In this document: piece by piece, positions 1 through 64,000 of the stretch
Layout of the letters: each line of letters starts with the position of its first letter
Position numbering within the stretch: the stretch's first letter is position 1
Source: an uncultured Candidatus Saccharibacteria bacterium
GTDB taxonomy: Bacteria > Patescibacteriota > Saccharimonadia > Saccharimonadales > EFPC-124
Reading direction: 5' to 3'
Length of the DNA: 64,000 bases
Assembly: GCA_964550035.1 (NCBI GenBank)
Contig: CAZJVU010000003.1
Location: 65,383-129,382 of the forward strand
Made by a program: the position numbers and the translations under genes
Notes under the pieces: generated by a model
Seen by the model: only the letters and a program-made list of their open reading frames with translations
Told to the model about the DNA's origin: nothing
Databases searched by the model: none

Positions 1-725
1 GCGATATCTTTGGCGCAGATAACCCAATGGGTAAAACCATCAAGCTCGAGGACGACACATATACCGTCATCGGCGTCCTGAAAAGCAAAGAAGAAAGCGG
101 CTTCAACAACGCAAACCGTCAGATCTATGTCCCGGTCAGCAGCGCCCAAGCCACCTACAGTCTCACCAACTACAGCGCCATCTACGCCAAAGCGACGAAT
201 GACAGCGCTGTCGAATCGGCCAAGAACGCCATCAACGCCAAGCTCCTCAGCAACCACAGCAAGACCGACAAAACTGCCGACTTCAGTATCAGTACGCCGC
301 AAGACCTGCTCAACACCATCAAGCAGTCGACAGGCGTCTTCACGACATTGCTCGCCGGCATTGCCAGCATCAGCCTCGTCGTGGGCGGCATCGGCATCAT
401 GAACATCATGCTTGTGGCCGTCAGTGAACGCACGCGTGAGATTGGACTCCGCAAGGCGATTGGCGCGCGTACCCGCGACATACTGCAGCAGTTCGTGTTC
501 GAATCTGTCTTGCTCTGCCTGGCGGGCGGGCTGATCGGCATCGCCATCGGGGCACTGACCGCTGCAAATCTCAGCAAGGTTCTGACCGGTATCACGCCGG
601 TGGTCAGTATGGATTCTGTCCTTCTTGCTGTGGGTGTCTCGACGCTCGTCGGGCTCGTCTTTGGCATCTACCCAGCGGCCAAAGCTGCGCGGCTGAATCC
701 GATTGATGCGCTGCGTTACGAATAA
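1..725 (+). CDS. MacB/FtsX-type ABC transporter permease, C-terminal part (5' end outside window)
   Basis: Frame open from window edge; FtsX-domain 4-TM C-terminus (GIGIMNIMLVAVSERTREIGLRKAIGA...YPAAKAARLNPIDALRYE). Confidence 0.9.
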   Translation, partial: DIFGADNPMGKTIKLEDDTYTVIGVLKSKEESGFNNANRQIYVPVSSAQATYSLTNYSAIYAKATNDSAVESAKNAINAKLLSNHSKTDKTADFSISTPQDLLNTIKQSTGVFTTLLAGIASISLVVGGIGIMNIMLVAVSERTREIGLRKAIGARTRDILQQFVFESVLLCLAGGLIGIAIGALTAANLSKVLTGITPVVSMDSVLLAVGVSTLVGLVFGIYPAAKAARLNPIDALRYE

Positions 726-731
726 CAGGGT

Positions 732-985
732 GGCTGACCGACGCCGCTCATCCCCTTCTCGCCCTCGACTGTGTCGAAGCCCGGCGACGAAGGAACGGTA
801 GTTCCTGAGACCCGAGCAGGAGAGGGTGAGAATGGGGATGAAAAGGCGTCTGAGGATTCTGCGTGGACCGGCTTTTCACCCATGTCCCCATTCCCTCCTG
901 CTTGGGTCTCAGAGCTAACGCTCTTCGCCGCCAGGCTTCGATGACAGCCCCGGAAGAGGACATGGGTGAGCGCCGGCTGGCGTAG
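732..985 (-). repeat. Palindromic (long-hairpin) repeat element, copy A
   Basis: ~254 nt imperfect palindrome. Arm pairs include ctgagacccaagcaggaggg/ccctctcctgctcgggtctcag and gaatgggga/tccccattc. A second copy lies at 56366-56575 in inverse orientation. Confidence 0.8.
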
Positions 986-1019
986 AGTCACCAACTATAT
1001 AACTAAGGAGATCATTAAA

Positions 1020-1487
1020 ATGCCAATCCATGAATACCAGAAACAGATGTACAAAAAAATCGCCATCATCGCGGCGTTGATCATACTCCCCGTCGCCGGA
1101 TTCTTTGCCGGCATGCAATACCAGAAACAAACCAACCCCGAGAGCAATCAGCGCGCCGCGCGGTTCGGCGCCAACGGTCCGCACATGATGCGTAACCGCG
1201 CGATCGGTACCGTAAAGACAATCAACGACACCGCTATCACCGTCACCAGCCGTGTCGATAACAGCGACAAAACCTACACATTATCGTCCGGCACAACATA
1301 TAAAAACGGCACAGCCGACGCAAAAGCCAGCGACATCAAAACCGGCGACACAGTTATGCTCACGCTCGATGCGTCAGATACCACTAAGGTCACGACCGTC
1401 ACGCTCAACCCAACCAACATGTTCCGCGGCACCGACGACACCGGCCCTACTACTGATACCAGTGGTGGCGATGTGATGGTACAATAG
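1020..1487 (+). CDS. Membrane-anchored hypothetical protein (N-terminal TM, Thr/Asp-rich beta-type domain)
   Basis: ATG at 1020 preceded by AAGGAG; the longer ORF from 966 overlaps the repeat and has no RBS. Confidence 0.6.
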   Translation: MPIHEYQKQMYKKIAIIAALIILPVAGFFAGMQYQKQTNPESNQRAARFGANGPHMMRNRAIGTVKTINDTAITVTSRVDNSDKTYTLSSGTTYKNGTADAKASDIKTGDTVMLTLDASDTTKVTTVTLNPTNMFRGTDDTGPTTDTSGGDVMVQ

Positions 1488-1538
1488 CCTCGCACACCTT
1501 TGATTACTGTGATTTTTCACGGATAGGTTGGAGCTGCC

Positions 1539-1823
1539 ATGGCCACCAGGACAATCGACATGAACGTTGCCATCATGAGGGACGATAGGAGGATCCACTT
1601 CCGTCTGGTCTGTGATGCTCGCGCGTCACTGGTCGGGAGCCAGACCTTCACGATCGTGTCACCCGGCTGCGAAACGGTAAGTGTGGTACCTAACGGGAAC
1701 AGGATCGACAACCGCTCCGACGGGACCACGATCTGTGTGGCAGTCGTGCTCAATCTCGACTTCAACACCACGCTGGCACGACTTCGCAAGCTGCCCAATG
1801 TCAGCAACGTCAGGGTGGAGTAG
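1539..1823 (+). CDS. Hypothetical protein (GC-rich orphan)
   Basis: 94-aa ORF, GGAG 7 nt upstream, followed by a 12-bp GC hairpin; no recognisable family. Confidence 0.5.
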   Translation: MATRTIDMNVAIMRDDRRIHFRLVCDARASLVGSQTFTIVSPGCETVSVVPNGNRIDNRSDGTTICVAVVLNLDFNTTLARLRKLPNVSNVRVE

Positions 1824-1833
1824 CCGAGCCTAC

Positions 1834-1872
1834 GTGCGCCCCGCTCGGCCCTCACCGGCCAGCGGGGCGCAC
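1834..1872 (+). terminator. GC-rich hairpin after orphan gene
   Basis: gtgcgccccgct / agcggggcgcac, 12-bp stem, no clear U-tract. Confidence 0.55.
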
Positions 1873-1889
1873 GGGTGCCTTCTTTGGAC

Positions 1890-2312
1890 TTATTTCTTCT
1901 CGAGTTGCTGCTTGCGAGCTTCGTTCGCCCAGTGGTCGGCAAGCTCGTTGCCAGGGTCGTTATTGTGACCGCGCACCCATATGAGTGTGGCTTTGGACTG
2001 GCGAAAGAGCGGGCAGACTTCCTTCACGATGTCGAGGTTTTTGATCTCGCCGCCTTTCTTTTTCCAGCCGTTCTTTTCCCATGCCAGTGACCATTTTGTG
2101 ATCACGTTGATCCAGAATTCACTGTCGGTGTGGATGAGGCATTCTTCGCCGTTGGCATCTTGTAATGCTGCGATAATTGCACGGCCTTCCATGCGGATGT
2201 TGGTGGTGTCGAAGTCACCGCCCAGTACGTGCGGTTTCATTTCTCGGATCACCGCAAACCCGCCCGTCCCGGGGTTTGGTTCGCAGCTACCATCGGTGTA
2301 GTAGGTAATCAT
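1890..2312 (-). CDS. rnhA: Ribonuclease HI
   Basis: 140 aa; YTDGSC...GGFAV...TNIRMEG...HTDSEF...W.KNGWKKKGG..KN.D...VRGH..D.GNE.AD: RNase H catalytic pattern. Confidence 0.92.
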   Translation of the reverse strand: MITYYTDGSCEPNPGTGGFAVIREMKPHVLGGDFDTTNIRMEGRAIIAALQDANGEECLIHTDSEFWINVITKWSLAWEKNGWKKKGGEIKNLDIVKEVCPLFRQSKATLIWVRGHNNDPGNELADHWANEARKQQLEKK

Positions 2313-2327
2313 CTCTACTAGTATACG

Positions 2328-2831
2328 TTATGTGAGCTGTTTCGTGTTGGTGCGGCGGCCGGCAAAATAATCGTACCACCCCTTGCACAGCACGAGGATG
2401 CTCACGCCCAGCCACGCGTACATGCTGTACGGAATAAGCACAAGGAAGAACAGCAAAAAGAGTTGATTATCGACACACGACGCTTGCGTCCCAAAGAATC
2501 CGGCGCACTGGATACCCATAGCGTCCTTCAGCACGCCGTAGCCCAGAATAAGCCCGGCGATCACCACCACCGCTAGCCAAAAGTTGCCGGCGAACCGCAA
2601 CGTCTTAGGGAGCTTCTTGCCGAGTATAAGGAGCAGAAAAGTCGGCGCCAAAAGGGCATAGAAGATGACAAGCGCCACGCCTATCAATGTATACCCGTCG
2701 TCTGCGGTTACATAGCCGTGTGCAATCCACAAAATATAGCTGATACAGACCAGCGATATCCCATAACCTATTCTCAGAAGAATGTCCCAGACCTGGCTGC
2801 GGCGGACCGTAGATTTTGTGTCAGTGCTCAT
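2328..2831 (-). CDS. Polytopic membrane protein, unknown function
   Basis: 167-aa ORF with about 5 hydrophobic spans; tightly follows rnhA. Confidence 0.6.
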   Translation of the reverse strand: MSTDTKSTVRRSQVWDILLRIGYGISLVCISYILWIAHGYVTADDGYTLIGVALVIFYALLAPTFLLLILGKKLPKTLRFAGNFWLAVVVIAGLILGYGVLKDAMGIQCAGFFGTQASCVDNQLFLLFFLVLIPYSMYAWLGVSILVLCKGWYDYFAGRRTNTKQLT

Positions 2832-2939
2832 GTGCGCAATATAGCATACCCAGCTTTACTTAGTCCCTCCTAAAACGAATAATGTCATGTGTGTTCGAGG
2901 GAGGGGCCGAGAAGATCTCGGCCCACGCCCCTCTTCGGA

Positions 2940-3311
2940 TCACCAGTCGTACTGCGTCCCCCACGTCCAGCGCACCGGCCGGTACTGCGGACCATAGACT
3001 GGATAGTTTCGGTTCAGGAAGCGCTTGATCCGCGTCCCGTCCACGCCGATGACGCCCGAGGCTTTGCGCTGGGCGGTTGGCACGAACAGACAACGCTTGC
3101 CGTCGAATCGAACCTGCATCGGCAGCTCGGCCGCCTGCACTTGCCTGCCGAGCACTTCCGACCGGAAAAACTCCTGGATCGGAACGTCGGTCCAGTGATA
3201 GCCGTCCTTGTCTCGGCCCGCGTACTGCGAGACGGACACCACCCAGACACCTTCCCTCGTGTAGATGACACTGCCGGCGTAATCACCGACCGGCGGCATT
3301 CGTAATCTCAT
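2940..3311 (-). CDS. Hypothetical protein (GC-rich orphan)
   Basis: 123 aa; SD GAGGTGAGG upstream; hairpin ggccgag/ctcggcc downstream (2900-2925). Confidence 0.55.
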   Translation of the reverse strand: MRLRMPPVGDYAGSVIYTREGVWVVSVSQYAGRDKDGYHWTDVPIQEFFRSEVLGRQVQAAELPMQVRFDGKRCLFVPTAQRKASGVIGVDGTRIKRFLNRNYPVYGPQYRPVRWTWGTQYDW

Positions 3312-3330
3312 TTATTGCCTCACCTCGATA

Positions 3331-4971
3331 GTGACGAACGAATCAACTCTTTTATACCATGATATGACCAATCTGACAATGCTCGATTGGCTCAGGTTCT
3401 CTGCTATAATGAAACGCATGCAACCTCAGCTAACTCCTGAAGGCGAACGATTAGTTCGTGATCTTGACACTGCCGAAGCTCATATCCCGCATACGGAGGG
3501 CGACAAAATCCACGTCAGCGGCGTGGCAGGTACCATTTATTTTGCGTACGAACAGCTGCGCAATATTGCAGAGTACACCGAGCAGCACCTGATCTTGCGC
3601 GCGACGATCGAGCGCTTCCTCAAGCGGCACATGCAGTTCACCGAGCAGCCAAAGAAACTCGGGTTCGAGCTAGTCGAAGAGCTGACACAAGAGCGTTACA
3701 TCAGTAACGACAGCGTCACGCAATACACCATCGACCGTATCGACGCATACACCGACTACTACATCAAGCTACACCTGACGCTGCACAACGGCATCCACAA
3801 AGTCTCAAAAGAAGAAACCACCCGCTGGACCATTCAGGCTGCATCTGTCGCAGTTGAGCAACAGCTTGCGCCGGCGCACAAGACCGAGGCATTTATCAAC
3901 TTTGCCTACGCGCACTGCCTGAAAGCTATCGATCGCGAAGACTTTGGGGGGCTTGGTGAAGAAGAGTTCACCGTCGCCGTCTACTGCGCCACACACCGTG
4001 CACTTATCAAGTCCGACATCGCGACAACCCGAGCCTACTACATCACCGCCAACCCCGAGAGTGCTCGCACCGTTGATGAGTTCATTCGCGTCAATCGTCT
4101 CATCGACAAGCTGTTCGACGCACCGCTTACCATTCGCCTCAGCCGGCTCATTAGCCGCAACGGCGCACCGCTACGCATTATCCACGAAGTTGGCCAGGCG
4201 CAGGACAGCTCGCTTATCATCCAGCAGTCTGCCAAGCTTGCCAGCTACGTCGGTGCGGTTGCCGACGAGCAATACCAGAAGACGCACAGTCGCCTAGTCA
4301 AAAGCATTATCCGCACGCTGATCTTCGTGTTCATCACTAAAGCTGCGATCGGCCTGCTCATCGAAATTCCGTACGACATCTGGAAACACGGTACGGTGCT
4401 CATGACGCCGCTGCTCGTCAACATGCTCTTCCCGCCGCTCTATATGGCAACAGCAATCTGGGCCGTCAAGCAACCCGATCAGGTCAATACCGACGCCATC
4501 CGTAAACAGATCGAACGCATTTTGTACAGCGGCGAAAACGAAGTGCATTACCGCATCCCAAAGCGCGATATCAGCTCAGCGCTACGCATCGCTTTCAGGC
4601 TTATCTATACGCTCGCGTACGCCGCGTCGTTTAGCTTGGCGGTGTGGCTCCTGCTAAAGCTCGACTTTTCGTTCGTACATATTGGTGTGTTCTTCTTGTT
4701 CTTTAGCGCGGTGAGCTTCTTCCGCTTCCGGCTCATCCAGCAGTCACGCGAGCTCGACATCAACGACCGCCGCGAGAGCATCTTCGACATCATCGGCGAC
4801 TTCTTTTACACACCATTCATCAAGCTTGGCGAATGGCTCAGCGCGCGCTACAAGCGCATCAATGTCATCACCGTCATCCTTGACCTCATGATCGAGATGC
4901 CGCTGAAGACAACACTCCGTATCCTGCAGGAATGGGTACGATTTATGCGGGACAAGCGCGAAGGGTTTTAG
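3331..4971 (+). CDS. Large membrane protein, unknown function (soluble N-terminal ~330 aa plus C-terminal TM bundle)
   Basis: 546-aa ORF; start uncertain (GTG 3331 or a downstream ATG); several C-terminal hydrophobic helices. Confidence 0.65.
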   Translation: MTNESTLLYHDMTNLTMLDWLRFSAIMKRMQPQLTPEGERLVRDLDTAEAHIPHTEGDKIHVSGVAGTIYFAYEQLRNIAEYTEQHLILRATIERFLKRHMQFTEQPKKLGFELVEELTQERYISNDSVTQYTIDRIDAYTDYYIKLHLTLHNGIHKVSKEETTRWTIQAASVAVEQQLAPAHKTEAFINFAYAHCLKAIDREDFGGLGEEEFTVAVYCATHRALIKSDIATTRAYYITANPESARTVDEFIRVNRLIDKLFDAPLTIRLSRLISRNGAPLRIIHEVGQAQDSSLIIQQSAKLASYVGAVADEQYQKTHSRLVKSIIRTLIFVFITKAAIGLLIEIPYDIWKHGTVLMTPLLVNMLFPPLYMATAIWAVKQPDQVNTDAIRKQIERILYSGENEVHYRIPKRDISSALRIAFRLIYTLAYAASFSLAVWLLLKLDFSFVHIGVFFLFFSAVSFFRFRLIQQSRELDINDRRESIFDIIGDFFYTPFIKLGEWLSARYKRINVITVILDLMIEMPLKTTLRILQEWVRFMRDKREGF

Positions 4972-6017
4972 AGCTCTTCTTTCTCCTCCTCTGGCTTCGA
5001 AGCCAGAGGAACGCGAACCGTGAAGGTCGAACCTTTGTCGACTTTACTTGTCACTTCGATGGCGCCTTTGTGGAGGTCAACGATCTTCTTGGCGATGGAC
5101 AGGCCGAGACCGTAGCCATGAACTTTTGTACCTTTGGTGCGGGAGCTGTCCGCGCGGTAGAGACGGTCGAAGATGTGTGGCAAATCGTCTGGCTTGATAC
5201 CGCAGCCTTGGTCGGCCACGGCGATGTAGGCGTTGCCACCTTTGACGCTGGAACTCAGGGTGATCTGCGACTTTTCGGGACTATACTTGATGGCGTTATC
5301 GAGCAGAATCGCAAAGAGTTGGACAAGCCCGTCTTTACTGCCTAGCACAGCCAGTCCTTCAGTCTGGTCGTCGATGGCGATCTTGTGCTGTTTGGCAACT
5401 TTGTCGGTACGCTCTATGGCGCCCTTCAAAACTTGCTTTGTTTCTACGCGATGCGGCTCAAAGGTGTCTTTGTCTTGATTGGCGAGCATGAGGAGGCCAT
5501 TGCTGAGCTCCTGGAGTTTGTTGACCTCCTCGAGGTTGCTTTCCAGGAGTTCACGCGCCTCAGCAATTGATAAGTTCTTATCACGCAGTGAGACTTCGAT
5601 CTCGGTTTGCATTGCCGTCAGCGGCGTCCGGAGCTCGTGCGAGGCATCACCCGTGAACCGCGCTTGCGCCTCCATGGCTTGTTCCAGCGGGCGCAGTGTG
5701 CGGCGCGCCATATAGAAACTCGCCAGGCCGCCCACTACCAATACACCGACATTCGCAAGCGTCAGGTTCGCGATCAGCCGCTGCTGACCCGAGCTAATCT
5801 CGCGGTCACGCAACCGGTCGAGGTCCAGTGGCGAAGGCGTAAAGCCAAACGAATTATAGTATTGCTGGCGAATCGCTGAGCGCTGGTGGTCATAGGCTGC
5901 GTCCAGTGTCTCAGCCGATGAATTGTACAGCACAAAGCTAAACGCCAAGCTCAGCCCCATCACCAGCGCCAAGTACCACGCCGTCAATTTAATTGTTGCA
6001 GACTGAAACATTCTCAC
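4968..6017 (-). CDS. Sensor histidine kinase
   Basis: H-box SHELRTPLTAM; N/G boxes DQGCGI...GYGLGLSIAKKIV; two N-terminal TM segments; 4-nt overlap with the response regulator. Confidence 0.92.
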   Translation of the reverse strand: MRMFQSATIKLTAWYLALVMGLSLAFSFVLYNSSAETLDAAYDHQRSAIRQQYYNSFGFTPSPLDLDRLRDREISSGQQRLIANLTLANVGVLVVGGLASFYMARRTLRPLEQAMEAQARFTGDASHELRTPLTAMQTEIEVSLRDKNLSIAEARELLESNLEEVNKLQELSNGLLMLANQDKDTFEPHRVETKQVLKGAIERTDKVAKQHKIAIDDQTEGLAVLGSKDGLVQLFAILLDNAIKYSPEKSQITLSSSVKGGNAYIAVADQGCGIKPDDLPHIFDRLYRADSSRTKGTKVHGYGLGLSIAKKIVDLHKGAIEVTSKVDKGSTFTVRVPLASKPEEEKEEL

Positions 6018-6691
6018 CCATCTAGTTTATAACCAAATCCTCGCACTGTCTTGAGCAGTTGCGGCTCGCCGCGGAACGGGCGATCGATCTTGTTGCGAAG
6101 ATACCCGATGTACACCTCGACTGTGTTAAATAAAACGTCGGCGTCGTAGCTCCAGACATGCTGGATGATCATCTCTTTGCTGAGGGTGCGGCCTTTGTTG
6201 CGCATGAGGTATTCCAGCAGCGCGAATTCACGCTGTGACAAGTCGATTGTTTTATCTGCGCGACGGACTTCATAGCTTGTGGTGTCGAGCGTTAGGTCAC
6301 CTACCTCAAGCTTCATGCCGAGTGAGTCTTGCGGTCGGCGAAGAAGCGCACGGACGCGGGCCAAGAGCTCTTCGAATGCGAATGGCTTGACTAGGTAGTC
6401 GTCGGCGCCAGCGTCCAACCCAGCGACTCGATCGCGGACAGCGCCTTTGGCGGTTAGCATAAGTATCGGTGTGTGGTTGCCTTCTCCCCTGAGTTCTTTG
6501 CAGACACCGACGCCGTCCATCTCGCCCGGGAGCATGCGGTCGAGGATTATCATGTCATAGTCGTCGGCGCGGGCGCTGGCCAATCCGTCATCGGCATCAT
6601 ACACGACATCGACAGCAAAGGATTCTTGCTGGAGGCCTTTCTTGATTGCGTTCGCGATTTTGTGCTCGTCTTCTACTACTAGGATCTTCAT
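6014..6691 (-). CDS. OmpR-family response regulator
   Basis: Receiver domain (MKILVVEDE...DMIILD...LTAK) plus winged-helix C-terminus (LSQREFALLEYL...TVRGFGYKL). Confidence 0.93.
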   Translation of the reverse strand: MKILVVEDEHKIANAIKKGLQQESFAVDVVYDADDGLASARADDYDMIILDRMLPGEMDGVGVCKELRGEGNHTPILMLTAKGAVRDRVAGLDAGADDYLVKPFAFEELLARVRALLRRPQDSLGMKLEVGDLTLDTTSYEVRRADKTIDLSQREFALLEYLMRNKGRTLSKEMIIQHVWSYDADVLFNTVEVYIGYLRNKIDRPFRGEPQLLKTVRGFGYKLDG

Positions 6692-6804
6692 ATCTTGACC
6701 TATAGTATACCGGCTAACTGAGCTGTGTCTGAGAAATAGTGAAGTTGTTTTTATGTAGTATTATGGTATATTATTGTTGACTCTACGAGAAATGAGGCAC
6801 GATC

Positions 6805-7203
6805 ATGCAGCATGAAGGTGTCAAGGCAGTACATGGTGGCCTGCAGTACGTCATCAAGCCGTCATCCCACGTCAAAGTGAGCACAATCCGAGAGCGCGCA
6901 CAAAGGCGTCATCCTCGGTGCGTTACGGTCGAGATCACGATCGCAAGGCCCGTCAACGGTTCCCCCACGGTGTTGGTGACGTTCAAAAACGACACACTGA
7001 CACAACTGAGCGGAAAGTTGCGGGTAGCCGATCGGCCGGCCGCAGCCTGCAACGACAACGTGCTGGAAGGCATCGTCGGCACCACCATGACAACCAGGAG
7101 AACCCGGGAGAAAACCATGCAGCACGTGGCCGGATGCAAAACCTACGCCGAGTGGATCTGCGGCATGCGCGGCGCCAAACCACCGCGCATCCCACGGCCG
7201 TGA
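6805..7203 (+). CDS. Hypothetical protein (GC-rich orphan)
   Basis: 132-aa ORF after an AT-rich promoter region; followed by hairpin 7214-7243. Confidence 0.5.
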   Translation: MQHEGVKAVHGGLQYVIKPSSHVKVSTIRERAQRRHPRCVTVEITIARPVNGSPTVLVTFKNDTLTQLSGKLRVADRPAAACNDNVLEGIVGTTMTTRRTREKTMQHVAGCKTYAEWICGMRGAKPPRIPRP

Positions 7204-7213
7204 GTCGCGTCAA

Positions 7214-7243
7214 AGGGCGGGGCGCACCACTGTGCCCCGCCCT
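7214..7243 (+). terminator. GC-rich hairpin
   Basis: agggcggggc / gccccgccct, 10-bp stem; sequence-related to hairpin 7701-7733. Confidence 0.6.
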
Positions 7244-7335
7244 GCTTCATTTCTGAGAATGCCTGTCGGGCTTGACTACTCGCCTTGTTCATACAATACT
7301 AGCAGCTGACGAACTTCCCGGGAGAGGTGAGAATC

Positions 7336-7686
7336 ATGGCGCTACCGGTACCAACGCGCGTGAGAGCGACCGAGGATGGCCTCGTGTACCTCATGCAACG
7401 AGCGCGCGGCTTCAGCTGGGCAATGGTGGAGCGCCGCGCCGACCAAGACAACAACGGCTACTGGATCACCGTCGCCCAGCCACGCAACCGCAAGCTGAGA
7501 CGTAAGGGGTTCGTGGTAGTGACAATCACAGGTAACCAGGTGTCGAGTATGAGGGTGGAACTCATGACACCGCCATACAGTTCCTTGCCCATCGACCCAT
7601 ATGGTCCACGTCTGCTGCACGTCACGAAGCGTATCCAGTACATCTGTGGCTACTGGGACTACCCACCAGACCTCTTGGTGGTTTAG
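7336..7686 (+). CDS. Hypothetical protein (GC-rich orphan)
   Basis: ATG 7336 preceded by GGAGAGGTGA; TTGACT...TACAAT promoter at ~7271-7300; hairpin follows. Confidence 0.5.
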   Translation: MALPVPTRVRATEDGLVYLMQRARGFSWAMVERRADQDNNGYWITVAQPRNRKLRRKGFVVVTITGNQVSSMRVELMTPPYSSLPIDPYGPRLLHVTKRIQYICGYWDYPPDLLVV

Positions 7687-7700
7687 TCGTCACCCCGCAA

Positions 7701-7733
7701 AGGGCAGGGCGCACTCTCCGCGCGCCCTGCCCT
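7701..7733 (+). terminator. GC-rich hairpin
   Basis: agggcagggcgc / gcgccctgccct, 12-bp stem. Confidence 0.6.
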
Positions 7734-7756
7734 GCTTTACTTTTATGGCACCAATG

Positions 7757-7796
7757 CAAAAGCAGGCCCTAAGGGGAAGGCCTGCTTTTGGGTTTT
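7757..7796. terminator. Bidirectional rho-independent terminator
   Basis: caaaagcaggcc / ggcctgcttttg with T-run on plus and A-run on the other side. Confidence 0.7.
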
Positions 7797-7974
7797 AAAG
7801 TAAGTGTCTTTTACTTCTGGTTCCAATATATAGTAGTTTCAAGGATTATTCAGGCTGTTTCTTATAGGCTCCCTCCTTTGGTTGGTTTGTTTGTAAGTAA
7901 TACTGTAGGCTTTGTAGCTGAGCGATGGCTGAGCAATAGCATCAAATGTTAATTTCGCAACAATTGCAGCTGCC

Positions 7975-8877
7975 TCAGATCTCGAGGAGCTGCTGGAACT
8001 CATGCGGGTCTCCATAGTGATAGATGAGCTTATCGAGCAAATGCGCAATCGGGTATTCTTCGAGCCGCACCACATGAGGCAGCTCCTGCAAGGTAAAAAG
8101 TCCTTCACTCTGGACGTTTGTATCTGCGATTCGCTCCACGATGCTTCGACCCACGCGGTAGTTAAACGAGTTATCGCCAGTCCCAGCCGCCACAAGGTCG
8201 CCCAAACCGGCGAGGCTCTCAGCAGTTTCCGGCGTAACATTCAGATCGTGCAGAATGCGCTTCATCTCACGCAGAATCATAACGACCAAGCGTCCGCGCG
8301 CGTTGGCGCCGAGCTTGAGTCCATCGCACATGCCAAACGCAATGGCGTAGACATTCTTCAACACGCCACTCACGGCAGTGGCATGCATGTCACTGGAGAT
8401 TTCTAAGAAGACGCGCGCCTTGGCAAAGATGTCGCGAACCGTATTGTCGTAGTCTACTTCCGACAGAGCCAAAATCCCCGAACCCATCTGATGCGCAATG
8501 AGCTCACTTGCGGTCATAGGACCATAGATAAGCCCGTACGGCACACCATGTGGGAGCGTCTCGGCCAGGACGTGGTCGATAGTGACGAAACCTTTCTCAA
8601 CACCCTTGCTGAATGAGATCACCAGCGGTGGGTTCTGCGGGTCGAGGTGTTTCGCTATCTCTTTGGCAACCTCGCGATTGGCCCAGGATGGCACGCAGAT
8701 GAGAAGCACACTGCATGCGACGACAACGTCACGAATGCTCGCGGTCGTCGTGCGGCTGTCCTCGCGGTCGTAATACAGCACCTGCGAGCCAGCCTTCTCG
8801 AGCACGTGGCCAAGCGCCTGACCAAGCTCACCCGCACCAATAATGCCGATCTGGTCTGTTTTGGCTGCGTTCTCCAT
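7975..8877 (-). CDS. gpsA: NAD(P)H-dependent glycerol-3-phosphate dehydrogenase-like
   Basis: IGIIGAGELG Rossmann start, AGLGDLV...G.NSFNYRVG motif; ATG 8877 lies 2 nt after the ndh stop; the longer ORF to 8985 overlaps ndh. Confidence 0.75.
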   Translation of the reverse strand: MENAAKTDQIGIIGAGELGQALGHVLEKAGSQVLYYDREDSRTTTASIRDVVVACSVLLICVPSWANREVAKEIAKHLDPQNPPLVISFSKGVEKGFVTIDHVLAETLPHGVPYGLIYGPMTASELIAHQMGSGILALSEVDYDNTVRDIFAKARVFLEISSDMHATAVSGVLKNVYAIAFGMCDGLKLGANARGRLVVMILREMKRILHDLNVTPETAESLAGLGDLVAAGTGDNSFNYRVGRSIVERIADTNVQSEGLFTLQELPHVVRLEEYPIAHLLDKLIYHYGDPHEFQQLLEI

Positions 8878-8879
8878 GG

Positions 8880-10112
8880 CTACTCTTGCGTCTCCGCGTC
8901 GGTAGATTGGCCTTTTGCGCCACACACAGGGCATGATTCCTCGGTTTCGGCTTCCGCCAGGAAAAGCTCCGACGCCTTCCACCACGGCTCGACATCGTGA
9001 TAGCCTACCCAGTCAGCAGCCTCACGCAGCGCCCAACCGAGCCAGCCATAGATACGAATGCCACCCCAAAGGACTGCCGACCAGTGCTCGCCGGCCGGGT
9101 AGACGTAGATCGGGCGCTTTGGCCGATACACTTTTGGCACGCCGCCGTGAGCCAACCTGCGCAGGTTCTCCGCCAGGAAAACCGCGTCATGCAGCGCCGT
9201 CTGAGCCATACCGCTATATTCAGTCAGCGCATTGTCTCCAATGACGTAAATGTTCTCGGCTGGTTCGTTCTTGGCGCGGAGGAATTCATCCACCACAACC
9301 TTGCCGTGCTCCAGCGTAAAGCCGTTCTCGGCCAAAAACTTATTGCTCGACATACCCGCAGTCCAGATAACCGTGTGGCTCTTGAGCGGGCGACCATTGA
9401 CCATGAGCTCATCGGCAGTCTGCGCCTGCACGGTTTGACCGAGGTATAGCTTGATGCCTTGCTTTCGCAGATGGCGCGCAACGGCGGCCGACAGATCTTT
9501 TGGCATGCGCGGCAAAAGCCGTGGCGAGGCCTCGACAAGCTCGATATTGATCTTGCGCTCCTTCATGCCGTGATTCTTCATAATCCACCGCAAGTAGTGC
9601 GGCAATGCACCTGCCAGTTCGATACCAGTCGGACCACCACCCACAACGACGTAATTGAGGTCTGGCTTGTGCTGGTCGAGCATAAGTTTGTGAAGATGAG
9701 CTTTGAGTTCTTCGGCCTCTTCGATGGATTTGATGCCGTAACTATATTCGGGAAGGCCTTGGATACCGAAGTAATTAGTGATCGAGCCAAGAGCGACGAT
9801 CAAAATATCGTAGGGAATTTTCTTCTTCGAGGCCGTGACTACGACACTCCGTTCGCGGTCGAGTTTCTCGGCAGTTTCTTGGAGCAGCGTCACGCGCTTG
9901 TCTTGGAAAATCTCACTTAATGGGATGACGGACGCCGTCCGGCCCCCACCTGTCGCCGAGCGATACAGCGCCGGGTAATATTTGAAGTCGGTTTTGTCGC
10001 TCAGGAGTGTCACGTCGTACGCGTCAGAATCACTGAGATTAAGTGCTGTCTTGATGCCGCCGAACCCGCCACCGAGGATAAGGACTTGTTTTTTCTGTGC
10101 TTCAGATGCCAT
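8880..10112 (-). CDS. ndh: Type II NADH:quinone oxidoreductase (NDH-2)
   Basis: Two dinucleotide folds (VLILGGGFGG; VVVGGGPTGIELAG); 410 aa with a short Cys-containing C-terminal tail. Confidence 0.88.
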   Translation of the reverse strand: MASEAQKKQVLILGGGFGGIKTALNLSDSDAYDVTLLSDKTDFKYYPALYRSATGGGRTASVIPLSEIFQDKRVTLLQETAEKLDRERSVVVTASKKKIPYDILIVALGSITNYFGIQGLPEYSYGIKSIEEAEELKAHLHKLMLDQHKPDLNYVVVGGGPTGIELAGALPHYLRWIMKNHGMKERKINIELVEASPRLLPRMPKDLSAAVARHLRKQGIKLYLGQTVQAQTADELMVNGRPLKSHTVIWTAGMSSNKFLAENGFTLEHGKVVVDEFLRAKNEPAENIYVIGDNALTEYSGMAQTALHDAVFLAENLRRLAHGGVPKVYRPKRPIYVYPAGEHWSAVLWGGIRIYGWLGWALREAADWVGYHDVEPWWKASELFLAEAETEESCPVCGAKGQSTDAETQE

Positions 10113-10173
10113 GTGTGTGTTTTACCCTTCTTGCACTGCATTATACAAGATAGATAAGGACAAATAAATCGGT

Positions 10174-10210
10174 TGAGAGGGAGCGGGCTCACGAGGAGCC
10201 CGCTCCCTCT
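10174..10210 (-). terminator. GC-rich hairpin
   Basis: gagagggagcgggctc / gagcccgctccctctc, 16-bp stem immediately 3' of gene 10229-10669. Confidence 0.65.
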
Positions 10211-10228
10211 CCCTTCACCACGAGTAAG

Positions 10229-10669
10229 TCACCGGTTAACCTTGATGACCTCGGCCCTCCCGCCAGCCACTCCGCGGAAGCCGCTCAGGGTCGCTCTCCC
10301 GGCCATCTCGGCCGACTTGAACCGGAACGCTCGTGCCTTGCCGGTCTGACCCTGCGCCCAGCGAAGCGTGCCTTCCTGGAGGACGACGTAGTACTCACGG
10401 CCGTTGGTCCCTCTGCAGCCGATCAAGAAACCGCGTCGTCTGGCCGGTTTCTCGCTCGCCGCCGACAACGGGTCCTTGACGACCCGAGTAGGCATGGCCA
10501 CGTGCGTGGGGTGCTTGAGGATCAGTTCGACAGCATCGTCCACCGTTGCGAAACGCGCGGCGGCCCGGATCCCTTCATCACCCTCAACCCACTTGTAGCC
10601 GCGCCTCGACTCCTGGACAACGAAGCTGAACGTGTGCTCGGCGCCTTGTGCCTGTACTATGTATCCCAC
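10229..10669 (-). CDS. Hypothetical protein with internal tandem duplication (GC-rich orphan)
   Basis: GTG start with GAAAGAAGG SD; two ~45-aa repeats (GYIVQAQGAEHTFSFVVQE... / GFLIGCRGTNGREYYVVLQE...). Confidence 0.55.
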   Translation of the reverse strand: MGYIVQAQGAEHTFSFVVQESRRGYKWVEGDEGIRAAARFATVDDAVELILKHPTHVAMPTRVVKDPLSAASEKPARRRGFLIGCRGTNGREYYVVLQEGTLRWAQGQTGKARAFRFKSAEMAGRATLSGFRGVAGGRAEVIKVNR

Positions 10670-10704
10670 CTTGTGCCTTCTTTCGTAGGATGGCGTGGAT
10701 GTCG

Positions 10705-10878
10705 TCAGCCGCGCGGCGCGTCCGCTGCGCGCTGCAGTGGACAGGTTGCGGTGGCCTTTCTTCCCTGTTCGTGCTCCTTACCCAGCTCGTTGCAGCGAGC
10801 CGCCGGGTCTTCGCCCGAGGTCGCCAGCCGCTTCAGGTAGAGGAGCGTTGGACATTTCGAATTGCAGGACAGTGCCAT
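10705..10878 (-). CDS. Small Cys-containing hypothetical protein (GC-rich, upstream of 10229-10669)
   Basis: 57 aa from ATG 10878 with GAGAGGTGA SD; same strand, 35-nt gap to the next gene. Confidence 0.4.
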   Translation of the reverse strand: MALSCNSKCPTLLYLKRLATSGEDPAARCNELGKEHEQGRKATATCPLQRAADAPRG

Positions 10879-11008
10879 GGTGCTCACCTCTCATGTGGTG
10901 CATGACTATATTATACAATATTATCGCTATATATGTAATATAGCAAAATACTTGAGGTTGCCCGCGTGCTTGCATTTTACTGCTCATAAGGGTTACGCTT
11001 GAGCTAAC

Positions 11009-12673
11009 ATGGAAGACTTTACAAACGCCCTCAAATCGCGAGGCTTCAATGGCGATATAGATACGAGCGATAAATCGCTCAACTTCTATAGCCACGATGC
11101 TTCACTGTTCGAAATCAAACCCAAACTGGTAGTAGCGCCGAAAGACAGCAGCGACGTCCAGAAGCTGGTCGCACTCGTGGCCGAGCAAAAGAAATCTAAC
11201 CCGGAGTTGTCCCTCACCGCACGCTCGGCTGGCACCGATATGAGTGGCGGCGCGATCAACGATTCGATCATCGTCGACTTCAACAAATATTTTACAAGCA
11301 TCGAAGGCGTCACACCGACAGAAGGTCACGCCCAGCCTGGTGTGTTCTTTCGTGATTTCGACGCCGAGACGGCCAAGCAAAACGTCCTCCTACCACCGTA
11401 CCCTGCCAGCCGTGACCTCTGTACCATCGGTGGAATGGTCAATAACAACTCAGGTGGCGAGAAGTCGCTCGAATTCGGCAAGACTGAAAACTTCGTGAAC
11501 GAACTGCACGTCGTGTTTGCAGATGGCGTCGAGCGTATGGTCAAGCCTCTAAACAAGCAAGAACTCAATGCCAAAATGGCGCAAGATGACTTCGAAGGCA
11601 AAGTCTACCGCGAGATATTCCAGCTCGTGGACGGCAATTATGAAAAAATCAAAGCCGCCAAGCCGCACGTTAGCAAAAACTCCACCGGCTACAATCTCTG
11701 GGACGTCTGGGACCGCGAAACGCAGATCTTTAATCTTTGCAACTTGATCGTCGGCGCTCAAGGCACGCTTGGCTTCACCACCGACATCAAGTTCAAACTC
11801 GTTCCGCGTCGCGCGCACTCCGGCCTCCTGGTACTCTTCCTGCGCGGTATGGACGACCTCGGCGAGCTTATCCCGAAAATACTCGAGAGCAAGCCGGCTA
11901 CCTTCGAGAGTTTCGACGACCAGACGCTGTGGCTGTCGATTCGATTTATGCCGTCGTTCCTCAAGATGCTCGGACCATGGCGATTCATCAAGCTGCTCTT
12001 CAGCTTGATTCCGGATGGCCTGCTCCTGTTGCGCGGCATTCCGAAGCTGATCTTAATGGTTGAGTTCAATGGCGACACCGAAAAAGAAGTCAGGGGGAAG
12101 ATTCGCGCCCTCCACCAAGAGCTTGGCGCCCACCGCGCGCGCTACGAGATCAACGGCTTCGAAGAAACTCCCACCGAAGGCCGTAGCGAAAAGTTCTGGT
12201 TGATGCGTCGCCAGAGCTTCAAACTGCTTCGCGATAAGGTCAAGGACAAGCACACCGCGCCATTCATCGACGACCTAGTGGTCAATCCGCCGCATTTGGT
12301 TGAGTTCTTGCCGCAGATCCAGCAGATCATTCGCAAGTACAAACTCTTTGCCACCGTTGCTGGGCACATGGGCGACGGCAATTTCCACATTATTCCGCTT
12401 ATGAAGCTCGAGAATCCTGAGGACCGCGCCAAACTCGAACCAGCCATGAGAGAAGTTAATACATTGGTGCTCAAATACAAGGGTTCACTCAGTGGTGAGC
12501 ACAACGACGGCTTAGTACGCGGCCCCTGGCTCGAGCAGATGTACGGCCCTGAAGTTCTGGGCTACTTCCGGCAAGCGAAAGACATCATGGACCCTGAGCA
12601 CATCTTCAATCCACACAAGAAGGCTAATGCCGATTGGGATTACAGCTTTAGCCACGTTCGCGAGCATTTCTAG
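11009..12673 (+). CDS. FAD-binding oxidoreductase (GlcD/D-lactate dehydrogenase-like)
   Basis: 554 aa; FAD_binding_4-type N-terminus (LTARSAGTDMSGGAI), C-terminal FAD-oxidase domain (GSLSGEHNDGL). Confidence 0.85.
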   Translation: MEDFTNALKSRGFNGDIDTSDKSLNFYSHDASLFEIKPKLVVAPKDSSDVQKLVALVAEQKKSNPELSLTARSAGTDMSGGAINDSIIVDFNKYFTSIEGVTPTEGHAQPGVFFRDFDAETAKQNVLLPPYPASRDLCTIGGMVNNNSGGEKSLEFGKTENFVNELHVVFADGVERMVKPLNKQELNAKMAQDDFEGKVYREIFQLVDGNYEKIKAAKPHVSKNSTGYNLWDVWDRETQIFNLCNLIVGAQGTLGFTTDIKFKLVPRRAHSGLLVLFLRGMDDLGELIPKILESKPATFESFDDQTLWLSIRFMPSFLKMLGPWRFIKLLFSLIPDGLLLLRGIPKLILMVEFNGDTEKEVRGKIRALHQELGAHRARYEINGFEETPTEGRSEKFWLMRRQSFKLLRDKVKDKHTAPFIDDLVVNPPHLVEFLPQIQQIIRKYKLFATVAGHMGDGNFHIIPLMKLENPEDRAKLEPAMREVNTLVLKYKGSLSGEHNDGLVRGPWLEQMYGPEVLGYFRQAKDIMDPEHIFNPHKKANADWDYSFSHVREHF

Positions 12674-12721
12674 CGTATAATAGTCCTGGATTGTTCGCCT
12701 CACACGCAGACTGGAGAGCAT

Positions 12722-13087
12722 ATGTGCACCACCCCAGATGCCGCAGGTAAACGCCAAATTACAGTGGCGTTCTGGCGGTGCTCGGCTCGAGGAATCGAGT
12801 TCTACATCCCGTTAAACTCCGGATACCCGCAAGCCATGGCACACTGCACAAACGATCGCCCGGCGGATGCCGCACGGTCGTGGGTCGAAGAAAGGTTTGG
12901 CTTCAACCCGCGTTCAGAAGCACGCGTGTTCGACGCCGCAGCTATTGGCTGCATGGTAGTGTTCTCGCTGACCACCACAGAGCTCGATGCTCTGTCCCGC
13001 CAGATGATTGGCGCATGGTTGTCGGCATGGGACGCGGCCTTTCCCACCAGCCAGATGCTCGGCTATGTCCAGCGACACCTTGCCTGA
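12722..13087 (+). CDS. Hypothetical protein (GC-rich orphan)
   Basis: 121-aa ORF; TATAAT at ~12676-12681 and GGAGAG SD. Confidence 0.45.
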   Translation: MCTTPDAAGKRQITVAFWRCSARGIEFYIPLNSGYPQAMAHCTNDRPADAARSWVEERFGFNPRSEARVFDAAAIGCMVVFSLTTTELDALSRQMIGAWLSAWDAAFPTSQMLGYVQRHLA

Positions 13088-13215
13088 CCAGGCGTCCGGC
13101 CCCGCCCGCACTCTCGCGCGTGAGAGGACCTTCCCAAGTGGAATGGCTCGCTTTAGACGCGAGGCGGGCGGTAAACCCAGATTTCTCTCAGTTTATCTAC
13201 TATAATGTCTAAAGT

Positions 13216-13680
13216 ATGAAGAAGCTATTCATCTCGCTCTCAGTCATCGCCATGTTCGGCCTGTACGTGTGGCACGCTCGAACCGACCAAGACGCGGGTA
13301 AGGTCACTACAAAAGTAGCAGCCGCTAAGGACATGAACGCGCCATCAGCGTCCGCATCTACAACGATGCCCGCAACAGCCCAATCGACCTCGGCTCCGTA
13401 CAAAGATGGCTCGTACATCGGCAGTGCAGCTCGCTCCTATTACGGCAACGTCCAAGTCAGCGCCACTATCGGCGGCGGCAAGCTAACCGATATCGAGTTC
13501 CTGCAATACCCGCGCGACCACCGCGAATCGATGCAAATCAACGAGCAAGCCATGCCACTCCTCAAACAAGAAGCTATCAAGGCGCAAACCGCGCAGATTG
13601 ATGGCGTCAGCGGCGCGACTGACACCAGCGAAGCATTTATCGAATCGCTCAAATCAGCGCTCGATCAGGCCCGAAGCTAA
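13216..13680 (+). CDS. Exported FMN-binding domain protein (flavinylation substrate)
   Basis: N-terminal signal/anchor; FMN_bind domain with the flavinylation motif DGVSGATDTS. Confidence 0.85.
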   Translation: MKKLFISLSVIAMFGLYVWHARTDQDAGKVTTKVAAAKDMNAPSASASTTMPATAQSTSAPYKDGSYIGSAARSYYGNVQVSATIGGGKLTDIEFLQYPRDHRESMQINEQAMPLLKQEAIKAQTAQIDGVSGATDTSEAFIESLKSALDQARS

Positions 13681-14411
13681 TGCAAAAAACCGAACTTATC
13701 ATGGGCATGCCTGTCACCATCAAGCTGACAGACACGTCGAACGACACGCATTTTTCCGAGCTCTTTGATTACTTTCGCGATATCGACGGGCGCTACAGCA
13801 CCTACAAACCGACGAGTGAAATCTCACAAATCAACGCCGGCCTTCCGCGGTCAAAGTGGAGTAACGAAATGCGCCACATGATGGAGCTGTGCGAGCAAAC
13901 CAAGCAGGCAACCGAGGGCTATTTCGACGTTCGTCACGACGGACGCATTGACCCATCAGGCCTCGTAAAGGGTTGGGCCATCCATAACGCCGCCCAGAAA
14001 CTTCTCGCCAAAGGTGTAGCCGACTTCAGTATCGAAGCCGGCGGCGATATCGAGGTTCATGGCCGCAGCGAATCGGGTGATGAGTGGCGTATCGGCATCA
14101 GGAACCCATTCGACAGGACGCAGGTCGTAAAGGTCGTAGGCCTGCGCGATCAAGGTATCGCCACCTCCGGCACATACATTCGCGGCCAACACGTCTACAA
14201 CCCACTTACCGATCAAGAAATTACCGACATCGTGAGCCTCACCGTCATTGGCCCCGACATATACGAAGCCGACCGGTTTGCAACGGCAGCGTTCGCGATG
14301 GAGGCGAAGGGAATTTTGTTTATCGAAAGCCTTCCGGGCTTCGAAGGTTATATGATAGATACAAAAGGCATAGCAACCATGACAAGTGGCTTCGAGGAGT
14401 ACGTGCGGTGA
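13680..14411 (+). CDS. apbE: FAD:protein FMN transferase (ApbE family)
   Basis: MGMPVTI...GIATSGTYIRG pattern typical of ApbE; start codon overlaps the upstream stop by 1 nt (TAATG at 13678-13682). Confidence 0.85.
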   Translation: MQKTELIMGMPVTIKLTDTSNDTHFSELFDYFRDIDGRYSTYKPTSEISQINAGLPRSKWSNEMRHMMELCEQTKQATEGYFDVRHDGRIDPSGLVKGWAIHNAAQKLLAKGVADFSIEAGGDIEVHGRSESGDEWRIGIRNPFDRTQVVKVVGLRDQGIATSGTYIRGQHVYNPLTDQEITDIVSLTVIGPDIYEADRFATAAFAMEAKGILFIESLPGFEGYMIDTKGIATMTSGFEEYVR

Positions 14412-15898
14412 AATGGATCGATGAGTTTCTAGATAAGATTACGATGTATCGGCTGCTGCTGTACTACCTGATCGGGCTGGAGGTTGTCGCGGTCGGGCTG
14501 AGTATCGCCGGCGTACTGCATTTTAAGCCGCTCGATGTTATCTTCTCGGCGCTGTTCGTGACCGGTGTGTGTTGGGTGGCAAATAAGGTCTTGGCCTATG
14601 TGTTTAATGCACCGACAAATGTCGAATCGCCACTTATTACAGGCTTGATCTTGGCGCTTATCATCACGCCGACGCACGAGATGCATGGACTGGTCTTTCT
14701 GGCGGCGGCGGGCGGGCTTGCGATGGCGTCGAAATACATCTTGGCTATCAACGGACGGCATTTGTTTAATCCTGCAGCCATAGCCGTCATTCTCACGAGC
14801 TACGGTGCCGGCGACGCGGCAAGCTGGTGGGTTGGCACGGCGAGTATGTTGCCGTGGGTGCTCATCGGTGGTGCACTACTCACACGACGAATTCGTCGAG
14901 CCGGGATGGTCACGTGGTTTGTCGGTGTCGCATTGGCAGCCACCGTTGTATACGGCCTGATAGACGGCGCAAGCCCTATCACACTTGTCGAGAAGGAAAT
15001 CCTCAACTCCGCACTCTTCTTCTTTGCCTTTGTTATGCTCACCGAACCCCTCACGTCGCCGACAACGCAGGGCAAACGAGCGTGGTTTAGCGCACTCGTG
15101 GGCGCGCTATTCCCGCCCCAGTTCAGTATCGCTGGCGTGTTCGCCTCGCCAGAAGTTGCACTGGCTGTGGGTAATATCTTCAGCTATATCGTCGGGCCTC
15201 GCACTAAGACTCGTTTACACTTCAGAGAGCGTGTCGAGCTTTCGCACAGCACCGCTGACTTTATCTTCCGCCCCGAGCGACCGTTTACCTACCGCCCAGG
15301 TCAATACATGGAGCTCACCTTTCAGCACCCACACACCGACGCTCGTGGCGCTCGCCGATACTTCACATTGGCCAGCTCGCCAACCGAACAGGAAATGCGC
15401 ATTGGCGTCAAATTTTACGAGCCCGGCAGCAGCTATAAACGCGCGCTCCTGGACGTTACGCCCGACACGCCCATCATTGCGTCGCAGCTAGGCGGCGACT
15501 TTGTGATGCCCAAGGACACCAGTAAACGGCTCGTATTCATTGCCGGTGGTATTGGCGTGACGCCGTTTCGGAGTATGATCAAATACCTCCTCGACAAAGG
15601 CGAAAAGCGCGACATCACCCTCCTCTACTCTGCCAAGTCTGCTCACGAGCACGTCTACAAAGAGATCTTCGACGAAGCTACCGCAAAACTCGGCATCACC
15701 GTCGTCTACATCGCGACAGACAAAACAAAACAGGCACGCTACGCCGAGCTCATTGCTCAGCACGTGCCTGATTTTGCGGACTGTACGTTCTATATTTCTG
15801 GTCCACACGCCATGGTCACCGACACAGAACATACGCTCGAGACCATGGGCGTGAGTTTCTCAAGGATCAAGAAAGACTTCTTCTCGGGGTATGCCTAA
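14408..15898 (+). CDS. Membrane oxidoreductase: RnfD/NqrB-like polytopic domain fused to an FNR-type FAD/NAD(P)-binding domain
   Basis: GTG 14408 overlaps the apbE stop. RnfD-like motifs HLFNPAA and MLTEPLTSP. C-terminal RRYFTLASSP (RxYS), GGIGVTPF, YISGPHAM. The ORF extension to 14084 overlaps apbE. Confidence 0.8.
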   Translation: MKWIDEFLDKITMYRLLLYYLIGLEVVAVGLSIAGVLHFKPLDVIFSALFVTGVCWVANKVLAYVFNAPTNVESPLITGLILALIITPTHEMHGLVFLAAAGGLAMASKYILAINGRHLFNPAAIAVILTSYGAGDAASWWVGTASMLPWVLIGGALLTRRIRRAGMVTWFVGVALAATVVYGLIDGASPITLVEKEILNSALFFFAFVMLTEPLTSPTTQGKRAWFSALVGALFPPQFSIAGVFASPEVALAVGNIFSYIVGPRTKTRLHFRERVELSHSTADFIFRPERPFTYRPGQYMELTFQHPHTDARGARRYFTLASSPTEQEMRIGVKFYEPGSSYKRALLDVTPDTPIIASQLGGDFVMPKDTSKRLVFIAGGIGVTPFRSMIKYLLDKGEKRDITLLYSAKSAHEHVYKEIFDEATAKLGITVVYIATDKTKQARYAELIAQHVPDFADCTFYISGPHAMVTDTEHTLETMGVSFSRIKKDFFSGYA

Positions 15899-17067
15899 GC
15901 TTTTGCCTTCTTTGGCTCGGCATCACGAGTGCGAAGGTAGCGGCCAAATGCCAACGACAAACCGCCTAGACCCCAAACCAGCGCCAGGAAACCGAACAGG
16001 CCACCGACAACCGGAATAAGCATCAAGATCGAAAGAATCAGCAGGCCAACAACCAGCGAGATGAAGCGCGGCCATTTCAGCCTCCACTTCATCTGCAGCG
16101 CCGTCCATTCACCCAGCGTGTAGCCACTGTAAGCAAAGCTTGCTACCAGTCCGACTCCCCAGATGAGAAACAGTGCAATGCCGACTGGAATACCGATAAT
16201 CGTCACCATCAGTAGCACAGCGATGATCGGCGTCATGATCAGCGCCGCAAGCCCAGCCAGAAGTGCCCAACCGACTTGCTTCACCATCAACGGTGCTGTG
16301 CTTCGGTAGCTTCGCGGTGCGAGCCCCAGCAGGAACAGCCCGAACAGGAGCGTCGCCGCAAACCAGTACGCGATACCCGCTACACGAGTAGCCCACGTCT
16401 CCTGACGCTTCTCTTCGTGTTTTGGCGGGTCGTGGCGCTGCGTCTTGCCGACAATGGCGCCAGTGGTTGTGCCTTCGATTTGGTTGCGGCTAGTGTAGTC
16501 GACGCTGCCACCAATGTGCGCGCCGTTGCTGATCGCCAAGTGTTCGACATTTGAGACGACATTGCGACCAATCGTCCCCGCTAGTGTTACGTTCTGACCG
16601 TTGACTACAGCATCGCGGCCGATTTTGCCGCCGACCTGTACCATCGTTCCCATAGCAGTGACGTCGCCGTTTACCACTGTATTACCAGTGAACGTTACGT
16701 TCTGACCAAACGCGCTCACATTGCGCGCAACAGGACCACTCACCGCGACCGTCTGTCCAGCAACACGCACGTTGCCCAGCACCGTACCACTGACATTTAC
16801 AGTCTGGCCAGCACAAATGACGTCGCCCTCAACCGTTCCGGTCACATCGACATTTTGACCAGCACAGTACAAGTCGCCCTTTACCGTACCGGCAACCGTG
16901 ACTGTCGCGCCTGCCAGGTAAACGCTACTGTCGACCGTTTCGCCCGGCGCAACACTTGCCGTCGTCCCGCTGCGCATGTTGCCTACTGCGTGCGCCGTCA
17001 GTGGCGCCGCCAAAAGTGTAACCAGCGTCGCCAATGCCAGCACCGCTATTACTCTATATTTCTTCAT
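15895..17067 (-). CDS. Signal-peptide protein with bactofilin-like beta-helical repeats and a polytopic C-terminal membrane domain
   Basis: Repeated G.V.G[DN]V/V.V.G.V units over ~180 aa, then about 6 TM helices. Confidence 0.7.
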   Translation of the reverse strand: MKKYRVIAVLALATLVTLLAAPLTAHAVGNMRSGTTASVAPGETVDSSVYLAGATVTVAGTVKGDLYCAGQNVDVTGTVEGDVICAGQTVNVSGTVLGNVRVAGQTVAVSGPVARNVSAFGQNVTFTGNTVVNGDVTAMGTMVQVGGKIGRDAVVNGQNVTLAGTIGRNVVSNVEHLAISNGAHIGGSVDYTSRNQIEGTTTGAIVGKTQRHDPPKHEEKRQETWATRVAGIAYWFAATLLFGLFLLGLAPRSYRSTAPLMVKQVGWALLAGLAALIMTPIIAVLLMVTIIGIPVGIALFLIWGVGLVASFAYSGYTLGEWTALQMKWRLKWPRFISLVVGLLILSILMLIPVVGGLFGFLALVWGLGGLSLAFGRYLRTRDAEPKKAKA

Positions 17068-17674
17068 AGAGACTCTCCTCCTTATCTAATTCTATTGTAG
17101 CAGCCTTGTGTATACTCGCCGGATTTCGGAAATGCGCTTCAATCGCGCTCAGCATCTGTCGATAATATCCTTCGTAGGGAATCATGTGAAGCTGCGGGAG
17201 GCCCTTGTGGTGGAAGAGCACATCGTGAACGGTACTGACCGGCAGCAGCCGAACATCTTGCACTTCACTTTTCTGAAGCTGCAGCTTCGCAGGGTCTATC
17301 TCGGCGATAAACGCATAGAGAAATAGTTTCATGTGCATGCCGTAGGCGGGCAGGTGATGGTTGTACTTCCAGCGCGTGACCGGTTGCAGATTGCTCACCA
17401 GTACACCCACTTCTTCCTCGACCTCGCGCAGAGCCGCGTCATAGATCGATTCGCCAGCACCGACAACGCCACCGACGCCAAGCTCCCATTGCCCCGGATA
17501 GAACATAATTGTCTTGCTGCGCTGCTGGAGGAGCACACGGCGATCAGGAGTATAGAGTGCGACATGCACGCCAGCATGCCACTCACCGGCAAGGTTTGTG
17601 CCGGTATGAGTCATAGTGGTGCCGGTTGGGTTGCCGTCATCGTCCAGGATGTCGACATTTTCAGGGTGAGCCAT
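17054..17674 (-). CDS. NUDIX hydrolase
   Basis: Nudix box GAGESIYDAALREVEEEVGV. Confidence 0.88.
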   Translation of the reverse strand: MAHPENVDILDDDGNPTGTTMTHTGTNLAGEWHAGVHVALYTPDRRVLLQQRSKTIMFYPGQWELGVGGVVGAGESIYDAALREVEEEVGVLVSNLQPVTRWKYNHHLPAYGMHMKLFLYAFIAEIDPAKLQLQKSEVQDVRLLPVSTVHDVLFHHKGLPQLHMIPYEGYYRQMLSAIEAHFRNPASIHKAATIELDKEESLYEEI

Positions 17675-17741
17675 GGTTTTTGATTTTTAGGATTAGTGCT
17701 AATCGTATTATAGCGTCTAAGGCGAAATAACTGCTAGTTTG

Positions 17742-19274
17742 TTATGCGCCAGATTTGATTTCGACGTCGTCGCCATAATGCTTCTTGAGGCGGGCACGGA
17801 TGGAACCAGGATGTCGGCCAAATTCTGTGACCAGATCGTCGAGCGGCTTGCCATCGGTGAAGAGCGACTTGAGCTTATCATCGTCTTCGGTCGACCACGG
17901 CTTAAACGCGTTGGGGTGCGTCTCGCGCATCTTGGCGATCTTGTCGTGCCAGTTGGAGTCGCCTTTTTTCTTTTCTTCTTCGGGCTCGTCCTTGCGCTTT
18001 TTAGCCAGTTCGCGGAGTGGGGCAAACTTCTCGGCGTCTTTCTTGGCACGCGCCCTGAGGAGCTCATCGATCTCGAGCGCATCACGACTCACCTTGAGCG
18101 ACATGTTGTTGAGACCAAGCAGGCTGAGGCTATCCAAACGCTTCACGCGCGACAGCGCAACGTATCCCATGCCTTCCACAAATGCTTTGCGCAGATCAAT
18201 CCGCGCGGCGTCGAGTGTCATGCCCTGACTCTTGTGCACGGTGATCGCCCACGCAAGACGTAACGGAATTTGCGTGAGGCTCGCGCGCTTCTTGTCGCCA
18301 TCACGGAGCTCCCACGTCTCGAGGCCGATAGTCACTTCCTTGCCATTTCGCAGCTTCACAACTGGATAGCCCAGCAGCGGCTCGAACCCAACCACCACGC
18401 CGAGGCTGCCGTTTGCAAACTTCTTATCAGGGCTGTTGCGGACGCACATGACGAGCGCACCTGTTTTGAGCGTGAGCGTTTCGAGCGCCAAGCATGACCG
18501 CTTGAGCGTCTCGACATAATTCTGCGAGCCAGTCGTGTCCATAGTGTAGACATGCGTTTCACCGTCGATACCATTCAGGCGACTCTCGTTGATACTATCG
18601 ACATTCATATTGGTGACGTACAGCTCGGTCACGGCGTTGTTGCTGGGAAGTTCGGCGCCGACACGTGCAAGCAGCGACTCGGCATGGCGCCGGCGAATAT
18701 CACCGGCGCGAAGAGCGTTCAATATCTCGAGGAAGGCATCATCGTCCTGGCGATGCTGCTCGCTGAGGTAGCAAATACTCGGATCGAGCTCGGACCATGC
18801 AGCAGCGTTGACCACGAAACCGCCCTGCTTCGAATCATGACGATTCACTGGTGGCAGCTGGAAGAAATCGCCGCATAGTATGACCTGAATACCCCCAAAC
18901 GGCGCCTCGTTTTCGCGGACTTTCTTGGCAATCTCGTTCACCATGTCGAGGCGATAATCGTGGAGCATCGAAATCTCATCGATGATCAGCACGTTGGTCT
19001 TCTGAATTGTTTCGCGACGAGCTTTACTGAGGTGGTCGAAAAATTTGTTTGGCAGCTCGTTGTGAATCCCCATGCCGCTCCATGAATGAATCGTGCTGCC
19101 GTTAAGGTGCGTAGCAGCGAGCCCGGTTGTGGCGGTGACCGAGACGTGCTTGCCAGACTTTTTGACACGACGAATAAATTCATTGAGTGCATACGTCTTG
19201 CCCGAACCAGCCGGTCCGGTCAGTAGCACGCTCTCGCCGCTGAGCATTACCTCGAGTGCCAAACTTTGTTCCAT
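17742..19274 (-). CDS. PIF1/RecD-family ATP-dependent DNA helicase with Lys-rich, Myb-like C-terminal extension
   Basis: Walker A GPAGSGKTYAL, IIDEISM, ITVHKSQGMTLD; C-terminal WSTEDDDKL...GRHPGSIRARL. Confidence 0.88.
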   Translation of the reverse strand: MEQSLALEVMLSGESVLLTGPAGSGKTYALNEFIRRVKKSGKHVSVTATTGLAATHLNGSTIHSWSGMGIHNELPNKFFDHLSKARRETIQKTNVLIIDEISMLHDYRLDMVNEIAKKVRENEAPFGGIQVILCGDFFQLPPVNRHDSKQGGFVVNAAAWSELDPSICYLSEQHRQDDDAFLEILNALRAGDIRRRHAESLLARVGAELPSNNAVTELYVTNMNVDSINESRLNGIDGETHVYTMDTTGSQNYVETLKRSCLALETLTLKTGALVMCVRNSPDKKFANGSLGVVVGFEPLLGYPVVKLRNGKEVTIGLETWELRDGDKKRASLTQIPLRLAWAITVHKSQGMTLDAARIDLRKAFVEGMGYVALSRVKRLDSLSLLGLNNMSLKVSRDALEIDELLRARAKKDAEKFAPLRELAKKRKDEPEEEKKKGDSNWHDKIAKMRETHPNAFKPWSTEDDDKLKSLFTDGKPLDDLVTEFGRHPGSIRARLKKHYGDDVEIKSGA

Positions 19275-19411
19275 TGCGTCTATTAGTATATCCTGCTATT
19301 GCTTGGTTGCGATATTGTAATAATGTCTTATCAAAATGCTTGCAAGCTTAGTGTATTCATAGTTTAATAATTCACGGCTTGTTTCTGTCACTCAAAAGGG
19401 AGGACCAGTCG

Positions 19412-19786
19412 ATGACTGCTCAACGCGTCATCAAGGGATTGTTCTGCGCTCACGCCGGCGAGGTGTTCGCACTGCTGGAGACCAAGCAGCCGTACGACAT
19501 CCCCGGAACCGCCGCGCTCATGCGGCGTGCCGCGAGCTGCTCCGGCGGCAACCTGGGTACCATCACGGTGCACATGGTCGAGCACGAGAGTTTCCCGAAG
19601 ACTCAGGGGTTCACCGTGCTGTCCGACCGACACAGGGCCGACCGCGCCCTGTTCGCGCAGGCGGTGAGCCTGCTGTTCCCCGGCTGCAAGCTGGAGATCG
19701 AGTGGGCCACGGGCACGCTGCAGGACAACGATCGACTGTTCCTGGCGGTCGTGTACAGGGAACTCCTGCGACTGCGTCAGTCCTGA
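19412..19786 (+). CDS. Hypothetical protein (GC-rich orphan)
   Basis: ATG 19412 after GGGAGGA SD; hairpin gccgcgac/gtcgcggc downstream. Confidence 0.5.
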   Translation: MTAQRVIKGLFCAHAGEVFALLETKQPYDIPGTAALMRRAASCSGGNLGTITVHMVEHESFPKTQGFTVLSDRHRADRALFAQAVSLLFPGCKLEIEWATGTLQDNDRLFLAVVYRELLRLRQS

Positions 19787-19884
19787 CGAACCACCCGAGC
19801 TGGCCGCGACCTCACCTCGAGCGTCGCGGCTGGCTTGGCCGAACCACACACTGAACTTATGACAACCTGCCCGGCCAATGCAAG

Positions 19885-21318
19885 CTATATCATCGTCCGC
19901 AGCTGCGCAAGCTTTGGCTTGCCGCTGCGGGTCTTGGGCATCTCGTCGAGCTTGATGATGCGATCTGGCCGCCAAGCGCCGGGCAGATTCTGCTTGCAGT
20001 AGTTGATAATCTCTTGCTCACTGAGGTCCGAAACGACAAAGTATACCATCGTGTCACTCAAGGCATCAGCCTCCTGCACGCCAATCACCACCACATCGTG
20101 CACGGCCGAATTCTGCATCAGCGCCCATTCGACATCGCGCGGGAAAACCGTGTAGCCCAGCTTCTTGATCTTCTCCTGAATCCGCCCCTTCAGCCGCAGC
20201 TCGCCGTCGTCATTGAATTCGCCGATGTCACCCGTTAGCCACATGCCGTCTGACGTGAAGTTCTTCTCGGTCGCCTCTGGGTTGCGGAAATATCCGAGGA
20301 ACCGACCCGGCGAACGCATGCTCAACTGGCCATCATCTTCCGCGCGGACCTCAACGCCAGGAAGCACGCGCCCCACAACGCCTGGGTGGCGAACATCCAG
20401 CGTATTGCTGGCAATGAGTCCTGTCTCTGAACTGCCATAGCGCTCGAGTATTTCCCGACCAAATGACTTCTTGAACCCCTCCCAAATAGCCGGCGGAAGA
20501 TACGATGACCCCGAGATGCATAGGCGCACCGAGCTGATATCGAATGTCTGGTCGCCCGCAAACTCGACCAGCTTGAAGTACGCAATTGGTACGTGCATAA
20601 AGAGCGACACGTCACCGCTCTGCAGCGCCTTAACTGTGTCTTGGGCGTTAAAACGCTCATGGAGGTACACGGTGTTACCCCGATGAATTGCGCCGGCAAT
20701 ACCCATCACCAAACCATGCCAGTGACTGAGCGGCAGAGACAATAGGATAGTGTCGTCAACTGTCCATTCCCAGAGATCAGCAACGGCATCGATATTCCAC
20801 ATATGGTTGGCGTGGGTGTAGGCCGTCACCTTTGGCTTGCCTGTCGTGCCAGAGGTAAATAGAAGCGTCGCGATCTGCTCCTCGGCCGGCAATCGCAGCG
20901 CGCGGTTCAGTTCGCCGGCACCTTCGGGGATCTTGCCCTCAAATAAAATCGTCTCGAATCCATCCGGTATTTCCGACAGAAACGTATTATTCGTCACCGT
21001 AACAACCGGCTTCACTTGCTCGGTGATTGATTCGTTCTCGAGCTTCTTAAAGCTTGGGTCTAACGGCAACACAATATGCCCAGCGCGCAGAATACCCAGA
21101 TATGCCACGACAAACTGCCATGAATTGTACATAAGGAGCCCCACAACCTGTTGCTCCTGCTGTGGCACGGCTGCGAGGACTGCGCGAGCCATGCGCTCTG
21201 ACTCGGACTGTACGTCGGCCCACGTAAGGGTGCGGTCTTTGCAGACGAACGCTGGTTTGTCGGGGAATTTCTGCGCTGTCAAAGCTAGATGGTCGGTGAT
21301 GTGGGTCGGTTTTGTCAT
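19885..21318 (-). CDS. AMP-dependent synthetase/ligase (acyl/aryl-CoA ligase-like)
   Basis: LLFTSGTTGKPKV, GYG..E motif region, C-terminal K (SGKPK); ATGA overlap with the upstream acyltransferase gene. Confidence 0.88.
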   Translation of the reverse strand: MTKPTHITDHLALTAQKFPDKPAFVCKDRTLTWADVQSESERMARAVLAAVPQQEQQVVGLLMYNSWQFVVAYLGILRAGHIVLPLDPSFKKLENESITEQVKPVVTVTNNTFLSEIPDGFETILFEGKIPEGAGELNRALRLPAEEQIATLLFTSGTTGKPKVTAYTHANHMWNIDAVADLWEWTVDDTILLSLPLSHWHGLVMGIAGAIHRGNTVYLHERFNAQDTVKALQSGDVSLFMHVPIAYFKLVEFAGDQTFDISSVRLCISGSSYLPPAIWEGFKKSFGREILERYGSSETGLIASNTLDVRHPGVVGRVLPGVEVRAEDDGQLSMRSPGRFLGYFRNPEATEKNFTSDGMWLTGDIGEFNDDGELRLKGRIQEKIKKLGYTVFPRDVEWALMQNSAVHDVVVIGVQEADALSDTMVYFVVSDLSEQEIINYCKQNLPGAWRPDRIIKLDEMPKTRSGKPKLAQLRTMI

Positions 21319-22487
21319 GCTGCCTCTTCGTTCGTTAGTTGCCATCGTTGGACGCCTTCGGTTACTTTACGCTTCGCTCGCTTGGTGACGTATGCGACCG
21401 TCATCACGATGCCGTACACTGCGGCGATCACGAGCGCGCTGAGTAGGCTGTTAACCACGTAGCCGTGATCGCCCGCCAAGACAAGCTGCAGCGCAAAGAT
21501 CATAAAAGCATGCACCACATAGACAATCAACGAGCGCTCACCAAGTGTCTTGAGAAAACCTCGTGTCCAGCGCTGGATCCACGCCTCGTGTTGGCGAGTC
21601 AGCACGTACAGCGCGCCGAACCATACCACGGCCGTCACGATACGAACTGGCTCCAGCGTCCACTTGACGATCAGCGGCGTCATAACATCGCGGGCGCTAT
21701 CGAGCCATGTGAAGACTCCTTGCCACACGGCCGGCAGCGTCGCAAAGCCTGCATATTCGTGCACCATCACTTCACCGATTCGAATAGTCAGCACACTCGC
21801 CACCACAAGCGCCACGGCCGCGCCATACAGCCCTATCTTCAGCCGCTTCTGGACCACCGGCGCTAGAGCGCGGACGCGCGCCTCGATCTGCGGCAGATAC
21901 CATCCGACGACCATTGCCCCCATAAACAGCAATTGCCAACTCAGCTCGAAACTCTGCCCCCGCAGTAGCCAGCACACCGCGCTTATAGCCAAAACAATCC
22001 ACGCCTTACCCCGCGTGATCAGATACAGCGCAATCGGCGCCCACGCCATAAAGATCGCATAGTACGGCAAGAAATCCGCCCAGCCGTAGTAGTACTGCAA
22101 TGTCAGTGACTTAAAGATAAGCTCAGGTATATTCGGCTGCGTCCACAGCCCTTCCTTGACGTGCGCGATGTCACTCAGATTTCCCCACCACACGAACACA
22201 AATGTCAGCAGGACCGTCAGCGCGTACAGCAGGAAAGCACGCTTCCAGATCTTCTTGGTGGCACCCAGCGCATTACGAACCATGCGCGGCCCATACACGT
22301 ACCCCACAAGCATGCCAGAGATCATAAAGAACCCTTCGGCAGCGGATGCCCACATTTCGCCTCGCCCCGTAAAGGCCTCGAACAGACTAGGGAAAAACCC
22401 CATATGATCAACCAGTATAACGAAGAGAAAGTACCCTCGCAGCAAATCAAGTGTCAGTATTCGTGATCTCTTCGCTTCTATATGCAC
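21315..22487 (-). CDS. Polytopic membrane acyltransferase-like protein (OpgC/acyltransferase-3-like)
   Basis: N-terminal RILTLDLLRGYFLFVILVDH motif, about 10 TM helices. Confidence 0.65.
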   Translation of the reverse strand: MHIEAKRSRILTLDLLRGYFLFVILVDHMGFFPSLFEAFTGRGEMWASAAEGFFMISGMLVGYVYGPRMVRNALGATKKIWKRAFLLYALTVLLTFVFVWWGNLSDIAHVKEGLWTQPNIPELIFKSLTLQYYYGWADFLPYYAIFMAWAPIALYLITRGKAWIVLAISAVCWLLRGQSFELSWQLLFMGAMVVGWYLPQIEARVRALAPVVQKRLKIGLYGAAVALVVASVLTIRIGEVMVHEYAGFATLPAVWQGVFTWLDSARDVMTPLIVKWTLEPVRIVTAVVWFGALYVLTRQHEAWIQRWTRGFLKTLGERSLIVYVVHAFMIFALQLVLAGDHGYVVNSLLSALVIAAVYGIVMTVAYVTKRAKRKVTEGVQRWQLTNEEAA

Positions 22488-22595
22488 CTACCCATTACAC
22501 CGCCGGAACCTTAATTTTGGCTGAGCGTTGCCGCCCTCCTCGCCGTGTCACTCTTCCTAGCCTACGACAAGAAACGGTGAGGGTCTACCGCGCAT

Positions 22596-23504
22596 TTAGC
22601 TTTTGGCTTGGCTAGCTGCGGCGCGAAGATTCGCCTGTATCTGTTCTATCTGACGTCCCGCGTCGTTTGCAACTGGCGCACATAATGTTTCGATGTGGTG
22701 TTGCTCGACGAGTTTTGTGCCATCGTGCTTGTAGTACAGCGCATGGAGGCCGGACATACAGCCGCTGAATCCGTGGCGTAAGCTCTCGAGCTTGGCGGTC
22801 GTGAGCGTGATCTCATCATTCTTGGCATCATACGAGTAGAATGCATCCGAGAGGCTGTCCGTCAACGGAACAGTTATGCTCCATTCGTTTATCTTGAGGC
22901 TCGTAAGACCGGCTGGAGGCTTCGTGGCCGTAAACCGCTGGCCATCCCGGGTAACGCATACTGACGGGTACGTCGTGAGGACGCTTCCGCCTTGGTGGGC
23001 GCACTGTTCGTACGAGGTGATTCTATTGGCATGCGGATTCAAGATCGCTATACCAATAGTCAGCGCCGTCGCAAAGCTCACCCATAGCAGGTATGGCACC
23101 AACAGGTACACCGCGCGCCGCGAAAACTGCCAAAACTGCACCATCGTTGCCGCTATCGCCACCAGCAGCGCAAAGATAACAGCCACCGCCGTGACTGGCT
23201 GGTGAAATCCAAAGAACACCACCGACCACGCTGTGTTCAAGACCAGCTGCAGCCCAAAGAATGCAAACGCGAGCTGTTTGGAGCGCTTGCTCTGTTGCAT
23301 CCACACAAGATACAAGCTGATTCCCATCAGCAGATACAATACTGTCCACACCGGCCCAAACACCCAGTTCGGCGGTACGAACGTCGGCTTCATAAGATCA
23401 GCGTACCACGTCGAGATAGAAGGAAGTGTCGCCAAGCTACCCAATGCACCCGCAGCAAATGACAACGCAAGCGAGACAATAAGGCGCTTTCGATTACGAA
23501 CCAT
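22596..23504 (-). CDS. tspO: TspO/MBR family protein fused to a ~150-aa C-terminal domain
   Basis: WYADLMKPTFVPPNWVFGPVWTVLYLLMG and 5 TM helices; the non-TspO C-terminal half has 4 Cys. Confidence 0.8.
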   Translation of the reverse strand: MVRNRKRLIVSLALSFAAGALGSLATLPSISTWYADLMKPTFVPPNWVFGPVWTVLYLLMGISLYLVWMQQSKRSKQLAFAFFGLQLVLNTAWSVVFFGFHQPVTAVAVIFALLVAIAATMVQFWQFSRRAVYLLVPYLLWVSFATALTIGIAILNPHANRITSYEQCAHQGGSVLTTYPSVCVTRDGQRFTATKPPAGLTSLKINEWSITVPLTDSLSDAFYSYDAKNDEITLTTAKLESLRHGFSGCMSGLHALYYKHDGTKLVEQHHIETLCAPVANDAGRQIEQIQANLRAAASQAKS

Positions 23505-23714
23505 TTATACTCCCAACGCCTGCATACCGTGGTAAACCAAGAAAGCTGGCCAGACAATCGCCTTAATAAGTGCCAGGATAAACCCACCGAAGCTCGGCGA
23601 TTGATCAAAGAAGTACACCACCGCCCCAATATACGCTACGAACAATACGAACCCAGTCGGCCCATGCTGGCTCGTCACTTTTACGAGTGAATTGTCGATT
23701 TTAACTTTATGCAT
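23505..23714 (-). CDS. Small membrane protein
   Basis: 69 aa from ATG 23714 (SD AAAGGGGG); 2 TM helices; stop abuts the tspO start. Confidence 0.5.
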   Translation of the reverse strand: MHKVKIDNSLVKVTSQHGPTGFVLFVAYIGAVVYFFDQSPSFGGFILALIKAIVWPAFLVYHGMQALGV

Positions 23715-23742
23715 GCCACCCCCTTTTGTATTCATCATACCG

Positions 23743-24552
23743 CTACTGCGGCGATAATTCACGCATATAGTGCGCTGGCGCCTGGCCAATGAGTCGTTTG
23801 AAGTCCCTTATAAAGTGCGACTGATCGGTGTAGCCAAACTCTGCGGATATAAGCGTCCAGTCAACTTTCTCTAGTTCGCGTGCTCGCTTGATAACTTCGA
23901 TAAAACGCGCACGCATAATTGCCCACTTTGCTCCGACACCAACATAGGTTCGAAACAAATGCTGCAACGATCGCTCACTCATACCGAACTGCTCAGCAAT
24001 GGATGCCACTGTCGCGTCGCCGTGGCTGTTTTCGATTGTCGTGATGATCGTATTGACCAGCGTTATCATAGGGTCGAGACGAGGCTTTCGGGTTTGGAGC
24101 AACCCTTCGATCTGCGCCAGAATCTCTTGGTCTGAGCGCGCAAGCAGAGCCTTGTGATCGATGGTTTGGCCACATACTTCCTCAACCGAGATCTTTTTCT
24201 CGGCAAGCTCGCTGAGCGGCCGCCGCCACAATGGATAGAATCCACCCGGACGAAACTGCGCGCCAACATAGATCGGTGAATCGCGTGCAACGAGCGTCCG
24301 TTTCTGCGTCGTCGGCCCCTCAAAGTACGCGCCTTCTGGCTTAACAAACAGCGTCACTACTGGCTGCGAGAGCACATCGTTACCCGTGTAGCTCGGGTCA
24401 TACACTACTCTTCGCCGCGAGATAAAGTAATGTTCTACGAATGGTCGCATGGACACGGAGGGCACGAAACACTTGAGGTCATAGTTCTCCACAAAAGGGC
24501 CAGGCTTGAGAATGCCTTCGCGAAATAGTTCTTTTTGGATGTATGGTGTCAT
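23743..24552 (-). CDS. AraC-family transcriptional regulator
   Basis: C-terminal HTH_18 (FGYTDQSHFIRDFKRLIGQAPAHY). Confidence 0.88.
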   Translation of the reverse strand: MTPYIQKELFREGILKPGPFVENYDLKCFVPSVSMRPFVEHYFISRRRVVYDPSYTGNDVLSQPVVTLFVKPEGAYFEGPTTQKRTLVARDSPIYVGAQFRPGGFYPLWRRPLSELAEKKISVEEVCGQTIDHKALLARSDQEILAQIEGLLQTRKPRLDPMITLVNTIITTIENSHGDATVASIAEQFGMSERSLQHLFRTYVGVGAKWAIMRARFIEVIKRARELEKVDWTLISAEFGYTDQSHFIRDFKRLIGQAPAHYMRELSPQ

Positions 24553-24643
24553 TGTTGCGGATTTTTACAAGTCTACGCTACGCAGTATCAGTATTATAAG
24601 GGCCAGAAGCGCTTTCTACTAATCAATAACAAGGAGAAATTTT

Positions 24644-25126
24644 ATGGCAGATCAAACACAGAACCAGAACCCAGGTATGCCAACACCTGACCCATCACTC
24701 AAGGCCTTAGACAAGTTCGTAGGCACATGGAGTATGAGCGGTAACCTTGTAGGTGCCGACGAAGAAATCCTCAAAGGCAAAGCTACATTTGAGTGGCTTC
24801 CTGGCGGCTTCTTCCTTAAACAACAAGTTAAGATGACATTCATGGGCATGCCTATCGAGAGCACCGAGCTCGTGGGGTACGACCCAGAGACAAAGGGCCT
24901 CAAGTCGTTTGTATACTCGAACATGTCACCGATGCCACTTCCCTACTTTTGGAAAGTCGATGGCGATGACATCGAGATCTCAGTTTCGTACGGTCCACTC
25001 AACGCAACAATGACCGCACAGTTCAGCAAGGACGGCGAAAGCTACAGCGGTGGCTGGCGTCCGAACGCTGGCGCCGACGCTAACGTAAACGTACCCTACG
25101 ACATTCGCGGCAAAAAGGAGAAATAG
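24644..25126 (+). CDS. Hypothetical protein (DUF1579-like small beta protein)
   Basis: 160 aa, AGGAGA SD; family call is from memory only. Confidence 0.6.
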   Translation: MADQTQNQNPGMPTPDPSLKALDKFVGTWSMSGNLVGADEEILKGKATFEWLPGGFFLKQQVKMTFMGMPIESTELVGYDPETKGLKSFVYSNMSPMPLPYFWKVDGDDIEISVSYGPLNATMTAQFSKDGESYSGGWRPNAGADANVNVPYDIRGKKEK

Positions 25127-25128
25127 TA

Positions 25129-25734
25129 ATGGGAAAATTAATCGTCGCTAACATCGTTTCACTCGACGGCAACTACGAAGGCCCCGGCCACAACGTCATG
25201 ATGCTGCCGATGGACGGCGCGTTCGACGCGTTCAACCTCGAGCACATGAAGGCAGCTGAGGTCATCCTGCTCGGCGGGAACTCGTACAAATTCTTCGGCG
25301 GTTTCTGGCCAGCCATGGCAGACAACAATGAAACCTCTGAAAACAACCGAGAGTTTGCCCGCCGTTACAACGAGATCCAGAAAGTTGTCGTTTCTAACTC
25401 AGTCACGTCAGCGGACTTCCCTAAGCCATGGGCCGACAGCACAAAGATCATCGCCGAAAACACATACGATGAAGTACAGAAGCTCAAAGATGAAACCAAA
25501 GGCGACATTGTTATGTTCGCAAGCCGCATGCTCTGGAATGACCTGCTTGCTCACGGGCTCATCGATGAGATCCACCTGGTTGTAGGCAACGTTGTCCTGG
25601 GCAAAGAAGGTACCGCGCTCTTCACCGAGCAAATCACCTACGACGACCAGAAGACTAAGCTCCACCTTCTCGACACTAAAAAATGTGACGACTCAAACAA
25701 CTACGTCGTCCACTACGCAGTAAAGAAAGCATAG
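25129..25734 (+). CDS. Dihydrofolate reductase-family protein (RibD C-terminal domain)
   Basis: IVSLDGNYEGPG...ILLGGNSYKFF...MFASRMLWNDLL pattern. Confidence 0.8.
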   Translation: MGKLIVANIVSLDGNYEGPGHNVMMLPMDGAFDAFNLEHMKAAEVILLGGNSYKFFGGFWPAMADNNETSENNREFARRYNEIQKVVVSNSVTSADFPKPWADSTKIIAENTYDEVQKLKDETKGDIVMFASRMLWNDLLAHGLIDEIHLVVGNVVLGKEGTALFTEQITYDDQKTKLHLLDTKKCDDSNNYVVHYAVKKA

Positions 25735-25742
25735 GAAGCAAC

Positions 25743-26378
25743 ATGAACGTAACAAAGACCGCAAAGATTACCTTTGCACTAAGTATCAGCTACCTGGTCA
25801 TCCTGGCGCTGCTGCATATTATCAAGCCAGAAGTGACGCCATCATGGCAGACCCTGAGCATCTACGCTCGTGGCGACTGGGGTTGGATCGGCCAACTAGC
25901 CTACATCCTGCTTGGCCTGACGCACGTTGCGCTCTTTATGACCGTAAAGTCACAGGTGAAGAGTCTCGGCGGTAAGATTGGCCTCGGCTTCTTGCTCGTC
26001 GCCGGTTTGGGCGGAGTGCTCGGCGGCATCGGCGTGTCCGACCCTCTGAACACACCGCAGGCGCAGATGACGGCTAGCGGCACGCTGCACTCTATCGGTG
26101 CTGCACTCGAGATCTGGGGTGCACCGATTGCAGCATTGCTGATCAACATCAACATTCTACGCAAAAACGCCGACTGGAAACCATACCGCACCGCCCTGCT
26201 GTGGAGCGGACTGCTCCCAATCGTTGGGCTGGTACTGTTCATGGGTTCAGGCGCGAGCGCTGGCGAAAGTGTTGGCCCTGGCGACGTGATCGGCTACATG
26301 AACCGCGTTGCGATCCTAGCCTACATGGCATGGCAGATCACTATCGTTCACATCATGCTACGACAAGAAGACAAATAG
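25743..26378 (+). CDS. Polytopic membrane protein (DUF998-like)
   Basis: 211 aa, about 6 TM helices. Confidence 0.65.
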   Translation: MNVTKTAKITFALSISYLVILALLHIIKPEVTPSWQTLSIYARGDWGWIGQLAYILLGLTHVALFMTVKSQVKSLGGKIGLGFLLVAGLGGVLGGIGVSDPLNTPQAQMTASGTLHSIGAALEIWGAPIAALLININILRKNADWKPYRTALLWSGLLPIVGLVLFMGSGASAGESVGPGDVIGYMNRVAILAYMAWQITIVHIMLRQEDK

Positions 26379-26441
26379 CTCCTTTCAAAAAAGGAAGGCC
26401 GGCCCGTGTTGGGGCCGGCCTGTCCATCTGGGGCGTAGCGA

Positions 26442-26702
26442 TCAGTTGAACTCGACGTTCGTGAGCTCACCACCACGCCTGATGAGCTTGGAGGTCCAGC
26501 GGCAGTCGATCGTCTTCTCGAGCACGAACAGGTTGACCGCCGCGAGGCTGACGTTCTCGACGTTGATGATGACCGTCAACTTGCGGTTGTCCTGCGCGGA
26601 CGCCTTGGCGACCAGGAACCGTCGCCGGAGGTCGGCCATTTCGTCGGCGATCGGATGACCGATGCTGGCCAGGAACTGCTCACGTTCGCTCTTCTTGCTC
26701 AT
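26442..26702 (-). CDS. Hypothetical protein (GC-rich orphan)
   Basis: ATG 26702 with GAAGGG SD (alternative ATG 26717); hairpin ggccggccc/gggccggcc at 26399-26424. Confidence 0.5.
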   Translation of the reverse strand: MSKKSEREQFLASIGHPIADEMADLRRRFLVAKASAQDNRKLTVIINVENVSLAAVNLFVLEKTIDCRWTSKLIRRGGELTNVEFN

Positions 26703-26785
26703 GGTGCTGCCCTTCATCAGATGGCGTCTGTTGACAAAAGTATGATACCATATAATAGTAACAATTCAATAGCACGAGCACTCAC

Positions 26786-27487
26786 ATGACATCATTCGAA
26801 GGTTATAGCTTGGACTTCTTCGGCAGCAAACGGCTGTCCGATTCGCCATACATCCACTGGATTTGGTCGGGCATGGCCATGCGCGACGGCAGCCAGACCA
26901 CTGCCGCAGACGGCAACCTCGACTTCACTATCATCCGCCGCAACGGCGACGCAACCGTCCAGCTCTCAGGCCCCACAACTACTGCGAGCGAAGTTGTGTA
27001 CCGAGCCGGCGACGCTGTCTTCAACATTCGGTTCCGTCCTGGCGTCTATCTCACCGACATAAAAGCCAAAGACATGCTCGACGCGCACCTGAGATATATG
27101 ATTACCAGCACGCGTACATTCTGGCTCGGCTCGACGCCCTTCTCGATTCCGACGTTCGAGACAGCAGAAGATTTTGTCGAAGACCTCATGCGCAAACAAA
27201 TCCTCAGCTATGATCCGGTCGTTGCGACCGTGCTTGCCGGCCACAAAACAACGATCGCCGAGCGAACCGTGCAGCACCACTTCCTGCACACGGTCGGCCT
27301 GAGCCACAAGATGCTCACACAGATTCACCGCGCCGAGAAAGCCAGTCAGCTGCTTCAGCGCGGACACGCAGCGATGGAGGTTGCGTTCGATACTGGTTTC
27401 AGCGATCAATCACACATGATTCATTCGCTCAAGCGTTTCACCGGCCTTACCCCAAGGCAACATAGCCGTGCGCATCACGACTGGTAG
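26786..27487 (+). CDS. AraC-family transcriptional regulator
   Basis: TTGACA-17-TATAAT promoter upstream; C-terminal TGFSDQSHMIHSLKRFTGLTPRQH. Confidence 0.85.
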   Translation: MTSFEGYSLDFFGSKRLSDSPYIHWIWSGMAMRDGSQTTAADGNLDFTIIRRNGDATVQLSGPTTTASEVVYRAGDAVFNIRFRPGVYLTDIKAKDMLDAHLRYMITSTRTFWLGSTPFSIPTFETAEDFVEDLMRKQILSYDPVVATVLAGHKTTIAERTVQHHFLHTVGLSHKMLTQIHRAEKASQLLQRGHAAMEVAFDTGFSDQSHMIHSLKRFTGLTPRQHSRAHHDW

Positions 27488-27533
27488 AGGCTGGAATGAG
27501 CCCGCAGTATCTGTTATAATCGTCACGTATTGA

Positions 27534-27608
27534 TGGCGAGTGGCCAAATGGTAAGGCACTAGTTTCTGGCACTAGGGATTGAAGGTTCGAGTCCTTCCTC
27601 GCCAGCCA
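27534..27608 (+). tRNA. tRNA-Gln (anticodon CTG)
   Basis: Manual cloverleaf: acceptor tggcgag/ctcgcca, D arm gcc/ggc, anticodon stem ctagt/actag with loop ttCTGgc, T arm gaagg-ttcgagt-ccttc, encoded CCA; TATAAT at ~27515. Confidence 0.9.
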
Positions 27609-27715
27609 TGAAATTATTCAGATCAAAAGAGTTCCAAATTCTGGAGCACTTTTGCTCCCCACCACACCCAGCGGCAGGAGCAAATAATCGCAAAATATGG
27701 TATTATAACCATACT

Positions 27716-28960
27716 ATGCGAATACGAACTATTATTCTTAGCCTACTAACTATCACGACACTTGTAGTGGGCACTATCGCACCAAGCGTATCTGCCCAAA
27801 CCGATACATGGGGAGATTATTCTCAGATGTTCAAACAGAGCGCCGGACAATTCTTTAGCGGTGCCGACTACGGTGGCCAATGGGGCTGGACGCCTCAAAG
27901 CAGTACTACCAGCGACATCTCATGGTCGCCAAATTATGCCGAGCGTTTTATCAAGTCTGACAATTGGGTACTGCTTGATGGCTACAACAATGGGCCGGGC
28001 ACCGCAATCACGCAAGTTCAACGAGTAACTTCTGAGCAAATGGGCGACGCCAACTGTAATGGTATGACCGACCTGCCTTCTGCAAATGGCATGCAGCATT
28101 ACGCGCAGTGGAACATTCCGGCCTCGGGTTACTGCCTGGATGCAACCGGTACAATTACCTCGCCTACCAACGGTACGACCGTGAACTTCCGCCACCGTCA
28201 GCAGTGGAGCCCGCCTGCGGCATGTTCAAACGCGACCTTTACAGGCAAGACATGCATCAGTCAGCACGAACAGTGGTGGGACGACAATGGCCACCCATAC
28301 GGTTTGCAGCTAGATCGTTCAGGTTCACTCGCGAAGGGTCTTGGCATGGCCTTTACGATCCAGCAGACATACCCAAGTGCCTGGAATGCTGAGGGCAAGT
28401 TCTATAATCTGTCACTGGACGGAACGACAGCCTGGAGTCCCAGCACGGGGGCTCACCAAATCTATGGCGAAATTGCTAAAAAATGGAAAGCAATGGGAGC
28501 ATTTAATGGCCCCCAAGGCTACCCTACTTCCGATGAAAGCAGTACGCCTAATGGCTCAGCTCGATACAACAACATGCAGAACGGTGGCATTTACTGGTCA
28601 ACCTCTACCGGAGCGCAGGCAGTTTATGGCGCCATCTACCAGAAGTGGGGCCAATACGGTTATGAAACAGGTATTTTAAAACTCCCGACCACAAGTGAAG
28701 CCTCGACTCCAGACGGCGTCGGCCGCTACAATCATTTTCAAGGCGAGAATGGCTCTATATACTGGACCCCTTCTACCGGGGCACACGTGATACAGGGGAT
28801 GATCAAGTCGCGTTGGGCTGCACTCGGCTGGGAGCGTTCCTACCTGGGTTACCCCACGAGCGATGAGTTTGCAATTTCTGGCGGCCGCCAATCAAACTTC
28901 CAGAACGGCTATATCACATACAATGCTGCGACAGGAAAAGTCACTGACTACCACAAATAG
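27716..28960 (+). CDS. Secreted protein with C-terminal LGFP repeats
   Basis: Signal peptide (MRIRTIILSLL...SVSAQ); 3-4 tandem LGFP-type repeats (G.LGYPTSDE...G.YW/ITY...TG); the extension to 27608 overlaps the tRNA. Confidence 0.8.
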   Translation: MRIRTIILSLLTITTLVVGTIAPSVSAQTDTWGDYSQMFKQSAGQFFSGADYGGQWGWTPQSSTTSDISWSPNYAERFIKSDNWVLLDGYNNGPGTAITQVQRVTSEQMGDANCNGMTDLPSANGMQHYAQWNIPASGYCLDATGTITSPTNGTTVNFRHRQQWSPPAACSNATFTGKTCISQHEQWWDDNGHPYGLQLDRSGSLAKGLGMAFTIQQTYPSAWNAEGKFYNLSLDGTTAWSPSTGAHQIYGEIAKKWKAMGAFNGPQGYPTSDESSTPNGSARYNNMQNGGIYWSTSTGAQAVYGAIYQKWGQYGYETGILKLPTTSEASTPDGVGRYNHFQGENGSIYWTPSTGAHVIQGMIKSRWAALGWERSYLGYPTSDEFAISGGRQSNFQNGYITYNAATGKVTDYHK

Positions 28961-29025
28961 CTACGGTTTCGATCCCCCTAGATACTTTTCAGCCAGGAGC
29001 ACCGCTCTAGCTTTTTGGACTACAG

Positions 29026-29055
29026 TACTATAATCGCCCAGGGGAGATTATAGTA
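29026..29055. promoter_or_regulatory. Perfect 10-bp inverted repeat overlapping a TATAAT box
   Basis: tactataatc-N10-gattatagta, ~30 nt upstream of ATG 29083. Confidence 0.5.
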
Positions 29056-29082
29056 CGTAAGCAATCCTTGGAGGTTACCAGG

Positions 29083-29736
29083 ATGGTTGATTTGCTCGCC
29101 TTGGCCGACTCACTTATGAAGGTCAGAGAGGTCAAAGACTTGTTGCTCCAGGAGCGGCTGGAGATAATGATCGAGTTTCTCAAAAAGGTTGGCGAAGTTC
29201 AAATAAAGACTGCCATCGACGAGCTACACGACTTGCCGCGCAGCACGCAACCGGAAAAAGAATGTGACCGTGCTATCGGCCACCTGAAGGTAGCGGCGAA
29301 CGCACTCGTCATGTCGCTTAAAAAGCGCCCACTTCTACGGCGCGCCGCAGGGTTCGATAAAAAGCGCACGATGCGAACCTATCGGCAAATTGCCGGCTGC
29401 TACCTGATAATCACCGTACTGTACCGATGCCAGCAAAATACGCAGCTGGCCGCAGAGTACGCTGACAGAACCCTAACGGCGTTCGAGGGGTGCGCCTCGA
29501 TCCGGACGCTCATGCTGTCGAGAGAATACGGGCTGCGGTTTACGTGCAATGGCGGTACCGATCAAGCGCCGACGATTGCCGTTATCGATTGCCCAGAACT
29601 CCGGACACTCATGGCGCGTTATAAACTTCCGGGGCTACCTGACGAAACGACTTTCGGCAGAATCGCGAACGCCCAAGTAAATGAAGAGCGTATGCGTTTG
29701 CTCGGCTGGCTCAATCAGCGCAAGCAACTCCCCTAG
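29083..29736 (+). CDS. Hypothetical protein (helical)
   Basis: ATG 29083 after GGAGG; hairpin ccccggatg/catccgggg at 29749-29785. Confidence 0.55.
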   Translation: MVDLLALADSLMKVREVKDLLLQERLEIMIEFLKKVGEVQIKTAIDELHDLPRSTQPEKECDRAIGHLKVAANALVMSLKKRPLLRRAAGFDKKRTMRTYRQIAGCYLIITVLYRCQQNTQLAAEYADRTLTAFEGCASIRTLMLSREYGLRFTCNGGTDQAPTIAVIDCPELRTLMARYKLPGLPDETTFGRIANAQVNEERMRLLGWLNQRKQLP

Positions 29737-29815
29737 CACCAGTGACCCCGGATGTCGCCGTGAACGAGCGGCATCCGGGGTCCGAATCCGAACAATTTGG
29801 AAGCTTTTGTGTTCG

Positions 29816-30877
29816 TTATCCGATAACCGCAGGGACAAGCGGATATGGAATCGACGAGCCAACAACCGGCGGCTCTTCGTACGCTCCGCGAGCTAGCCCT
29901 AGTCGCGCAATTCTGTTAATCATCTCCTCGTAACCTAAGCCAATGTTCAGCTCGCAGGCCTTCGGGAAGGAGCCGTATCCGCTGATGAGGCTCGGTAGCA
30001 AGTTGGCTTCGAGGAAATGCGCTTCACCAAACTCGTCTAGCCGAATGTCAATCCGCCCGTAGTCTTCCCCACCTAAAGCATGAAACACGCCAACAGCGAG
30101 GGCGCATATACGTGCCTTGAGTGCCTGGTCAGTTACCATGCTGACGACCTCTGTGTTTGATGATTTCACTTCTGCACTCAGAAGGCGTGACCCATTATCA
30201 TCCTGCGCGGCAACGAGTTCGAGTGGCATGGCTATATATTCAGCCGTTGGCTCGTCTTTGAGGATGGCCACGCTAAACTCGCGGCCGGATAAGTACTTCT
30301 CTATGAGTGCATCAGAATCGAGATCGGTAAAGATCGATGCTATTTTTGACTGCAACGCTGGGAAGTTACGCACAACCGAATTACTGTCTATACCCAAACC
30401 ACCGCCTCTATTCGTGGGCTTAACGAACAATGGATAATCAAATACTGAGTCTTCGGCAATTGGAGCCTCACCAACAGTCGCCACCATGTACTGCGATGTC
30501 TTCAGGCCTGATTCCAGCACGCGCCGCTTGGCACGTGGTTTATCCAGCTCGACATTGTGAGCTTCATGGCCGGAGCCCGTGTAGGCAATCCCGTGGCTGC
30601 GGAGGTAGTGAGCTAACCAGATTTTTTGAGGATCCTGCAGCCCCAAGTGTAGATTGCGCGGAATGAACTTCATGCCCAGAAACACCAGGTCTGGCTTTTT
30701 GCGAACCAGCTCAGCGAGATCATCCATGTCATTGACGATGGTGATGCCCACGCGTGTGTAGCGCTTTGTAAGGACAGCAAGAATAGCATCGCGCGACTCC
30801 TTGCTCATGGAGCTCAGACTGACGATGGTTGAGGAAACAATTTCAATATGCTTATCGATTTTCATTTTACTGGGCAC
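29816..30877 (-). CDS. ATP-grasp ligase, D-Ala-D-Ala ligase-like
   Basis: DYPLFVKPTNRGGGLGI..., EKYLSGREFSVAIL, GRIDIRLDEFGEAHFLEANLLPSL (Ddl-type C-terminal ATP-grasp); atypical N-terminus. Confidence 0.78.
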   Translation of the reverse strand: MPSKMKIDKHIEIVSSTIVSLSSMSKESRDAILAVLTKRYTRVGITIVNDMDDLAELVRKKPDLVFLGMKFIPRNLHLGLQDPQKIWLAHYLRSHGIAYTGSGHEAHNVELDKPRAKRRVLESGLKTSQYMVATVGEAPIAEDSVFDYPLFVKPTNRGGGLGIDSNSVVRNFPALQSKIASIFTDLDSDALIEKYLSGREFSVAILKDEPTAEYIAMPLELVAAQDDNGSRLLSAEVKSSNTEVVSMVTDQALKARICALAVGVFHALGGEDYGRIDIRLDEFGEAHFLEANLLPSLISGYGSFPKACELNIGLGYEEMINRIARLGLARGAYEEPPVVGSSIPYPLVPAVIG

Positions 30878-31096
30878 TCAGAGGTCGGCCGTGCGTTGGG
30901 TCGCTTCGGCTGCCTAAATTATTAGTTAGTATCTCAGCATTAATATTGTCTGACCGCGATACTAGGAAGCCGAAGAAGGGTTCGTAAAGATTACGGAGAG
31001 GTTATAGAAACCACATGAGTATCTTTAGTCTATCACAAAAAACACTATTATAATACTCCTACGTATTTATCAAGCGTGATTCGCTTGTCTCTAGAC

Positions 31097-32272
31097 TTAG
31101 CTATATATGTGCTCACGGGTGAGCGGAGCGTCGTTTTGCGGACCTTTTGTAAACACATACTGCGATAAATCGAGTTGCCCATATCGGAAGCTCGAAGCCG
31201 AACATGCGAGCCATGCATGCCACATACGATAAAACTTCTCATCAAACATCTTTTCGATTTGTGGTTTGTGCTGCTCGTAACGCCGCATCCATTCCTCCAA
31301 GGTCATGGCGTAGTGAATGCGAAGGTTTTCGTAATCGACCAGTCGGAAATTATGATTCGGGAGCGCTTTGACAATCTCTCGATTCGAAGGAATATAACCG
31401 CCCGGGAAAATGTACTTATCGATCCACGGGTCATTAGGCTGCTCGGTCTGCTGGGTTATGCTATGGAGCACGGAAAGGCCGTTCGGTTTTAAGAGTTGGT
31501 CAACCGCCTTGTAGTAGTTATAGTGATTGCCCTTGCCGACATGCTCGAACATGCCAACGCTGACGATACGGTCGAACTGCAGGCCGCGCTTTGGCAGGTC
31601 TTGGTAATTAGCGAGCTCGAAGGTGATCTTATCTGCCACGCCGGCCTTTTTGGCCATGGCGGTTGCGTAGGCGAGCTGTTCTTTACTGAGGGTGACACCG
31701 TGTCCAGTCACGCCATATTTTTTGGCAGTGGTTATGAGTAGCGTCCCCCACCCCGATCCAATATCCAGCAGGGTCTGTCCTTTGCTAAGTTGGAGCTTTT
31801 TCAGAATGTGCTGAACCTTTTGCTCCTGTGCGGTTTCCAAGGAATCCTTTGGCGTGCGGAAGTAAGCGCAGCTATACGTCATGCTCTTGTCGAGCCACAG
31901 TTTGTAAAAATCATTGCCAATATCGTAGTGATGGGCAATATATGAGCGCTGTTTCTTTGTGACATTTTTGCGAAGCCGTGTCAGCGATACGAGTTTGTTG
32001 AGCCCAGCAAATGCCTCCTGGTTTTCTGCCAAGAGCTGGACCGGACCTTCGAGGTCGCCCTCGACCTCGATAAGGCCTTCGGCGTACGACTCGCCAAACC
32101 CAAGCGATAGGTTTTTTAAAATTCGCCGAATAGCCTTGGGGCTTTTTATATGCAGGTGGTAGTAAGGTTTCTCTGGGCCAAACGTGCAGGTATCTCCGTC
32201 CCAGTAGGTTACGCGGACTCCCCCGTGTTTGATGTGTCCAAGGATTGCATTAAGGAGATTTTTTTCTATCAT
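31097..32272 (-). CDS. cfa: Cyclopropane-fatty-acyl-phospholipid synthase family methyltransferase
   Basis: CMAS family: SAM motif LLDIGSGWGTL, FDRIVSVGMFEHVG; start taken at MIEKNLL (32272). The in-frame extension to 32401 is judged non-coding. Confidence 0.88.
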   Translation of the reverse strand: MIEKNLLNAILGHIKHGGVRVTYWDGDTCTFGPEKPYYHLHIKSPKAIRRILKNLSLGFGESYAEGLIEVEGDLEGPVQLLAENQEAFAGLNKLVSLTRLRKNVTKKQRSYIAHHYDIGNDFYKLWLDKSMTYSCAYFRTPKDSLETAQEQKVQHILKKLQLSKGQTLLDIGSGWGTLLITTAKKYGVTGHGVTLSKEQLAYATAMAKKAGVADKITFELANYQDLPKRGLQFDRIVSVGMFEHVGKGNHYNYYKAVDQLLKPNGLSVLHSITQQTEQPNDPWIDKYIFPGGYIPSNREIVKALPNHNFRLVDYENLRIHYAMTLEEWMRRYEQHKPQIEKMFDEKFYRMWHAWLACSASSFRYGQLDLSQYVFTKGPQNDAPLTREHIYS

Positions 32273-32454
32273 ACTGAAATCATACTGCAAATGGGCACTC
32301 TGCGTCACTCCCGCCTGAGCTTGTCGACAGCTTGCAGCACTTCGCCAGGTCGGTCGGGTGCGCTCAGCCGTAAAGTCCGTCACCAGCACCAGACAGAGCA
32401 TCTGCCCGCCAGACTAGCAGTTTGGGCTAATGGTTCGAGGTCTTTTCTTGCGCT

Positions 32455-32509
32455 TATCGTTTCGTCCTTGACGGGACTCATCAGAATGACGAACAAGTCA
32501 TTGACGATA
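32455..32509 (-). ncRNA. Type III hammerhead self-cleaving ribozyme
   Basis: Minus strand: UAUCGUC|AAUGAC-UUGUUC-GUCAUU-CUGAUGA-GUCC-CGUCAA-GGAC-GAA-ACGAUA. Complete conserved core, three stems, GUC cleavage triplet. Confidence 0.88.
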
Positions 32510-32519
32510 GTCAGCCCGG

Positions 32520-32552
32520 GGGTGACCTGCGGCACAGGCCGGCAGGTCACCC
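32520..32552 (-). terminator. GC-rich hairpin 3' of gene 32559-32900
   Basis: gggtgacctgc / gcaggtcaccc, 11-bp stem; 10 nt upstream (in RNA sense) of the hammerhead. Confidence 0.6.
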
Positions 32553-32558
32553 TTTTCA

Positions 32559-32900
32559 TCATGCGAACTTCCGCAGGGCTTTGGCCATCTCTTTGTCCAT
32601 CGTGGACTCCGAGTTGGTCAGCTTCTCGATGAGAGCCGCCCAGGCCAAGGGGTCGCGGGTGGAACCCAGAGTGGCGTGGCGAAGCGCCATCTCCATGTCG
32701 GCGGCGGAAGCGCTTCTGGTGCGGCTAGAGAGCGCCTTAGCGAAGGCCTCGAACTGGGCCTTGCAGGCGAGAAGTTCTCCCCCGACCTCGAAGTCGAGAT
32801 TGATGTCCTCGCACCGCTGGCACAGCTCCTTCAGCTGCAGCATGCCCGCCGAAGCCTTCAGGCCGCGGGCGAAGAGGCTGAGCAGAGTGACGTCGGTCAT
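32559..32900 (-). CDS. Hypothetical helical protein (GC-rich orphan)
   Basis: 113 aa; own TTGACT-17-TATAAT promoter; AAAGG SD. Confidence 0.55.
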   Translation of the reverse strand: MTDVTLLSLFARGLKASAGMLQLKELCQRCEDINLDFEVGGELLACKAQFEAFAKALSSRTRSASAADMEMALRHATLGSTRDPLAWAALIEKLTNSESTMDKEMAKALRKFA

Positions 32901-32975
32901 GAGACACTACCTTTCACATGATTGGGCTGTTAAGGTGTACCCAGGAAAAGTGTTACTACCCCGAATACAACGAAT

Positions 32976-33004
32976 ATTATATCATTTCTAAGTAAATAAG
33001 TCAA
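32976..33004 (-). promoter_or_regulatory. Sigma70-type promoter for 32559-32900
   Basis: Minus strand TTGACT-17 nt-TATAAT (extended TGaTATAAT). Confidence 0.6.
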
Positions 33005-33143
33005 GTATATATAACCGGAATAGACTCTCTTCGATTGCCCCAAGCTCTCTGTGTGGATCGCCTTGGCCTAAAGGGCATATGCGCACCTGACGTAACTCGA
33101 GTACCCTGAGCAAAAAGCTAGTAGTGTTCCTGTCGTGTAAGTA

Positions 33144-33800
33144 CTACCGCGTCAAACCTAGCGTCAGGCCATCTACAGCTCGAAGAACCTCATCTGTACT
33201 CACGCGTGCGTGGTTGAGCCCATCACCGGAATAGTAACTCTCGTGCGGATTATCACCGGTCATACGGGGGAGAGCCGCCCACTCCTGAGCAAGATTGGCC
33301 GCGAACTCCTCACGAGTGATCTTGCGCTGCACAAACGCATGCGAACCGCGCCGGTCGATGAGTGCGCGAGCCAAGCGGTCTTGCAGCGCGGGGTCAAATG
33401 TCGCGTGTGGGCTGATGCTTAGCTGCTTTACGAGCCCCGCAAGCGTCGTGCCCATGAACTGATATCGTCCGACTGCGTTGCTCGCATTTCCCTGGCGGAT
33501 ATACTCTTGCTGCCACTGCATAACCTCCGCAACAGTCATGCGCGTAAACGGCACCTCTGAGCTAGCGGTGCGGCCAAAATATGCGTTGTAGTTGCCGCCG
33601 CTCTCGCCTTTGGCAATGGTATCGAGAAGCGGCTGGTAGGCGGATGCGTCAATCATTGGTCGTGTTCCTTGTAGTGTGATTATAAAGACAATACAGGCCG
33701 CGACGGTCAGCCCTAGAATGCGGCGTTTTCTGCGGGTGAGTTTCCGCCACACGCGCTTTGCTTTTTTGTAGAGTAGTCGTACACGCTTTTCCATAGCCAA
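33144..33800 (-). CDS. Membrane-anchored lambda-lysozyme-like (GH104-type) muramidase/lytic transglycosylase
   Basis: N-terminal Arg/Lys-rich segment plus TM; AKGESGGNYNA (catalytic Glu context) and VGRYQF motif as in phage lambda R. Confidence 0.7.
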   Translation of the reverse strand: MAMEKRVRLLYKKAKRVWRKLTRRKRRILGLTVAACIVFIITLQGTRPMIDASAYQPLLDTIAKGESGGNYNAYFGRTASSEVPFTRMTVAEVMQWQQEYIRQGNASNAVGRYQFMGTTLAGLVKQLSISPHATFDPALQDRLARALIDRRGSHAFVQRKITREEFAANLAQEWAALPRMTGDNPHESYYSGDGLNHARVSTDEVLRAVDGLTLGLTR

Positions 33801-33847
33801 CCACTAGCTTAGCAAGAAGTACGAGGTGTCGCCATGATGTTTATAAA

Positions 33848-33876
33848 TTGACATAATAATATTTTAATGCTACAGT
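33848..33876 (+). promoter_or_regulatory. Sigma70-type promoter for 33913-34164
   Basis: TTGACA-17 nt-TACAGT followed by ATATAT. Confidence 0.6.
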
Positions 33877-33912
33877 ATATATCAAGCTGAACTACTCACC
33901 GAGGAGAGCATC

Positions 33913-34164
33913 ATGAGCGGTTTCAAGGTGGTCAACACCACCCGCAAGGGCAACCTGGTCGCGCTCGAGCTCCGGCACGACGGCCAGATCCCGACGATCG
34001 TGCGGGAGCACCTGCGCGGGCACGACGACGTCCTGCGCGTGGTTCCGGGCAACAACCCCACCAAGCTCTTCGTCCTCACGGCCGTCTCCGGCCACGCGAG
34101 GAACAACGAGCAGCGAGCGGCGTTCGTCGACAGCCTCAGCCAGACGGCCAACGCCGCGGCGTAA
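33913..34164 (+). CDS. Hypothetical protein (GC-rich orphan)
   Basis: 83 aa; GAGGAGAG SD; imperfect long GC hairpin downstream. Confidence 0.5.
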   Translation: MSGFKVVNTTRKGNLVALELRHDGQIPTIVREHLRGHDDVLRVVPGNNPTKLFVLTAVSGHARNNEQRAAFVDSLSQTANAAA

Positions 34165-34280
34165 CAGCCTCGCGCCCCAGCACACGGAAAGCTCCGTGCC
34201 TGCGGGCGCGGGGCTTTTCTCATCTAGTATCCCAATGAAGCGTCCCGGCCAGTTACCCGGCCGGGGTCGCTCCTGTATGC

Positions 34281-34721
34281 TCAGTAGATGTACTTGAAGG
34301 TGATGGCTGGCGCCGTTCGGGATGCAACGCGGTTCCAGCCGCTCTGGCCATCCATCTCGGTGATGATCACGAGGGCGTAGTCGATAGTGACGTCTTCGAC
34401 GATGGCAACTTGACCGTTCGTACCGCGATCGGTCCAGGCGATAGCGCCCTTTCGAGGCGCATCGCCAACTGCGTAGCCGGATTGCTGAGCGCGGTCGTAC
34501 CAGTACCTGGCGTCGCCCCAATTGGGCGGCACCTTCCGGCGCGATGCGACGTAGTAGGTACCAGAGCCGTACTCGTAGCCGTTGGCAGCATCGGAGCCCA
34601 CCGTCGTCGTGGTCGATGGGGCATTTGTGGTTGGCTGTACCCCCGAAGGTTGCGCCGAACATGCGGGTACGACCAGAACAAGTGCGACCATGCACCGTAA
34701 GAACAAACGTTTCGCCCTCAT
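34281..34721 (-). CDS. Lipoprotein with CHAP-like domain lacking the catalytic Cys and His
   Basis: Lipobox LVVPAC|S. CHAP-like layout: YGSGTYYVASRR (expected GQCTWYV) ... P.KGAIAW...NGQVAIVEDV (expected GHVAIVE). Confidence 0.65.
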   Translation of the reverse strand: MRAKRLFLRCMVALVLVVPACSAQPSGVQPTTNAPSTTTTVGSDAANGYEYGSGTYYVASRRKVPPNWGDARYWYDRAQQSGYAVGDAPRKGAIAWTDRGTNGQVAIVEDVTIDYALVIITEMDGQSGWNRVASRTAPAITFKYIY

Positions 34722-34896
34722 TACACCATCCTCACGTAGCGGAAACAGGAGCGTCACTTATTATACCGCCCATCACAACAAGGCAGCTATCATAAGTCTA
34801 TGCGCAACGGCGCGCTTGCATGCGTCACCTCCTATAACAGTACATGCAAATAGGGGCCCGAAATTCGAGCCCCTATTTGCATTATCGTTTTACTTT

Positions 34897-35499
34897 TTAA
34901 ATTTCGATCGTACCGATCTTGATGTCACCATTGCGTGCATAGCGATTCATGGTTACGCCACTTGGCGTTACGGTGCTTTGGGTTAGCTTGAATGCGACAG
35001 GCAATGTGCCTTCACCGAACAAACGCTTGCCCGAACCCAGCGTTACTGGAATGATCTTGAGCCATACTTCGTCGACCAAGTCATTCTGAAGAAGCATCTG
35101 CACAAGCTTGCTACTACCCCAAACCTGCAGGTCGGCGCCTTCTGTCTGCTTGAGCGCTTTAATTTGCTCCAGAACGTCATCGCCGGTAATCACCTTCGTA
35201 TTCTTCCAAGTGAACTCTTCTGGCTTGCTCGAAACAACGTATTTCATTCCATCGTTAATGCCCGGCCAAAATTCAGGGTGCTGAGGCCAGTAGCCGGCAA
35301 AGATCTCGTATGTCTTGTAACCCAAGAGGTAGTCCGATGGAGCGAGCTCTTTTGCGAACTCTTCGTTAAAGACGTCATCACCGAATGATCCAGCCCAACC
35401 GCCGTATTTGAAGCCACCCGAAGTGTCTTCTTTCGGACCGCCAGGGCCTTGCATGACACCGTCGAGTGAGACTGTTGTAGTTACGATTATTTTTCTCAT
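34897..35499 (-). CDS. Dihydrofolate reductase-family protein (RibD C-terminal domain), paralog 2
   Basis: MRKIIVTTTVSLDGVMQGPGGP...; 200 aa; terminator gcaaataggggc/gcccctatttgc downstream. Confidence 0.82.
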   Translation of the reverse strand: MRKIIVTTTVSLDGVMQGPGGPKEDTSGGFKYGGWAGSFGDDVFNEEFAKELAPSDYLLGYKTYEIFAGYWPQHPEFWPGINDGMKYVVSSKPEEFTWKNTKVITGDDVLEQIKALKQTEGADLQVWGSSKLVQMLLQNDLVDEVWLKIIPVTLGSGKRLFGEGTLPVAFKLTQSTVTPSGVTMNRYARNGDIKIGTIEI

Positions 35500-35557
35500 A
35501 TTATAGTTTCCTTCCTTATCTTTATATTGCTACTATAGCGAACCGCGAAGTGTGGGT

Positions 35558-35576
35558 ATTGGATATTTTGGACAAT
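35558..35576. promoter_or_regulatory. Conserved 19-nt motif ATTGGATATTTTGGACAAT (copy 1)
   Basis: Identical 19-mer also at 38871-38889; both lie 58-60 nt upstream of paralogous DHFR-family genes. Confidence 0.55.
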
Positions 35577-35676
35577 TGCCTTCGTCACTTACTCGGCAGA
35601 ATTGTTGCATAAACGTTATAATATTTTATAATTATAGACAATCAGTTTGCCTGATTCCTCAACTTGGGAAGGTGAC

Positions 35677-36696
35677 ATGAAGCACCCGACGGTTTTGTTC
35701 TTGGACAACACGAGCGCTGACAACTTGGCGCTGGCGCTGGCGGCGACCCGGCCTTCGTCCTTGTTGGACGTGAAGGCTATTTTCGTCACGGGGCGTGCAG
35801 CGCACACCGACCCCAGTGCCTCGATCGAAGACCGAGAAGAAAACTTTTCCAACTACATCCACTTCCTCAACGCCGCGCGCATGCTGGAGTTCCTCCAGAG
35901 TGCCGGTCGCCCGGACATCCCCATCATCATGGGGCGGCGCGTGCAGCGAACCGGAATTCGTACCGTCATCCCCCACCACATCCACGCAGACGAGAAGATC
36001 TACGACCTGTGGGACTCCTGGGGCAAAGCCAGAATTCACGAGTTCGCTGACGGCGTCCAGTACCTTCGTCACCTCAAGGCGAAGAAGCTCCTCGCGCTCG
36101 TCGGCGGACCGCTCACCGAAGTGGCGTGGATCCTGCAGCACGCGCCCGACGTCGCAGCCAAGTTCGGCACGATGCTCATCCAGGGAGGCGACTTCGCCAC
36201 CGACGAGTCTAGCAACCTCATCGGCGGCAAGGGCAACTCGTTCAACATCGCGTGTGACCCGAAGGCGGCGAACGTCGCGCTGAAAATGCATCGTGGGAAA
36301 GCCATCTTCCTCCCGTCAAACATGACCAAGCAGCGCGAACTCGGCTTCGCCACGCCCGACGAGATCGCGGCGCTGGGGGTGTACCGCCGGCTCGTCGACG
36401 TCTACCGGGTGCACTACGAGCACTCCGCCAAGCGGCGGGGAACCTCGTTGTTCATCCACGACCTGGGGTTGGTCATGCTCGCCGAGCAGCTCATTCGACG
36501 CAAGCGAGGCTTCCCCTACCAGCTGGAGCCGATCATGGTCCTGGAGGTACCCTTCCAGGCGCCAAAACCCGGTCAGCCCGAACGTCGCGGCACGGTCGTG
36601 GTCAAGCCGGTGCGGGTCAGCACGAACCGTTTCAGGGTGGTGTGGCAAGACACAAGGGACTACCGCACCCGCGTGGCTGCGTATCTCCGAAGTTGA
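35677..36696 (+). CDS. Inosine-uridine nucleoside hydrolase-like protein with degenerate N-terminal Asp motif
   Basis: VLFLDNTSADNLALALA (versus DxDxxxDD), GGPLTEVAWILQHAPDV...MLIQGG, NFNIACDPKAANV, IHDLGLVM; SD GGGAAGGTGA before ATG 35677. Confidence 0.6.
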   Translation: MKHPTVLFLDNTSADNLALALAATRPSSLLDVKAIFVTGRAAHTDPSASIEDREENFSNYIHFLNAARMLEFLQSAGRPDIPIIMGRRVQRTGIRTVIPHHIHADEKIYDLWDSWGKARIHEFADGVQYLRHLKAKKLLALVGGPLTEVAWILQHAPDVAAKFGTMLIQGGDFATDESSNLIGGKGNSFNIACDPKAANVALKMHRGKAIFLPSNMTKQRELGFATPDEIAALGVYRRLVDVYRVHYEHSAKRRGTSLFIHDLGLVMLAEQLIRRKRGFPYQLEPIMVLEVPFQAPKPGQPERRGTVVVKPVRVSTNRFRVVWQDTRDYRTRVAAYLRS

Positions 36697-36700
36697 GGAA

Positions 36701-36742
36701 AGGCCCTCCCGTGGTTGCCATCGTGGCGACCCGGGAGGGCCT
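36701..36742 (+). terminator. GC-rich hairpin
   Basis: aggccctcccg / cgggagggcct, 11-bp stem followed by TTTTCCTTT. Confidence 0.65.
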
Positions 36743-36778
36743 TTTCCTTTCCTACAGAGGGTAGTGTGGGTAGTAGCG

Positions 36779-38197
36779 CTACTCGGCCATCATAGGTTCT
36801 GCTGCTGCCTTGCGCGGCATCAGGAACACGAACGGAAGGCTGACTACCGTGAGAGCCAGGACGACGATGAGAGCGATCTCCATCGCGCTGACAAATCCAG
36901 CGGTTGCGGCCTGGAAAAATACCGAGGCAACTGCAGCCGAACCAATTGCTGACGAAAGCTGCTGAATCGAGCTGAACGAACCGCTCGCGCTCCCCGCCTC
37001 GTCCGGCTTGGCGTCGCCCAGCGCGATGGTTGGAATCGCCGCAAACGAAAACCCAATACCGATACCGATGATAAAGAACACCGGCACCAGCGCCCAAAGG
37101 TTGAGGTGCATTCCAAAGGAAGCAACGAGCGCCAGCAGCCCAACACAGCCAATGATATTTATCCCGAGGCCGATGAACACGAGCTTGCGCCCGAGCTTGG
37201 TCACGAGACCACCCATCGCAGCAAACCCGGCAGCAACGAGGCCCAAAGTGAGCGGCATCATGCTCAGCGAGGTATCCCTTGCGTTAACATGCAGCCCTAC
37301 TTGCAGGAACAGCGACAGCACAAAGAGCAACCCCGCCCCCGCAGCAACCGCCACAAGACACACGACCAGACCAGAGGTAAACCCGCGGTTATGGAAGAGT
37401 GACGGCTTGATGAGTGGATGATCCGCAGTTCGTTGACGATACGCAAAGGCGATGAACGCCAGAAGCCCGATGATGATCGAAACGATCGGCACGGCGCTCC
37501 AGCCATTGGTCGAACCTTCGATCAAGCCATACAGCAGCCCGAACATCGTGACACCAAGGATGCCCGACGCCCAGCCATCGATAACGATGGAGCGATCGCC
37601 CTTATCATCGCGCGGCAAAAGCTTCACTGCCATGATTATTCCCACGACACCAAGCACGAGGTTGATGAGGAAGATCGGGCGCCATGTCAGCCCAAACCAA
37701 TTGGCGCTAATGATGAACCCGGCAATGACCGGGCCAAGCACGCTCGAGATACCGAGCATTGGGCCAAACAACCCGAACGCCTTACCGAGCATTTCCTTAT
37801 CGAATGCTTTTGTCATGATCGCCATACCTTGTGGAATGAGCAAGGCACCGAATGCACCCTGCGCAATGCGCGCCGCGATAAGCACCGCCGGGTCAGGCGA
37901 AAATCCTGCGACCGCTGAGGCGAGCGTGAAGCCGCCCATGCCCAGCAGGAACAGCTTGCGCTGACCAAATTTATCGCCGAGCCGTCCGCCGATAACCAGC
38001 AGAACACCCATAGCGAGCATGTATGCTGGGCCCAACCACTTGATCAAGCTCACGCCGCCGCCCAGGTCATGCGCAATAGTCGGCGCGGCGATGTTGGTAA
38101 TGGTGCTGTCGATGACATCCAGTGCGTCGGCCAGAATAACCAGCCCAAGGATCGCCCACAGCCGGGGCTTTGAAAGTTTGTTGATTACCTTTTCCAT
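36779..38197 (-). CDS. MFS transporter, DHA2 (EmrB/QacA-like, 14 TMS)
   Basis: 472 aa; motif A GGRLGDKFGQRK; about 14 hydrophobic spans. Confidence 0.88.
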   Translation of the reverse strand: MEKVINKLSKPRLWAILGLVILADALDVIDSTITNIAAPTIAHDLGGGVSLIKWLGPAYMLAMGVLLVIGGRLGDKFGQRKLFLLGMGGFTLASAVAGFSPDPAVLIAARIAQGAFGALLIPQGMAIMTKAFDKEMLGKAFGLFGPMLGISSVLGPVIAGFIISANWFGLTWRPIFLINLVLGVVGIIMAVKLLPRDDKGDRSIVIDGWASGILGVTMFGLLYGLIEGSTNGWSAVPIVSIIIGLLAFIAFAYRQRTADHPLIKPSLFHNRGFTSGLVVCLVAVAAGAGLLFVLSLFLQVGLHVNARDTSLSMMPLTLGLVAAGFAAMGGLVTKLGRKLVFIGLGINIIGCVGLLALVASFGMHLNLWALVPVFFIIGIGIGFSFAAIPTIALGDAKPDEAGSASGSFSSIQQLSSAIGSAAVASVFFQAATAGFVSAMEIALIVVLALTVVSLPFVFLMPRKAAAEPMMAE

Positions 38198-38207
38198 TGT
38201 TATTCCT

Positions 38208-38810
38208 TTACTTCATCGAGCCTGTTTTGAACTCACCGGCTCTTTTATAGTTGGCGATGATGATGCCGTTATTGAGGGCGCCGCTCTCTATCAGCTCGAA
38301 CGACGCCGGGATTGTTCCCTCTGCAAAGAGTCGCTCGCCACTGCCGACCGTCACGGGGAAAATTCGGAGGCGAAGCTCGTCGACGAGATCATTCTTCAGC
38401 AGTGTCTGGATAAGTTTGCCGCTTCCCCATACCTGGAGCATTGGGCCGTCTTCTTCCTTCAGTGCCTTGATCTTGGCAACAACATCGCCGTCGATACGCA
38501 CCGACTTTTCCCAAGTCAAGTCGATTGGCTTGTTCGAGACAACGTACTTCACGGCTTTATTGAACGCATCGGCGATAGCACCCGACTGCTTTGGCCAATA
38601 CGGCGCAAATATACCGTACGTCTTGGTGCCGAGAAGCAAGTCGAACGATTCGCTCATTTCTTTGTCGATGATCTCGCCAAGCGCCCCATCGACAAATGGA
38701 ACAGCCCAACCACCGTGCTTGAATCCGAGCGAGGTATCTTCCTCTGGCTCGCTCGGCGACTGCATAACGCCGTCGAGGGTGATCATCATGAGTACTGTTA
38801 TTTTTCTCAT
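38208..38810 (-). CDS. Dihydrofolate reductase-family protein (RibD C-terminal domain), paralog 3
   Basis: MRKITVLMMITLDGVMQSPSEP...; co-linear with 34897-35499 over the full 200 aa. Confidence 0.82.
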   Translation of the reverse strand: MRKITVLMMITLDGVMQSPSEPEEDTSLGFKHGGWAVPFVDGALGEIIDKEMSESFDLLLGTKTYGIFAPYWPKQSGAIADAFNKAVKYVVSNKPIDLTWEKSVRIDGDVVAKIKALKEEDGPMLQVWGSGKLIQTLLKNDLVDELRLRIFPVTVGSGERLFAEGTIPASFELIESGALNNGIIIANYKRAGEFKTGSMK

Positions 38811-38870
38811 TTACTATCCTTTACTTATGTACTTTATAGTGACTACTCTACCCGGTAGCACACAGTAAAT

Positions 38871-38889
38871 ATTGGATATTTTGGACAAT
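38871..38889. promoter_or_regulatory. Conserved 19-nt motif ATTGGATATTTTGGACAAT (copy 2)
   Basis: Identical to 35558-35576; lies 1 nt beyond the AraC gene stop codon. Confidence 0.55.
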
Positions 38890-38890
38890 C

Positions 38891-39565
38891 TTACGGTTTT
38901 TGCGGTACATCAAGGAGTTCCTTGGGAGTACGTCCAAAGAACTGCTTGGTTGCTCGGTTCAAATGAGCTTGGTCCACAAAACCAAGCTCAGCAGCAACAG
39001 TCGTTGCCGACCTACCCTGTTTGAGCAAGCTAAGCGCTTCATACACGCGTCGCAGCTGGTGAAGCTTGTGTGGCGATAAGCCGGTCGATCGCTTAATGAG
39101 TCGAGAATAACTTCGGGACGACAGTCCTTGTCGTGGCTGCTGCTCTGTATTGAGCGCTTTGCCAGTTATGAGTCCGAGGCTATGCATGTGCTCAATGAGC
39201 TGCTCGGCTTTTTTGAACTCCGGGAACTGCAACTGCACGCCCTCAAAAGTAAATTGCCCGCGCGCATCGGCAGGCAACGATAAGAAATGATTCGTAAACT
39301 GTGCAGTCGAAAAGTTTTTTACTTGCACGCCAGGCTGAAGCCTGATGGCCGTCACTGTCGTGCCAGGCAACAGGAGCTCATCACGCGGCCTGGTCTCTGG
39401 CCCCCTCAGAAAAACGCGTGAGTCTGTGGCACTTTGCGTCAGGATGATCGAAATGCAAGGATCAGCCAAGGCCGTGCGCGACATCACTTCTGTTGCGTTG
39501 CACGTCCAAATAGAAGCTATATACTCTAGCTCCGAAATACGCTCTTTCCAGGTGAGCTCGGTCAT
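38891..39565 (-). CDS. AraC-family transcriptional regulator
   Basis: C-terminal LGFVDQAHLNRATKQFFGRTPKEL; same strand as the DHFR-like and MFS genes. Confidence 0.85.
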   Translation of the reverse strand: MTELTWKERISELEYIASIWTCNATEVMSRTALADPCISIILTQSATDSRVFLRGPETRPRDELLLPGTTVTAIRLQPGVQVKNFSTAQFTNHFLSLPADARGQFTFEGVQLQFPEFKKAEQLIEHMHSLGLITGKALNTEQQPRQGLSSRSYSRLIKRSTGLSPHKLHQLRRVYEALSLLKQGRSATTVAAELGFVDQAHLNRATKQFFGRTPKELLDVPQKP

Positions 39566-39583
39566 ATAGAGAGTATATCGTTT

Positions 39584-39892
39584 TTAGGATGTTTCGTCAG
39601 GTCGCGCAGCGGTGGCGAGCGCTTCCCGTTTGTGCCGCATATGCGATTCCAGCAAGCCCAAGAAGCCAGCTGTGGTTGCCAAGAAGTTGCTGAGGCCGTC
39701 ATCGACGAAAAGACTTACATAGATGCTCGAGATCAACAGCACAAACGAAACAGCCAGCAAACTTATACTCAGTACCGGAAACTTCGGCTGCGAAGAATGC
39801 ATAGCGCGTTTGTATGACTGAACCATCGCTCGAGCTAAAAGAGCCAGTAGCACAAAGACAAGAGCGATGATAAGTAGTGTCATAATACTCAT
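39584..39892 (-). CDS. Small membrane protein
   Basis: 102 aa, 3 TM helices. Confidence 0.5.
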   Translation of the reverse strand: MSIMTLLIIALVFVLLALLARAMVQSYKRAMHSSQPKFPVLSISLLAVSFVLLISSIYVSLFVDDGLSNFLATTAGFLGLLESHMRHKREALATAARPDETS

Positions 39893-39967
39893 TATTATAA
39901 GTATATCAGAAAACGTACGAAGTCATGGTATAGTATAGCCTGGCAAAACCGACGAAGGAGATCTGAT

Positions 39968-40384
39968 ATGGAATCTGGCATCATCGTGGTCGTGGTCCTC
40001 ATGGGAGTGGCGGCGCTCGTCATGGGCATCCTGCACATTCGCGCGGGCATACCGACCAAATCCCAGCTGGAAAACGCCGAATACAGCATCGCACTGAAGC
40101 GCGGACACAAGAAGCGCCGCGGCCAGCTCCAGCGACTCTCGGCAACGTTCCTCGCGGCCTTCGCACTGCTGACCTTCGTCTCGGCGCTCTGGACTGTGCC
40201 CGCCCTCGTCCGCGAGATGCGCGACGCTCAGTACGACTTCTCCACGGGAACAACCCCCATCTCTGGGGTGCTGATCGCCGAGGCGGCGCTGACCGTCGTC
40301 GGGGCCATCGTGACCTTCGTGCTCTGGGTTCGGGCGTACCGCCGCCTCCAGGTGGTCAAGGCCATGCCCGACCTCGACAAATAG
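39968..40384 (+). CDS. Membrane protein (GC-rich orphan)
   Basis: 138 aa, 3 TM helices; followed by a 16-bp perfect hairpin. Confidence 0.55.
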   Translation: MESGIIVVVVLMGVAALVMGILHIRAGIPTKSQLENAEYSIALKRGHKKRRGQLQRLSATFLAAFALLTFVSALWTVPALVREMRDAQYDFSTGTTPISGVLIAEAALTVVGAIVTFVLWVRAYRRLQVVKAMPDLDK

Positions 40385-40390
40385 CACGGC

Positions 40391-40427
40391 CACGAGCGTG
40401 GGCGGGACTCACCCGCCCACGCTCGTG
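40391..40427 (+). terminator. GC-rich hairpin
   Basis: cacgagcgtgggcggg / cccgcccacgctcgtg, 16-bp perfect stem. Confidence 0.7.
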
Positions 40428-40519
40428 CATATGTACATCATCTGGCGCAGCGGGGAATCCGATCGCCAAGAGTAATGCAATCATCTATACTATGTTCTAC
40501 TAACAGTAAGGAGAAAATC

Positions 40520-40909
40520 ATGAGCAAAGCCATCTTTGTTAACCTGGCCGTCAACGACATCACCGCTTCACGCGCGTTCTACCAATCAATGGGCTTTTCA
40601 GTAAACGAAGCGTATAGCAACGAAGATGCTAGCTTCATTGTGATCGACGATAACATCAACATCATCCTCCTGACCCGCGACCTCTTCGCAAAGAGTTCAC
40701 TGCGCGATGTCGCCGATACAAGTAGCAGCCGCGAAGTAACCATCGCCATCCAACTTGACGATCGCGACGCAGTCAACAAAGCCGTTGACGCCGCTATCGC
40801 CGCGGGTGGTACCGAAGAGGGTGATGTTATGGATGACGAGATCATCTACTCCCGTGGTGTTGCAGACCTCGATGGCCACCGCCTCGATATCAACTGCCTC
40901 AAGAAATAA
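40520..40909 (+). CDS. VOC/glyoxalase-family protein
   Basis: ATG 40520 after AAGGAGAAAA; MSKAIFVNLAVNDITASRAFYQSMGF; rho-independent terminator at ~40932-40965. Confidence 0.75.
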   Translation: MSKAIFVNLAVNDITASRAFYQSMGFSVNEAYSNEDASFIVIDDNINIILLTRDLFAKSSLRDVADTSSSREVTIAIQLDDRDAVNKAVDAAIAAGGTEEGDVMDDEIIYSRGVADLDGHRLDINCLKK

Positions 40910-41070
40910 TTTTACTTCTTGTGCGCCGCAAACGGGCCTCTCTATCAGGAGGTCCGTTTTTTAATTTCAGACTTTACCAGTGTACGCAGCGAAATATTTG
41001 ACATCCCCCATGCATGTGACCATACTGAGAATACGCTTAACAGGTAGGAAACTACGGGAGGATACGGTAC

Positions 41071-43674
41071 ATGCGAAGCTTATTTATTAACGTATCAAAG
41101 CGGGTCGGCCTTATTGCATTAGTGGCGTCACTGGTTGTTAACAGTGGCGCCACTTTTGTTTTTGCCGCTCCGTCGCCAGCGAATTTGGTCGCGCACTGGA
41201 GCTACGACCAATCGTCCGGCACAACGCTTACAGACGATAGCGGCAATGGCCACACCGGCACATTCAGCAGCACGCCAACGTGGACGGCAGGCAAACTGAA
41301 TAACTCGCTCAAGTTCGACGGCACCGACAATGTCGCCCTTGGCAATATCACCCAGATCAACAACGTCAGTAAAGTAACGCTCGCCACATGGATAAAGCGC
41401 ACAACGACAGGCGCAGATATTTTTATCGGCAAGCAAGCCTCCAACCAAGATCTCGGCATCGAAGCCTACAGTGATGGCAAAGTATACTTCGACATGAGTA
41501 AAGGCTCGAGCGCATCGGGCAGCGTGACCCTCAACGACACTGCTTGGCACCATGTTGCGATGGTGTTTGACGGCACACAGACTGGCAACGCCAACCGCCT
41601 AAAGGCCTACGTCGATGGCACCCAGAAGACACTCACATTCAGTGGCACTATTCCTACAACAACATCGAGCAACACGACGGCATTCAACGTGGGCAAGATG
41701 AGCGGCGAATACTCCAACGGCCAAGTGGACGACACGTGGCTGTACGCACGCACACTGAGCACCAGCGAAATCCAAGATCTAGCCCAAGTATCGGCACCAG
41801 CACCCGACACAACTGCGCCGTCTGTACCGAGTGGCCTCAGCGCGACGGCTGTTTCGCAAAGCCAAATCAACCTGGCTTGGACGGCAGCGACAGACAATGT
41901 CGGCGTGGCTGGCTACCGTGTCTACCGAAACGGCGCTACCATCGCTACCACAAGTAGCACCTCCTACCAGAATACTGGCTTGACCGCGAGCACGGCATAC
42001 ACCTACACAGTCCGCGCCTACGATGCTGCCGGCAACGAGAGCGCCGACAGTACAGCCGCCTCGGCCACGACACTCGACCCACCAGCGCCCGACACGATTA
42101 CCCCAACAGTGAGTCTTTCCGCTCCGACCGATGGCGCAACCGTGAGCGGTACGGCTACCATTGCCGCTTCCGCCAGCGATAATGTCGGTGTGGCTGGCGT
42201 CAAATTTTACGCCAATGGCACGCAGGTTGGCGGCGAATCAACGACCGCGCCGTACAGCACCTCCTGGAACACCGCCGGTGTCGCAAATGGTTCAGTTCAA
42301 CTGACCGCTGTTGCACGCGACGCAGCCGGCAACACCACAACGAGCGATCCAGTGACCGTAACGGTCAACAATGTTGCGCAGACGCACAAATACGTCAGCG
42401 CAATCTCTTCGAACGGCCGCTTCTTTATGGATCAGACTGGCCTCCCGATCTTGATCAAAGGCGACTCGCCATGGGCAATGTTCAGCGACGTATCGCCAAC
42501 CCAAATCGAAACCTGGGCCGCAAACCGCGAAAACCATGGTTTCAACGCCGCCATCGTTTCACTCGTGGGTAGCACAACAAATGGTGGTCCATCCAACTCC
42601 GGCGCAACATACGACGGCGTTCTTCCGTTCGTCGGCGGCAACATCACCAGCTGGAACGAAACCTACTGGTCGCGCATGGACAGCTACCTCACGACGCTCA
42701 AGAACCACGGCATCACCGCCTTCCTCTACCCAATGGACGGCTGGAACACGCTCTCGGGCGCTGCATTCTCCGGCAAATCAGCCGCCGACTGCTACACCTA
42801 CGGACGAATGGTTGCGACGCGCTACGCAAGCTACCCGAACATCGTCTGGATGGCTGGCGGTGACTACAACGGCTATAGCGGTACCGTCAACACACAGTTC
42901 CAGAACATGCTCTCGGGCATTCGCTCTACCGGTGACACACGAGTGTTCTCGACACAGCTCAACAATGAAACGCTCACAACTGACGTATCGACATTTGAGT
43001 CACTCGCAAACTGGAACTTTGCTTACACCTACACACCTACTTACCAGAAAGTCCTCCGTGGTTATGATCGCACACCAAGCACGCGTGACCCACGCCCTGT
43101 TGTGTTCGGTGAAGGCAACTACGAAGGCGAAGACAATTACGGTGGCCCAGCCACGACCAATGAAACGCTCCGCCGCCAGCAGCTCTGGTCACTCACAAGC
43201 GGTGCCGCCGGTGAGTTCACCGGTTCGCAAGACTGGCAATTCAACGCTGGCTGGGAATCTCGCCTCGACACCGCCTGGATCACGCAGGCACAAAAGATGC
43301 GCGACTTCTTCAGCGACCTCAACTGGAGTCAGCTGGTACCAGATGAAACCACACCACTTGTTACTGCCGGCCGTGGCACCAAGCTCACATCTGACACCAG
43401 CCTCGACGTCCTCCAAAACGACTACGTTACGGCCGCTCAGACACCAGACAAATCCCAGGCAGTTGTCTACGTCCCGACCAGCGGAAGCGGTGCCGGAACT
43501 GCGCGAACCATCACGCTCAACCTTGCCCAACTGCCAGCTGGCTACACCGCGACGTGGGTAGACCCGACCGACGCGTCGTCAACGCAGTCTGCGACTGTCG
43601 ATGCCTCTGGCAATGTCACAACCCCAGGCACACACAGTGATGGCACACGAGACTGGTTACTGGTTATCCGGTAG
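41071..43674 (+). CDS. Secreted multidomain glycoside hydrolase-like protein (LamG + FN3 + Ig-like + DUF4038/GH140-like + collagen-binding-like C-terminus)
   Basis: Signal peptide. LamG-type LVAHWSYDQSSGTTLTDDSGNGH. FN3 (LSATAVSQSQINLAWTAATDNVGVAGYRVYRNG). DUF4038-type FFMDQTGLPILIKGDSPWAMF. Confidence 0.8.
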   Translation: MRSLFINVSKRVGLIALVASLVVNSGATFVFAAPSPANLVAHWSYDQSSGTTLTDDSGNGHTGTFSSTPTWTAGKLNNSLKFDGTDNVALGNITQINNVSKVTLATWIKRTTTGADIFIGKQASNQDLGIEAYSDGKVYFDMSKGSSASGSVTLNDTAWHHVAMVFDGTQTGNANRLKAYVDGTQKTLTFSGTIPTTTSSNTTAFNVGKMSGEYSNGQVDDTWLYARTLSTSEIQDLAQVSAPAPDTTAPSVPSGLSATAVSQSQINLAWTAATDNVGVAGYRVYRNGATIATTSSTSYQNTGLTASTAYTYTVRAYDAAGNESADSTAASATTLDPPAPDTITPTVSLSAPTDGATVSGTATIAASASDNVGVAGVKFYANGTQVGGESTTAPYSTSWNTAGVANGSVQLTAVARDAAGNTTTSDPVTVTVNNVAQTHKYVSAISSNGRFFMDQTGLPILIKGDSPWAMFSDVSPTQIETWAANRENHGFNAAIVSLVGSTTNGGPSNSGATYDGVLPFVGGNITSWNETYWSRMDSYLTTLKNHGITAFLYPMDGWNTLSGAAFSGKSAADCYTYGRMVATRYASYPNIVWMAGGDYNGYSGTVNTQFQNMLSGIRSTGDTRVFSTQLNNETLTTDVSTFESLANWNFAYTYTPTYQKVLRGYDRTPSTRDPRPVVFGEGNYEGEDNYGGPATTNETLRRQQLWSLTSGAAGEFTGSQDWQFNAGWESRLDTAWITQAQKMRDFFSDLNWSQLVPDETTPLVTAGRGTKLTSDTSLDVLQNDYVTAAQTPDKSQAVVYVPTSGSGAGTARTITLNLAQLPAGYTATWVDPTDASSTQSATVDASGNVTTPGTHSDGTRDWLLVIR

Positions 43675-43724
43675 CCAGCCGCATTCGGCTGTACTATAGC
43701 TAAAAAAGCTATAAAGTATAGGCT

Positions 43725-44735
43725 ATGAAAGAAAATCCGAAAAAACCCATCGTCAGAAACCGCAAAGCTGCCTGGACTCTCGCCCTCCTGACCCCGCTCA
43801 TTGCTGAACTCGCCTTTGGAAGCACGCCTATACGATTTGCGTACCTTATACTTCTCTGGTTGCCAATTTACGGCGCGGGCGTTTTGCTCATCCGTGAGTT
43901 GGTAGCCAGGACCGGTCGTGGTTGGCCAAGTATTTTGCTACTCGGCGTGGCGTATGAAATCGTCGAAGATGGCCTAGGCCTGCAGGCGCTCACCAGTCCA
44001 CATCTGTATCATGCAGCTGATTGGGCGCCGCAGATCCTGGGGTTCAATGTCGCGTACTGGGTGCTAAACATCATTTACCACGTTGTCTTCAGCGTTGCCA
44101 TTCCGATATTTATAACGAACTTGCTCTTTCCCGCCTTTAAGGACAAACCTTACCTCAAGAAAGGCGGTATCGTGTGGGTAACGCTCTTTACCATTATCGG
44201 CGTTCTGATGATGCGAGGAACCGTTCCGCCGAGCCAAGACCCGGGGTATAACGAGCCGCTCTCTATTATCATCGGCTGCGTTGTAGCCGCTATCGCCATC
44301 GGGTTTGTAGCGCTCCGCTTTTTACCGCGCAAACAAGCCACGCGGCCAACGGATACTCCGGTCCCTTCAGCCAAACTACTTGTAGCACTTGGGGCGGTCA
44401 GCACCGTCGTTACGTTCGGGCTTATGTATCCATTCGGGGGCGCCGTGCAACCACTCTTCACGCATGGTGCGTGGGCGTACGTGCCAGTGGCGATTGGCAC
44501 TGCGCTGGCCATCTGGGCCTACCGAGTTATCACGGCGTGGAGTCGTTCATCGCAGTGGAATAATCGCACAGCCCTCGCATTAGCCAGTGGCGCGCTCGTT
44601 GGGCACACGCTGTTTGGCCTGCTCGGTGCGAAACTTCAGCTTGTTGATCGTATCGGGCTGGCTGTGATACTGGCCATTATGTCGTGGCTGCTTTACCGAC
44701 TGTACCGAAAGCAGATGCCAACAACCGCCTCATGA
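43725..44735 (+). CDS. Polytopic membrane protein
   Basis: 336 aa, about 9 TM helices. Confidence 0.65.
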   Translation: MKENPKKPIVRNRKAAWTLALLTPLIAELAFGSTPIRFAYLILLWLPIYGAGVLLIRELVARTGRGWPSILLLGVAYEIVEDGLGLQALTSPHLYHAADWAPQILGFNVAYWVLNIIYHVVFSVAIPIFITNLLFPAFKDKPYLKKGGIVWVTLFTIIGVLMMRGTVPPSQDPGYNEPLSIIIGCVVAAIAIGFVALRFLPRKQATRPTDTPVPSAKLLVALGAVSTVVTFGLMYPFGGAVQPLFTHGAWAYVPVAIGTALAIWAYRVITAWSRSSQWNNRTALALASGALVGHTLFGLLGAKLQLVDRIGLAVILAIMSWLLYRLYRKQMPTTAS

Positions 44736-45178
44736 ACCGCTACCGCAAACGCGACGCGCCACCTATCAATGCACTCCCCGAGCATGATCTATTGCGCATG
44801 GCGAGCACGCACATAACCCAACTCGTCGTCGGATTCCTGGGGTTGAGTGTAGCGTTTTTCGTACTCACGGCTGTTGCCGACAACCTCTACCCAGGCACGG
44901 TTACTATCTACGTCTGGGGGCGGGTTATTACCGAACTCGTGCTTGGGGTGGCGTACTTCTTGTTCGCGTACCTGTTTCGACGTGGTAAATTTTGGGGATA
45001 CTTAAGGATGCTGATGACTTCAGCGCTGGCACTTTTGAGTACGTTGTCTGTCGTCTTTTTAGTGGGCGATTACCCCATATGGCTTCGTCTCGAGCAGGCG
45101 CTGCAAGCGATCGTGGTTCTGTATCTTATGTATCTTCTGACGCGGCCGGCGATGCGTACGCACTTTCGGAAGAAGTAA
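44732..45178 (+). CDS. Membrane protein
   Basis: ATGA overlap with the upstream gene; 148 aa, 4 TM helices. Confidence 0.6.
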   Translation: MNRYRKRDAPPINALPEHDLLRMASTHITQLVVGFLGLSVAFFVLTAVADNLYPGTVTIYVWGRVITELVLGVAYFLFAYLFRRGKFWGYLRMLMTSALALLSTLSVVFLVGDYPIWLRLEQALQAIVVLYLMYLLTRPAMRTHFRKK

Positions 45179-45203
45179 CTGGGGTAACCTTTATATAGAT
45201 ACC

Positions 45204-45232
45204 TTGACTTAAAACGTCGCTTATGCTATAGT
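45204..45232 (+). promoter_or_regulatory. Sigma70-type promoter for 45273-45896
   Basis: TTGACT-17 nt-TATAGT followed by ATATAT. Confidence 0.6.
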
Positions 45233-45272
45233 ATATATCGACGTAGAGTCCGATCGAGTTCCTGGAGGAACC

Positions 45273-45896
45273 GTGCACATCACCAAGAAGTTCCTGGCAG
45301 CCCTGGTTGTCGCCGTCGCCATCATCAGTGCCGTGGTGGGCGGCGGGATGGCGCTCCTCTTCGGAGGCAGCGCCACCCCGACCGCTTCCGCTCCGGTCAC
45401 CGTGACCGTGACGGCGGCACCGGCCACCGCCACGCCGCCGGCCAACCAGCCCAAGGTCATGAAGGCCGTGGACAACGGTCCGGCGGCCGAGCTCGTGCCC
45501 GACAGCAAGGGTGACACCTGGGACGCCAGCTACCGCTGCAAGGAAGGCTTCGTGCCCGTCCAGGTCGCCGTCGGCAAGACGACGCAGAAGGACGGCGCCA
45601 CGCTCAGCCTGACGGAGGAGCGCCACCGCGACTACGGCTACGCAACGTACAACACCGACCAGATCAGCGTGACCCTCCACGTCAAGCTGGACAACTACGT
45701 GTACGCGCCGACGCTGATCATCAACACCGGGGCGCACGGCGCACAGCCGTACCTGTACCCGCAGCACCTGTTCCAGGCCTCGCTGCAGCCGGGCGGGGCC
45801 AACGACTACAACTTCTTCACCCTGGCCTACACCCCTGCCCACTACGAGGACGACGGCATCACCGACGTCACCGTGTGCACGCACTCCACCAACTGA
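45273..45896 (+). CDS. Membrane-anchored exported protein (GC-rich orphan)
   Basis: GTG start after GGAGGAA; N-terminal TM, Pro/Thr/Ala linker, ~150-aa C-terminal domain. Confidence 0.6.
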   Translation: MHITKKFLAALVVAVAIISAVVGGGMALLFGGSATPTASAPVTVTVTAAPATATPPANQPKVMKAVDNGPAAELVPDSKGDTWDASYRCKEGFVPVQVAVGKTTQKDGATLSLTEERHRDYGYATYNTDQISVTLHVKLDNYVYAPTLIINTGAHGAQPYLYPQHLFQASLQPGGANDYNFFTLAYTPAHYEDDGITDVTVCTHSTN

Positions 45897-46015
45897 CCCT
45901 TCGATCTCCACGTCACGGCGAGCCCGCGCTCCGCGCGCGGGCCGCCAGTGGACCCTATCGCTCAAAGCAATTTGAGCCATGAGGTCCGCTCAATACAAAC
46001 TGCTACAATAAGCTC

Positions 46016-46687
46016 ATGATCAAGCTGATTATCTTTGATTGGGACGATGTCTTCACGCAAAACTCTATCGCTGGCTACTACGCCTGCTACCGCGAAGCGC
46101 TGAAGGGTGTCGGCATCTCGCTCGGCACCGAGGAGGAAGACAAACGCATCAAGGCAAAGTGGGGCGCTGGCCATCGCGAGCAGCTCATCTATCTGCTGAA
46201 GGAACGCCCCGAACTTATCGACAAAGCAATCAAAATCTACGAAGAACATTTCTTTGGCAACACATTCGTTGACCGCCTTACCATTATTCCCGGTGCGCAA
46301 GAACTGCTGAAAAGCCTCGCCAAGAAATACACGCTCACTGTCGCGACCGGCGGTCACCCGCGCATTATAAAAGACCGCTTGTTTCCCAAATTCAACATCC
46401 CCGATGTCTTCGCGCAGGTCCTAACCATCTATGATATCGACGACCTAGCACATGCCAAGCCGCACCCTTACATGGCCAACAAAATCCTCGAAACGCAGCA
46501 TATCCAACCAACTGAAGCAGTGCTTGTCGGCGACGCCGCAAGCGACATGCAAATGGCCTGGAACGCTGGCGTCGAACCGATCGCCGTGCTCACAGGCCAC
46601 CTAGACCGCGCCCAGGCCGAAGCATTGGGCGTGAACCATATTATCGAGAACGTCACCCTCCTCGAGACAGAACTCGAGAAGTTCTAG
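46016..46687 (+). CDS. HAD-family hydrolase
   Basis: Motif I IIFDWDDVF; GDAASDMQMAWNAG (motif IV). Confidence 0.85.
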   Translation: MIKLIIFDWDDVFTQNSIAGYYACYREALKGVGISLGTEEEDKRIKAKWGAGHREQLIYLLKERPELIDKAIKIYEEHFFGNTFVDRLTIIPGAQELLKSLAKKYTLTVATGGHPRIIKDRLFPKFNIPDVFAQVLTIYDIDDLAHAKPHPYMANKILETQHIQPTEAVLVGDAASDMQMAWNAGVEPIAVLTGHLDRAQAEALGVNHIIENVTLLETELEKF

Positions 46688-46690
46688 TAC

Positions 46691-47197
46691 TTATTTTTCT
46701 GCGTTGAGCTCAGGATAAAGCGGCTCAACTTCGCCGAAGTAGCTATCGAAGTCAGGCATCTCTTCGCCCGCAACATAGGCGACAAGCCGGTCTAGAACCA
46801 CATGTGTGCCTGGCGCAAACCCAACGCTCGAAGGCAATCCTGTCTGCGTAAATCGCAGCTCCGTACCACCATCCTTCGGTGCCACTGTCCAGGTAACAAT
46901 CGTGTTGGCGCCGCCAGGCATGTACTCATGCGTTGGGTGGTTGTGCTCGTACTTAAACTCTTTTTCTGGCTCCCACGCCAAGATTTTGCCGCTCCAGTCG
47001 AACGGCCCAGAGTGGACGGTAAAGGTGCCTCCCTGCTGCGGGTCAATGTCGACCGTGGCGTTGTACCATGTGCCGAACGCGCCTGGGCTTGTTAGCGCGC
47101 GCCACACATCGCTTGGTTGCTGTGGCAGTTGTCTTGTGAAGTCGAGTTTTACGCCGTCTTGCTCGAGGGTGACGGTACCTGATTGGGTTTTGGCCAT
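46691..47197 (-). CDS. SRPBCC/AHSA1-domain protein
   Basis: 168 aa; PSDVWRALTSPGAFGTWY pattern typical of the AHSA1/START-like fold. Confidence 0.72.
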   Translation of the reverse strand: MAKTQSGTVTLEQDGVKLDFTRQLPQQPSDVWRALTSPGAFGTWYNATVDIDPQQGGTFTVHSGPFDWSGKILAWEPEKEFKYEHNHPTHEYMPGGANTIVTWTVAPKDGGTELRFTQTGLPSSVGFAPGTHVVLDRLVAYVAGEEMPDFDSYFGEVEPLYPELNAEK

Positions 47198-47309
47198 GAT
47201 GGAATTCCTTTTTAGGTTCCTCTATTATACTGTAACTTGCCGTAACCCATATTTTAGTATATTATAACTTTCAGTCGCCACACGCTGGCACAGATACGAA
47301 GGAGTGGTT

Positions 47310-48197
47310 ATGGGTTCAGACCTACCCCCATTCGATGTAGCGTACAAAACGCTCTGCGCTCACGGCGCGCACATCGAACCGGAACATCGCAGAATTGTGC
47401 GGCTCAATGGCATCGCCGCGCGCGACGGAAATCGCATACTGCCCGTCCTTGTCGACACCTTCGCGATGCAGGGAGTCGGCCAGCTGTATGCCGGCGAAGA
47501 GATGCGAATTCTCCTCAACCGGCAGATGGCTGTTGGATCGAACAGCCTCACCGCCTTCGATTGCATGCTCGGCAAAGCCTACAGCAACAGAAACCGGCTT
47601 CTGATCGGATTCTCCGGTTATGGCACCGCCGGCCGCCCTTACGACGTCGAGGCCCAGGCCATGCAGGCAGTTCTGGCACGTCTGCGTCAGATAGGCCAGG
47701 TGCCGTCGCTGATCGTAGACGGCGGCGTGAGCGATGGCGTGCCCGGCCTCAGCGGTCTGCTCGCCAAACGAGCCGGCGTCTCCAGCCTGGGGTTCGTCCC
47801 TAAGTCTGGGCTCGACGCGATCGGTCCGCGCGATCACCTGGTTGTTCGCAAGAGCACATTCCAGGAGCGTGAACGGCTGGTCGGTTTGGCACCCGACGCG
47901 ATCATATGTCTGAACGGCCACGATGCGACGGTGCGTGAATGCGTGGCGGCGGGTGAGGCCGGTAGTGTCATCCTCTTGTTGGCTTTCCGCAGCAGCTACG
48001 ATCACAGGTCGTTCGCTGGCAGGTACGAAACGCTGTCGAAGCTTCGGAAAACCATGAGCGAGAGACGCCTGCGGGTCTGCCGTGACCCCAAGAATCTCCT
48101 GGCCGACGTTCGGTGGATGGTCCAGACTGCACTCGAGGCGAGCGTGCCCAATCGCCGCTCGCGCCAGCGGACGATCAACACCATTCTGGCCACCTGA
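47310..48197 (+). CDS. LOG/SLOG-superfamily Rossmann protein with N-terminal extension (GC-rich)
   Basis: LIGFSGYGTAG...SLIVDGGVSDGVPGLSGLLAKRAGVSSLGFVP...AIICLNGHDATVRE, co-linear with LOG/DprA-type motifs; AAGGAG SD before ATG 47310. Confidence 0.6.
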   Translation: MGSDLPPFDVAYKTLCAHGAHIEPEHRRIVRLNGIAARDGNRILPVLVDTFAMQGVGQLYAGEEMRILLNRQMAVGSNSLTAFDCMLGKAYSNRNRLLIGFSGYGTAGRPYDVEAQAMQAVLARLRQIGQVPSLIVDGGVSDGVPGLSGLLAKRAGVSSLGFVPKSGLDAIGPRDHLVVRKSTFQERERLVGLAPDAIICLNGHDATVRECVAAGEAGSVILLLAFRSSYDHRSFAGRYETLSKLRKTMSERRLRVCRDPKNLLADVRWMVQTALEASVPNRRSRQRTINTILAT

Positions 48198-48342
48198 CGG
48201 TGAGGCCGCTCCGCGCGCAGCAACCCTGCGTTAGTGGAGCGGCCCGCCGCAAAAAGTATGACATTATATATAAGTTCAGTTTTTCGCGCGGGCGCGGGCT
48301 CTCCATCCGGAAAGCCCGCGCCGTCGCGCTTCTCGAAGCCAG

Positions 48343-49596
48343 CTAGCAGTGCTGGAGTCCCAGACTCCGCGACCCCGGCGTGACGTAGACGAAGCTGATG
48401 TAGCCCGTCTGCCCGCCCCTCTGACCCTTGAGCCAGCGGTCGGTGTCGATGCGGTTGGGGTTGTTGTCGTCGACCGACGTGTTGCGGTTCTCGTTGGTCA
48501 TCCCGGCGCCGGTGTCCCAGCACAAGGCCGTGAACGTGTCACCGCTCCACATATCGGTCCCGCCGAGTTTGCAGCCATTGCTCGCGCAGTACGGCTGCAT
48601 GCTCGTCGAGAGGTACGACGGAGTAGAGTCCTCGCCCAGCCCACTGGCGCCTTCCAGGTGCATGTTCTGCACCGTCGCCACCGCGGTCTGCGGCGGGGGC
48701 GGCTGCGGGTTGGAGTGACCACCGTTGTTGCTGGTCCCGCCGCTGTGCCCGGTGTTGCCGGTCGGGGGCGGGGGCGGCGCCTGAGTGGTCGGCTTCGGCG
48801 GTGCCGGCGGCGTGTAGGCGTTGATGGTGAAGTCACGCGCCCCACTCTTCAACGACTCGTGGTCGCCCGTGACCGAGTGCCGCCACTTGGCGGTCTCGAA
48901 CATCTGGACGATGGCCTTGGGCAGGTCCTTGGCCAGACCCTTGAAGGCTGCGCGGCCGATGGCGAACAGGATGTTCCGGTCCACCAGCAGCACACAGCCC
49001 ACGTCACCCCATGTCTTGTTGCGATCGAGACACCGGATGTACTCATCCCCGACCTTGGCGATCTCGCTGAGGAACTCGGCCACGGTCTTGGACTTGTCGG
49101 CGCCACCACCGAGGGGAATGTAGCGCCAGACGACCTCACCGAGGAAGTACAGCCGCTGCGTGTCGTTGTCCGCCTCGGTGACGTGCACCTTGACCTGGCT
49201 GTTACCGATCGGCGTCCGCAGGTAGTAGCCCGGGGGGACCACGCCACTGCGGAAGTCCGGCCCGTTGATCTGCGGCTGCGAACCGAAGTCACCCGGCCGG
49301 ATGAACGCCAGCATCTGCGACGCCCCGATGTCGCCCTGCGGCGACCGCGCCGGTGTACCGACACCATCACCCGAGAGCGTGACCGCCACCGGAATGCTCG
49401 TGTCGTTGAGCAGGTGCAGCGTCTTGCCGTCGAAGCAGGCCTTGATCGGCAGGTCGCCAGGGATGCTCACGCGGCTGTTGTCTTCCGCGCACATCCCTTT
49501 GTCTTCACCGGCCCATGCCGGGACGGCCACACCACCGACCAGCGCGATGAACGCCAGTACGAGAGTGAACGCCGAACGCGTTACTTTGCTGCGCAT
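48343..49596 (-). CDS. Secreted protein, two domains joined by a Pro-rich linker (GC-rich)
   Basis: Signal peptide ...VPAWA|GE; PPAPPKPTTQAPPPPPTGN...PQPPPPQ linker; Cys-containing C-terminal ~110 aa; no family recognised. Confidence 0.65.
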   Translation of the reverse strand: MRSKVTRSAFTLVLAFIALVGGVAVPAWAGEDKGMCAEDNSRVSIPGDLPIKACFDGKTLHLLNDTSIPVAVTLSGDGVGTPARSPQGDIGASQMLAFIRPGDFGSQPQINGPDFRSGVVPPGYYLRTPIGNSQVKVHVTEADNDTQRLYFLGEVVWRYIPLGGGADKSKTVAEFLSEIAKVGDEYIRCLDRNKTWGDVGCVLLVDRNILFAIGRAAFKGLAKDLPKAIVQMFETAKWRHSVTGDHESLKSGARDFTINAYTPPAPPKPTTQAPPPPPTGNTGHSGGTSNNGGHSNPQPPPPQTAVATVQNMHLEGASGLGEDSTPSYLSTSMQPYCASNGCKLGGTDMWSGDTFTALCWDTGAGMTNENRNTSVDDNNPNRIDTDRWLKGQRGGQTGYISFVYVTPGSRSLGLQHC

Positions 49597-50015
49597 GTGT
49601 TGTCCACTACCTTCCCGAGGGATTCGAACGTACTACCGAAACCGTTGGCCTCGTCGTCGCTGAGTTGCGTGCTGGAGGCCACCTTGTCGAGCGCCGATGC
49701 GCCGTTGGACAGCATGGTCTTCGTGTCGGCCGGAACCGACGCGTCGCCAGCAGCCCCACGGAGCTGTGCCGCCGCCTGCATGATGATGGTCTTGTCGTCG
49801 TTCGTGGCGGTGCCCGACACCGCGTTGGTCACGGCGTTGGTCAGCCCATCGGGCAGCTTGATCAGCTGCTGACAGTAACCGGGCGCACCCTCTCGGAGGG
49901 ACACAGCCGAATCGTCGCTGCACGCGGCCGTGGGCAGGATCGTCGCAACCGCCACAGCCAAAACGACCATGGAGCGACTGCACGAAGTGAACCTCAAGGT
50001 TACCCAACTCCTCAC
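49581..50015 (-). CDS. Lipoprotein, helical (GC-rich); start uncertain (TTG 49997 likely)
   Basis: Lipobox ILPTAAC|S; 16-nt overlap with the downstream secreted-protein gene. Confidence 0.6.
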   Translation of the reverse strand: MRSWVTLRFTSCSRSMVVLAVAVATILPTAACSDDSAVSLREGAPGYCQQLIKLPDGLTNAVTNAVSGTATNDDKTIIMQAAAQLRGAAGDASVPADTKTMLSNGASALDKVASSTQLSDDEANGFGSTFESLGKVVDNTCAAK

Positions 50016-50218
50016 TTAAACTGCAAGCCCCGAATTGCACGGGGCTCTTATCCTAACTTGGCTTCCAATAAATATACTACAGAAACAGCTTCGTCACAAT
50101 TTTGCAAATAATTTCATGGACTGAGGCCCCCTCCGGGTGGAGGGGGCCGTTCGCGCACACAGTCCTCAGTGGCTTCTGTCTTTAGAGCCTCCTCGACATA
50201 GATGGTCCGGCTGATTGG

Positions 50219-52549
50219 TTAACCAGCCGGTTGTCCTGTTCCTTCGCCGGTTGCCGACGGTGGAGCGACCGTACCGGTGATCGGCCCGCCCGATTGCTCG
50301 GGAGGAGGTGTGCTCCGCGTCGGCGGGGACGTCGTCGCGGTGTGCGACGGCTTGGGCTTCACAGCCTTCGTCGTCGTGGGCGTCGGCGTCTCCGTTTCGG
50401 GAGTCGTCTCCGGCGCTGGCGGCGGCTGCTCGGTGGTCTTCGGTGCCGGCGGTGGGTCTTGTTTCAGACCCACTTTCTTGCCCGAGTCCAGGTCTGCCTT
50501 CGGGAAACTGACCGAAGGCGTTCCTTTGAGCTTGGCTGCGAAGACCCCCTGGCAGACGCGACCCGTATCGGCACCCGAACCGCTGGGATTCTTGCCTTCC
50601 CAGACGGTACAGACGTATGCCGGCGCGTCCGGGACGTCCGGATTGACGGCGTTGAACGCTGTCATCCAAGTGTCGCCCTGCTGCGTCTTCTCGTCACCGT
50701 CGGTCGTACCCGTCTTGCCGGCCAGCTCATGCTCGGGGACCTGGTCGTGAACCGCGGTACCGTGCGTGAAGACACCAGTCATGGCCTGGGCGACGACACG
50801 CGCGGTGTCTTCGTCCATGGCGTCACTGGATTCGTCTTCGTGCTCGAAGACGCGGTCGCCATCCGACAGCGTGATCGCGTCGATGATGTGCGGCTTGTGG
50901 TACGTTCCGCCGTTGGCGATCGTGGCAGTCATCACCGCCAGCTTCAGCGGCGACAGTTCGACAGAACCACCGATGGCGAGTCGCGGCTCGACGCTGAGCT
51001 TGGCCGGCGCGTTCTTGCCCGGGACCGGACTGGAGTCGGCACCCGCCTTCTTCAGCAGACTGGCCACGCTCTTGGGTGTGACCGAGTAGCCGCTGATGTC
51101 GGCCAGCGACTTGCGATCATCGCAGTTCGCCATCTTGCCAGTTGCTGCCTCGACGTAGACAACGTTGTTGCTCGCCGCCAACGCATCGGCCAGGGTCATC
51201 TTGCACCCCGGCGCATCCGCTCTTGTGTGGTCCCAGATCGGCGGTCCGTCGATCTGGATGTACTTGGGAGCGGCGAACGTCGAGTTCGGCGAAACGCCCT
51301 TGCCGACCGCATCGGCCAGCACGAACGGTTTCATCGTCGAACCCGGCGGCCTGGAGGCGTACATGGCATAGTTGTTCGCGTCAGCACCGTAATTGATGCC
51401 ACCGCTCATGCCGAGCACGCCGCCGTCGCGGGGGTTGAGGATGACCGCGCCCGAAGGACGCCCACCGCGGATTTCTCTTTGGTGAGCCTTGACCAACGCG
51501 TCCTGCACACTGGGATCGATGGAGAGCTGAATCTTCAGCCCACCTCGCGCCAACATGCTGTCCACGGTGGTCGCACCCTGTTCGGCTGCGTCCGATTCCT
51601 TCAGCCCATCATTGTCGATGGCCAGCTGGGTCTGCCACGCGGCCATCCAGTCGCGGATGTAGTGCATCAGGTACGGATCGCCGTCGCCCTTCTGGGGCTG
51701 CTTGATGGTATCCGTCAGCTTGAGCGGCAGAAGCGCCTTGGCCCTGTTCACGACGTCTTCCGACACCATGTTCGGGACGCCCTCGAGATCGCGGTAGCCG
51801 TCGAGCACGTACTTCACGCGATCGTTCAGCGCGTCGGCATTGACCAGGTTGCTTGGCCGGCCCTCGTACTTCGAGAACGCGCCCGGTCGCTGAACCAACG
51901 CCGCCAGGAACGCCGCTCGGGCGACCTGTAACGGGTCGTTGATGTCAGTGAGTGTCGTCGCCGACACGCCGAACCACGTCTGCGCCGCGTCCTCGACGCC
52001 GTACGCACCCCGACCGTAGTAGTTGGAGTTGACGTACTTCGTCAAGATCTGGTCTTTGGAGAAATCCTTCTCCAACCGGTACGCGTAGATCCACTCGTTG
52101 ACCTTGCGGCTCGCGGTCTTCGACTGGGTCAAGTACGCGTTCTTGACGTACTGCTGGGAGATGGTGCTCCCACCAGACGCCCACGACCCGGTCCGAGCGT
52201 CCACCAGGACTGCTCGAGCCGTTCCCAGCAGCGAGACCGCTTCGTGGTCGTAGAAGCTACGATCCTCCGCGGCCATGTGCGCCTGCCGGATGAGCGGCGA
52301 GACCTGCTTGTCGTCGAGCTGTTTGCCGCTGGCGGTGCTGGGGATGTGCCCCAGCTCGGTCTTGCCATCTGCAGCAAGCACGACCGTCGGCTGACCGACG
52401 GTGTATGCCGGCAGTTCGGTGTGGTCCGCCTGGTACTTGACGTACACCAGGAATCCACCGGCGCAGAGCGCACCGATGAGGGCGAAAATCAGCCCCACCT
52501 TTATCACGCGGGCTCGGAAACTGGGTTTCCCTTTCCTTGCTTGCGCCAC
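50219..52549 (-). CDS. Class A penicillin-binding protein (transglycosylase/transpeptidase) with Pro-rich C-terminal tail
   Basis: GT51 motifs AAEDRSFYDHEA and GGSTISQQ. TPase motifs STMK, SNN, KTGT. GTG 52549 preceded by AAGGAG. C-terminal PPPAPKTTEQPPPAPETTPETETP. Confidence 0.9.
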   Translation of the reverse strand: MAQARKGKPSFRARVIKVGLIFALIGALCAGGFLVYVKYQADHTELPAYTVGQPTVVLAADGKTELGHIPSTASGKQLDDKQVSPLIRQAHMAAEDRSFYDHEAVSLLGTARAVLVDARTGSWASGGSTISQQYVKNAYLTQSKTASRKVNEWIYAYRLEKDFSKDQILTKYVNSNYYGRGAYGVEDAAQTWFGVSATTLTDINDPLQVARAAFLAALVQRPGAFSKYEGRPSNLVNADALNDRVKYVLDGYRDLEGVPNMVSEDVVNRAKALLPLKLTDTIKQPQKGDGDPYLMHYIRDWMAAWQTQLAIDNDGLKESDAAEQGATTVDSMLARGGLKIQLSIDPSVQDALVKAHQREIRGGRPSGAVILNPRDGGVLGMSGGINYGADANNYAMYASRPPGSTMKPFVLADAVGKGVSPNSTFAAPKYIQIDGPPIWDHTRADAPGCKMTLADALAASNNVVYVEAATGKMANCDDRKSLADISGYSVTPKSVASLLKKAGADSSPVPGKNAPAKLSVEPRLAIGGSVELSPLKLAVMTATIANGGTYHKPHIIDAITLSDGDRVFEHEDESSDAMDEDTARVVAQAMTGVFTHGTAVHDQVPEHELAGKTGTTDGDEKTQQGDTWMTAFNAVNPDVPDAPAYVCTVWEGKNPSGSGADTGRVCQGVFAAKLKGTPSVSFPKADLDSGKKVGLKQDPPPAPKTTEQPPPAPETTPETETPTPTTTKAVKPKPSHTATTSPPTRSTPPPEQSGGPITGTVAPPSATGEGTGQPAG

Positions 52550-52662
52550 CTCAATGCTCCTTAGGCACCTCGAAATGGACAATCATCTATGTTAAATGAC
52601 TCGTATGCGCTCGCTATACTATAACATATATTTAACAGATGTCACGATATATCGTACAATGC

Positions 52663-52690
52663 TTGACATATTCGGTTTACACACTATAAT
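52663..52690 (+). promoter_or_regulatory. Near-consensus sigma70 promoter for 52775-53320
   Basis: TTGACA-16 nt-TATAAT; the ATG at 52691 abuts the -10 box, so it is unlikely to be in the transcript. Confidence 0.65.
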
Positions 52691-52774
52691 ATGTCTCAGC
52701 GTCGTGCTCCCTCGTGGGAGCATTTTTCGTGCAGTTGCACGGCCAACGCGCACCGTTTCGAACTTGGAGGCACA

Positions 52775-53320
52775 ATGCGTATCCGGATCGTCATCATCTC
52801 CGCAGCTCTGGCGTTCGCGTCGCTCACCGCGTGCGGTTCCGAGGACGACACGACTCCGTCGCCGGTGAACGCACCGTCGGCTCAGAACAGCGCACCCACG
52901 GACAACGACCTGTCGTTCAACCCCTGTGCGCTGATCAACGCCGCCGACGTGTCGAACGCCGCGGGCGGGGTATTCACTCTGGTGAAAGACGACAACCCGC
53001 CGGTCATGGGGCCGTTCTCGGAGCGCGCCTGCGCCTACACCAGCCCCGATGGTCGCGACGCGATAGTCCGGACGTTGCTGGACGACGCACCGGGCGGCAC
53101 CGTCTGGAAGAACAGCGTCATCGGCGGCAAAAACAGCAGCAGGGAGGGCGCCTACAAGCCGCTCCCCACGGTGGGCGACGAAGCATTCTTCGGCCCCGCC
53201 GGCACGGTGACGGTTCGCAAGGCCTACCTCGTGGTCATCATCGACATGAGCGGCGGGACGCAGGACACGAAGGAGTCGCTGCGAATGCTCGCCACGACAG
53301 CGATTTCGCGCGTCGGCTGA
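52775..53320 (+). CDS. DUF3558-like lipoprotein (GC-rich)
   Basis: MRIRIVIISAALAFASLTAC|G lipobox; FNPCALI... pattern as in actinobacterial DUF3558 lipoproteins; GGAGG SD. Confidence 0.65.
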   Translation: MRIRIVIISAALAFASLTACGSEDDTTPSPVNAPSAQNSAPTDNDLSFNPCALINAADVSNAAGGVFTLVKDDNPPVMGPFSERACAYTSPDGRDAIVRTLLDDAPGGTVWKNSVIGGKNSSREGAYKPLPTVGDEAFFGPAGTVTVRKAYLVVIIDMSGGTQDTKESLRMLATTAISRVG

Positions 53321-53391
53321 ACAGGCTTCGCCACGACCACGTGCGGGGAGCGGCTCCACTCCGGAGCCCTCCTCGCACAACCGAATTGCAC

Positions 53392-53928
53392 TTATTTTTT
53401 GGAAAGCTCTGACAGCTTGCGGCGAAAATCTTTCTGATTGAATCGTCCCGGATAGTCTACCAGTTCATGATTCAACACCGTAAAACCTGCGTCGCGGAGT
53501 GGCTGCGCGGCAACGTCAAAGACGTTTGACTTGATCAGAATAATCTTCGTATCTGGCTCAGCCAATTGTCGTACGCGCTCGAGCAGTTGTGGCAGCGCGG
53601 CGCGGATTCGCTCTTGGCGCTGATGCTTGGTTACTTCGTGTTCCTGTGAGTTTTCGAGCGCCTCGATCATGTACCACCCGTCTGCCTTGAAGCGATTTAA
53701 CCATCCGATCTTGTCCTGCTCGAGCTCGGACTCGGGCCGCTCGATAGCCTCGGGGTACAGCGCGCGAATGGTGTTCGTAAACAGCCGATCGTCTTTGCGC
53801 TCGCGGTCAGTGTAATAGAACTGCCGGCTGCTCTGCACTTCCGCTGCGGGCGGTGGTGATTCGGCGATCATGAGGAACTTGATATGCTCTGGCTTGTACT
53901 TCTTTCTCTCGTCGTCGTATGAACTCAT
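53392..53928 (-). CDS. Hypothetical protein, possibly uracil-DNA-glycosylase-superfamily fold
   Basis: 178 aa from ATG 53928; IKFLMIAESPPP...FYY...LF.N layout resembles the UDG-like motif order; weak. Confidence 0.5.
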   Translation of the reverse strand: MSSYDDERKKYKPEHIKFLMIAESPPPAAEVQSSRQFYYTDRERKDDRLFTNTIRALYPEAIERPESELEQDKIGWLNRFKADGWYMIEALENSQEHEVTKHQRQERIRAALPQLLERVRQLAEPDTKIILIKSNVFDVAAQPLRDAGFTVLNHELVDYPGRFNQKDFRRKLSELSKK

Positions 53929-53978
53929 AGCTATATAGTACCTCGCTTTGCAATTGCTGTTTGTAGTACCATAAGCAT

Positions 53979-54746
53979 ATGCGTGCAATTTGGAATGGAT
54001 CAATCAGCTTCGGACTCGTCAGTATTCCCGTCAGACTTTACAGTGGTAGCAATTCGCGGGCCGGTATCGACCTCGATATGCTTCACAAGGAAGACCACTC
54101 GCCGATTCGCTTTGCGCGGATTTGCCGCAAGGACGGCGAGGAAGTGCCTTGGGACGACATCGTGAAGGGGTACGAATACCGCGACGGCGACTACATCGTG
54201 CTGAGCCAGAAGGAACTCGACGAGCTCGATGCCAAGAAATCCCAGACCATCGATATCCTCCAATTCGTCAATGAAGACGACATCGACATCCGCTACTTCG
54301 AAAAACCATACTACCTCGAGTCCGACAAGGGCGGTGACAAAGCTTACGCGCTCCTGCGTGCAGCATTGAAGAAATCCGGCAAGCTAGCCCTCGCCCGATT
54401 TGCCATGCACGAGCACGCGCACATTGCGGTTATTAAACCCGTTGGCCGCGCGCTGGTGCTGAACCAAATGCGTTATCCTTCTGACCTTCGTGAGCCGGGC
54501 GAGCTGCACTTGCCAACCGAGAAAGAACTCTCTGAGAAGGAAATCGACATGGCGCTCAAACTCGTCAAGCAAGAGACCAAACCATTCATTCCCGAAGACC
54601 TGCGCGACACCTACACCGAAGAGCTCGAGGAACTCATCAAGGACAAAGCTAAAGGCAAGAAGCTCCCTAAAGGTCATGAATCCAAGGGCGCTTCCGGCAA
54701 CGCCAAAGACCTGATGAGCGCGCTCAAAGCCAGTTTAAAGGAGTAG
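53979..54746 (+). CDS. ku: Ku protein (NHEJ DNA end-binding)
   Basis: MRAIWNGSISFGLVSIPVRLYS...; Lys-rich C-terminal tail. Confidence 0.93.
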   Translation: MRAIWNGSISFGLVSIPVRLYSGSNSRAGIDLDMLHKEDHSPIRFARICRKDGEEVPWDDIVKGYEYRDGDYIVLSQKELDELDAKKSQTIDILQFVNEDDIDIRYFEKPYYLESDKGGDKAYALLRAALKKSGKLALARFAMHEHAHIAVIKPVGRALVLNQMRYPSDLREPGELHLPTEKELSEKEIDMALKLVKQETKPFIPEDLRDTYTEELEELIKDKAKGKKLPKGHESKGASGNAKDLMSALKASLKE

Positions 54747-54752
54747 CTGCCT

Positions 54753-56774
54753 ATGGGCTTGCGGGAGTATTTCCGGAAACGCAGTTTTAGCGAGACGCCT
54801 GAGCCAGAGGGCAACAGGAAGCCGGCGCGAGGCCGCGCTACTCCTCGGGCACAAGACGGTCGTCGGAGCAACACGACCTCGCGCCGCCATACGTTAAAAT
54901 TCGTTGTTCAGGAGCACCACGCCACCGCGCTGCACTACGATTTCCGCCTCGAGATGGACGGCGTTCTCAAAAGCTGGGCCGCGCCGAAGGGTCCGAGCAT
55001 GAATCCGCACGATCACCACCTGGCCATCCAGACCGAAGATCACCCTTACGAGTATCGCAACTTCGAAGGCGTCATCCCCGAAGGGAACTACGGCGCGGGT
55101 AACGTCATCATCTGGGATGAAGGCACGTACGAACCACGTGACCCGCAGGGCGACGAGAAGTCACTCTTGCGCGACCTGAAGAAAGGTCACGTCACATTTG
55201 TAATGCATGGCAAGAAACTCCAGGGCGAGTTTGCGCTCATCCGTATGCCGAATGCCAAGGAAGACGACGCCTGGCTTCTCATAAAGAAAGGCGACGAATA
55301 CGCCAACAGCACCGACGTCACCAAAGAAGACGAGTCTGTTCGCTCGCACCGCCATGTCGACGACCTCGGTGCGCACGGTAAGTTGCCTGATCTCAGCGAG
55401 TTTCCCAAAGTCCGCCAGCCCTGGACGGTCACGCCCATGCTTTGCACGCTCGTGGATGAGCCGTTTGACCGCGACGGGTGGATTTTTGAGATCAAATGGG
55501 ATGGCTACCGCGCGATCGGCACCAAGCATGGCGCCGACACGCAGCTTTACTCGCGCAATCAACTCGACTTCCGCGAGAGGTTTCCGCCCGTCGTCGAGGC
55601 GCTGCGCGAGATCAAGCACGACGTGATCCTCGATGGCGAAGTTGTTGTCGTGGATGATGAAGGCCGCGCACATTTTGAATGGCTACAAGGCTGGAATAAG
55701 GTCCCGCACGGCACACTCCAATATCACATCTTTGATATCCTCTGGTGTGACGGTCACGATGTGCGCAACTTGCCGCTCGTACGTCGCAAGGCTTTGCTCA
55801 GTGCCATCCTCCCGAAGAGCTCGGTGCTGCGCTACAGCGACCACGTCACTGGCAAAGGGCTCAAACTCTTCCACGAAATGCAGCGCCGCGGGCTGGAGGG
55901 CATGGTCGCAAAGCGCGCTGACAGCACATATCGTGAGAATGTCCGCGGTGGCGACTGGCTGAAAGTAAAGACACACATGCGCCAAGAGGTTGTGATCGGC
56001 GGCTACACTGAGCCACGTGGTGGGCGTAAATATCTCGGCTCGCTGCTCGTGGGCACATACGAGAAAGGTGAGCTGATATACCGTGGTCACTCCGGCGGCG
56101 GCATTGGCGATGAGCAACGCAAACAATTACAGGCAAAGCTCGCGCGGCTGGAGCGCAAGACGTCGCCGTTCAGCACCGAGCCAAAGCCGAACGCGCCGGT
56201 TCACTGGGTGAAGCCTGAGCTGGTATGTGAGATGGAATTTAGTGAATGGACGAGTGAGGGATCTATGAGGCATCCAGAGTTTAAGGGTTTGCGACCGGAT
56301 AAGAAGCCGGAAGATGTACACCGCGAGAAGTCAAAGTCCGTCAGCCACGCTGAGCATAGTCAGACCCACGCCAGCCAGCGCTCGTCTATGTCCTCTTCCC
56401 GACGGTATCGAAGCCTGGCGGCGAGGAGCGATAGCTCCGAGACCCAAGCCGGAGGGAACGGGGACATAGACGAAAAGCTGGTCCACGCAGAATCCTCAGA
56501 CGCCTCTTCGCCCCATTCTCCACCCCTCCTAAGACAGTCGGGATCGAAGAAGGGGGCGAGCGGCGTCAGCAGGCCGAATCGAAAAGTAAGGGACAAAAAG
56601 AAGGGGCGGACCGACCAACAGGACCCCAGTCCTTTAGTCTCCCGTTCGAACCAACTCACCTCGACAAAGTCTTCTTCCCCAAACACAAATACACCAAAGG
56701 CGACCTCTTCGAATACTACACCGCCGCCGCCGAGTACATCCTCCCCTACCTCAAGGACCGCCCACTCTCCATGA
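54753..56774 (+). CDS. ligD: LigD, phosphoesterase plus ATP-dependent ligase domains. The 3' third reads through a repeat insertion and out of frame into the polymerase region
   Basis: PE: FVVQEHHATALHYDFRLE..LKSWAAPKGPS. Ligase: EIKWDGYRA (KxDG), ...HPEFKGLRPDK. After ~56360 the sequence is low-complexity. Confidence 0.85.
   Translation: MGLREYFRKRSFSETPEPEGNRKPARGRATPRAQDGRRSNTTSRRHTLKFVVQEHHATALHYDFRLEMDGVLKSWAAPKGPSMNPHDHHLAIQTEDHPYEYRNFEGVIPEGNYGAGNVIIWDEGTYEPRDPQGDEKSLLRDLKKGHVTFVMHGKKLQGEFALIRMPNAKEDDAWLLIKKGDEYANSTDVTKEDESVRSHRHVDDLGAHGKLPDLSEFPKVRQPWTVTPMLCTLVDEPFDRDGWIFEIKWDGYRAIGTKHGADTQLYSRNQLDFRERFPPVVEALREIKHDVILDGEVVVVDDEGRAHFEWLQGWNKVPHGTLQYHIFDILWCDGHDVRNLPLVRRKALLSAILPKSSVLRYSDHVTGKGLKLFHEMQRRGLEGMVAKRADSTYRENVRGGDWLKVKTHMRQEVVIGGYTEPRGGRKYLGSLLVGTYEKGELIYRGHSGGGIGDEQRKQLQAKLARLERKTSPFSTEPKPNAPVHWVKPELVCEMEFSEWTSEGSMRHPEFKGLRPDKKPEDVHREKSKSVSHAEHSQTHASQRSSMSSSRRYRSLAARSDSSETQAGGNGDIDEKLVHAESSDASSPHSPPLLRQSGSKKGASGVSRPNRKVRDKKKGRTDQQDPSPLVSRSNQLTSTKSSSPNTNTPKATSSNTTPPPPSTSSPTSRTAHSP
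56366..56575 (+). repeat. Palindromic repeat element, copy B (210 nt, in frame within ligD)
   Basis: Aligns to the reverse complement of 732-985 with a ~45-nt deletion in one arm; 70 codons with no stop in the ligD frame. Confidence 0.8.
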
Positions 56775-57520
56775 ACCGCATGCCCAACGGCATCAAAGGC
56801 CCAAGCTTCTTCCAGAAAAACAACGAGCACCTGCCCGATTGGGTCCCGAGCGCTGACATCTGGAGCGACAGCAACAACGCCGACCTGCATTGGATTGTCG
56901 GCGACAAGCTCGACACGCTCCTCTACCTCGTACAGCTTGGTTCGATCGAAATCAACCCCTGGAACTCACGCGTCGGTCAACTCGACAGACCCGACTGGAT
57001 CGTCATCGACCTTGACCCCGAAGGCGTCACATTCAACGACGTCATCAAGGTGGCCAAAACAGTCCACGAAGTCACCAGCGAATGGGACATCCCAGCCTAC
57101 CCCAAGACTTCCGGCAAGACCGGCATTCACATCTTCATCCCCATGGGCGCGAAATACACCTACGAACAAGCCAAGAACCTCGCCCACCTCATAGCCCTTG
57201 AGGTCAACAAGCGCCAGCCCAAGCTTACCAGCGTCGAGCGTAACCCAGAGAAGCGCAAACACCGTATCTATCTCGACTTCCTCCAAAACCGCGAGGGTCA
57301 AACCCTCGCCGCGCCTTACTCTGTCCGCCCAACCGAGGAAGCCAGCGTCTCGATGCCGCTCCACTGGCGCGAAGTGAAGCTCGGCCTCAGCCCCATGGAC
57401 TTCACCATCAAGAACGCCCTTGCCCGCCTCAAGCGCACCGGCGACTTATGGGAGCCAGTCATGGGTAAGGGCATCGACCTCGCAAAAGTCCTGAAAAAAA
57501 TTGAATCTTCCAGCAAGTAA
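56435..57520 (+). CDS. ligD: LigD polymerase/primase domain reading frame (-1 relative to upstream ligD ORF)
   Basis: Frame open from 56435. It translates ...FEPTHLDKVFFPKHKYTKGDLFEYY...RPLSMNRMPNGIKGPSFFQKN...IVIDLDP... No ATG/GTG/TTG before ATG 56771. Confidence 0.75.
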   Translation, partial: LRDPSRRERGHRRKAGPRRILRRLFAPFSTPPKTVGIEEGGERRQQAESKSKGQKEGADRPTGPQSFSLPFEPTHLDKVFFPKHKYTKGDLFEYYTAAAEYILPYLKDRPLSMNRMPNGIKGPSFFQKNNEHLPDWVPSADIWSDSNNADLHWIVGDKLDTLLYLVQLGSIEINPWNSRVGQLDRPDWIVIDLDPEGVTFNDVIKVAKTVHEVTSEWDIPAYPKTSGKTGIHIFIPMGAKYTYEQAKNLAHLIALEVNKRQPKLTSVERNPEKRKHRIYLDFLQNREGQTLAAPYSVRPTEEASVSMPLHWREVKLGLSPMDFTIKNALARLKRTGDLWEPVMGKGIDLAKVLKKIESSSK

Positions 57521-57549
57521 CCGCGTCCGTCGCGTGATACAGTATATAT

Positions 57550-57960
57550 ATGACACGGGCGCGTATTGCGATCTTAGGGGTAGTAGCTCTTCTTTGTATT
57601 GGAGGAATAGTGACGGGCGTCTTTGCGCTAGCCAATAACTCGCTCGGCTCGCCCAAAGAGCACACGCATACGGCCTGCAGTGGCGACCATAACGAGTACA
57701 CCGTTACCATCCAAAACGCCAAGCTCAGCATCGACAATATCCATGCCAAACGCTGCGACAAGCTCACCATCATAAATGGCGACGATACATTACGGCTCAT
57801 GGCCTTTGGCGTCCACGACCATCACCAAGCATACGACGGCACCGAGGAAAAGACCCTCAAGCGCGGCGATCAGCTGAGCGTCACACTCGACCAAGCCGGC
57901 ACATTTACCTTCCACGACCACTTGCACGATGAAGTAAAAGGCACATTCACGGTGGAGTAA
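57550..57960 (+). CDS. Membrane-anchored cupredoxin-like protein
   Basis: N-terminal TM; C-terminal GTFTFHDHLHDEVKGTFTV beta-sandwich signature; ATG directly follows TACAGTATATAT (leaderless?). Confidence 0.6.
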   Translation: MTRARIAILGVVALLCIGGIVTGVFALANNSLGSPKEHTHTACSGDHNEYTVTIQNAKLSIDNIHAKRCDKLTIINGDDTLRLMAFGVHDHHQAYDGTEEKTLKRGDQLSVTLDQAGTFTFHDHLHDEVKGTFTVE

Positions 57961-57964
57961 GGCT

Positions 57965-58852
57965 ATGAAGTTTACCTTTCCCAAACAGCTCAAAGTCCTT
58001 CTCATCACTGGCGGCATCCTCGTCACGCTTGCGGCGGTTGCGGCAGCGATATGGTTTATCAGCAACCACAACATTGCCGTGCTCAACCCGATGGGAACGA
58101 TTGCTGATCAGCAGCGACAACTACTAACTACCTCCGTATTACTGATGGCGCTGGTGGTGATTCCCGTCTTTGTGCTCACCTTCGGCATCGCCTGGCGATA
58201 TCGCGCCGGCAACAAGAAAGCCACGTACTCGCCTGAGCTTACTGGCAATAAGTGGGCTGAGGCGATCTGGTGGCTGATTCCGTTTGCAATCATCGTCGTT
58301 CTCGCTGGCATGGTTATTGTGAGTAGTCACACGCTCGACCCGTTCAAGAAACTTACGAGCAATAAACCGCCGCTCAAGGTACAAGTCATCGCGCTGGAAT
58401 GGAAATGGCTGTTCCTGTACCCCGAGCAGCACGTCGCCGCGGTCAACTACCTGCCGATTCCGACTGACCGACCAATTGATTTCCAGCTGACGAGCGATGC
58501 GCCGATGAACTCATTCTGGATTCCACAGCTCGGCGGTCAAGTCTACGCCATGTCGGGCATGAGCACACAGCTGCACCTCATGGCCAGCAAGCCGGGCGAC
58601 TACCGCGGCTCGAGCGCGAACATTAGCGGTGAAGGATTCGCCGGTATGACATTCACGACACACGCCACACCGCAATCCGACTTCGACAAGTGGGTTGCCG
58701 AAACGCAAAAGTCAAACAAGACAATGACGCTGGACACCTACAACGACCTCGCCAAGCAGTCCAAAAATGTCCCACCAGCTAGCTACACGTTCCCCGCCGC
58801 ATACGACAAACTCTACGATACCGTCATAATGAAATACATGTCACACCAGTAG
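57965..58852 (+). CDS. cyoA: Cytochrome bo3-type quinol oxidase subunit II
   Basis: Two TM helices plus a cupredoxin domain lacking CuA Cys ligands (quinol-oxidase type). Confidence 0.9.
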
Positions 58853-58857
58853 GAGGA

Positions 58858-60801
58858 ATGATGTTCGGACGACTTACTCTCGATGCAATCCCTAAAGAAC
58901 CGGTCACCCTCGGTGGTGTTGCAACGATGCTTTTGGGCGGCTTGGCCGTTGTGGCGCTCATCACGTACTTCAAAAAGTGGCGCTGGTTGTGGCAGAACTG
59001 GCTCACCTCGCTGGACCCAAAGAAAATTGGCGTGATGTATCTGGTCGTCGCGGGTATTATGCTGCTGCGTGGTCTTGGCGATGCACTGCTCATCCGTGTG
59101 CAGCAAGCGCTCGATGCCAATGCGCCGCTCAGCACCGACACGTTCCAGCAGATCTTTTCGGCGCACGGCACGATGATGATTTTCTTTGTGGCCATGGGCG
59201 TGATCTTTGGCATGATGAACCTCCTGATACCACTGATGATTGGCTCGCGCGATGTGGCGTTTCCGTTCCTGAACGCGGTGAGTTTCTGGCTGTTTGCCGC
59301 CGGCATGGTGCTGGTGAATGTGTCGTTGATGGTCGGTGAATTCCAGGCCGCTGGTTGGCTGGCTTATCCGCCGCTGAGCGAGCTCCAGTATAGCCCGGGT
59401 GTCGGCGTGGACTACTGGCTTTGGACGCTCCAGATTGCTGGCGCAGGAAGTTTGCTGAGTGGCATTAACTTTATGGTGACGATCATCAAAATGCGCGCGC
59501 CGGGTATGACGCTGATGAAGATGCCGCTTTTTGTATGGGCGTGCCTCGGCAGCTTGAGCCTTATCGTCGCTGCGTTCCCGATTCTCACCGCGACGCTGGC
59601 TATGTTGTCGCTGGACCGATTACTGGGCATGCATTTCTTTACGAGTAACGCCGGCGGCAACCCGATGATGTATATCAACCTCATCTGGGCATGGGGGCAT
59701 CCAGAAGTCTACATCCTCGTGCTACCGGCATTCGGCGTTTTCTCGGAAGTCGTAGCGACGTTCTCGCGTAAACCGCTCTTTGGCTACACCAGTATGGTGT
59801 GGGCGATTGTGGGTATTACCCTCCTGTCGTTTGTCGTATGGCTGCATCACTTCTTTACCATGGGCGCGGGTGCAGATGTGAATGCGTTCTTTGGCATCAT
59901 GACGATGATCATTGCTGTGCCGACGGGCGTGAAGGTCTTTAACTGGCTGTTCACGATGTACCGCGGCCGCGTCAGGTTCACCACACCGATGCTGTGGTTT
60001 ATGGGATTTGTTACGACATTTACGATCGGTGGCGCGACGGGCGTGTTGATGTCCGTGCCGGCGGTTGATTTCCAGATTCACAACAGTCTGTTCCTGGTTG
60101 CACACTTCCACAATATGATCATCGGTGGCGTTATCTTTGGCGCCATGGCTGGGCTGACGTATTGGTTCCCCAAGTTTACCGGTTTTCGCCTCAATGAATT
60201 CCTGGGCAAATGCGCGTTCTGGTGCTGGCTGGGCGGATTCCTTTTGGCCTTCGTACCGCTCTACATCCTCGGTCTGATGGGCGCGACTCGCCGCCTTGAC
60301 CATTACGACCCGTCGCTTGGCTGGCAATGGTTGTTCATAGTGGCTGGGTTCGGCGTGTTACTGATCTTGCTCGGCGTTGGTTTCCAGCTGCTGCAGATTG
60401 GCTACAGCATTTGGGACCACAAGAAGCACCCGAAGCCGGCAGAATCCGACCCATGGGATGGTCGCACGCTCGAATGGGCCGCATCTTCGCCGCCAAAGGA
60501 ATACAACTTTGCGGTTATTCCAACCGTCACCGAACGAGACGCCTTTTGGCATACAAAACAACGCGGTGTTGAGGTCCCCAAACACTACGAAGACATCGAA
60601 ATCCCCAAGAACACGCCACTCGGCATGTTCATTGCCGCCGGCGCGTTCCTGATTGGGTTCGGACTGGTGTGGCATATGTGGTGGTTGGCGATAGCTGGCT
60701 TTGTCGCAATTGTCGTGTTCATGCTTGTACGTTTTAGCGACGACAACACCGAACGGGTCATTACTGCCCGTGAAGTCGAGAAGATGGAGGCTGCGCTATG
60801 A
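58858..60801 (+). CDS. cyoB: Quinol oxidase subunit I (heme-copper oxidase)
   Basis: [25 protein letters not shown] motifs; 647 aa. Confidence 0.95.
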
Positions 60802-61379
60802 ATAACGACGCAGTAGCAACGACTCGTTCCGACAAAACAATCTTTGGGTTCTGGGTCTACATCATGACCGACTGCGTATTGTTTGCGACGCTTTTTGCGA
60901 CGTACGCCGTGCTACGTAATTCGACTGCGGGCGGACCGAGCTCGCACGATCTCTTTAATATGCCGTATGTACTTGTCGAGACGCTACTTCTTCTGACCAG
61001 CAGCTTTACGTGCGGGCTCGCACTGCTCGCGGCACGCACGCAGAAACTCAAACAGGTTAGCGTCTGGCTGAGCATCACGTTCCTGCTCGGGCTGTCGTTC
61101 ATCACGATGGAGCTGACCGAGTTCGCGCACCTTGCTGCCGAGGGCAACAGCTGGAATGCCAGCGCGTTTCTGTCGGCGTTCTTTACGCTTGTGGGTACGC
61201 ACGGGCTGCACATCAGCATCGGGCTGCTGTGGATGCTCGTGATGGGCGCATTCCTCCTGCGCCGCGGGCTGAATGAACATTCTACGCGGCGCCTCGAGTT
61301 GTTTAGTATTTTCTGGCATTTCCTGGATATTGTATGGGTATTTATCTTTACCATTGTGTATCTGATGGGGGTCGCATAA
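60798..61379 (+). CDS. cyoC: Quinol oxidase subunit III
   Basis: 5-TM subunit III pattern; 4-nt overlap with cyoB. Confidence 0.9.
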
Positions 61380-61723
61380 TGAAACGGTCACTTGTTCGCT
61401 ACATCAGCGGGTTTGTATTGTCTCTGCTGTTTACAGCTGCGGCGTACCTGGCTGTTACGCAGAAAGTCTGGGGCGCCGGAGCGCTCGTGGGCGTGATCAT
61501 CGGGCTTGCGATTGCGCAGGTGCTCGTGCAGCTGTATTTCTTCTTGCACCTGGGGCAAGAGACGAAGCCGCGATGGAAGCTTATGGTCTTGATCTCGACA
61601 ATCGGCATCCTTGGTATCCTCGTGTTTGGATCGCTCTGGATTATGCAGAACCTCAACTACAATATGATGTCGCCGCAAGAAATGAACGTCTACATGATCG
61701 ACCAGAACAGCCGAGGCTTTTAG
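61379..61723 (+). CDS. cyoD: Quinol oxidase subunit IV
   Basis: 114 aa, 3 TM helices; TAATG overlap with cyoC. Confidence 0.8.
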   Translation: MKRSLVRYISGFVLSLLFTAAAYLAVTQKVWGAGALVGVIIGLAIAQVLVQLYFFLHLGQETKPRWKLMVLISTIGILGILVFGSLWIMQNLNYNMMSPQEMNVYMIDQNSRGF

Positions 61724-61726
61724 CGA

Positions 61727-62590
61727 GTGTCCAAACTTAACGCGTATTTTCAGCTCACTAAGCCAGGTGTACTTTTCGGCAATGCACTGTCGGCTTTGGC
61801 GGGGTTTTTGTTTGCGAGTGGCGGTGCGGTCGATGTATGGCGCTTCGTATGGTTAAGCATCGGCACGACGCTGCTCATTGCATCAGCCTGCGTACTCAAT
61901 AACTACCTCGACCAAGACATCGACGCCAAAATGTCGCGCACCAAGAAACGTGCCGCCTGGATGCGAACGGTTGGCGGGCGAGGCGCTGTTAGTTTCTCGA
62001 TCGCTTTGGGCGTCGTCGGGCTTGGTGTGCTCATCGCCTACACCAACCCCTGGGTCGTGCTCATCGAGCTCATCGGCTGGTTTGACTACGTGGTGCTCTA
62101 CGGCATGTGGTCAAAGCGCACGTCCGTCCATGGCACCCTCGTCGGTAGCATCTCTGGCGCGGCGCCAATCCTGGCAGGCTACGTCGGTGCGCGTGGCTCT
62201 ATCGACATAGGGGCGGTGCTGATCTTCCTCGTCCTTTTCGTGTGGCAGATGCCAGAGTTCTATTCCATCTCGATCTATCGCCGCCGTGAATACGCTGCCG
62301 CGGGTATACCCGTTATTTCGGTCGTGCGTGGCGTCAAACGGACGATCACCGAAATTTTTGTGTACACTATACTCTTCACGATCTTTGCGCTCGCGCTCGG
62401 CCTAACTGGCTATGCGAGTACAACGTACACCGTTATTATGGCGCTCGTGTGCGCGTTGTGGCTGCGGGTTGGACTCCAAGGCTTCGCAGCTGAGGATGCA
62501 GACACCTGGGCTCGCAAGATGTTCAAATTCGCCATCAATATTCTCCTGCTTTTTTGCGTCCTCGTCGCCATCGACCCATGGCTCCCGTAG
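61727..62590 (+). CDS. cyoE: Protoheme IX farnesyltransferase (heme O synthase)
   Basis: UbiA-family NNYLDQDIDAKMSRT motif; GTG start. Confidence 0.9.
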   Translation: MSKLNAYFQLTKPGVLFGNALSALAGFLFASGGAVDVWRFVWLSIGTTLLIASACVLNNYLDQDIDAKMSRTKKRAAWMRTVGGRGAVSFSIALGVVGLGVLIAYTNPWVVLIELIGWFDYVVLYGMWSKRTSVHGTLVGSISGAAPILAGYVGARGSIDIGAVLIFLVLFVWQMPEFYSISIYRRREYAAAGIPVISVVRGVKRTITEIFVYTILFTIFALALGLTGYASTTYTVIMALVCALWLRVGLQGFAAEDADTWARKMFKFAINILLLFCVLVAIDPWLP

Positions 62591-62591
62591 T

Positions 62592-62620
62592 TTGACGTGA
62601 TGAAATAACAATGCTATAAA
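62592..62620 (+). promoter_or_regulatory. Sigma70-type promoter for 62666-63058
   Basis: TTGACG-17 nt-TATAAA. Confidence 0.55.
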
Positions 62621-62665
62621 TATACTTTCAACCATCCGACTACGTAGTCCTGGAGAGGCAGCACC

Positions 62666-63058
62666 ATGCGGCGGCGACTCATAGCCCTGCTCGTACTCGC
62701 GCTCACGCTCCTCGCTAGCTGCGGGCGTGAGCCCTACGACCCGTCCAGCCCGATCGAACAGCAGCCGGCCAAGGCTGAGCAAGTGGTTCAGTACCAGGAG
62801 CACGACCTTTTCTGCATCGAGCAAGCCCTTGCTCACCAGGCGAGTTCGTACACCTGTGACTTCGCCAGCTTTTACAACGAGCCGCCCAAGCACGGCTCGA
62901 AGCTCCCCACGGCGAAGGTCACGCTGGCGACCATACCGTACCGAGGCCACACGCTGTACTGCTTCGCCTACGACGGCGGACACAACAGCACCGGCTTCAC
63001 CTGTGACTTCGAGCGGTTCTATCGCGAAAACAAAGGGCCATTCCCGGACCACGGCTGA
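62666..63058 (+). CDS. Lipoprotein with duplicated [YF]TCDF..FY.E motif (GC-rich orphan)
   Basis: Lipobox LLASC|G; YTCDFASFYNE and FTCDFERFYRE; GGAGAGG SD. Confidence 0.6.
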   Translation: MRRRLIALLVLALTLLASCGREPYDPSSPIEQQPAKAEQVVQYQEHDLFCIEQALAHQASSYTCDFASFYNEPPKHGSKLPTAKVTLATIPYRGHTLYCFAYDGGHNSTGFTCDFERFYRENKGPFPDHG

Positions 63059-63062
63059 ACAA

Positions 63063-63111
63063 CGCGCCCGATGAGCAAGCGCCCTCCATGTGCGGGTGCT
63101 CATCCGGGCGC
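63063..63111 (+). terminator. GC-rich hairpin
   Basis: gcgcccgatgagca / tgctcatccgggcgc. Confidence 0.6.
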
Positions 63112-63168
63112 TCACACATGAACTTATTGCTATTTTGAAAAGAAACCTCGACTCGGTATACTACGCTT

Positions 63169-63423
63169 ATGGTACTCATCCTTCATATTCTTATCGCACT
63201 CTCAAGTATTATCGTCAGCGGACTTGCCTATGCCCGCCCAAGCGCCGCACGACTCAATGCGTCGTACGGACTTGTCGCCGCGACCCTCGCAACCGGTACA
63301 TTCCTCGTCGTTTCTGCGCCATCGCATCTGGCGAGTGCTTGCGTTTCTGGTCTTGTATACCTCGCTACTGTGAGCGCTGCCATCATAGCGGCGCGCGCCA
63401 AACTTGCCCACGAGCAGATCTAG
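63169..63423 (+). CDS. Small membrane protein
   Basis: 84 aa, 3 TM helices; stop 2 nt before the next ATG. Confidence 0.5.
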   Translation: MVLILHILIALSSIIVSGLAYARPSAARLNASYGLVAATLATGTFLVVSAPSHLASACVSGLVYLATVSAAIIAARAKLAHEQI

Positions 63424-63425
63424 CC

Positions 63426-63956
63426 ATGAAGTTTGTCGCATTTCTCCGCGGCATCAATGTCGGCGGCAAAAGCATGATCAGCATGAGTGATCTCAAGTCG
63501 TGCTTCGAAACACTTGGTTTTACCGATGTCCGCACCTACATCAATAGCGGCAACGTCATCTTCACGACCGACGGCGACGAGCGCGCATTCGAGCTCAGCA
63601 TCGAAGGTGCATTGCACAAGCAGTTCGGTATGCCCATCCGCGCGATGGTCCGCTCGCAGGCAGATATGCAAAAGCTCCTCGCCAGCATCCCGAAATCTTG
63701 GCTCACCGCCACCGACCACAAGTACGAATTTATCTTCCTGACCCACCAAGCCGACAAGCCTGACATCATCGAACAGATCGTTACCCGGCCGGAAATCGAA
63801 GAGCTCCGCTACGTTCCGGGTGCGCTCGTATGGTTCTTCAACAGCGCCAGCAAGACAAAAAGCCGCGTCATGAAGATCAACCAAATGCCCATATACCAGC
63901 AGATGTCCGTGCGTACATCGGGCACTGTCCACAAACTCGTCGAGCTAATGCAGTGA
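63426..63956 (+). CDS. DUF1697-family protein
   Basis: MKFVAFLRGINVGGKSMISMSDLK...YINSGNVIF signature; the longer ORF from 63090 is a frame artefact. Confidence 0.8.
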   Translation: MKFVAFLRGINVGGKSMISMSDLKSCFETLGFTDVRTYINSGNVIFTTDGDERAFELSIEGALHKQFGMPIRAMVRSQADMQKLLASIPKSWLTATDHKYEFIFLTHQADKPDIIEQIVTRPEIEELRYVPGALVWFFNSASKTKSRVMKINQMPIYQQMSVRTSGTVHKLVELMQ

Positions 63957-64000
63957 GATAGCTCTTTGCAACGTTGTAATTTTAGCTTATAATGTGCGGT

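Follow-up and report, generated by a model that had tools for sequence, protein, structure and literature searches.

What bacterial hammerhead ribozymes do has been a question since 2010-2011. The minus strand of the 64,000-nucleotide (64 kb) stretch of DNA analysed here, which we call the window, carries a hammerhead motif between a small open reading frame (ORF) and cfa, a gene for cyclopropane-fatty-acyl-phospholipid synthase. This locus raises the question of whether the motif has the features of a genuine ribozyme, to which of the two neighbouring genes it belongs, and what its cleavage might do to their transcripts.

The hammerhead motif and its model scores

The minus-strand RNA from 32509 to 32455 reads 5'-UAUCGUC/AAUGAC-UUGUUC-GUCAUU-CUGAUGA-GUCC-CGUCAA-GGAC-GAA-ACGAUA-3', in which the slash marks the predicted cut. 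Stem III is formed by 32509-32504 with 32460-32455; it has 6 bp, including the A15.1 (32460):U16.1 (32504) pair, and is open-ended. The cleavage triplet G-U-C17 lies at 32505-32503 and follows the NUH rule. C17 is placed at 32503, and cleavage is predicted between 32503 and 32502. The stem I hairpin (32502-32485) consists of 6 bp (32502-32497 with 32490-32485) and a 6-nt loop, and the stem II hairpin (32477-32464) consists of 4 bp, GUCC/GGAC, and a loop of 6 nt. The core CUGAUGA (C3-A9, 32484-32478) and the GAA trinucleotide (G12 A13 A14, 32463-32461) were aligned to the invariant positions of the model. The core-adjacent pairs A1.1:U2.1 (32502:32485) and G10.1:C11.1 (32477:32464) are also present. 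The rules by which hammerheads have been accepted are a NUH triplet, the A15.1:U16.1 pair and core-adjacent pairs in all three stems (Perreault et al. 2011, PMC3088659). The topology is type III, since loops cap stems I and II and stem III is open. The window copy shows every testable sequence and structure feature of a type III hammerhead, with the Rfam score cut-off as the one exception.

The Rfam model RF00008 (Hammerhead_3, clan CL00010) matched the motif over its full length with 39.2 bits, corresponding to an E-value of 2.8e-7 in a search of 301 nt and 5.9e-5 in a search of the whole 64 kb. This score is lower than the gathering score of 48.5 bits, which is an operational cut-off for annotation and no biochemical criterion. 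At gathering thresholds, Rfam reported only a single tRNA in the whole window, and the hammerhead appeared when permissive thresholds were used. We also used R1, a covariance model constructed from 88 other bacterial type III hammerheads (alignment A1), from which the window copy was left out. R1 gave 55.1 bits and an E-value of 3.5e-12. Neither R1 nor RF00008 detected a further hammerhead in the 64 kb window, indicating a single copy, and no second self-cleaving ribozyme family matched in the whole 64 kb at E-values up to 0.1. The sequence CTGATGA occurs ten times in the window compared with 8.3 expected occurrences, so the heptamer alone is uninformative. The flanking helices are decisive, and they are found at one site only.

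An earlier note on this DNA had described this segment from its letters. Its RNA sequence agreed base for base with ours, and its reading of the segment as a complete type III motif with an invariant core was supported by the full-length RF00008 match, by the R1 score and by the conserved homologous copies described below. The predicted cleavage position, the intergenic location and the statement that no other CUGAUGA in the window has the flanking helices were likewise reproduced. The note had proposed an Rfam covariance-model search as a check; the full-length match and its whole-window E-value spoke for the claim, and the bit score fell short of the gathering score. We conclude that 32509..32455 on the minus strand is a genuine-looking canonical type III hammerhead motif, for which self-cleavage is predicted.

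The small-gene cassette

The hammerhead segment is intergenic and located between the stop codon of a 113-aa ORF (32559) and the start codon of cfa (32272). The ORF itself (32559..32900, minus strand) encodes a small all-helical protein with five predicted helices and a mean AlphaFold pLDDT of 80. No significant match for this protein was obtained in Pfam, PHROGs, PADLOC, NCBIfam, a PDB sequence profile search, or Foldseek searches against PDB and BFVD. The family is rare; a search of 1.84 billion proteins gave ten representatives with E-values of 1e-3 or lower. A promoter-like site, TTGACT-17-TATAAT with TG, lies ahead of the ORF at 32976..33004 (minus strand) and matches the consensus at 11 of 12 positions. 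Between this site and the ORF, the alignment of five upstream regions revealed a conserved 5'UTR block, CCUUAACAGCCCAAUCAUG (32917..32935, minus strand), in which ACAGCCC (32930-32924) is complementary to GGGCUG(U) in the spacer downstream of the ORF.

The 3'UTR of the 113-aa ORF contains a GC-rich hairpin, GGGUGACCUGC...GCAGGUCACCC (32520..32552, minus strand), with 11+3 bp, a folding energy of −30.4 kcal/mol and a z-score of about −5. The sequence directly 3' of the hairpin, CCGGGCUGAC, has no U-tract; thus, the hairpin is not an intrinsic (Rho-independent) terminator. A scan of the minus strand between the 113-aa ORF and cfa gave no terminator-like site. The spacer between hairpin and hammerhead (32510..32519, minus strand) forms, together with the last base of the hairpin, the block CCCGGGCUG (32520-32512). 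This block is the same in all seven module sequences aligned, with protein identities down to 28%.

To collect related loci, we scanned metagenomes for copies with the stem I of the window hammerhead. Four loci shared the whole 3' module, and a profile search added the rest. Six distinct versions of the cassette were thus distinguished, namely the window version and those of L251, L253, L254, L255 and the L256 type. The encoded homologues of the 113-aa protein are 58-28% identical, and each is trailed by the hairpin and the hammerhead. In all six versions, a type III hammerhead is located 48-54 nt after the stop codon and scores 53-57 bits with R1. The −35 and extended −10 elements of the promoter-like site are kept in L251, L253 and L255. 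The DNA of the window and that of L251 are similar (75% over 501 nt) from the 5'UTR through the ORF (58% identity at the protein level). This similarity stops exactly at the 3' end of the ribozyme, after which a different gene follows.

The seven-sequence module alignment showed the same pattern. The hairpin, spacer and ribozyme are conserved, and the sequences diverge immediately past stem III. When the module was evaluated with its explicit structure, 96% of the cells were paired compared with 21-50% when the pairing partners were slid. Compensatory changes were observed at four pairs, of which three are two-sided changes in the GC hairpin and one is a change from U:A to C:G in stem III. Since the ribozyme stems are almost invariant within this subfamily, covariation in them is limited to this one stem III pair. 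Loops I and II vary among the module sequences, and loop II is different in every homologue. The ribozyme motif as a whole is about 90% conserved across the cassette homologues.

Because the promoter-like site and the 5'UTR block are conserved among the homologues, these elements form one complete unit. The cassette of about 550 nt comprises, in this order, the putative promoter, the conserved 5'UTR, the 113-aa ORF, the GC hairpin, the invariant spacer and, last, the predicted hammerhead.

The genes behind the cassette are unrelated to each other. The window cassette is followed by cfa and that of L251 by a 394-aa ORF. Convergent genes come next in two contexts, a DEAD-box helicase gene in the L256 type and in L253 a DUF998 gene, the 3' end of which is 6 nt from the ribozyme. 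In the window, cfa (31097..32272, minus strand; 391 aa, Pfam CMAS 5e-96) is a neighbour outside the cassette. Its closest named homologues are encoded in Candidatus Saccharimonadales / Patescibacteria MAGs with up to 72% identity and are about 391 aa long, indicating that the true start codon of cfa is M44 at 32272. The start codon is therefore 182 nt from the ribozyme.

We considered whether the ribozyme could be a 5'-leader processing element for cfa, similar to an insulator, whose structured 5'-OH end would set the stability or translation of the cfa mRNA. The ribozyme is co-oriented with cfa, lies this short distance ahead of the start codon and is not separated from it by a terminator, and co-oriented downstream genes are common in the wider class described in the next section. 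However, five cfa orthologues (seven loci, 89-72% identity) have no hammerhead and are preceded by other upstream genes, so we rejected the idea that the hammerhead is conserved with cfa. The ribozyme trails the small ORF in six of six family members, the downstream gene is convergent in two contexts, and the sequence similarity ends at the ribozyme 3' end. In addition, a consensus scan identified a promoter-like site for cfa itself at 32308..32279 (minus strand), which would give a leaderless cfa mRNA. We therefore regard a leader function for cfa as unlikely. As judged from its inheritance, the predicted ribozyme belongs to the upstream small-gene family and is independent of the downstream gene. 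The association with the upstream small gene, and not with the downstream cfa mRNA, had escaped the earlier note.

The other neighbours are a D-Ala-D-Ala-ligase-like protein, RibD_C, an MFS transporter, AraC regulators and the cell-wall hydrolases LGFP, CHAP and a lysozyme-like protein. A prophage context was also considered and rejected, since the ORFs examined with PHROG and Pfam included no integrase, capsid, terminase or phage structural gene.

Compact type III hammerheads in other genomes and the competing fold

We scanned one genome per bacterial or archaeal species with the pattern CTGATGAGTCC-N(4-8)-GGACGAAAC and obtained at least 120 loci. Type III topology was assigned by a simple test, which required a stem I hairpin of 6-8 bp, GUCC-AAAA/GAAA-GGAC and a stem III of 4-8 bp. 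Among the matches listed, 108 of 133 were of type III according to this test, and one of the 133 is the window copy itself (Logan contig L001). When a test for type I was added, the genome matches listed (about 132) were divided into 106 of type III, 14 of type I and 12 of neither type. Among the at least 120 loci, 83 of those listed are from named Patescibacteria (CPR), including Saccharibacteria, Paceibacteria, Parcubacteria and Berkelbacteria. Class members were found, for example, in Nanosynbacter MAGs (L032, L096). A further 25 of those listed are from other named taxa, which hold most of the matches that are not type III. The strong impression from the matches listed is that compact type III copies are concentrated in CPR genomes. 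The same pattern in viral contigs of IMG/VR yielded 84 type I, 32 type III and 13 other copies among the matches listed. The viral copies of type III share this compact design.

Bacterial hammerheads of types I and III, located between genes, have been in the literature since 2010, and hundreds of bacterial copies, many of them close to prophage genes, since 2011 (PMC6155905, PMC3088659). The earlier note called a type III copy on a chromosome and within an mRNA context unusual. This view is therefore unsupported; the 106-108 type III copies among the matches listed (about 132) speak against it as well, as does the predominance among the loci of Patescibacteria, to which the window belongs.

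The structure of the class was evaluated using the alignment of 88 copies without the window copy. In this alignment, 94% of the cells were paired compared with 32-48% in slid controls, and compensatory changes were found in six of six stem I pairs and four of six stem III pairs; stem II is fixed by the search pattern, and only copies with 4 bp or more in both stem I and stem III had been admitted. Two loop positions are near-invariant in the class, and the window copy has both: loop I begins with U, and loop II ends with A. Across 18 CPR loci with about 25 pattern matches, only six hammerheads reached the RF00008 gathering score, at 48.8-52.1 bits. Thus, the Rfam cut-off under-calls the compact class and appears to miss most of it.

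The flanks of the 108 type III copies were compared by folding. The mean minimum free energy of 60 nt was −17.0 kcal/mol upstream and −8.7 kcal/mol downstream of the ribozyme, and folds with z < −2 were found for 61% of the upstream flanks versus 23% of the downstream flanks. The upstream hairpin ended 0-2 nt from the ribozyme in 72 of 96 copies compared with 36 of 87 in the control. A strong hairpin ahead of the ribozyme is thus a property of the class.

With respect to their neighbouring genes, the ribozymes lie on the sense strand. By crude, greedy ORF calls, both neighbours were co-oriented with the ribozyme in 33 type III copies and both were anti-oriented in eight, and the mixed-orientation cases were split 13 to 13. 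Therefore, orientation alone cannot favour a general 3'-end role over a 5'-leader role. Two further ideas gained no support. A general association of CPR hammerheads with small upstream ORFs was at the level of the noisy ORF background (p = 0.34). A larger mobile element around the ribozyme was not found either; most pairs from the same genome are alike only over the ribozyme of about 50 nt, and the cassette has no terminal inverted repeats.

Folding of the 55-mer gave a minimum free energy structure different from the hammerhead. The competing fold has −17.1 kcal/mol and the hammerhead −12.2 kcal/mol, a gap of 4.9 kcal/mol in energy models without tertiary contacts or co-transcriptional folding. 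The competing fold pairs the strand of the cleavage site with the core and thereby sequesters the core. Class members have a median gap of 0.85 kcal/mol, and only 2% of them show a gap of at least 4 kcal/mol. Cleavage of the window copy may thus be slow or conditional.

A conditional ribozyme would be one whose folding is tuned by the competing fold, or by pairing of ACAGCCC with GGGCUG(U) beside stem III, and which is regulated, for example, by translation of the small ORF. The energy gap, extreme for the class, is consistent with this idea. RNAalifold also prefers pairing of UCGUCA with UGAUGA in seven of seven module sequences, and the invariant complementary 5' and 3' blocks lie at fixed positions. 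In the most divergent member, their complementarity extends over 9 nt, which one of 300 shuffles also attained. However, the UCGUCA/UGAUGA columns are invariant, and covariation therefore neither supports nor refutes their pairing. As loop II differs in every homologue, the loop II part of the competing fold of the window is not conserved. Furthermore, the 5'-3' complementarity is no longer than in shuffled sequences at five of six loci. Conditional control of this kind is, in our judgement, very unlikely.

Tertiary contacts between loops I and II, which permit rapid cleavage at physiological Mg2+, were also considered. A stem I that is 2 bp longer than stem II has been linked to pseudoknots (Perreault et al., PMC3088659). 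A Watson-Crick pseudoknot of loop I with loop II (UUG:CAA in the window) was not supported, since the best run had a mean of 3.08 compared with 2.95 in shuffled sequences, and the pairing is not kept in homologues.

The stability of the competing fold, together with the score under the Rfam gathering cut-off, could also be read as the sign of an inactive relic or a chance look-alike with no present function. This is hardly probable at all. Every invariant position is intact, and the E-value of 3.5e-12 was obtained with a class model to which the window copy had not contributed. The motif has stayed about 90% conserved while the proteins fell to 28% identity, and the flank diverges right past stem III. 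The compensatory change from U:A to C:G in stem III likewise argues for maintenance of the hammerhead structure.

Possible role and comparison with known systems

The locus and the class-wide hairpin pattern suggest a 3'-end-forming or insulating role for the predicted ribozyme. Its likeliest role, which we consider probable, is co-transcriptional self-cleavage that would give the small mRNA a hairpin-protected 3' end and uncouple downstream transcription. RNA polymerase starting at the cassette promoter would pass through the GC hairpin, because the hairpin is no intrinsic terminator. In the emerging ribozyme, stems I and II would fold locally, and stem III would then close. The RNA would cut itself after C17. 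The mRNA of the small ORF would be released with the hairpin and about 17 further nt at its 3' end, which would carry a 2',3'-cyclic phosphate and would be both defined and exonuclease-resistant. The downstream RNA, here a 230-nt leader and cfa, would be severed and would start with a 5'-OH at the stem I hairpin. Transcription of the ribozyme, its cleavage in vivo and the effect of this cleavage are what we infer for the locus.

Hammerheads have been proposed to cut long transcripts into gene-length mRNAs, and native polycistronic fragments have been shown to cleave (Perreault et al., PMC3088659). Prokaryotic hammerheads often flank small, non-conserved ORFs, according to a 2017 review (PMC6155905). 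The mechanism outlined above would fit both the proposal and the remark.

Cleavage could alternatively serve termination or insulation. The 5'-OH RNA would then be degraded by an RNase J-type 5'-3' exonuclease towards the polymerase, which would shield downstream or convergent genes. The 5'-OH product of the glmS ribozyme is a substrate of RNase J1 in Bacillus subtilis. The strong promoter-like site of the cassette is followed by no U-tract terminator, in L253 a convergent gene ends 6 nt from the ribozyme, and a convergent gene also comes next in the L256 type, all of which is consistent with such shielding. However, this explanation overlaps with 3'-end formation; both can hold, and they are inseparable by sequence alone, which likewise cannot rank a protected 3' end, uncoupling from cfa and a torpedo-like stop of readthrough. 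As a separate explanation, we regard termination by exonuclease as doubtful, and 3'-end formation remains our preferred reading.

Taken alone, the window copy is one more bacterial hammerhead, missed by the Rfam cut-off. The hairpin and the compact type III hammerhead could together be a widespread, termination-independent module for mRNA 3'-end formation and insulation, a 'ribozyme terminator', in CPR bacteria and in phages that have the same design; we put this forward tentatively, as a possibility that is less likely than its opposite. If true, it would provide a testable answer on the function of bacterial hammerheads, with CPR genomes as their main cellular reservoir and the window cassette as a clean example. 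The locus is an unusually clean handle on this question, as the ribozyme and one small gene are inherited together, with a fixed spacing between stop codon and ribozyme, a conserved hairpin before the ribozyme and an unrelated, sometimes convergent gene behind it. The papers searchable in full text mention neither the apparent concentration of compact type III hammerheads in CPR genomes nor the directly adjoining upstream hairpin or the small-gene cassette, which by itself does not prove that these are unpublished.

The window copy shares with the intergenic hammerheads of bacteria and phages (de la Pena & Garcia-Robles 2010; PMC3088659, PMC6155905) the canonical core, the location on the sense strand between genes, the adjacency to a small, poorly conserved ORF and the proposed transcript-cutting role. 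It differs from them in that it has no integrase or phage genes nearby, is single and not one of several flanking a gene, and is carried by a CPR chromosome (Saccharimonadia-like). It also has a conserved upstream hairpin and a fixed distance from the stop codon of one gene family. It is not part of an array like those associated with prophages (Perreault et al. 2011), since there is one hammerhead in 64 kb. The copies represented by RF00008, which are from plant viroids, satellite RNAs and plant genomes, have the same core, type III topology and GUCC/GGAC stem II consensus. In contrast, the window copy is encoded in bacterial DNA and is associated neither with a rolling-circle RNA replicon nor with tandem or paired ribozymes. 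It is also distinct from viroid-like and retrozyme circular RNAs, which are recognised by two ribozymes or tandem repeats on either side of a unit that can be excised and circularised, whereas the window copy is single.

A further comparison is with the compact hammerheads of Patescibacteria. The window copy and this class share a stem I of 6-8 bp, a short loop I starting with U, a 4-bp GUCC/GGAC stem II, a loop II ending with A, a short stem III and a strong upstream hairpin. Loop II of the window copy has 6 nt (CGUCAA), whereas the class has AAAA or GAAA, and its stem III strand is AUCGUC, whereas that of the class is usually CUGUC. The hairpin of the window is 10 nt from the ribozyme compared with 0-2 nt in the class, and the competing fold is unusually stable.

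A synthetic counterpart is RiboJ, a ribozyme insulator derived from the type III hammerhead of sTRSV, which is placed in the 5'UTR with a hairpin downstream. Both elements are of type III and lie between parts of transcription units, where self-cleavage would uncouple the upstream RNA from the downstream cistron. In contrast to RiboJ, the window element is natural, is located in a 3'UTR and has its hairpin upstream.

Sequence blocks, composition and neighbours of the small-ORF cassette

We compared the 5' and 3' untranslated parts of the small-ORF cassette in the window and in five loci carrying its homologues (L251, L253, L254, L255, and L256). The 5'UTR block ACAGCCC (window 32924-32930, minus strand), located approximately 30 nt ahead of the start codon, and the spacer GGGCUG(U) between the hairpin and the ribozyme (window 32512-32518, minus strand) were both invariant. 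The 5'UTR block is the reverse complement of the spacer, and the two occupy the same positions in the window and all five loci. In most of the cassette loci the match was 6-7 nt long, a length that shuffled sequences reached equally well; in the most divergent member it extended to 9 nt, which was reached by 1 of 300 shuffles. Judged from these sequences, the two blocks could form a long-range 5'-3' pairing within the small mRNA, or could represent a binding site present in two copies.

The search with Rfam models returned a weak match to the togavirus frameshift element at window 32518-32554 on the plus strand (18.8 bits, E 0.3). This was rejected as a family match, as it is the GC hairpin of the cassette read on the opposite strand.

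The cassette (window 32500-32950) had a higher GC content (0.62-0.63) than its downstream neighbour gene cfa and the other flank of that gene (0.43-0.54; 30850-32350). Going by this composition, the cassette may have been gained independently of cfa. Further GC-rich blocks were found in the window at 33850-34750 and 35650-36850. In L253, the small ORF is preceded at a distance of approximately 2 kb by an IS-type transposase gene (HTH_Tnp_1 and rve domains; positions 859-2063) and followed, again after approximately 2 kb, by a Fic-domain gene; neither type of gene was seen close to the cassette copy in the window.

The longest ORF of cfa (434 aa; window 31097-32401, minus strand) is over-extended: the homologues are approximately 391 aa long, which places the true start codon (ATG) at 32272. 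Ending 7 nt ahead of this codon is a weak promoter-like site, GTGACG-18-TATGAT (32279-32308, minus strand), and cfa mRNA transcribed from this candidate promoter would be leaderless.

Compact type III hammerheads in Patescibacteria genomes

Bacterial and archaeal genomes were scanned with a pattern comprising the hammerhead core and stem II. Among the matches listed, compact type III hammerheads appeared heavily concentrated in genomes of Patescibacteria (CPR): of the 120 loci listed, 83 belonged to named CPR lineages. Topology classed 106-108 of the approximately 132 matches listed as type III. The compact design consists of a stem I of 6-8 bp, a stem II of GUCC-AAAA/GAAA-GGAC, and a short stem III. 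Our full-text literature search found no paper linking hammerheads with CPR, Patescibacteria, or Saccharibacteria.

When the 60 nt upstream were folded, most type III copies in these loci had a strong hairpin immediately 5' of the ribozyme, the mean MFE being -17.0 kcal/mol upstream versus -8.7 kcal/mol downstream. In 72 of 96 copies, 0-2 nt separated the end of the hairpin from stem III. As the 5' strand of stem III is frequently U-rich (consensus uucuGUC), the hairpin and this strand together can look terminator-like.

Repeated copies and viral hammerheads

Copies within single genomes were compared in L107, L105, L117/L118, L003, L032/L096, and L017/L037. They were often 95-98% identical across the ribozyme only (approximately 50 nt, including stem I) with unrelated flanks, which hints that the ribozyme unit alone is copied or homogenised within genomes; a few pairs shared longer duplicated flanks. 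The Blastocatellia MAG locus L044 contains four hammerhead cores on one strand within 1.6 kb (positions 329, 634, 1137, and 1917); all four share one 8-nt stem II loop sequence, and none was classed as type III by a simple topology test. The group could represent an array of hammerheads, tandem or repeat-associated, in a bacterium outside the CPR.

The pattern of hammerhead core and stem II was likewise frequent in IMG/VR viral contigs, with at least 120 loci (L129-L248). In these contigs type I prevailed, with 84 type I versus 32 type III among the matches listed. The viral type III copies share the compact design of the CPR type III copies, and therefore some of them may derive from phages of CPR bacteria.

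Follow-up and report, generated by a model that had tools for sequence, protein, structure and literature searches.

On the minus strand of DNA from an uncultured Candidatus Saccharibacteria bacterium, within the stretch of 64,000 nucleotides that was analysed (the window), a short gene raises the question of what purpose a CHAP domain may serve when its catalytic residues have been replaced, and whether such a domain acts together with the lysozyme-like protein that is encoded close by. An earlier note on this DNA had described the gene product as a lipoprotein with a non-catalytic CHAP domain and had implied a pairing with the adjacent lysozyme. The analysis presented here bears out the first of these descriptions in most respects, while the second finds no support in the gene contexts of both families. 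The gene, designated here as the dead-CHAP gene, and the parts of its product are as follows.

34281 to 34721, minus strand: dead-CHAP gene, encoding a probable lipoprotein of 146 aa that is identical to P0001 (open reading frame, Pfam CHAP match and homologue starts)
34659 to 34721, minus strand: signal peptide and lipobox, MRAKRLFLRCMVALVLVVPA followed by C21 (sequence, and a Cys in about 18 of 22 homologues)
34584 to 34658, minus strand: Ser/Thr/Pro-rich low-complexity linker of about 25 aa, leading from the anchor to the domain (alignment, pLDDT below 50)
34284 to 34583, minus strand: CHAP-fold domain (alignments to 2k3a and 2lrj, column census, AF2 and Foldseek)

The gene starts at the ATG at 34721, ahead of which an SD motif (GAGGA) can be read at 34733-34729, and the 22 homologues of its product, which are 140-156 aa in length, begin at the equivalent Met in the alignment; translation probably does not begin at the GTG at 34757 that the ORF finder returned. 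The N-terminus reads MRAKR-LFLRCMVALVLVV-PAC(21)S, with a basic n-region, then a hydrophobic h-region and finally VPA ahead of C21, the codon of which occupies 34661-34659. With regard to the lipobox that had been proposed for this protein, the Cys is in place and is found at the same position in about 18 of the 22 homologues, several of which possess canonical boxes (LSAC, LAAC, LTGC), but the Pro at -2 is non-canonical, and three to four homologues lack the Cys. The protein is accordingly described as a probable lipoprotein, whose lipidation is suggested by sequence and may not be universal in the family. The linker that follows varies among the homologues in both length and sequence, and residues 1-56 are disordered in a 158-aa AF2 model of the protein.

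The remainder of the protein, which is its only folded part, had been noted to follow the CHAP layout, and this was substantiated by both profile and structural comparison. The open reading frame matches Pfam CHAP (PF05257) with an E-value of 6.8e-10 and 39.7 bits, above the gathering score of 26, while sequence alignment to the CHAP structures 2k3a and 2lrj yields E-values of about 4e-11. The domain is modelled by AF2 with a pLDDT of 86-98, and Foldseek places this model with 2k3a, 2lrj (TMt 0.72), 5t1q and 9eum (rmsd 2.4 Å), as well as PcsB (4cgk), in all cases with a probability of 1.0. As modelled, the papain-like alpha+beta fold of the domain superposes on solved CHAP domains.

The same alignments locate the catalytic positions. 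The AGQCTWYV of the CHAP structures aligns with YGSGTYYV, which places Gly54 (codon GGT, 34562-34560) where the nucleophilic Cys at the N-terminus of helix 1 is expected, and GYGHVAYVE aligns with TNGQVAIVE, which places Gln104 (codon CAA, 34412-34410) where the general-base His of the GHV strand is expected; the third residue of the triad is retained as Glu122 (codon 34358-34356; SEMN versus TEMD, with SEMN in the family). Both replacements that had been read from the window are confirmed by these alignments. Among the best 150 proteins of an exhaustive profile search, the two columns are occupied by Cys and His in 144 of the 148 that are not representatives of the family, whereas in the 22 dead-CHAP homologues the Cys column contains Gly in 21 and Ser in one, and the His column contains Gln in every case. 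Since both Cys and His are replaced, the domain is predicted to be non-catalytic and unable to work as a cysteine peptidase, and this prediction is strengthened by conservation of the replaced state across the clade, where Gln is invariant, Gly nearly so, and the remaining CHAP signature is kept.

It is very doubtful that the domain remains an enzyme through some other chemistry, such as Glu122 acting with a water molecule or a non-hydrolytic activity. Such a view may draw on the conservation of Glu122 and its flanking SEM(N/D), and on the non-random, invariant nature of Gln104. Yet Gly offers no nucleophile, the mature protein possesses no Cys other than that at the lipidation site, and the presence of D/T/A or G/H at the catalytic columns of other members of the subfamily, as observed in the column census, argues against any one alternative set of catalytic residues. 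RipD, a related protein that carries similar substitutions, is moreover inactive (PMC12067865). That the gene is in decay, or that a sequencing or assembly error has affected one genome, has nothing in its favour beyond the replacement itself and may for practical purposes be set aside: the frame is intact, the 22 homologues derive from independent samples and exhibit the same state in an otherwise conserved domain, and both replaced codons vary synonymously across the family (GGT/GGC and CAA/CAG). Conservation of this kind across the homologues is not that of a decaying gene.

The homologues are 48-66% identical, and the family amounts to 23 clusters; where proteins are 50-60% identical, substitutions at synonymous sites have reached saturation. 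Named records belong to Saccharibacteria/Saccharimonadales, together with one Woesebacteria and one carrying the label 'Verrucomicrobiae', and the labels given to them in databases, 'CHAP domain-containing protein' (NCBI) and 'surface antigen' (JGI), hold no hint of a dead active site. Twenty-five CHAP signature positions are common to the dead clade and the 144 active relatives, and within the tabulated stretch one position alone, that of His to Gln, is conserved on both sides but in a different state; at the Cys column, which lies upstream of that stretch, the column census displays the same contrast. In a neighbour-joining tree without support values, for which the catalytic columns were masked, the dead clade forms one group beside the LysM-CHAP enzymes. 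These active relatives are TM-LysM-LysM-CHAP autolysins (P0147 and P0151) consisting of two LysM repeats and a CHAP domain, and the dead-CHAP domain is 54% identical to the CHAP domain of P0147, with which it also has the C-terminal F.YIY ending in common. As judged from these sequence comparisons, the dead-CHAP clade is descended from the housekeeping TM-LysM-LysM-CHAP autolysins of the same bacteria, a descent in which it lost its LysM repeats along with the catalytic Cys and His, and acquired a lipoprotein signal and flexible Ser/Thr/Pro linker. Only single-nucleotide steps separate the two states, TGC to GGY and CAC to CAR, and similar losses of catalytic residues recur elsewhere in the subfamily (column census, and the neighbour-joining tree without support values).

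While the active P0147 is encoded in a core region of the arrangement RuvX-YceG/MltG-[LysM-CHAP]-Obg, dead-CHAP genes are located in variable genome regions and possess a GC3 well above that of their surroundings. Given the small size of the clade, this location and the high GC3, an accessory or niche role fits better than that of a core structural tether. As regards its molecular activity, the substrate groove is otherwise conserved to the same degree as in its active counterparts, and the domain most likely still docks on peptidoglycan for this reason. With the catalytic residues replaced and the fold and groove conserved under selection, as in a pseudo-hydrolase of the RipD type, we consider it rather likely that the product is a RipD-like, non-catalytic peptidoglycan-binding lipoprotein, of which the binding, the lipidation and the role are deduced from sequence and by analogy. 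It would dock on the stem peptides of the cell's own peptidoglycan without cutting them, and may serve as a membrane-to-wall tether or occupy sites that would otherwise be open to CHAP hydrolases. A protein ligand in place of peptidoglycan is also conceivable.

The accessory location and atypical GC3 may also be brought to bear on a different role, in which the protein adheres to the peptidoglycan of an actinobacterial host, or shields its own wall from CHAP lysins, be they the cell's own host-directed enzymes or foreign ones of phages or competitors. Named records of the family are mostly from Saccharibacteria, the cultured representatives of which live as epibionts on other bacteria (PMC8080830), and independent, recurrent inactivations suggest repeated selection. 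Against this, a linker of about 25-30 residues on the cytoplasmic membrane would appear short for a reach past the cell's own wall, and the gene contexts provided no connection with attachment or secretion, the one type IV secretion (T4SS) cluster, which begins about 8 kb from the dead-CHAP gene of locus L008 and includes TrbC/TrbL, being unmatched at the other loci. We regard this role as improbable. A broader version, to which we attach the same low expectation, is that in CPR epibionts housekeeping LysM-CHAP autolysins have repeatedly been turned by the same two changes into lipid-anchored 'substrate traps' that would, by occupying the stem peptides of the cell's own wall, shield it from CHAP lysins, or into wall or host adhesins. 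If that were the case, dead enzymes would constitute a mobile and selectable module for envelope defence or attachment.

The pairing implied in the earlier note concerns the neighbouring genes. The elements of relevance are the following.

33144 to 33800, minus strand: membrane-anchored lambda-lysozyme-like gene, encoding a probable lytic transglycosylase (PHROG, AF2/Foldseek and hhalign)
33913 to 34164, plus strand: small GC-rich gene of 83 aa, outside the dead-CHAP system (GC 0.68, GC3 0.95)
34844 to 34882, no strand assigned: palindrome with 19-nt arms between the RibD_C stop (34897) and the dead-CHAP gene (repeat search)

The lysozyme-like product comprises 218 aa if translated from the TTG at 33800, or 216 aa from the ATG at 33794, and carries a basic stretch and a hydrophobic anchor (I28-L43, 33672-33719) at its N-terminus. 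It possesses the invariant motif IAKGES.GNYNAY and the motif VGRYQ, and its Glu66 (codon 33605-33603) is invariant in 28 sequences. That this is a membrane-anchored protein of the lambda lysozyme type, as had been proposed, was corroborated by a match to the PHROG_90 endolysin (E 3.4e-23), by an AF2 model (pLDDT 93) for which Foldseek returned lambda lysozyme 1am7 (probability 1.00, TMt 0.62, E 0.011) and also 8kea, and by hhalign against lambda R (88%, E 2.9e-6 over the C-lobe). Sequence-only searches of the PDB gave weak matches (E 0.07-0.5), and the lambda-type fold could be confirmed only with a predicted structure. By its modelled fold and its motifs the neighbour is a membrane-anchored lambda-lysozyme-like protein, which may react as a lytic transglycosylase or as a muramidase. 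It resembles lambda R (1am7) in fold and in the aligned motifs GRYQ, QD..A and W..LP, and around the catalytic Glu the FLDMLAWSEG of lambda R corresponds to LLDTIAKGES, an alignment by eye in which Glu66 is equivalent to lambda Glu19. It differs in that the two are merely 17-19% identical, in the N-terminal membrane anchor, and in belonging to a widespread chromosomal family of these bacteria (at least 394 clusters, more than 15 times the size of the dead-CHAP family) with no phage genes around it.

A prophage origin of the lysozyme-like gene was rejected, as no phage genes (holin or structural) were found in the surrounding context, which is metabolic. The genes of the window are accompanied by those for a CFA synthase, RibD_C, a nucleoside-hydrolase-like protein, an MFS transporter and an AraC regulator, and a context of the same kind surrounds the lysozyme genes of loci L013-L015. 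Many homologues of the lysozyme are labelled 'TraG' by JGI, and an essential peptidase and lysozyme pair is located downstream of virB4 in Southlakia (preprint). A link of the window genes to a T4SS was nevertheless discarded, there being no T4SS genes near them or in L013-L015.

Could the dead-CHAP protein activate, inhibit or recruit the adjacent lysozyme, or a LysM-CHAP paralogue, in the manner in which EnvC and NlpD act on amidases? Regulation of live hydrolases by dead domains is an established theme, of which these two proteins are examples; the lysozyme-like gene lies about 0.5 kb away on the same strand, and both products would be expected at the outer face of the membrane. A recruitment idea has also been put forward for RipD (PMC12067865). 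The lysozyme, the small gene and the other neighbours were searched by tblastn against 15 loci. No lysozyme homologue was found within 6-10 kb of the dead-CHAP gene in seven other independent contexts, and no dead-CHAP gene near the lysozyme gene in three lysozyme contexts. All-against-all clustering of the eight dead-CHAP loci, that of the window included, revealed no neighbour family shared within 6 kb, and RibD_C, MFS and AraC genes are sporadic, each being common to two loci only. At the locus most closely related to that of the window (L015), where the lysozyme is 86% identical, two unrelated genes fill the place of the dead-CHAP gene.

Within the window, the two genes are moreover predicted to form separate transcription units, with a gene on the opposite strand, including its own promoter and terminator, interposed between them. 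This small gene, 33913-34164, has a promoter-like site at 33848-33876, an SD motif and a terminator at 34199-34212. It had been described as a GC-rich orphan on the opposite strand between the two genes, which holds for its composition and position but not strictly for its orphan status, as it has two homologues. The 83-aa genes that occur near dead-CHAP genes at L002-4 and L008 were considered as further homologues and proved unrelated on comparison. Upstream of the dead-CHAP gene, the palindrome at 34844-34882 is probably a terminator that sets this gene apart as its own transcription unit; it is followed by a TATAAT at 34765-34760 on the minus strand, identified by eye, while no -35 element reached the threshold of the scan. 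The lysozyme-like gene has a promoter-like site of its own at 33885-33856. Rfam returned one distant tRNA only in the window.

In view of these contexts, of the separate transcription units and of the disparity in family size (at least 394 against 23 clusters), a conserved pairing of the dead-CHAP protein and the lysozyme was rejected, there being no recurring partner at the loci compared, and their adjacency looks incidental, within a variable genome region. A regulatory role is on the same evidence unlikely, albeit less so than adhesion or shielding: a conserved neighbourhood, which was not found, is a proxy and not what defines EnvC and NlpD, and a partner acting in trans is possible.

Binding to peptidoglycan without cleavage, which we favour, would make the family of use beyond the present locus. 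Being small and well delimited, with known active relatives at 54% identity, single-nucleotide changes and independent inactivations, it represents a clean system in which to establish what a non-cutting CHAP groove recognises, and a G54C/Q104H back-mutant would be expected to regain activity, provided that its groove is intact. The family is likewise an entry to the envelope biology of Saccharibacteria, whose handling of the cell wall is poorly understood, and in practical terms current database labels do not flag its members as non-hydrolases.

Dead wall hydrolases that serve as binding or regulatory modules are already known among NlpC/P60 (RipD) and LytM (EnvC, NlpD) proteins. EnvC and NlpD are degenerate LytM factors that activate cognate amidases, NlpD being a lipoprotein. 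The dead-CHAP protein is alike in that a dead wall-hydrolase domain is retained under selection, and in the case of NlpD on a lipoprotein, but the LytM fold is unrelated (M23 metallopeptidase) and no cognate partner is indicated for the dead CHAP.

A close likeness by description is to RipD (Rv1566c) of M. tuberculosis, in which Ala-Ser-Glu takes the place of Cys-His-Glu and which is inactive but still binds peptidoglycan (PMC12067865). Both are secreted or envelope proteins with a papain-like wall-peptidase domain in which Cys and His are replaced and Glu is kept, and the gene context is conserved in neither case. The comparison is an analogy with a related papain-like family: RipD belongs to the NlpC/P60 and not the CHAP family of Pfam, has other replacement residues, and ends in a C-terminal pentapeptide-repeat tail with no lipid anchor, and while binding has been demonstrated for RipD, that of the dead CHAP is presumed.

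A stand-alone, conserved family of dead CHAP proteins was not encountered in the literature searched, in which only an internal CHAP-like domain of a phage lysin turned up. This is domain D3 of the tail lysin ORF11 of Enterococcus phage SHEF14, which is devoid of the Cys and His and for which an engagement with stem peptides has been proposed (10.64898/2026.03.11.711020); it is a weakly CHAP-like internal domain of a multi-domain phage lysin and not a cellular lipoprotein family in its own right. The TM-LysM-LysM-CHAP proteins (P0147, P0151) and the staphylococcal CHAP domains (2k3a, 2lrj) represent the same domain as the dead CHAP, but have kept Cys, His and Glu. The former are held at the wall by LysM repeats and a TM anchor where the dead CHAP has a lipobox and a linker, and P0147 is encoded next to YceG/MltG in a core region, in contrast to the variable regions in which the dead clade resides.

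The probable lipoprotein encoded at 34281-34721 was matched by the Pfam CHAP profile with 39.7 bits (gathering score 26; E 6.8e-10) and, in a phmmer search of PDB sequences, matched the CHAP domains 2k3a and 2lrj (E ~4e-11), thereby substantiating the CHAP layout claimed in the earlier note. In these PDB alignments 'AGQCTWYV' stands opposite 'YGSGTYYV' and 'GYGHVAYVE' opposite 'TNGQVAIVE', so that Cys and His are both replaced, as had been claimed, by Gly54 and Gln104 (146-aa numbering); the third triad residue, Glu122, is retained ('TEMD' vs 'SEMN'), and after processing the protein would contain no Cys besides Cys21 of the lipobox. AlphaFold2 analysis of a 158-aa input returned a domain (~60-158) at pLDDT 86-98 preceded by a disordered N-terminus, and the superposition proposed earlier bore out the assignment, as the top Foldseek matches were all CHAP structures (2k3a, 2lrj, 5t1q, 9eum and PcsB 4cgk), with a TMt of 0.72 for 2lrj and an rmsd of 2.4 Å for 5t1q and 9eum.

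This gene, here termed dead CHAP, and its surroundings are arranged as follows:

33144-33800 (-): lysozyme gene, 218 aa from TTG 33800 or 216 aa from ATG 33794
33848-33876: promoter-like site of the small gene, TTGACA-17-TACAGT
33885-33856: the lysozyme gene's own, divergent promoter-like site
33913-34164 (+): small gene, 83 aa, very GC-rich
34199-34212: terminator of the small gene, hairpin and T-run
34281-34721 (-): dead-CHAP gene, 146 aa, ATG 34721
34844-34882: palindrome with 19-nt arms, from a repeat search, between the upstream RibD_C gene and the dead-CHAP gene

A longer dead-CHAP reading frame from GTG 34757 is unlikely to reflect the real start, since all homologues begin at the equivalent Met and a GAGGA Shine-Dalgarno sequence lies 7 nt 5' of ATG 34721. 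The near-perfect palindrome (arms ATGCAAATAGGGGCCCGAA / TTCGAGCCCCTATTTGCAT) is located directly 3' of the RibD_C gene. An A-run borders it at one end, a T-run at the other, and it probably terminates transcription in both directions. Given this palindrome and the separate promoter-like sites and terminator, dead CHAP, the small gene (which has a GAGGAG Shine-Dalgarno sequence) and the lysozyme gene each appear to be transcribed as a unit of their own.

The inactive state is conserved, and decay is ruled out. A word-indexed search retrieved 22 dead-CHAP homologues from independent metagenomes and MAGs (48-66% identical, 140-156 aa, one truncated), in all of which the His column is Gln, the Cys column being Gly with a single Ser. 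Conservation extends to the block 'GTYYV' and is complete in 'GQVAIVE', and synonymous variants of both replaced codons (GGT/GGC, CAA/CAG) occur among the genomes. An exhaustive profile search over 1.84 billion representatives yielded 4332 matches, and among the best 150, in which the catalytic columns were typed, 144 carry canonical C/H with E or D. Column-by-column comparison of these 144 with the 22 dead members identified 25 common signature positions, including Y41, V42, W52, G53, A55, W58, P73, G87, V89, V92, E93, S105, E106 and M107 (numbered over the last 130 residues). Within the tabulated stretch the sole switch between two conserved states is His to Gln; the Cys column, just upstream, gave the same contrast in a separate census, and the dead clade also shows a small number of changes of its own as well as two short insertions. 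Records with a name are assigned to Candidatus Saccharibacteria/Saccharimonadales, except for two MAGs, one of Woesebacteria and one labelled 'Verrucomicrobiae'; the homologues of dead CHAP and of the lysozyme suggest the same group for the window.

Among active proteins P0147 and P0151 (TM, two LysM and CHAP) are the nearest relatives; they are 54% identical to dead CHAP over the domain and share its C-terminus 'F.YIY'. P0147 is located between RuvX-YceG/MltG and Obg, a core region. In this arrangement, RuvX-YceG-[LysM-CHAP]-Obg (L016 6709-9209), the active LysM-CHAP gene lies directly 3' of YceG/MltG, and on this one locus the two may form a conserved pair of glycan cutter and peptide cutter in these bacteria. 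In a neighbour-joining tree without support values, the two catalytic columns being masked, the dead members (P0001-P0022) form one group beside the LysM-CHAP enzymes. Inactivated forms also occur elsewhere in the subfamily. One, P0146 (L017 8001-8459), has the same G/Q pair yet groups closest with active P0147, suggesting that identical replacements arose there independently. Two others (P0149, P0179) read G/H/E, only Cys being lost, and P0148, also a lipoprotein, reads D/T/A; together, on this unsupported tree, the four look like recurrent or stepwise loss. A single-nucleotide step separates TGC from GGY, and likewise CAC from CAR.

The description of the neighbour as a TM-anchored lambda-type lysozyme proved right at the level of fold and motif. 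Pfam gave only SLT, below threshold; PHROG_90 (endolysin) was matched at E 3.4e-23, the best PDB folds for the AF2 model (pLDDT 93) were the baseplate lysozyme of a cyanophage (8kea) and lambda lysozyme (1am7; prob 1.0, TMt 0.62), and hhalign against lambda R gave 88% (E 2.9e-6) over the C-lobe. The family comprises at least 394 clusters, nearly all of ~210-220 aa, with a common N-terminal basic stretch and hydrophobic anchor and invariant Glu66, G111, Y113, Q114, Q140-D141, W174 and P178. The public gene call, P0024 (170 aa, Met49 start), leaves out this N-terminus (33656-33800); since the 210-220-aa homologues keep it, ATG 33794 or TTG 33800 is the more likely start. Gene surroundings in the window and at L013-L015 are metabolic, not phage.

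The suggested functional pairing of dead CHAP with this lysozyme was not supported. No lysozyme or small-gene homologue was found within 6-10 kb at L001/L010, L002-4, L005-7, L008, L011, L012 or L017, no dead CHAP at lysozyme loci L013-L015, and clustering of all neighbours at 8 loci revealed no recurrent family within 6 kb of dead CHAP. In the closest relative locus, L015 (lysozyme 86%, RibD_C 74% identical), the order is RibD_C, an unrelated 146-aa gene and NUDIX, a divergent small-gene homologue and lysozyme; the dead-CHAP slot is therefore variable. At L001, L003, L005, L008 and L011 the GC3 of dead CHAP is 0.59-0.69 in loci at 43-49% GC; the regions around it are variable, with toxin-antitoxin, Replic_Relax or defence-like genes nearby. 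These features suggest transfer of the gene between genomes.

The small gene has no family match, and only two homologues: P0145 (L009 8001-8249(+)), the sole other cluster in 5.8 billion proteins, and a tblastn match (L015 5304-5567(-)). In the window and L015, but not in L009, it sits 5' of the lysozyme gene in divergent orientation. It is a GC3 outlier everywhere (0.95 in the window, 0.92 and 0.76 in loci of 52% and 47% GC), and a recent transfer from a donor of high GC could explain this. GC3 in the window is strongly heterogeneous, at 0.56-0.61 for the RibD_C, CFA-synthase and lysozyme genes and 0.80-0.84 for a 113-aa unknown (32559-32900(-)), a nucleoside-hydrolase-like gene (35647-36696(+)) and a class A PBP (50219-52582(-)); it looks like a mosaic. 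The window also encodes the following, quite a broad repertoire for a genome of CPR type:

27608-28960: LGFP-repeat protein
41071-43674: 867-aa apiosidase-like/Laminin_G/fn3/Big_7 protein
54753-56774: LigD-type ligase
58858-60801: cytochrome oxidase subunit I

The most economical reading of dead CHAP is a membrane-tethered module: a probable lipid anchor would hold it at the membrane, a ~25-residue disordered Ser/Thr/Pro-rich linker joins it to the domain, and the groove, which retains everything but the catalytic chemistry, would dock on peptidoglycan stem peptides without cutting. Such binding, which we infer, may serve as a tether, as a shield against active CHAP enzymes or for recruitment. 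The literature searched contained no description of a dead CHAP family, nor any discussion of one in Saccharibacteria; the dead-hydrolase concept is already known from sister families, and the interest of the present one lies mainly in offering a well-defined pseudo-enzyme that lends itself to testing, and some insight into the envelope biology of CPR bacteria. The proposed docking resembles the role put forward for the Cys/His-less CHAP-like domain of a phage tail lysin. Dead CHAP is likewise comparable to RipD, in which Ala-Ser-Glu replaces Cys-His-Glu and peptidoglycan is still bound (PMC12067865): catalytic residues are replaced in both, and the binding known for RipD is what we infer for dead CHAP.

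Follow-up and report, generated by a model that had tools for sequence, protein, structure and literature searches.

A palindromic repeat, probably in partial decay, within the ligase-polymerase linker of LigD in Saccharimonadales

How does a structured DNA repeat come to lie inside the coding sequence of a repair enzyme, and what does the gene make of it? This question is raised by the ligD gene of a Saccharimonadales contig, in which the first-pass annotation had recognized a 70-codon insertion at positions 56366-56575 of the window (the whole 64-kb stretch of DNA analyzed here) and had likened it to the Rickettsia palindromic elements (RPEs). Our analysis indicates that the segment probably derives from a small palindromic, non-coding repeat, one copy of which has partly decayed in the disordered Lig-Pol linker of the gene.

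The domain order of the host gene is PE-Lig-Pol, all of the Pfam families PF13298, PF01068, PF04679 and PF21686 were found, and the product is 78-89% identical to LigDs of other Saccharimonadales. The Ku-LigD synteny seen in the window recurs in the related loci L001, L002, L174, L176 and L180, where the upstream gene belongs to the Pfam Ku family. In the first reading frame of ligD (ORF1; identical to the NCBI-derived protein P0027), LigD_N covers residues 53-164, DNA_ligase_A_M residues 228-406 and DNA_ligase_A_C residues 425-517. The element starts about 50 nt past the end of this last ligase OB domain (residue 517, ~56303), in agreement with the position originally proposed for it. The features discussed below are collected in Table 1.

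Table 1. Coordinates, strand and supporting evidence for the features of the window
Feature	Position	Strand	Evidence
Copy A, full-length element	730..991	-	DNA fold, inverted repeats, covariance-model matches, empty site in relatives
ku gene, directly upstream of ligD (NHEJ pair)	53979..54746	+	ORF
ligD ORF1, 673 aa: 3'-phosphoesterase, ATP-dependent ligase, linker with element, out-of-frame tail over Pol start	54753..56774	+	ORF list, Pfam
Copy B, palindromic repeat in Lig-Pol linker	56368..56575	+	BLAST, nhmmer, alignments with homologs
Left module of copy B, structured, ~108 nt	56375..56480	+	inverted repeat I1, RNAalifold, covariance model, mosaic identities
Frame-2 open stretch: rest of linker and complete LigD primase-polymerase domain	56432..57520	+	ORFs, Pfam, PDB alignments
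Right hairpin R, 69 nt, remnant of right module after ~43-nt deletion	56499..56567	+	RNA fold, compensatory pairs, ortholog identity
C4 run, one nt short of all homologs	56511..56514	+	homolog alignment, hairpin complementarity
Native linker downstream of element, frame 2 ESKSKGQKEGADRPTGPQSFSLP	56577..56640	+	conserved in L176, L004, L005, P0016

The second copy that had been claimed for the repeat is real. Copy B (56368-56575, forward strand) matches copy A (732-983, reverse strand) with 85.5% identity over 166 nt (BLAST, E=6e-48); a repeat search of the window paired arms of 119 nt each at 86% identity, and nhmmer placed the two copies at 56368-56573 (E=9e-63) and 733-983. The proposed start at 56366 does fall on homologous repeat sequence, but the left edge is closer to 56355-56360, and in the alignments homology to copy A may reach left of 56368 in copy B, to ~56357. 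The 210 nt of copy B are stop-free in the ligase frame and the peptide strings quoted for them were correct; the equivalent frame of copy A, also said to be open, forms a 92-aa ORF (716-994, reverse strand). The open 70-codon frame is weak evidence, as ~15% of shuffles at the same base composition are also open, and the antisense strand of copy B likewise has an open frame.

The repeat is built on a structured module of ~108 nt. Two such modules in inverted orientation make up the full element, which is ~255-262 nt long, as in copy A. There, the two modules lie at 741-848 (forward) and 869-976 (reverse), 20 nt apart, and score 130.5 and 75.6 bits with the covariance model; the DNA fold of the whole copy reaches -73.2 kcal/mol (z=-6.65). 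The ends of the element are alike (GGTGRCT..GCGCTCA versus TGAGCGGCGTC..), and its sole ORF has no Pfam or homolog match. On one side of copy A lies an ABC-transporter permease gene (27-725) and on the other a small gene (ATG at 1019); the element takes up the spacer that separates them. This spacer measures 293 nt in the window compared to 74 and 12 nt in the close relatives L177 and L178; since the same spacer is empty in both, copy A is an independent insertion in intergenic DNA. No promoters or terminators were found within it. Neither were direct repeats indicative of a target-site duplication found at the junctions of copy A or copy B, the spacers of the relatives being too diverged to give an exact empty site, and no sharp terminal inverted repeats were recognized, nor, in a non-systematic inspection of the window, a parent insertion sequence (IS) or cognate transposase.

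Copy B, judging from its sequence identities, is a mosaic, with a left module similar to copy A and a right 69-nt hairpin shared with orthologous ligD linkers. The A-like portion (56368-56505) is 86% identical to copy A, and the left module, in which an outer stem pairs 56382-56400 with 56455-56473, scores 126.7 bits with the covariance model. This module has no clear counterpart in the orthologous linkers, L003 retaining only a diverged remnant. Conversely, right hairpin R is common to the ligD linkers of L001, L003, L174 and L180, with 77-80% identity to L003 and L174; its predicted RNA fold has an energy of -33.4 kcal/mol (z=-3.5), and the hairpins of the orthologs range from -29 to -42.5 kcal/mol.

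In distant LigD orthologs the Lig-Pol linker spans 25-30 aa and is free of the element. The linkers of the closest clade, at 45-131 aa, contain various parts of this element, in frame throughout; element peptides were recognized in P0001, P0002, P0004, P0005, P0006, P0009, P0010, P0011, P0012, P0013, P0017, P0020 and P0021. Thus, the palindromic repeat reported for the interdomain linker is borne out, with remnants in relatives translated in frame as linker, but the insertion is not private to this genome. Although the distant LigDs do lack the segment, homologous pieces of differing lengths occupy this site in 13 or more orthologs from other metagenomes; the 70 codons are not a private, recent insertion, and the result goes part of the way towards what the first-pass annotation had named as refuting an insertion, a homologous linker in orthologous LigDs. 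The comparison shows that the element or its pieces are found at the same ligD site throughout a clade of Saccharimonadales from soil and rhizosphere, that the relatives read it through in frame as 20-100 aa of extra linker, and that lineages retain different pieces, with indels compensated such that Pol stays in frame. Every intact ortholog keeps the element in frame; the window copy is out of frame through the loss of a single nucleotide. The DNA of the linker pieces is 79-88% identical, compared to only 42-59% at third codon positions of the flanking ligD sequence.

A single ancient insertion followed by purely vertical decay was considered and rejected as the whole story: the element DNA is far less diverged than synonymous sites, and close LigD relatives show an intermixture of two linker types, one with right hairpin R and the other with an A-like right module, a distribution that calls for recombination or recurrent insertion. 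It is very unlikely, too, that no mobile element is involved, the ligD linker being merely a hypervariable low-complexity spacer and copy A a stray duplication of it. Linker length and content do vary widely even among LigDs that are 93-98% identical, and the sequence is known from ligD and one other locus only. However, copy A is a complete symmetric inverted dimer whereas each ligD copy is partial, which makes the direction from ligD to copy A unlikely; copy A also occupies a spacer that is empty in relatives, and the sequence shows a conserved, covarying secondary structure that would not be expected of a low-complexity linker free of constraint. The preferred reading, a palindromic repeat that has partly decayed in the linker, would have the element spread or be swapped as DNA, through transposition in trans or gene conversion between copies. 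Such DNA-level exchange would account for a left module in copy B that has 86% identity to copy A and yet is absent from the orthologous linkers. The linker may tolerate the element because selection there would act on the reading frame only and not on the peptide.

As sequenced, the window gene departs from its relatives in its reading frame, and the description of copy B as an in-frame insertion does not hold. The ligase frame (frame 0) runs on to 56774 while Pol sits in frame 2 (-1 relative to PE-Lig), and the three domains are therefore not in one uninterrupted frame. What shifts Pol by -1 is the absence of one C at 56511-56514, in the stem of right hairpin R, with the gap falling at 56510/56511. 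The window reads CTTCG-CCCC, versus CTTCGGCCCC in L001, CTTCGACCCC in L003, CTTCGACACC in L174 and TTTCATCCCC in copy A, and from the partner strand of the stem, GGGGGCGA, a C is expected as the missing base; these four homologous sequences and the hairpin complementarity together place the loss, from C5 to C4. Adding one C restores a 922-aa LigD ORF, in which the linker '...SSDASSPPFSTPPKTVGIEEGGERRQQ...' matches the orthologs. The Pfam LigD_Prim-Pol profile is covered from position 1 to 254 when read from 56693, but only from 27 to 254 when read from ATG 56771, the sole start codon of the frame-2 stretch, which gives the N-terminally truncated ORF2 (249 aa; protein P0121). Alignments to PDB structures of the polymerase domain begin at 'THLDK', and ORF2 starts 40 residues inside the structural domain. 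It lacks the equivalents of Asn13, Lys16 and Lys26, which form the 5'-phosphate pocket (PMC8656161). With one C fewer, the gene as sequenced thus codes for PE-Lig followed by a junk tail and, separately, for a fragment of Pol.

On balance, we lean slightly towards a very recent inactivating or gene-splitting mutation as the origin of the missing C; a consensus error in the GC-rich hairpin is a serious competing possibility. Were C5 indeed miscalled as C4, copy B could be a cleanly tolerated, RPE-like in-frame insertion in a single PE-Lig-Pol polypeptide, a combined reading that we consider possible but doubtful. The site is a homopolymer within a stable hairpin, the corrected ORF is full-length with a linker as in the orthologs, the Pol frame is intact over ~300 codons, complete in both its motifs and its Pfam coverage, and hence gives no sign of long-term decay, and the closest relative, P0122/L176, has an intact ligD of 939 aa. 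However, the rest of the window is devoid of indel-error signs: long ORFs tile ~92% of the 64 kb and the tested domains are complete, a Pfam scan having revealed split domains in 0 of 10 suspect ORFs. Furthermore, the deposited annotation lists two separate proteins, and no further in-frame host genes were found, which leaves the behavior expected of an RPE-like family unsupported.

Programmed recoding, in which a -1 ribosomal frameshift past the deletion, for example at C_AAA_AAG (56594-56600), would yield PE-Lig and PE-Lig-Pol isoforms, is extremely improbable and was rejected. In its favor, frame 2 stays open from 56432 on, a slippery motif of the A_AAG type precedes the Pol domain in frame 0, and the stop of ORF1 overlaps the ATG of ORF2 (ATGA, 56771-56774). 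Yet this sole slippery-like motif is a non-canonical heptamer with C instead of A at the first position, the 90 nt past it fold with z=-0.68 and offer no stimulatory structure, and in the unshifted genes of relatives it is ordinary coding sequence (GQKEG). The arrangement could also be compared with NHEJ enzymes that are split by nature, Lig, Pol and PE being known as stand-alone proteins in some bacteria and archaea (PMC8656161). PE-Lig and Pol likewise form separate ORFs here, joined by the stop/start overlap, but the Pol ORF begins well inside its domain and without the phosphate pocket, so that the window ligD has the look of a fusion that broke, not of a split that evolved.

Compensatory changes of base pairs occur in both parts of copy B. 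RNAalifold on the left modules of copies A and B yielded 36 pairs, 5 of which are compensatory and none broken; 5 further compensatory pairs were found in right hairpin R among orthologous hairpins from different genomes, and a small stem, GGAAC/GTTCC in copy A, has become GGAGC/GCTCC in L002, L175 and L179. The sample behind this covariation is small, with 2-5 sequences per helix. When compared to Rfam 15, the element scored below every gathering threshold and approached, far below threshold, only hairpin models of plant and animal miRNAs. A single tRNA was the only feature of the window to reach an Rfam gathering score.

Such covariation, together with the high stability of the hairpins (-29 to -42 kcal/mol) and the conservation of the element DNA far above that of the surrounding synonymous sites, could speak for functional hairpins under selection, which might affect how the mRNA is translated or degraded between its ligase and Pol portions, or be recognized by a hairpin-specific recombinase. 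We consider this unlikely. LigDs that are 92-98% identical differ in whether their linkers carry element pieces, and those of P0007, P0018 and P0003 lack the hairpins or have other pieces, which implies that no piece is essential. In addition, template switching at quasi-palindromes can yield paired changes in the absence of selection, the Rfam matches amount to generic long-hairpin noise, and the sequences per helix are few. Under the preferred reading, the hairpins may be kept either through selection on the fold or via palindrome-templated repair. Less likely still is the stronger proposition that selection for the fold maintains both the ~108-nt module and the 69-nt hairpin within ligD across a Saccharimonadales clade, the linker doubling as a functional nucleic-acid element, although this would explain the repeated remodeling of the same site with pieces of the same element.

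How a partly decayed palindromic repeat of this kind should be classified depends in part on its distribution. No further copies were detected in ~2 Mb of DNA from other loci, including 583 kb of Saccharimonadales DNA outside ligD; within the window and this additional DNA, the known loci are two only, the ligD linker and one intergenic site. The copy A peptide had 0 matches among 5.8 billion proteins and, against 1.84 billion protein representatives, matched only a spurious tandem-repeat protein (P0243), so that no host protein besides LigD came to light. Exact matches to a 20-mer from the loop were lacking in 185,579 genomes, and the 90 matches of an arm 18-mer in metagenome contigs were all due to chance (18-25 nt).

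RPEs, reportedly described by Ogata et al. in 2000, share several properties with the element. Both are small palindromic non-coding repeats in a protein gene, here read through in frame in the relatives, and copy B occupies an interdomain linker, where added residues should leave the fold undisturbed; the copy A fold, the inverted repeats and the module dimer all define a short hairpin-forming repeat. According to a review, RPEs measure ~150 bp and make up about ten families; dozens of copies occur in a single genome, inserted in many different, unrelated genes (PMC10969869). By contrast, we found two copies in 64 kb, with ligD as the only host gene next to one intergenic site, the host belongs to Saccharimonadales, and the window copy is tied to a frameshift; the part of the original comparison that implied many copies in many genes is thus not sustained.

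Bacterial MITEs with intragenic, ORF-fusing copies, such as ERIC, Correia/CREE and cyanobacterial MITEs (reviewed in PMC10969869), provide a second comparison. Like these, the element is short, has no coding capacity, forms a long hairpin over its whole length, resides both between genes and within a gene, and displays presence/absence polymorphism between close relatives (the copy A spacer and the ligD linkers); unlike in these, neither a target-site duplication nor sharp terminal inverted repeats nor a parent IS or transposase could be recognized, and two copies are present in 64 kb. REPs are extragenic sequences of 20-40 nt that number in the hundreds and are associated with RAYT transposases. 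The head-to-head dimer of copy A is reminiscent of the alternating hairpin units in REP/BIME arrays, with compensatory changes that keep the pairing, but the module here is ~108 nt long and branched in its fold, and one of the copies lies within a gene. Overall, the copies behave like a MITE or RPE; a large RPE-like family is not demonstrated.

These observations document a palindromic MITE/RPE-like repeat in Saccharimonadales, members of the Candidate Phyla Radiation (CPR), for which we found no earlier description of such an element in a non-exhaustive literature search. The deposited proteins of 673 and 249 aa call for caution in annotation, since they most simply represent one LigD broken by one base in a hairpin. 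If the linker were functional, which we consider unlikely, it could be a cis-regulator uncoupling the expression of ligase and polymerase, or the preferred site for landing and recombination of an undescribed hairpin-recognizing mobile system of CPR bacteria. The compensatory changes in a coding linker constitute a small natural test of selection on nucleic-acid structure versus palindrome-templated mutation. The interdomain linker of a repair enzyme can thus absorb such an element and turn it over fast while the reading frame is kept.

Sequence comparisons bore out the identification, in the first-pass annotation, of 56366-56575 in the linker between the ligase and polymerase domains of ligD as a repeat copy (copy B). 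The region 56251-56700 matched 818-983 (minus strand), within the intergenic copy A, at 85.5% identity over 166 nt (E=6e-48), a repeat finder recovered 119-nt arms with 86% complementarity between the copies, and a profile search of the window returned copies at 56368-56573 and 733-983 but no third copy. Furthermore, two conserved sub-strings were confined to the two copy loci, with none expected in shuffles. As reported, the 210 nt are stop-free in the ligase frame and the quoted translations are correct; copy A is likewise open in the equivalent frame (92-aa ORF). However, the openness of the 70 codons is not strong evidence, because ~15% of composition-matched shuffles also lack stops, as does one antisense frame of copy B. 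An antisense ORF covering the element is probably incidental to the GC-rich sequence.

Features of the ligD locus, the repeat and other elements (window positions unless a locus is named)
Feature	Position	Strand or frame	Remarks
Copy A	~730-991	minus	intergenic
Copy B	56368-56575	plus	ligD Lig-Pol linker
ku	53979-54746		directly before ligD
ORF1 (PE-Lig, 673 aa)	54753-56774	frame 0	Pfam LigD_N, DNA_ligase_A_M, DNA_ligase_A_C; last ends at residue 517
Primase-polymerase domain	open from 56432	frame 2	profile positions 1-254 matched from 56693
Antisense ORF (176 aa)	56360-56890	minus	spans entire element and Pol domain start
Second palindromic insertion in ligD	54823-54886		22-nt arms, 82% complementary
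'GVAVGGAAPAF' hairpin	L174 4071-4112; window 56589-56615		also in linkers of P0003, L004, P0025
tRNA gene	27534-27605		sole Rfam gathering-level match in window

The window belongs to a Saccharimonadales (TM7, Patescibacteria) contig. The gene order ku, ligD, cupredoxin gene, cyoABCD is syntenic in relatives, and the LigD homologs (P-handles) and related DNA loci (L-handles) are drawn from entries labelled Candidatus Saccharimonadales or Saccharibacteria. In the window, ligD is deposited as two NCBI-derived proteins. Copy B, which had been described as in frame, is not: the ligase lies in frame 0 and the polymerase (Pol) domain in frame 2, with one C missing. The first start codon in the Pol frame is ATG 56771, from which only profile positions 27-254 remain. 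Alignment with PDB PolDom structures begins at 'THLDK', 40 residues before this ATG, and the stretch absent from the ATG-started ORF includes the residues equivalent to Asn13, Lys16 and Lys26, which form the 5'-phosphate pocket, reported to be critical for synapsis (PMC8656161). In a linker DNA alignment of the orthologs and copy A, the window is one base short (CTTCG-CCCC) where L001 reads CTTCGGCCCC, L003 CTTCGACCCC, L174 CTTCGACACC and copy A TTTCATCCCC. The site lies within a stem, and since the partner strand (56552-56559) reads GGGGGCGA, the lost base would be a C (C5 to C4 at 56511-56514). Insertion of one C after 56510 yields a 922-aa LigD, with a linker, '...SSDASSPPFSTPPKTVGIEEGGERRQQAESKSKGQKEGADRPTGPQSFSLPFEPTHLDK', that agrees with orthologs such as P0011 and P0012.

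Apart from this frameshift, no indel damage was apparent in the window; its coding density is ~92%, and none of the 10 suspect window ORFs scanned against Pfam showed split domains. Because the rest of the window looks undamaged and no further decay was seen in the Pol frame, the frameshift must either have arisen very recently or reflect a consensus error, the hairpin being GC-rich. The ORF1 stop TGA overlaps the Pol ATG as ATGA (56771-56774), with AAGGA 13 nt upstream, so that, if the frameshift is real, termination-reinitiation could produce a truncated Pol fragment.

Absence of the 70 residues from LigD orthologs had been put forward as a check on the insertion. Counted between 'GLRPDK' and 'LPFEPTHLDK', the linkers of most of the 120 LigD homologs indeed span 25-30 residues, but those of the closest clade (80-89% identity with the linker left out) span 45-131, and in at least 13 members the same site holds peptides translated from pieces of the element. 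These pieces share 79-88% DNA identity with copy A or copy B; in the flanking ligD, identity at third codon positions is just 42-59%. Two types of remnants were found: a 70-nt hairpin R, corresponding to the right module minus ~43 nt (L001, L003, L174, L180 and the window), and an undeleted right module oriented as in copy A (L002, L175, L179; minus-strand covariance model matches of 40-43 bits). All orthologs with either remnant have intact ligD genes; therefore, the remnants are kept in frame, at times via compensating indels. Among close relatives both types occur side by side: with the linker excluded, P0004 and P0005 are 92% identical, yet differ in remnant type, and P0007 has a minimal linker despite 98% identity to P0003. 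In P0122/L176, the closest relative of the window, the gene is intact (939 aa) and the linker mostly different, with only the motifs TCAGACGCCTCTTCGG and GAGCGGCGTCAG in common. The site is thus subject to fast and repeated remodelling via deletion, recombination or re-insertion and does not represent one private 70-codon insertion.

Other small repeats were observed in ligD. The second palindromic insertion lengthens the disordered N-terminal tail by ~18 residues ('...TPRAQDGRRSNTTSRR...') and is patchy, being present in P0001, P0006, P0009 and P0122 and missing from P0003, P0004, P0005 and P0007. In another small hairpin, the 'GVAVGGAAPAF'-coding segment pairs with the conserved 'K(R/E)GG(P/A)' linker segment (AAAAGAAGGGGCGGAC); the window retains the right arm alone, and the 29-aa indel by which P0003 and P0007 differ corresponds to this hairpin. 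More distant Saccharimonadales LigDs (P0039, P0060, P0073, P0074, P0076) carry a distinct recurring linker motif, 'PP.VEPE.RAFETTGSKVGSPRVNA', suggesting use of this linker site by other repeat elements as well. Judging from the peptides, we suspect that 'EP.RDGRD.RLG..DYARE' in the P0040 and P0100 linkers is the same DNA in another frame.

Copy A lies between a permease gene and a small gene, where it fills the spacer, and is an insertion, since this spacer measures 293 nt in the window but only 74 nt in L177 and 12 nt in L178, two loci that share the gene order and whose permeases are 88% and 85% identical, respectively. In these JGI contigs, several genes lie in adjacent pieces (L177, JGI 3300066132, 4987-6332 and 1692-2661; L178, 286-1469), with G6PD in three and TerC and the permease in two each, suggesting indel-rich assemblies in which gene lengths are unreliable but the spacer comparison is unaffected. 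Copy B, in turn, is a mosaic. Its part 56368-56505 shows 86% identity to copy A, with 2 gap columns, but no more than 59% to L003, L174 and L002 over alignable columns (L001 and L175 overlap it by 22 columns only), whereas 56506-56575 is just 71% identical to copy A, with a large gap, and 77-80% identical to L003 and L174.

The evidence best supports a small palindromic repeat of MITE/RPE-like type that entered the tolerant ligD linker in this Saccharimonadales clade, where it is translated as a spacer and turned over fast. Copy B may have been exchanged with, or refreshed from, an A-like copy, a full intergenic one being present in this genome, and the one-base loss breaks the LigD fusion as sequenced. 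The proposed likeness to Rickettsia palindromic elements (RPEs) holds insofar as palindromic DNA is translated at a structurally permissive site, but the many copies and many host genes typical of RPEs were not found where testable. No further copies were detected in the window, in 583 kb of related Saccharimonadales DNA or in ~2 Mb of all fetched loci; GTDB representative genomes yielded none (exact 20-mer), JGI metagenome contigs only chance matches (exact 18-mer), and two large protein collections no match to the copy A peptide except one spurious repeat protein. Like MITEs, the element is small, hairpin-shaped, without coding capacity and polymorphic for presence; neither a target-site duplication nor a cognate transposase was found for it. 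Overall, the first-pass observation was partly confirmed and its interpretation partly supported.

Rfam contains no family for the element. Copy A folds into a long hairpin (-73.2 kcal/mol, z=-6.65), and a covariance model derived from the left ~108 nt of both copies matched it twice, on opposite strands (869-976, minus; 741-848, plus, 75.6 bits), so that the complete element consists of two ~108-nt modules joined head to head. Pairing is preserved by compensatory change: of 36 predicted pairs, 5 differ between copies A and B at both bases and no pair is disrupted, as in TCACCCATGTCC/GGACATGGGTGA of copy A versus TCGTCTATGTCC/GGACATAGACGA of copy B. The R hairpins are stable (-29 to -42.5 kcal/mol, z -3.3 to -6.1) and show 5 compensatory pairs in an RNAalifold alignment in which copy A is misaligned; read directly, a variable stem position is T-A in copy A, A-T in L003, G-C in L001 and (C)-G in the window. 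This covariation, the most intriguing feature of the element, may stem from selection acting on a nucleic-acid fold or from palindrome-templated correction.

Follow-up and report, generated by a model that had tools for sequence, protein, structure and literature searches.

A single-base frame break in the linker of a Ku-associated LigD gene from a soil Candidatus Saccharimonadales genome

The Ku-LigD locus and its two reading frames

The window, that is, the whole 64-kb stretch of DNA that was analysed, carries a canonical Ku-linked LigD locus of a soil Candidatus Saccharimonadales genome, with the Pseudomonas-type order phosphoesterase (PE)-ligase-polymerase. The locus comprises the following features:

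53979 to 54746, forward strand: Ku gene, the NHEJ operon partner, 6 nt 5′ of LigD (PF02735 Ku, E 3.4e-49)
54753 to 56510, forward strand: genuine PE and ligase (NTase and OB) part with the first stretch of the linker, 586 codons in frame 0
56511 to 57520, forward strand: rest of the linker and Prim-Pol domain, in the -1 frame (Pfam domain at 56693-57451)
56511 to 56774, forward strand: out-of-frame tail of the 673-aa ORF, 87 codons and TGA, without homology in frame 0
56666 to 56698, forward strand: equivalents of M. tuberculosis PolDom Lys16 (56666-56668) and Lys26 (56696-56698) of the 5′-phosphate pocket, both 5′ of the first start codon
56771 to 56773, forward strand: first ATG of the Pol frame; it is not a real start but encodes an internal Met (..SMNRM..) that orthologs P0003 and P0005 have as well

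An earlier sequence-only reading had described a ligase ORF running from 54753 to 56774, and this ORF is present on the forward strand with 673 aa and the PE and ligase Pfam domains (LigD_N at residues 53-164, DNA_ligase_A_M at 228-406 and DNA_ligase_A_C at 425-517). The 3′-phosphoesterase domain was recognised by PF13298 (E 9.6e-44) and by TIGR02777 (205 bits for a cut-off of 144), and the NTase and OB parts of the ligase by PF01068, PF04679 and TIGR02779 (298.7 bits, cut-off 227.75), with the KxDG motif of the ligase appearing as EIKWDG in the translation. The start of the polymerase is encoded in the -1 frame, as the same reading had proposed, with matches to LigD_Prim-Pol PF21686 (E 2.8e-87) and TIGR02778 (232.3 bits, cut-off 214.7). 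The adjacency of Ku and LigD is also found in loci L001, L002, L027 and L108-L110. The window shares with the Pseudomonas-type LigD (NCBIfam PRK05972; P. aeruginosa, Pol PDB 2FAO) the same three domains in the same order and the adjacent Ku, and the PRK05972 profile spans both halves of the gene, matching the ligase ORF with its positions 238-574 and the Pol frame with 555-867. It differs from that type in that the Lig-Pol linker is interrupted by one frame break, at 56510/56511, the ORF becoming continuous after the addition of one base, and in that this linker is very long (~140 aa) and made of hairpin-forming repeat modules.

The Pol frame (codon starts = 2 mod 3) is open from 56435, just after a TAG at 56432-56434, and, as had been claimed, has no ATG, GTG or TTG until the ATG at 56771; the near-cognate starts within it are limited to ATC codons at 56492, 56543 and 56738. 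Among 72 selected ORFs of the window, the Pol ORF has 336 nt of open frame 5′ of its first start codon and the next largest value is 150 nt; the long start-less open frame of Pol is not due to chance. The match to PF21686 begins at profile position 1 at 56693, that to TIGR02778 from ~56654, and solved NHEJ polymerase structures (PDB 5dmu, 5op0, 2fao, 2iru) align from 56651-56654, so a product initiated at ATG 56771 would miss ~40 structured, conserved residues, a cost to the conserved N-terminus that had been foreseen. The missing stretch would include the two lysine equivalents, assigned through ungapped alignment (THLDKVFFPKHKYTKGD / TNADKVLYPATGTTKSD) to 2iru; the 5′-phosphate pocket residues of PolDom are Asn13, Lys16 and Lys26 (PMC8656161). 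The stop codon of the ligase ORF, TGA 56772-56774, overlaps the ATG at 56771 (ATGA). No promoter-like site was found near this ATG, and no convincing internal promoter or terminator between Lig and Pol. From 56435 to 56770 there is no start codon with an RBS or promoter 5′ of the complete Pol domain, the arrangement by which a stand-alone Pol would be recognised.

The comparison with orthologs revealed that in 119 of the 120 best matches all four Pfam domains are joined in a single protein of 807-946 aa, and that a single frame is used in all 20 ortholog loci having both flanking motifs. This supports the view, already held in the sequence-only reading, of one PE-Lig-Pol gene with a -1 frame change, as opposed to two genes with starts of their own; separately encoded Lig and Pol, which it had named as contrary evidence, were not encountered among these loci. 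In the PE and ligase part, the window deviates at 1 of 210 conserved columns (at least 95%), with an ortholog median of 2, and in Pol at 1 of 135 such columns (ortholog median 1), there being no deviation at the 19 conserved columns within the 41 Pol residues 5′ of ATG 56771. Judged by these columns, both domains are fully intact, without signs of decay. The best relatives of the window LigD show 78-85% protein identity, and no conspecific copies were found among GTDB representatives or JGI metagenomes, which contained orthologs of at most 85% only. The ORF map of the window contains no other split gene, overlapping ORF pairs belonging to different, complete Pfam families or to none, and therefore the assembly is not generally indel-ridden. 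A generally indel-prone assembly was considered and rejected, since the four same-strand overlapping pairs and the two ORFs with a long open upstream stretch correspond to different complete families or have no match.

Position of the missing base

56510 to 56511, forward strand: site of the frame break, with a base absent between G56510 and C56511, where the C4 run 56511-56514 begins

DNA alignments to L026, L027, L032/L110, L108 and L109 place exactly one absent window base between 56510 and 56511, with the position of the gap ambiguous within ~56508-56515. The window reads TCTTCG-CCCCATTCTCC, as compared with TCTTCGACCCCGTCTTCC in L026, TCTTCGACACCATCTTCC in L027, TCTTCGGCACCATCC in L032/L110 and TCTTCGGCCCCATCTTCG in L108/L109, and the window's own paralogous copy, TTTTCATCCCCATTCTC, keeps the base missing from LigD; the lost base may be A, G or C. 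In comparison with L026, the 15 bases 5′ of the gap are identical, as are 17 of the next 31 bases 3′ of it. Because this linker is of low complexity and changes through indels and shifts of frame, the conclusion of a single gap depends on the six ortholog loci (five distinct sequences) that have the same linker type.

At the protein level, five distinct intact orthologs read the junction 'SSDASS-[A/T]PSS..PKTVG..ERRQQ' in one frame. In the window, homology in frame 0, that of the ligase, ends at 'SSDASS' (56496-56510), and homology in the Pol frame reaches 5′ to 56511-56513 (P0011, P0012, P0004, P0010 and P0013; E down to 7e-8). The addition of one base results in a 922-aa PE-Lig-Pol ORF, whose repaired linker of 142 aa (EFSEW to FEPTH) equals the longest of the ortholog linkers (range 53-142). 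The earlier proposal that a single -1 change restores the ORF therefore holds, but its restriction to 56576-56640 does not, since a change anywhere from 56435 to ~56640 would suffice. The nonsense tail of the 673-aa ORF is likewise real, but its length, put at ~60 codons, is 87 codons by homology (56511-56771); it ends in ...LTSTKSSSPNTNTPKATSSNTTPPPPSTSSPTSRTAHSP followed by the stop. A 264-nt frame-0 run past the break is ordinary, as 15% of out-of-frame readings in the window's genes stay open for at least 88 codons. The antisense ORF at 56360-56890 gave no family match.

Hairpin modules in the linker

56499 to 56568, forward strand: conserved ~70-nt hairpin in linker-coding DNA, with the missing base in its 5′ arm and G56556 as the partner of that base
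56366 to 56484, forward strand: linker 'module A', a repeat unit of ~115 nt that forms a hairpin (56382-56471) and is translated in frame 0
735 to 985, no strand assigned: intergenic imperfect palindrome of ~250 nt, composed of module A and a second, inverted copy of it, with 85-91% identity to the LigD linker

In the window and in three orthologs, the hairpin at 56499-56568 has a minimum free energy between -35 and -41 kcal/mol (z between -2.6 and -4.7). RNAalifold returned 27 pairs, 9 of them with compensatory double changes, and 95.7% of cells paired; none of 500 shuffles matched this covariation, and slid controls gave values of 0-3. The partner of the lost base is a window-specific G within a G5 run.

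Module A, located further upstream (nhmmer E 5.5e-30), reaches a folding energy of -50.3 kcal/mol in 90 nt, which after GC adjustment ranks 47th among 6391 sequence windows, and frame 0 is the sole open frame across it, continuous with the ligase frame. The intergenic palindrome at 735-985 matches the LigD linker in blastn over 99 nt at 90.9% (E 3e-30) and over 166 nt at 85.5%, and folds at -142.5 kcal/mol (z -8.6), its arms being recognised by nhmmer with E 9e-30 and 6e-28; the 92-aa ORF of this intergenic copy has no protein matches. In the closest ortholog (L001), module A lies in reverse orientation in the LigD linker. Apart from that copy, the one in the window linker and the two inverted ones at 735-985, no further copies of module A were detected in the 506 kb searched. 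A high-copy nature of module A and of the GGGGCGGACC...CCCC module was rejected, as neither the window nor the flanking DNA of 110 loci contained more copies. Rfam and tRNA scans of the window returned only a tRNA-Gln at 27534-27608.

The intact orthologs L001, L026, L027, L032, L033, L108 and L109 translate their linker modules in frame, and homologous linker DNA is read in other frames via paired 1-nt indels, for example in L004 vs L005. Locus L033 carries an inverted segment between 26-nt perfect inverted repeats. The likeness of the +1 frame of the window (56335-56427) to the P0001-type linker was considered as frame-hopping and rejected; it arises because module A is reversed in L001 and is itself palindromic. 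The linker modules are palindromic and hairpin-forming, as is expected of RPE/MITE-like repeats, and were compared with Rickettsia palindromic elements and intragenic MITEs (PMC10969869). They resemble the Rickettsia elements in being palindromes of ~70-150 nt translated in frame within an otherwise functional gene, with an additional intergenic site. Unlike those elements, the module is present in just three copies at two loci in the 64 kb and has no copies outside LigD linkers in ~440 kb of related genomes, so that any mobility, like any TIR or TSD, is putative.

Origin and meaning of the frame break

We consider, with a probability of about 0.88, that this LigD was broken by one base missing in a long, disordered and fast-evolving linker, as an ordinary lesion or assembly error and not as programmed frameshifting. 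The fusion of the orthologs, together with the absence of recoding signals and of decay, therefore points to a very recent single-base deletion or to a consensus error. These two possibilities are inseparable because the closest relatives found are just 78-85% identical in protein, and we give roughly even odds to a very young mutation and to a consensus or assembly error.

The lost base would have sat in the 5′ arm of the conserved quasi-palindromic hairpin, beside the C run, and a contraction from C5 to C4 is plausible because its partner is the window-specific G of the G5 run. This setting of hairpin and C run would favour polymerase slippage or template switching in vivo, as well as errors in vitro. 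Quasipalindromes are mutation hotspots (PMC7202029). The change in the window is similar to the quasipalindrome template-switch/slippage mutations described there in affecting 1 nt of one arm, next to a homopolymer, but differs from them in that the arms are not obviously more complementary after the change, and here the mechanism is only inferred.

A more complex event in the repeat-rich linker, for instance a hairpin module of a length not divisible by three that was inserted or inverted, or at least two indels, appears improbable. The window linker is 70-250 nt longer than ortholog linkers, the module recurs at another site of the window and has the opposite orientation in the nearest ortholog, and other orthologs have switched linker frame by paired indels, all of which would suit such an event. 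However, frame 0 remains unbroken from the ligase through module A, the stretch from module A to the 'SSDASS' junction is in frame in L026 and L027 too, and the identity with L026 extends on both sides of a gap of exactly one base.

Programmed -1 ribosomal frameshifting of the dnaX / IS3-transposase type is an established system. At the LigD locus it would take place at C AAA AAG (56594-56600) or elsewhere in 56435-56640 and would produce PE-Lig together with full PE-Lig-Pol, a slip at the A-run giving DKKEGADRPTGPQSFSLPFEPTHLDK. The run in question is the following:

56592 to 56603, forward strand: GACAAAAAGAAG run, not the lesion site

The sequence-only reading had singled out this A-run (GAC AAA AAG AAG) as the site of an indel or slippage, a proposal that we discard, as the break lies ~85 nt further 5′, outside 56576-56640. 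The locus is like dnaX / IS3 in having overlapping frames related by -1 and a run of Lys codons ending in A AAG in frame 0; a strong conserved hairpin inside the overlap and the integrity of both domains would also fit recoding. Unlike those systems, it has no canonical heptamer, no stimulator at the right distance and no conservation of the arrangement, and its homology junction is distant from the Lys run. Between 56435 and 56650, frame 0 lacks any X XXY YYZ heptamer, the only near-heptamer being C AAA AAG, 3′ of the break, and the 90 nt 3′ of the A-run (56601-56690; -17.8 kcal/mol) fold no better than shuffles (z = -0.68). The conserved hairpin lies 5′ of the A-run, with the frame junction within its stem, and is present in orthologs that need no frameshift. 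The run itself, GGACAAAAAGAAGGGGCGGAC, is inherited: the intact ortholog L005 (= P0023, 892 aa) has the same sequence without a single base difference and translates it in the Pol frame as GQKEGAD. In addition, frame 0 has no homolog over 56511-56600, whereas the Pol frame there matches at least seven orthologs, and no ortholog shows the overlapping arrangement. On these grounds the A-run was rejected as a lesion or slip site, and we regard programmed frameshifting as very improbable, although low-level spontaneous -1 slippage at C AAA AAG may rescue some full-length LigD.

Separately encoded LigD domains are well established, and a Pol unlinked to the ligase would resemble stand-alone NHEJ polymerases such as PDB 5dmu ('NHEJ Polymerase'), the best structural-sequence match. 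A split system of separate PE-Lig and Pol, with Pol started at ATG 56771 through ATGA termination-reinitiation, as its overlap with the ligase stop would allow, or at ATC 56492/56543, is nevertheless highly unlikely: stand-alone genes have a start codon 5′ of the conserved N-terminus and this Pol has none, ATG 56771 is an internal Met common to fused orthologs that would leave out both lysine equivalents and has no promoter-like site, the orthologs are fused, and the absence of deviations 5′ of it is unexpected after long non-translation.

Returning to the loss of one base in the linker, its consequences depend on its nature. If the deletion is real, the gene would encode a 673-aa PE-ligase ending in 87 nonsense residues, and a functional polymerase domain would be lacking, since the only start codon would remove the lysines of the 5′-phosphate pocket. 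Such a natural polymerase-less LigD would predict altered NHEJ, with no templated or non-templated end filling and no 5′-phosphate-guided synapsis. If the missing base is an error, the organism has a LigD of 922 aa. The break by itself is of little weight: in a gene from a MAG, such a change of one base calls for annotation as a frameshifted LigD or for a check against the reads, and not for a claim of recoding or of a split NHEJ system.

The context of the break is of more interest, namely a repair-enzyme linker assembled from covarying hairpin repeats whose orientation differs between close orthologs, while the frame in which one and the same linker DNA is read varies among orthologs. As a clean natural case, it would show how palindromic DNA can be tolerated and recruited by disordered linkers, and it also accounts for the proneness of this spot to indels. 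It is possible, if rather doubtful, that the LigD linker of soil Saccharimonadales is a nursery of selfish or self-templating palindromic modules, which are translated as disordered linker with orientation and frame varying by species and whose hairpins are kept by compensatory change, with the window as a real, uncompensated frameshift intermediate and the module spread to or from the intergenic site 55 kb away.

The two frames of LigD

Translation of both frames confirmed the two-frame arrangement of LigD, the PE-Lig-Pol (phosphoesterase, ligase, polymerase) repair protein, that a sequence-only reading had proposed. The features of the ligase frame (frame 0), and the Ku gene ahead of it, are as follows:

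53979-54746: Ku gene, 6 nt upstream of LigD
54753..56774, + strand: PE-Lig ORF, 673 aa, frame 0
aa 53-164 of the 673-aa ORF, + strand: LigD phosphoesterase domain (domain profile match)
aa 228-406 of the 673-aa ORF, + strand: ligase adenylation domain (domain profile match)
aa 425-517 of the 673-aa ORF, + strand: OB domain (domain profile match)

Both TIGR02777 and TIGR02779 exceeded their cut-offs in this ORF. The -1 (Pol) frame is open from 56435, after a TAG at 56432-56434, and contains no ATG, GTG or TTG up to the ATG at 56771; the open stretch before this first start codon measures 336 nt, and among 72 selected window ORFs the Pol ORF was the only one with such a stretch above 150 nt. A complete LigD_Prim-Pol domain was found in the Pol frame (PF21686, E 2.8e-87, profile position 1 at 56693), the match to TIGR02778 beginning at ~56654 and the alignment to solved NHEJ polymerases at 56651-56654.

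Searches with the provisional fusion protein as query revealed fused PE-Lig-Pol proteins of 807-946 aa in 119 of the 120 best matches, several named Candidatus Saccharimonadales, with 78% identity for the top match. The single non-fused match (P0027) is the 673-aa ORF of the window itself, in the public NCBI record, so that the same break stands there. Furthermore, GTDB representatives and JGI metagenomes supplied ortholog loci, of which all 20 having both flanking motifs (EFSEW ... FEPTH) read through in a single frame without stops; separate Lig and Pol genes, which the sequence-only reading had held would speak against a broken fusion, are thus not what the orthologs carry. Locus L002 and the window agree in gene order, with Ku and LigD followed by a small cupredoxin-like gene and this by quinol/cytochrome oxidase genes. 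Downstream of LigD, the region 57550-62590 (cupredoxin-like gene, COX2/COX_ARM subunit, COX1) is a predicted terminal-oxidase cluster of aerobic type in this Saccharimonadales genome, and synteny with L002 leads us to expect COX3, COX4_pro and a UbiA-family gene next after COX1.

Columns at least 95% conserved were scored in an alignment of the repaired protein and 119 orthologs. Deviations numbered 1 of 210 in PE+Lig and 1 of 135 in Pol (ortholog medians, 2 and 1, respectively), and none of 19 conserved columns deviated in the 41 Pol residues preceding ATG 56771; this comparison revealed no second lesion in LigD. By ungapped alignment to 2iru, two codons upstream of ATG 56771 correspond to Lys16 (56666-56668) and Lys26 (56696-56698) of M. 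tuberculosis PolDom; these lysines, with Asn13, belong to the 5'-phosphate pocket (PMC8656161), and a product begun at ATG 56771 would be devoid of them. This ATG overlaps the TGA of the 673-aa ORF (ATGA, 56771-56774), as in translational coupling; it is, however, an internal Met codon common to the fused orthologs, and the overlap is therefore coincidental. LigD here is not a split system.

Position and nature of the frame break

The A-run GAC AAA AAG AAG (56592-56603), earlier proposed as the place of an indel or slippage, was found identical (GGACAAAAAGAAGGGGCGGAC) in L005, the locus of the intact 892-aa LigD P0023; its translation there, in the Pol frame, is GQKEGAD, a peptide also present in P0016. 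Pol-frame homology in the window reaches ~85 nt further upstream, and the earlier placing of the break was off by about this distance. Programmed -1 frameshifting was unsupported on every testable criterion, since no X XXY YYZ heptamer occurs in frame 0 from 56435 to 56650 (the only near-match being C AAA AAG), the 90 nt downstream of the A-run are no more stably folded than shuffled sequence (z -0.68) and the A-run is shared with the intact L005; the LigD break is not of this kind.

The length of the linker between EFSEW and FEPTH is hypervariable (53-142 aa among matches where both motifs were found), and the window's linker type is common to several orthologs. P0011, P0013, P0012, P0004, P0010 and L032 encode '..SSDASS[A/T]PSS[T/S/I][P/S][P/S][K/S]T[V/G].....ERR[Q/R]Q..' in a single frame; the window has 'AESSDASS' in the ligase frame and 'PFSTPPKTVGIEEGGERRQQAE' in the Pol frame. 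The window DNA at this junction is CAGACGCCTCTTCG-CCCCATTCTCCACCCCTCCTAAGACAGTCGG, the L026 equivalent being CAGACGCCTCTTCGACCCCGTCTTCCACTCCTCCTAAGACAGTCGG, and L027, L032/L110, L108 and L109 show, as L026 does, one extra base (A or G) after TCTTCG. The frame switch and this extra base indicate that one base is missing between G56510 and C56511, and adding one there yields a 922-aa PE-Lig-Pol ORF. The tail of the 673-aa ORF is out of frame, as had been noted, with a length by homology of 87 codons rather than ~60.

No other split gene was found in the window, and its overlapping same-strand ORF pairs are different, complete families, which argues against a generally indel-ridden assembly. Neither the best protein matches nor the scans of GTDB representatives and of JGI metagenomes yielded a conspecific sequence. 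All the data fit a consensus error as well as a real deletion of very recent origin, the two being about equally probable. Altogether, LigD is here a canonical gene with an ordinary frame break of a single base.

Hairpins and repeats of the linker

Two hairpin-forming elements were located in the linker:

56366-56484: module A, repeat unit of ~115 nt of linker, containing a separate hairpin of -50 kcal/mol at 56382-56471
56499-56568: ~70-nt hairpin (L026 1791-1860; L027 4158-4227; L032 631-700; L108/L109 2049-2118)

The deletion sits in the 5' arm of the ~70-nt hairpin, within protein-coding linker DNA. Single-sequence folding gave z-scores of -2.6 to -4.7, and the consensus of six sequences comprised 27 pairs, 9 of them with compensatory double changes, with 95.7% of cells paired, values reached by 0 of 500 shuffles; slid controls gave 0-3 compensated pairs. 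G56556 is the pairing partner of the column that lost its base; orthologs have G-C or A-U at this pair, suggesting that the lost base may have been a C of a C5 run. The hairpin could have been kept as an RNA structure, or its inverted-repeat arms may evolve in concert. Since quasipalindromes are known mutation hotspots (PMC7202029), the quasipalindromic linker DNA would be a plausible cause of the 1-nt loss.

Module A is found again, on the opposite strand, at about 735-985 (85-91% identity), in the gap that separates an FtsX-like permease gene (27..725) from ORF 966..1487. Two inverted copies, one per arm, form an imperfect palindrome of ~250 nt there (-142.5 kcal/mol as folded RNA, z -8.6), and the base missing from LigD is kept (TTTTCATCCCCATTCTC). 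In L001, the closest ortholog, the linker has module A reversed (6590-6703, minus strand, against window 56371-56484; E 2e-25) and still in frame, so that its P0001-type linker peptide is the antisense translation of the window's, the two LigD proteins taking their linkers from opposite strands of homologous DNA.

A second module (GGGGCGGACCGACCAACAGGACCCC, 56603-56627) reads forward in L004 and L036; in L033/L034 its orientation is reversed, a segment at about 2640-2790 being inverted relative to L004/L036, with 26-nt perfect inverted repeats on either side (GACCAAGACGGGGTGGCAGTTGGCGG ... CCGCCAACTGCCACCCCGTCTTGGTC). In L033 the module lies between these repeats within an intact gene, and the inverted sequence is identical in two independent assemblies. 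Homologs of window 56588-56640 (L004 3619-3660, L005 3640-3690) are read in different frames in intact orthologs (GQKEGAD.. in L005, EDKRRGGPTNRTP in L004) via paired 1-nt indels, which look like compensated frameshifts in a disordered linker.

The other strongest GC-adjusted local folds in the window (36661-36790, 7701-7790, 40341-40480 and 45901-46000; z -3.9 to -4.8) showed no sequence kinship to the linker modules; that at 36661-36790, between convergent genes, is probably a terminator. The sole RNA gene detected in the window, tRNA-Gln(CTG) (27534-27608), has its 3' end right at the earliest potential start of ORF 27608..28960.

The linker modules resemble the Rickettsia RPEs (PMC10969869) in being in-frame palindromic elements; module A occurs at two loci only in 64 kb and has no copy in the flanking DNA of 110 other loci, which is too little to speak for mobility. 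The frame break itself is of low interest, and it is the hairpin-repeat architecture of the linker that is worth following.
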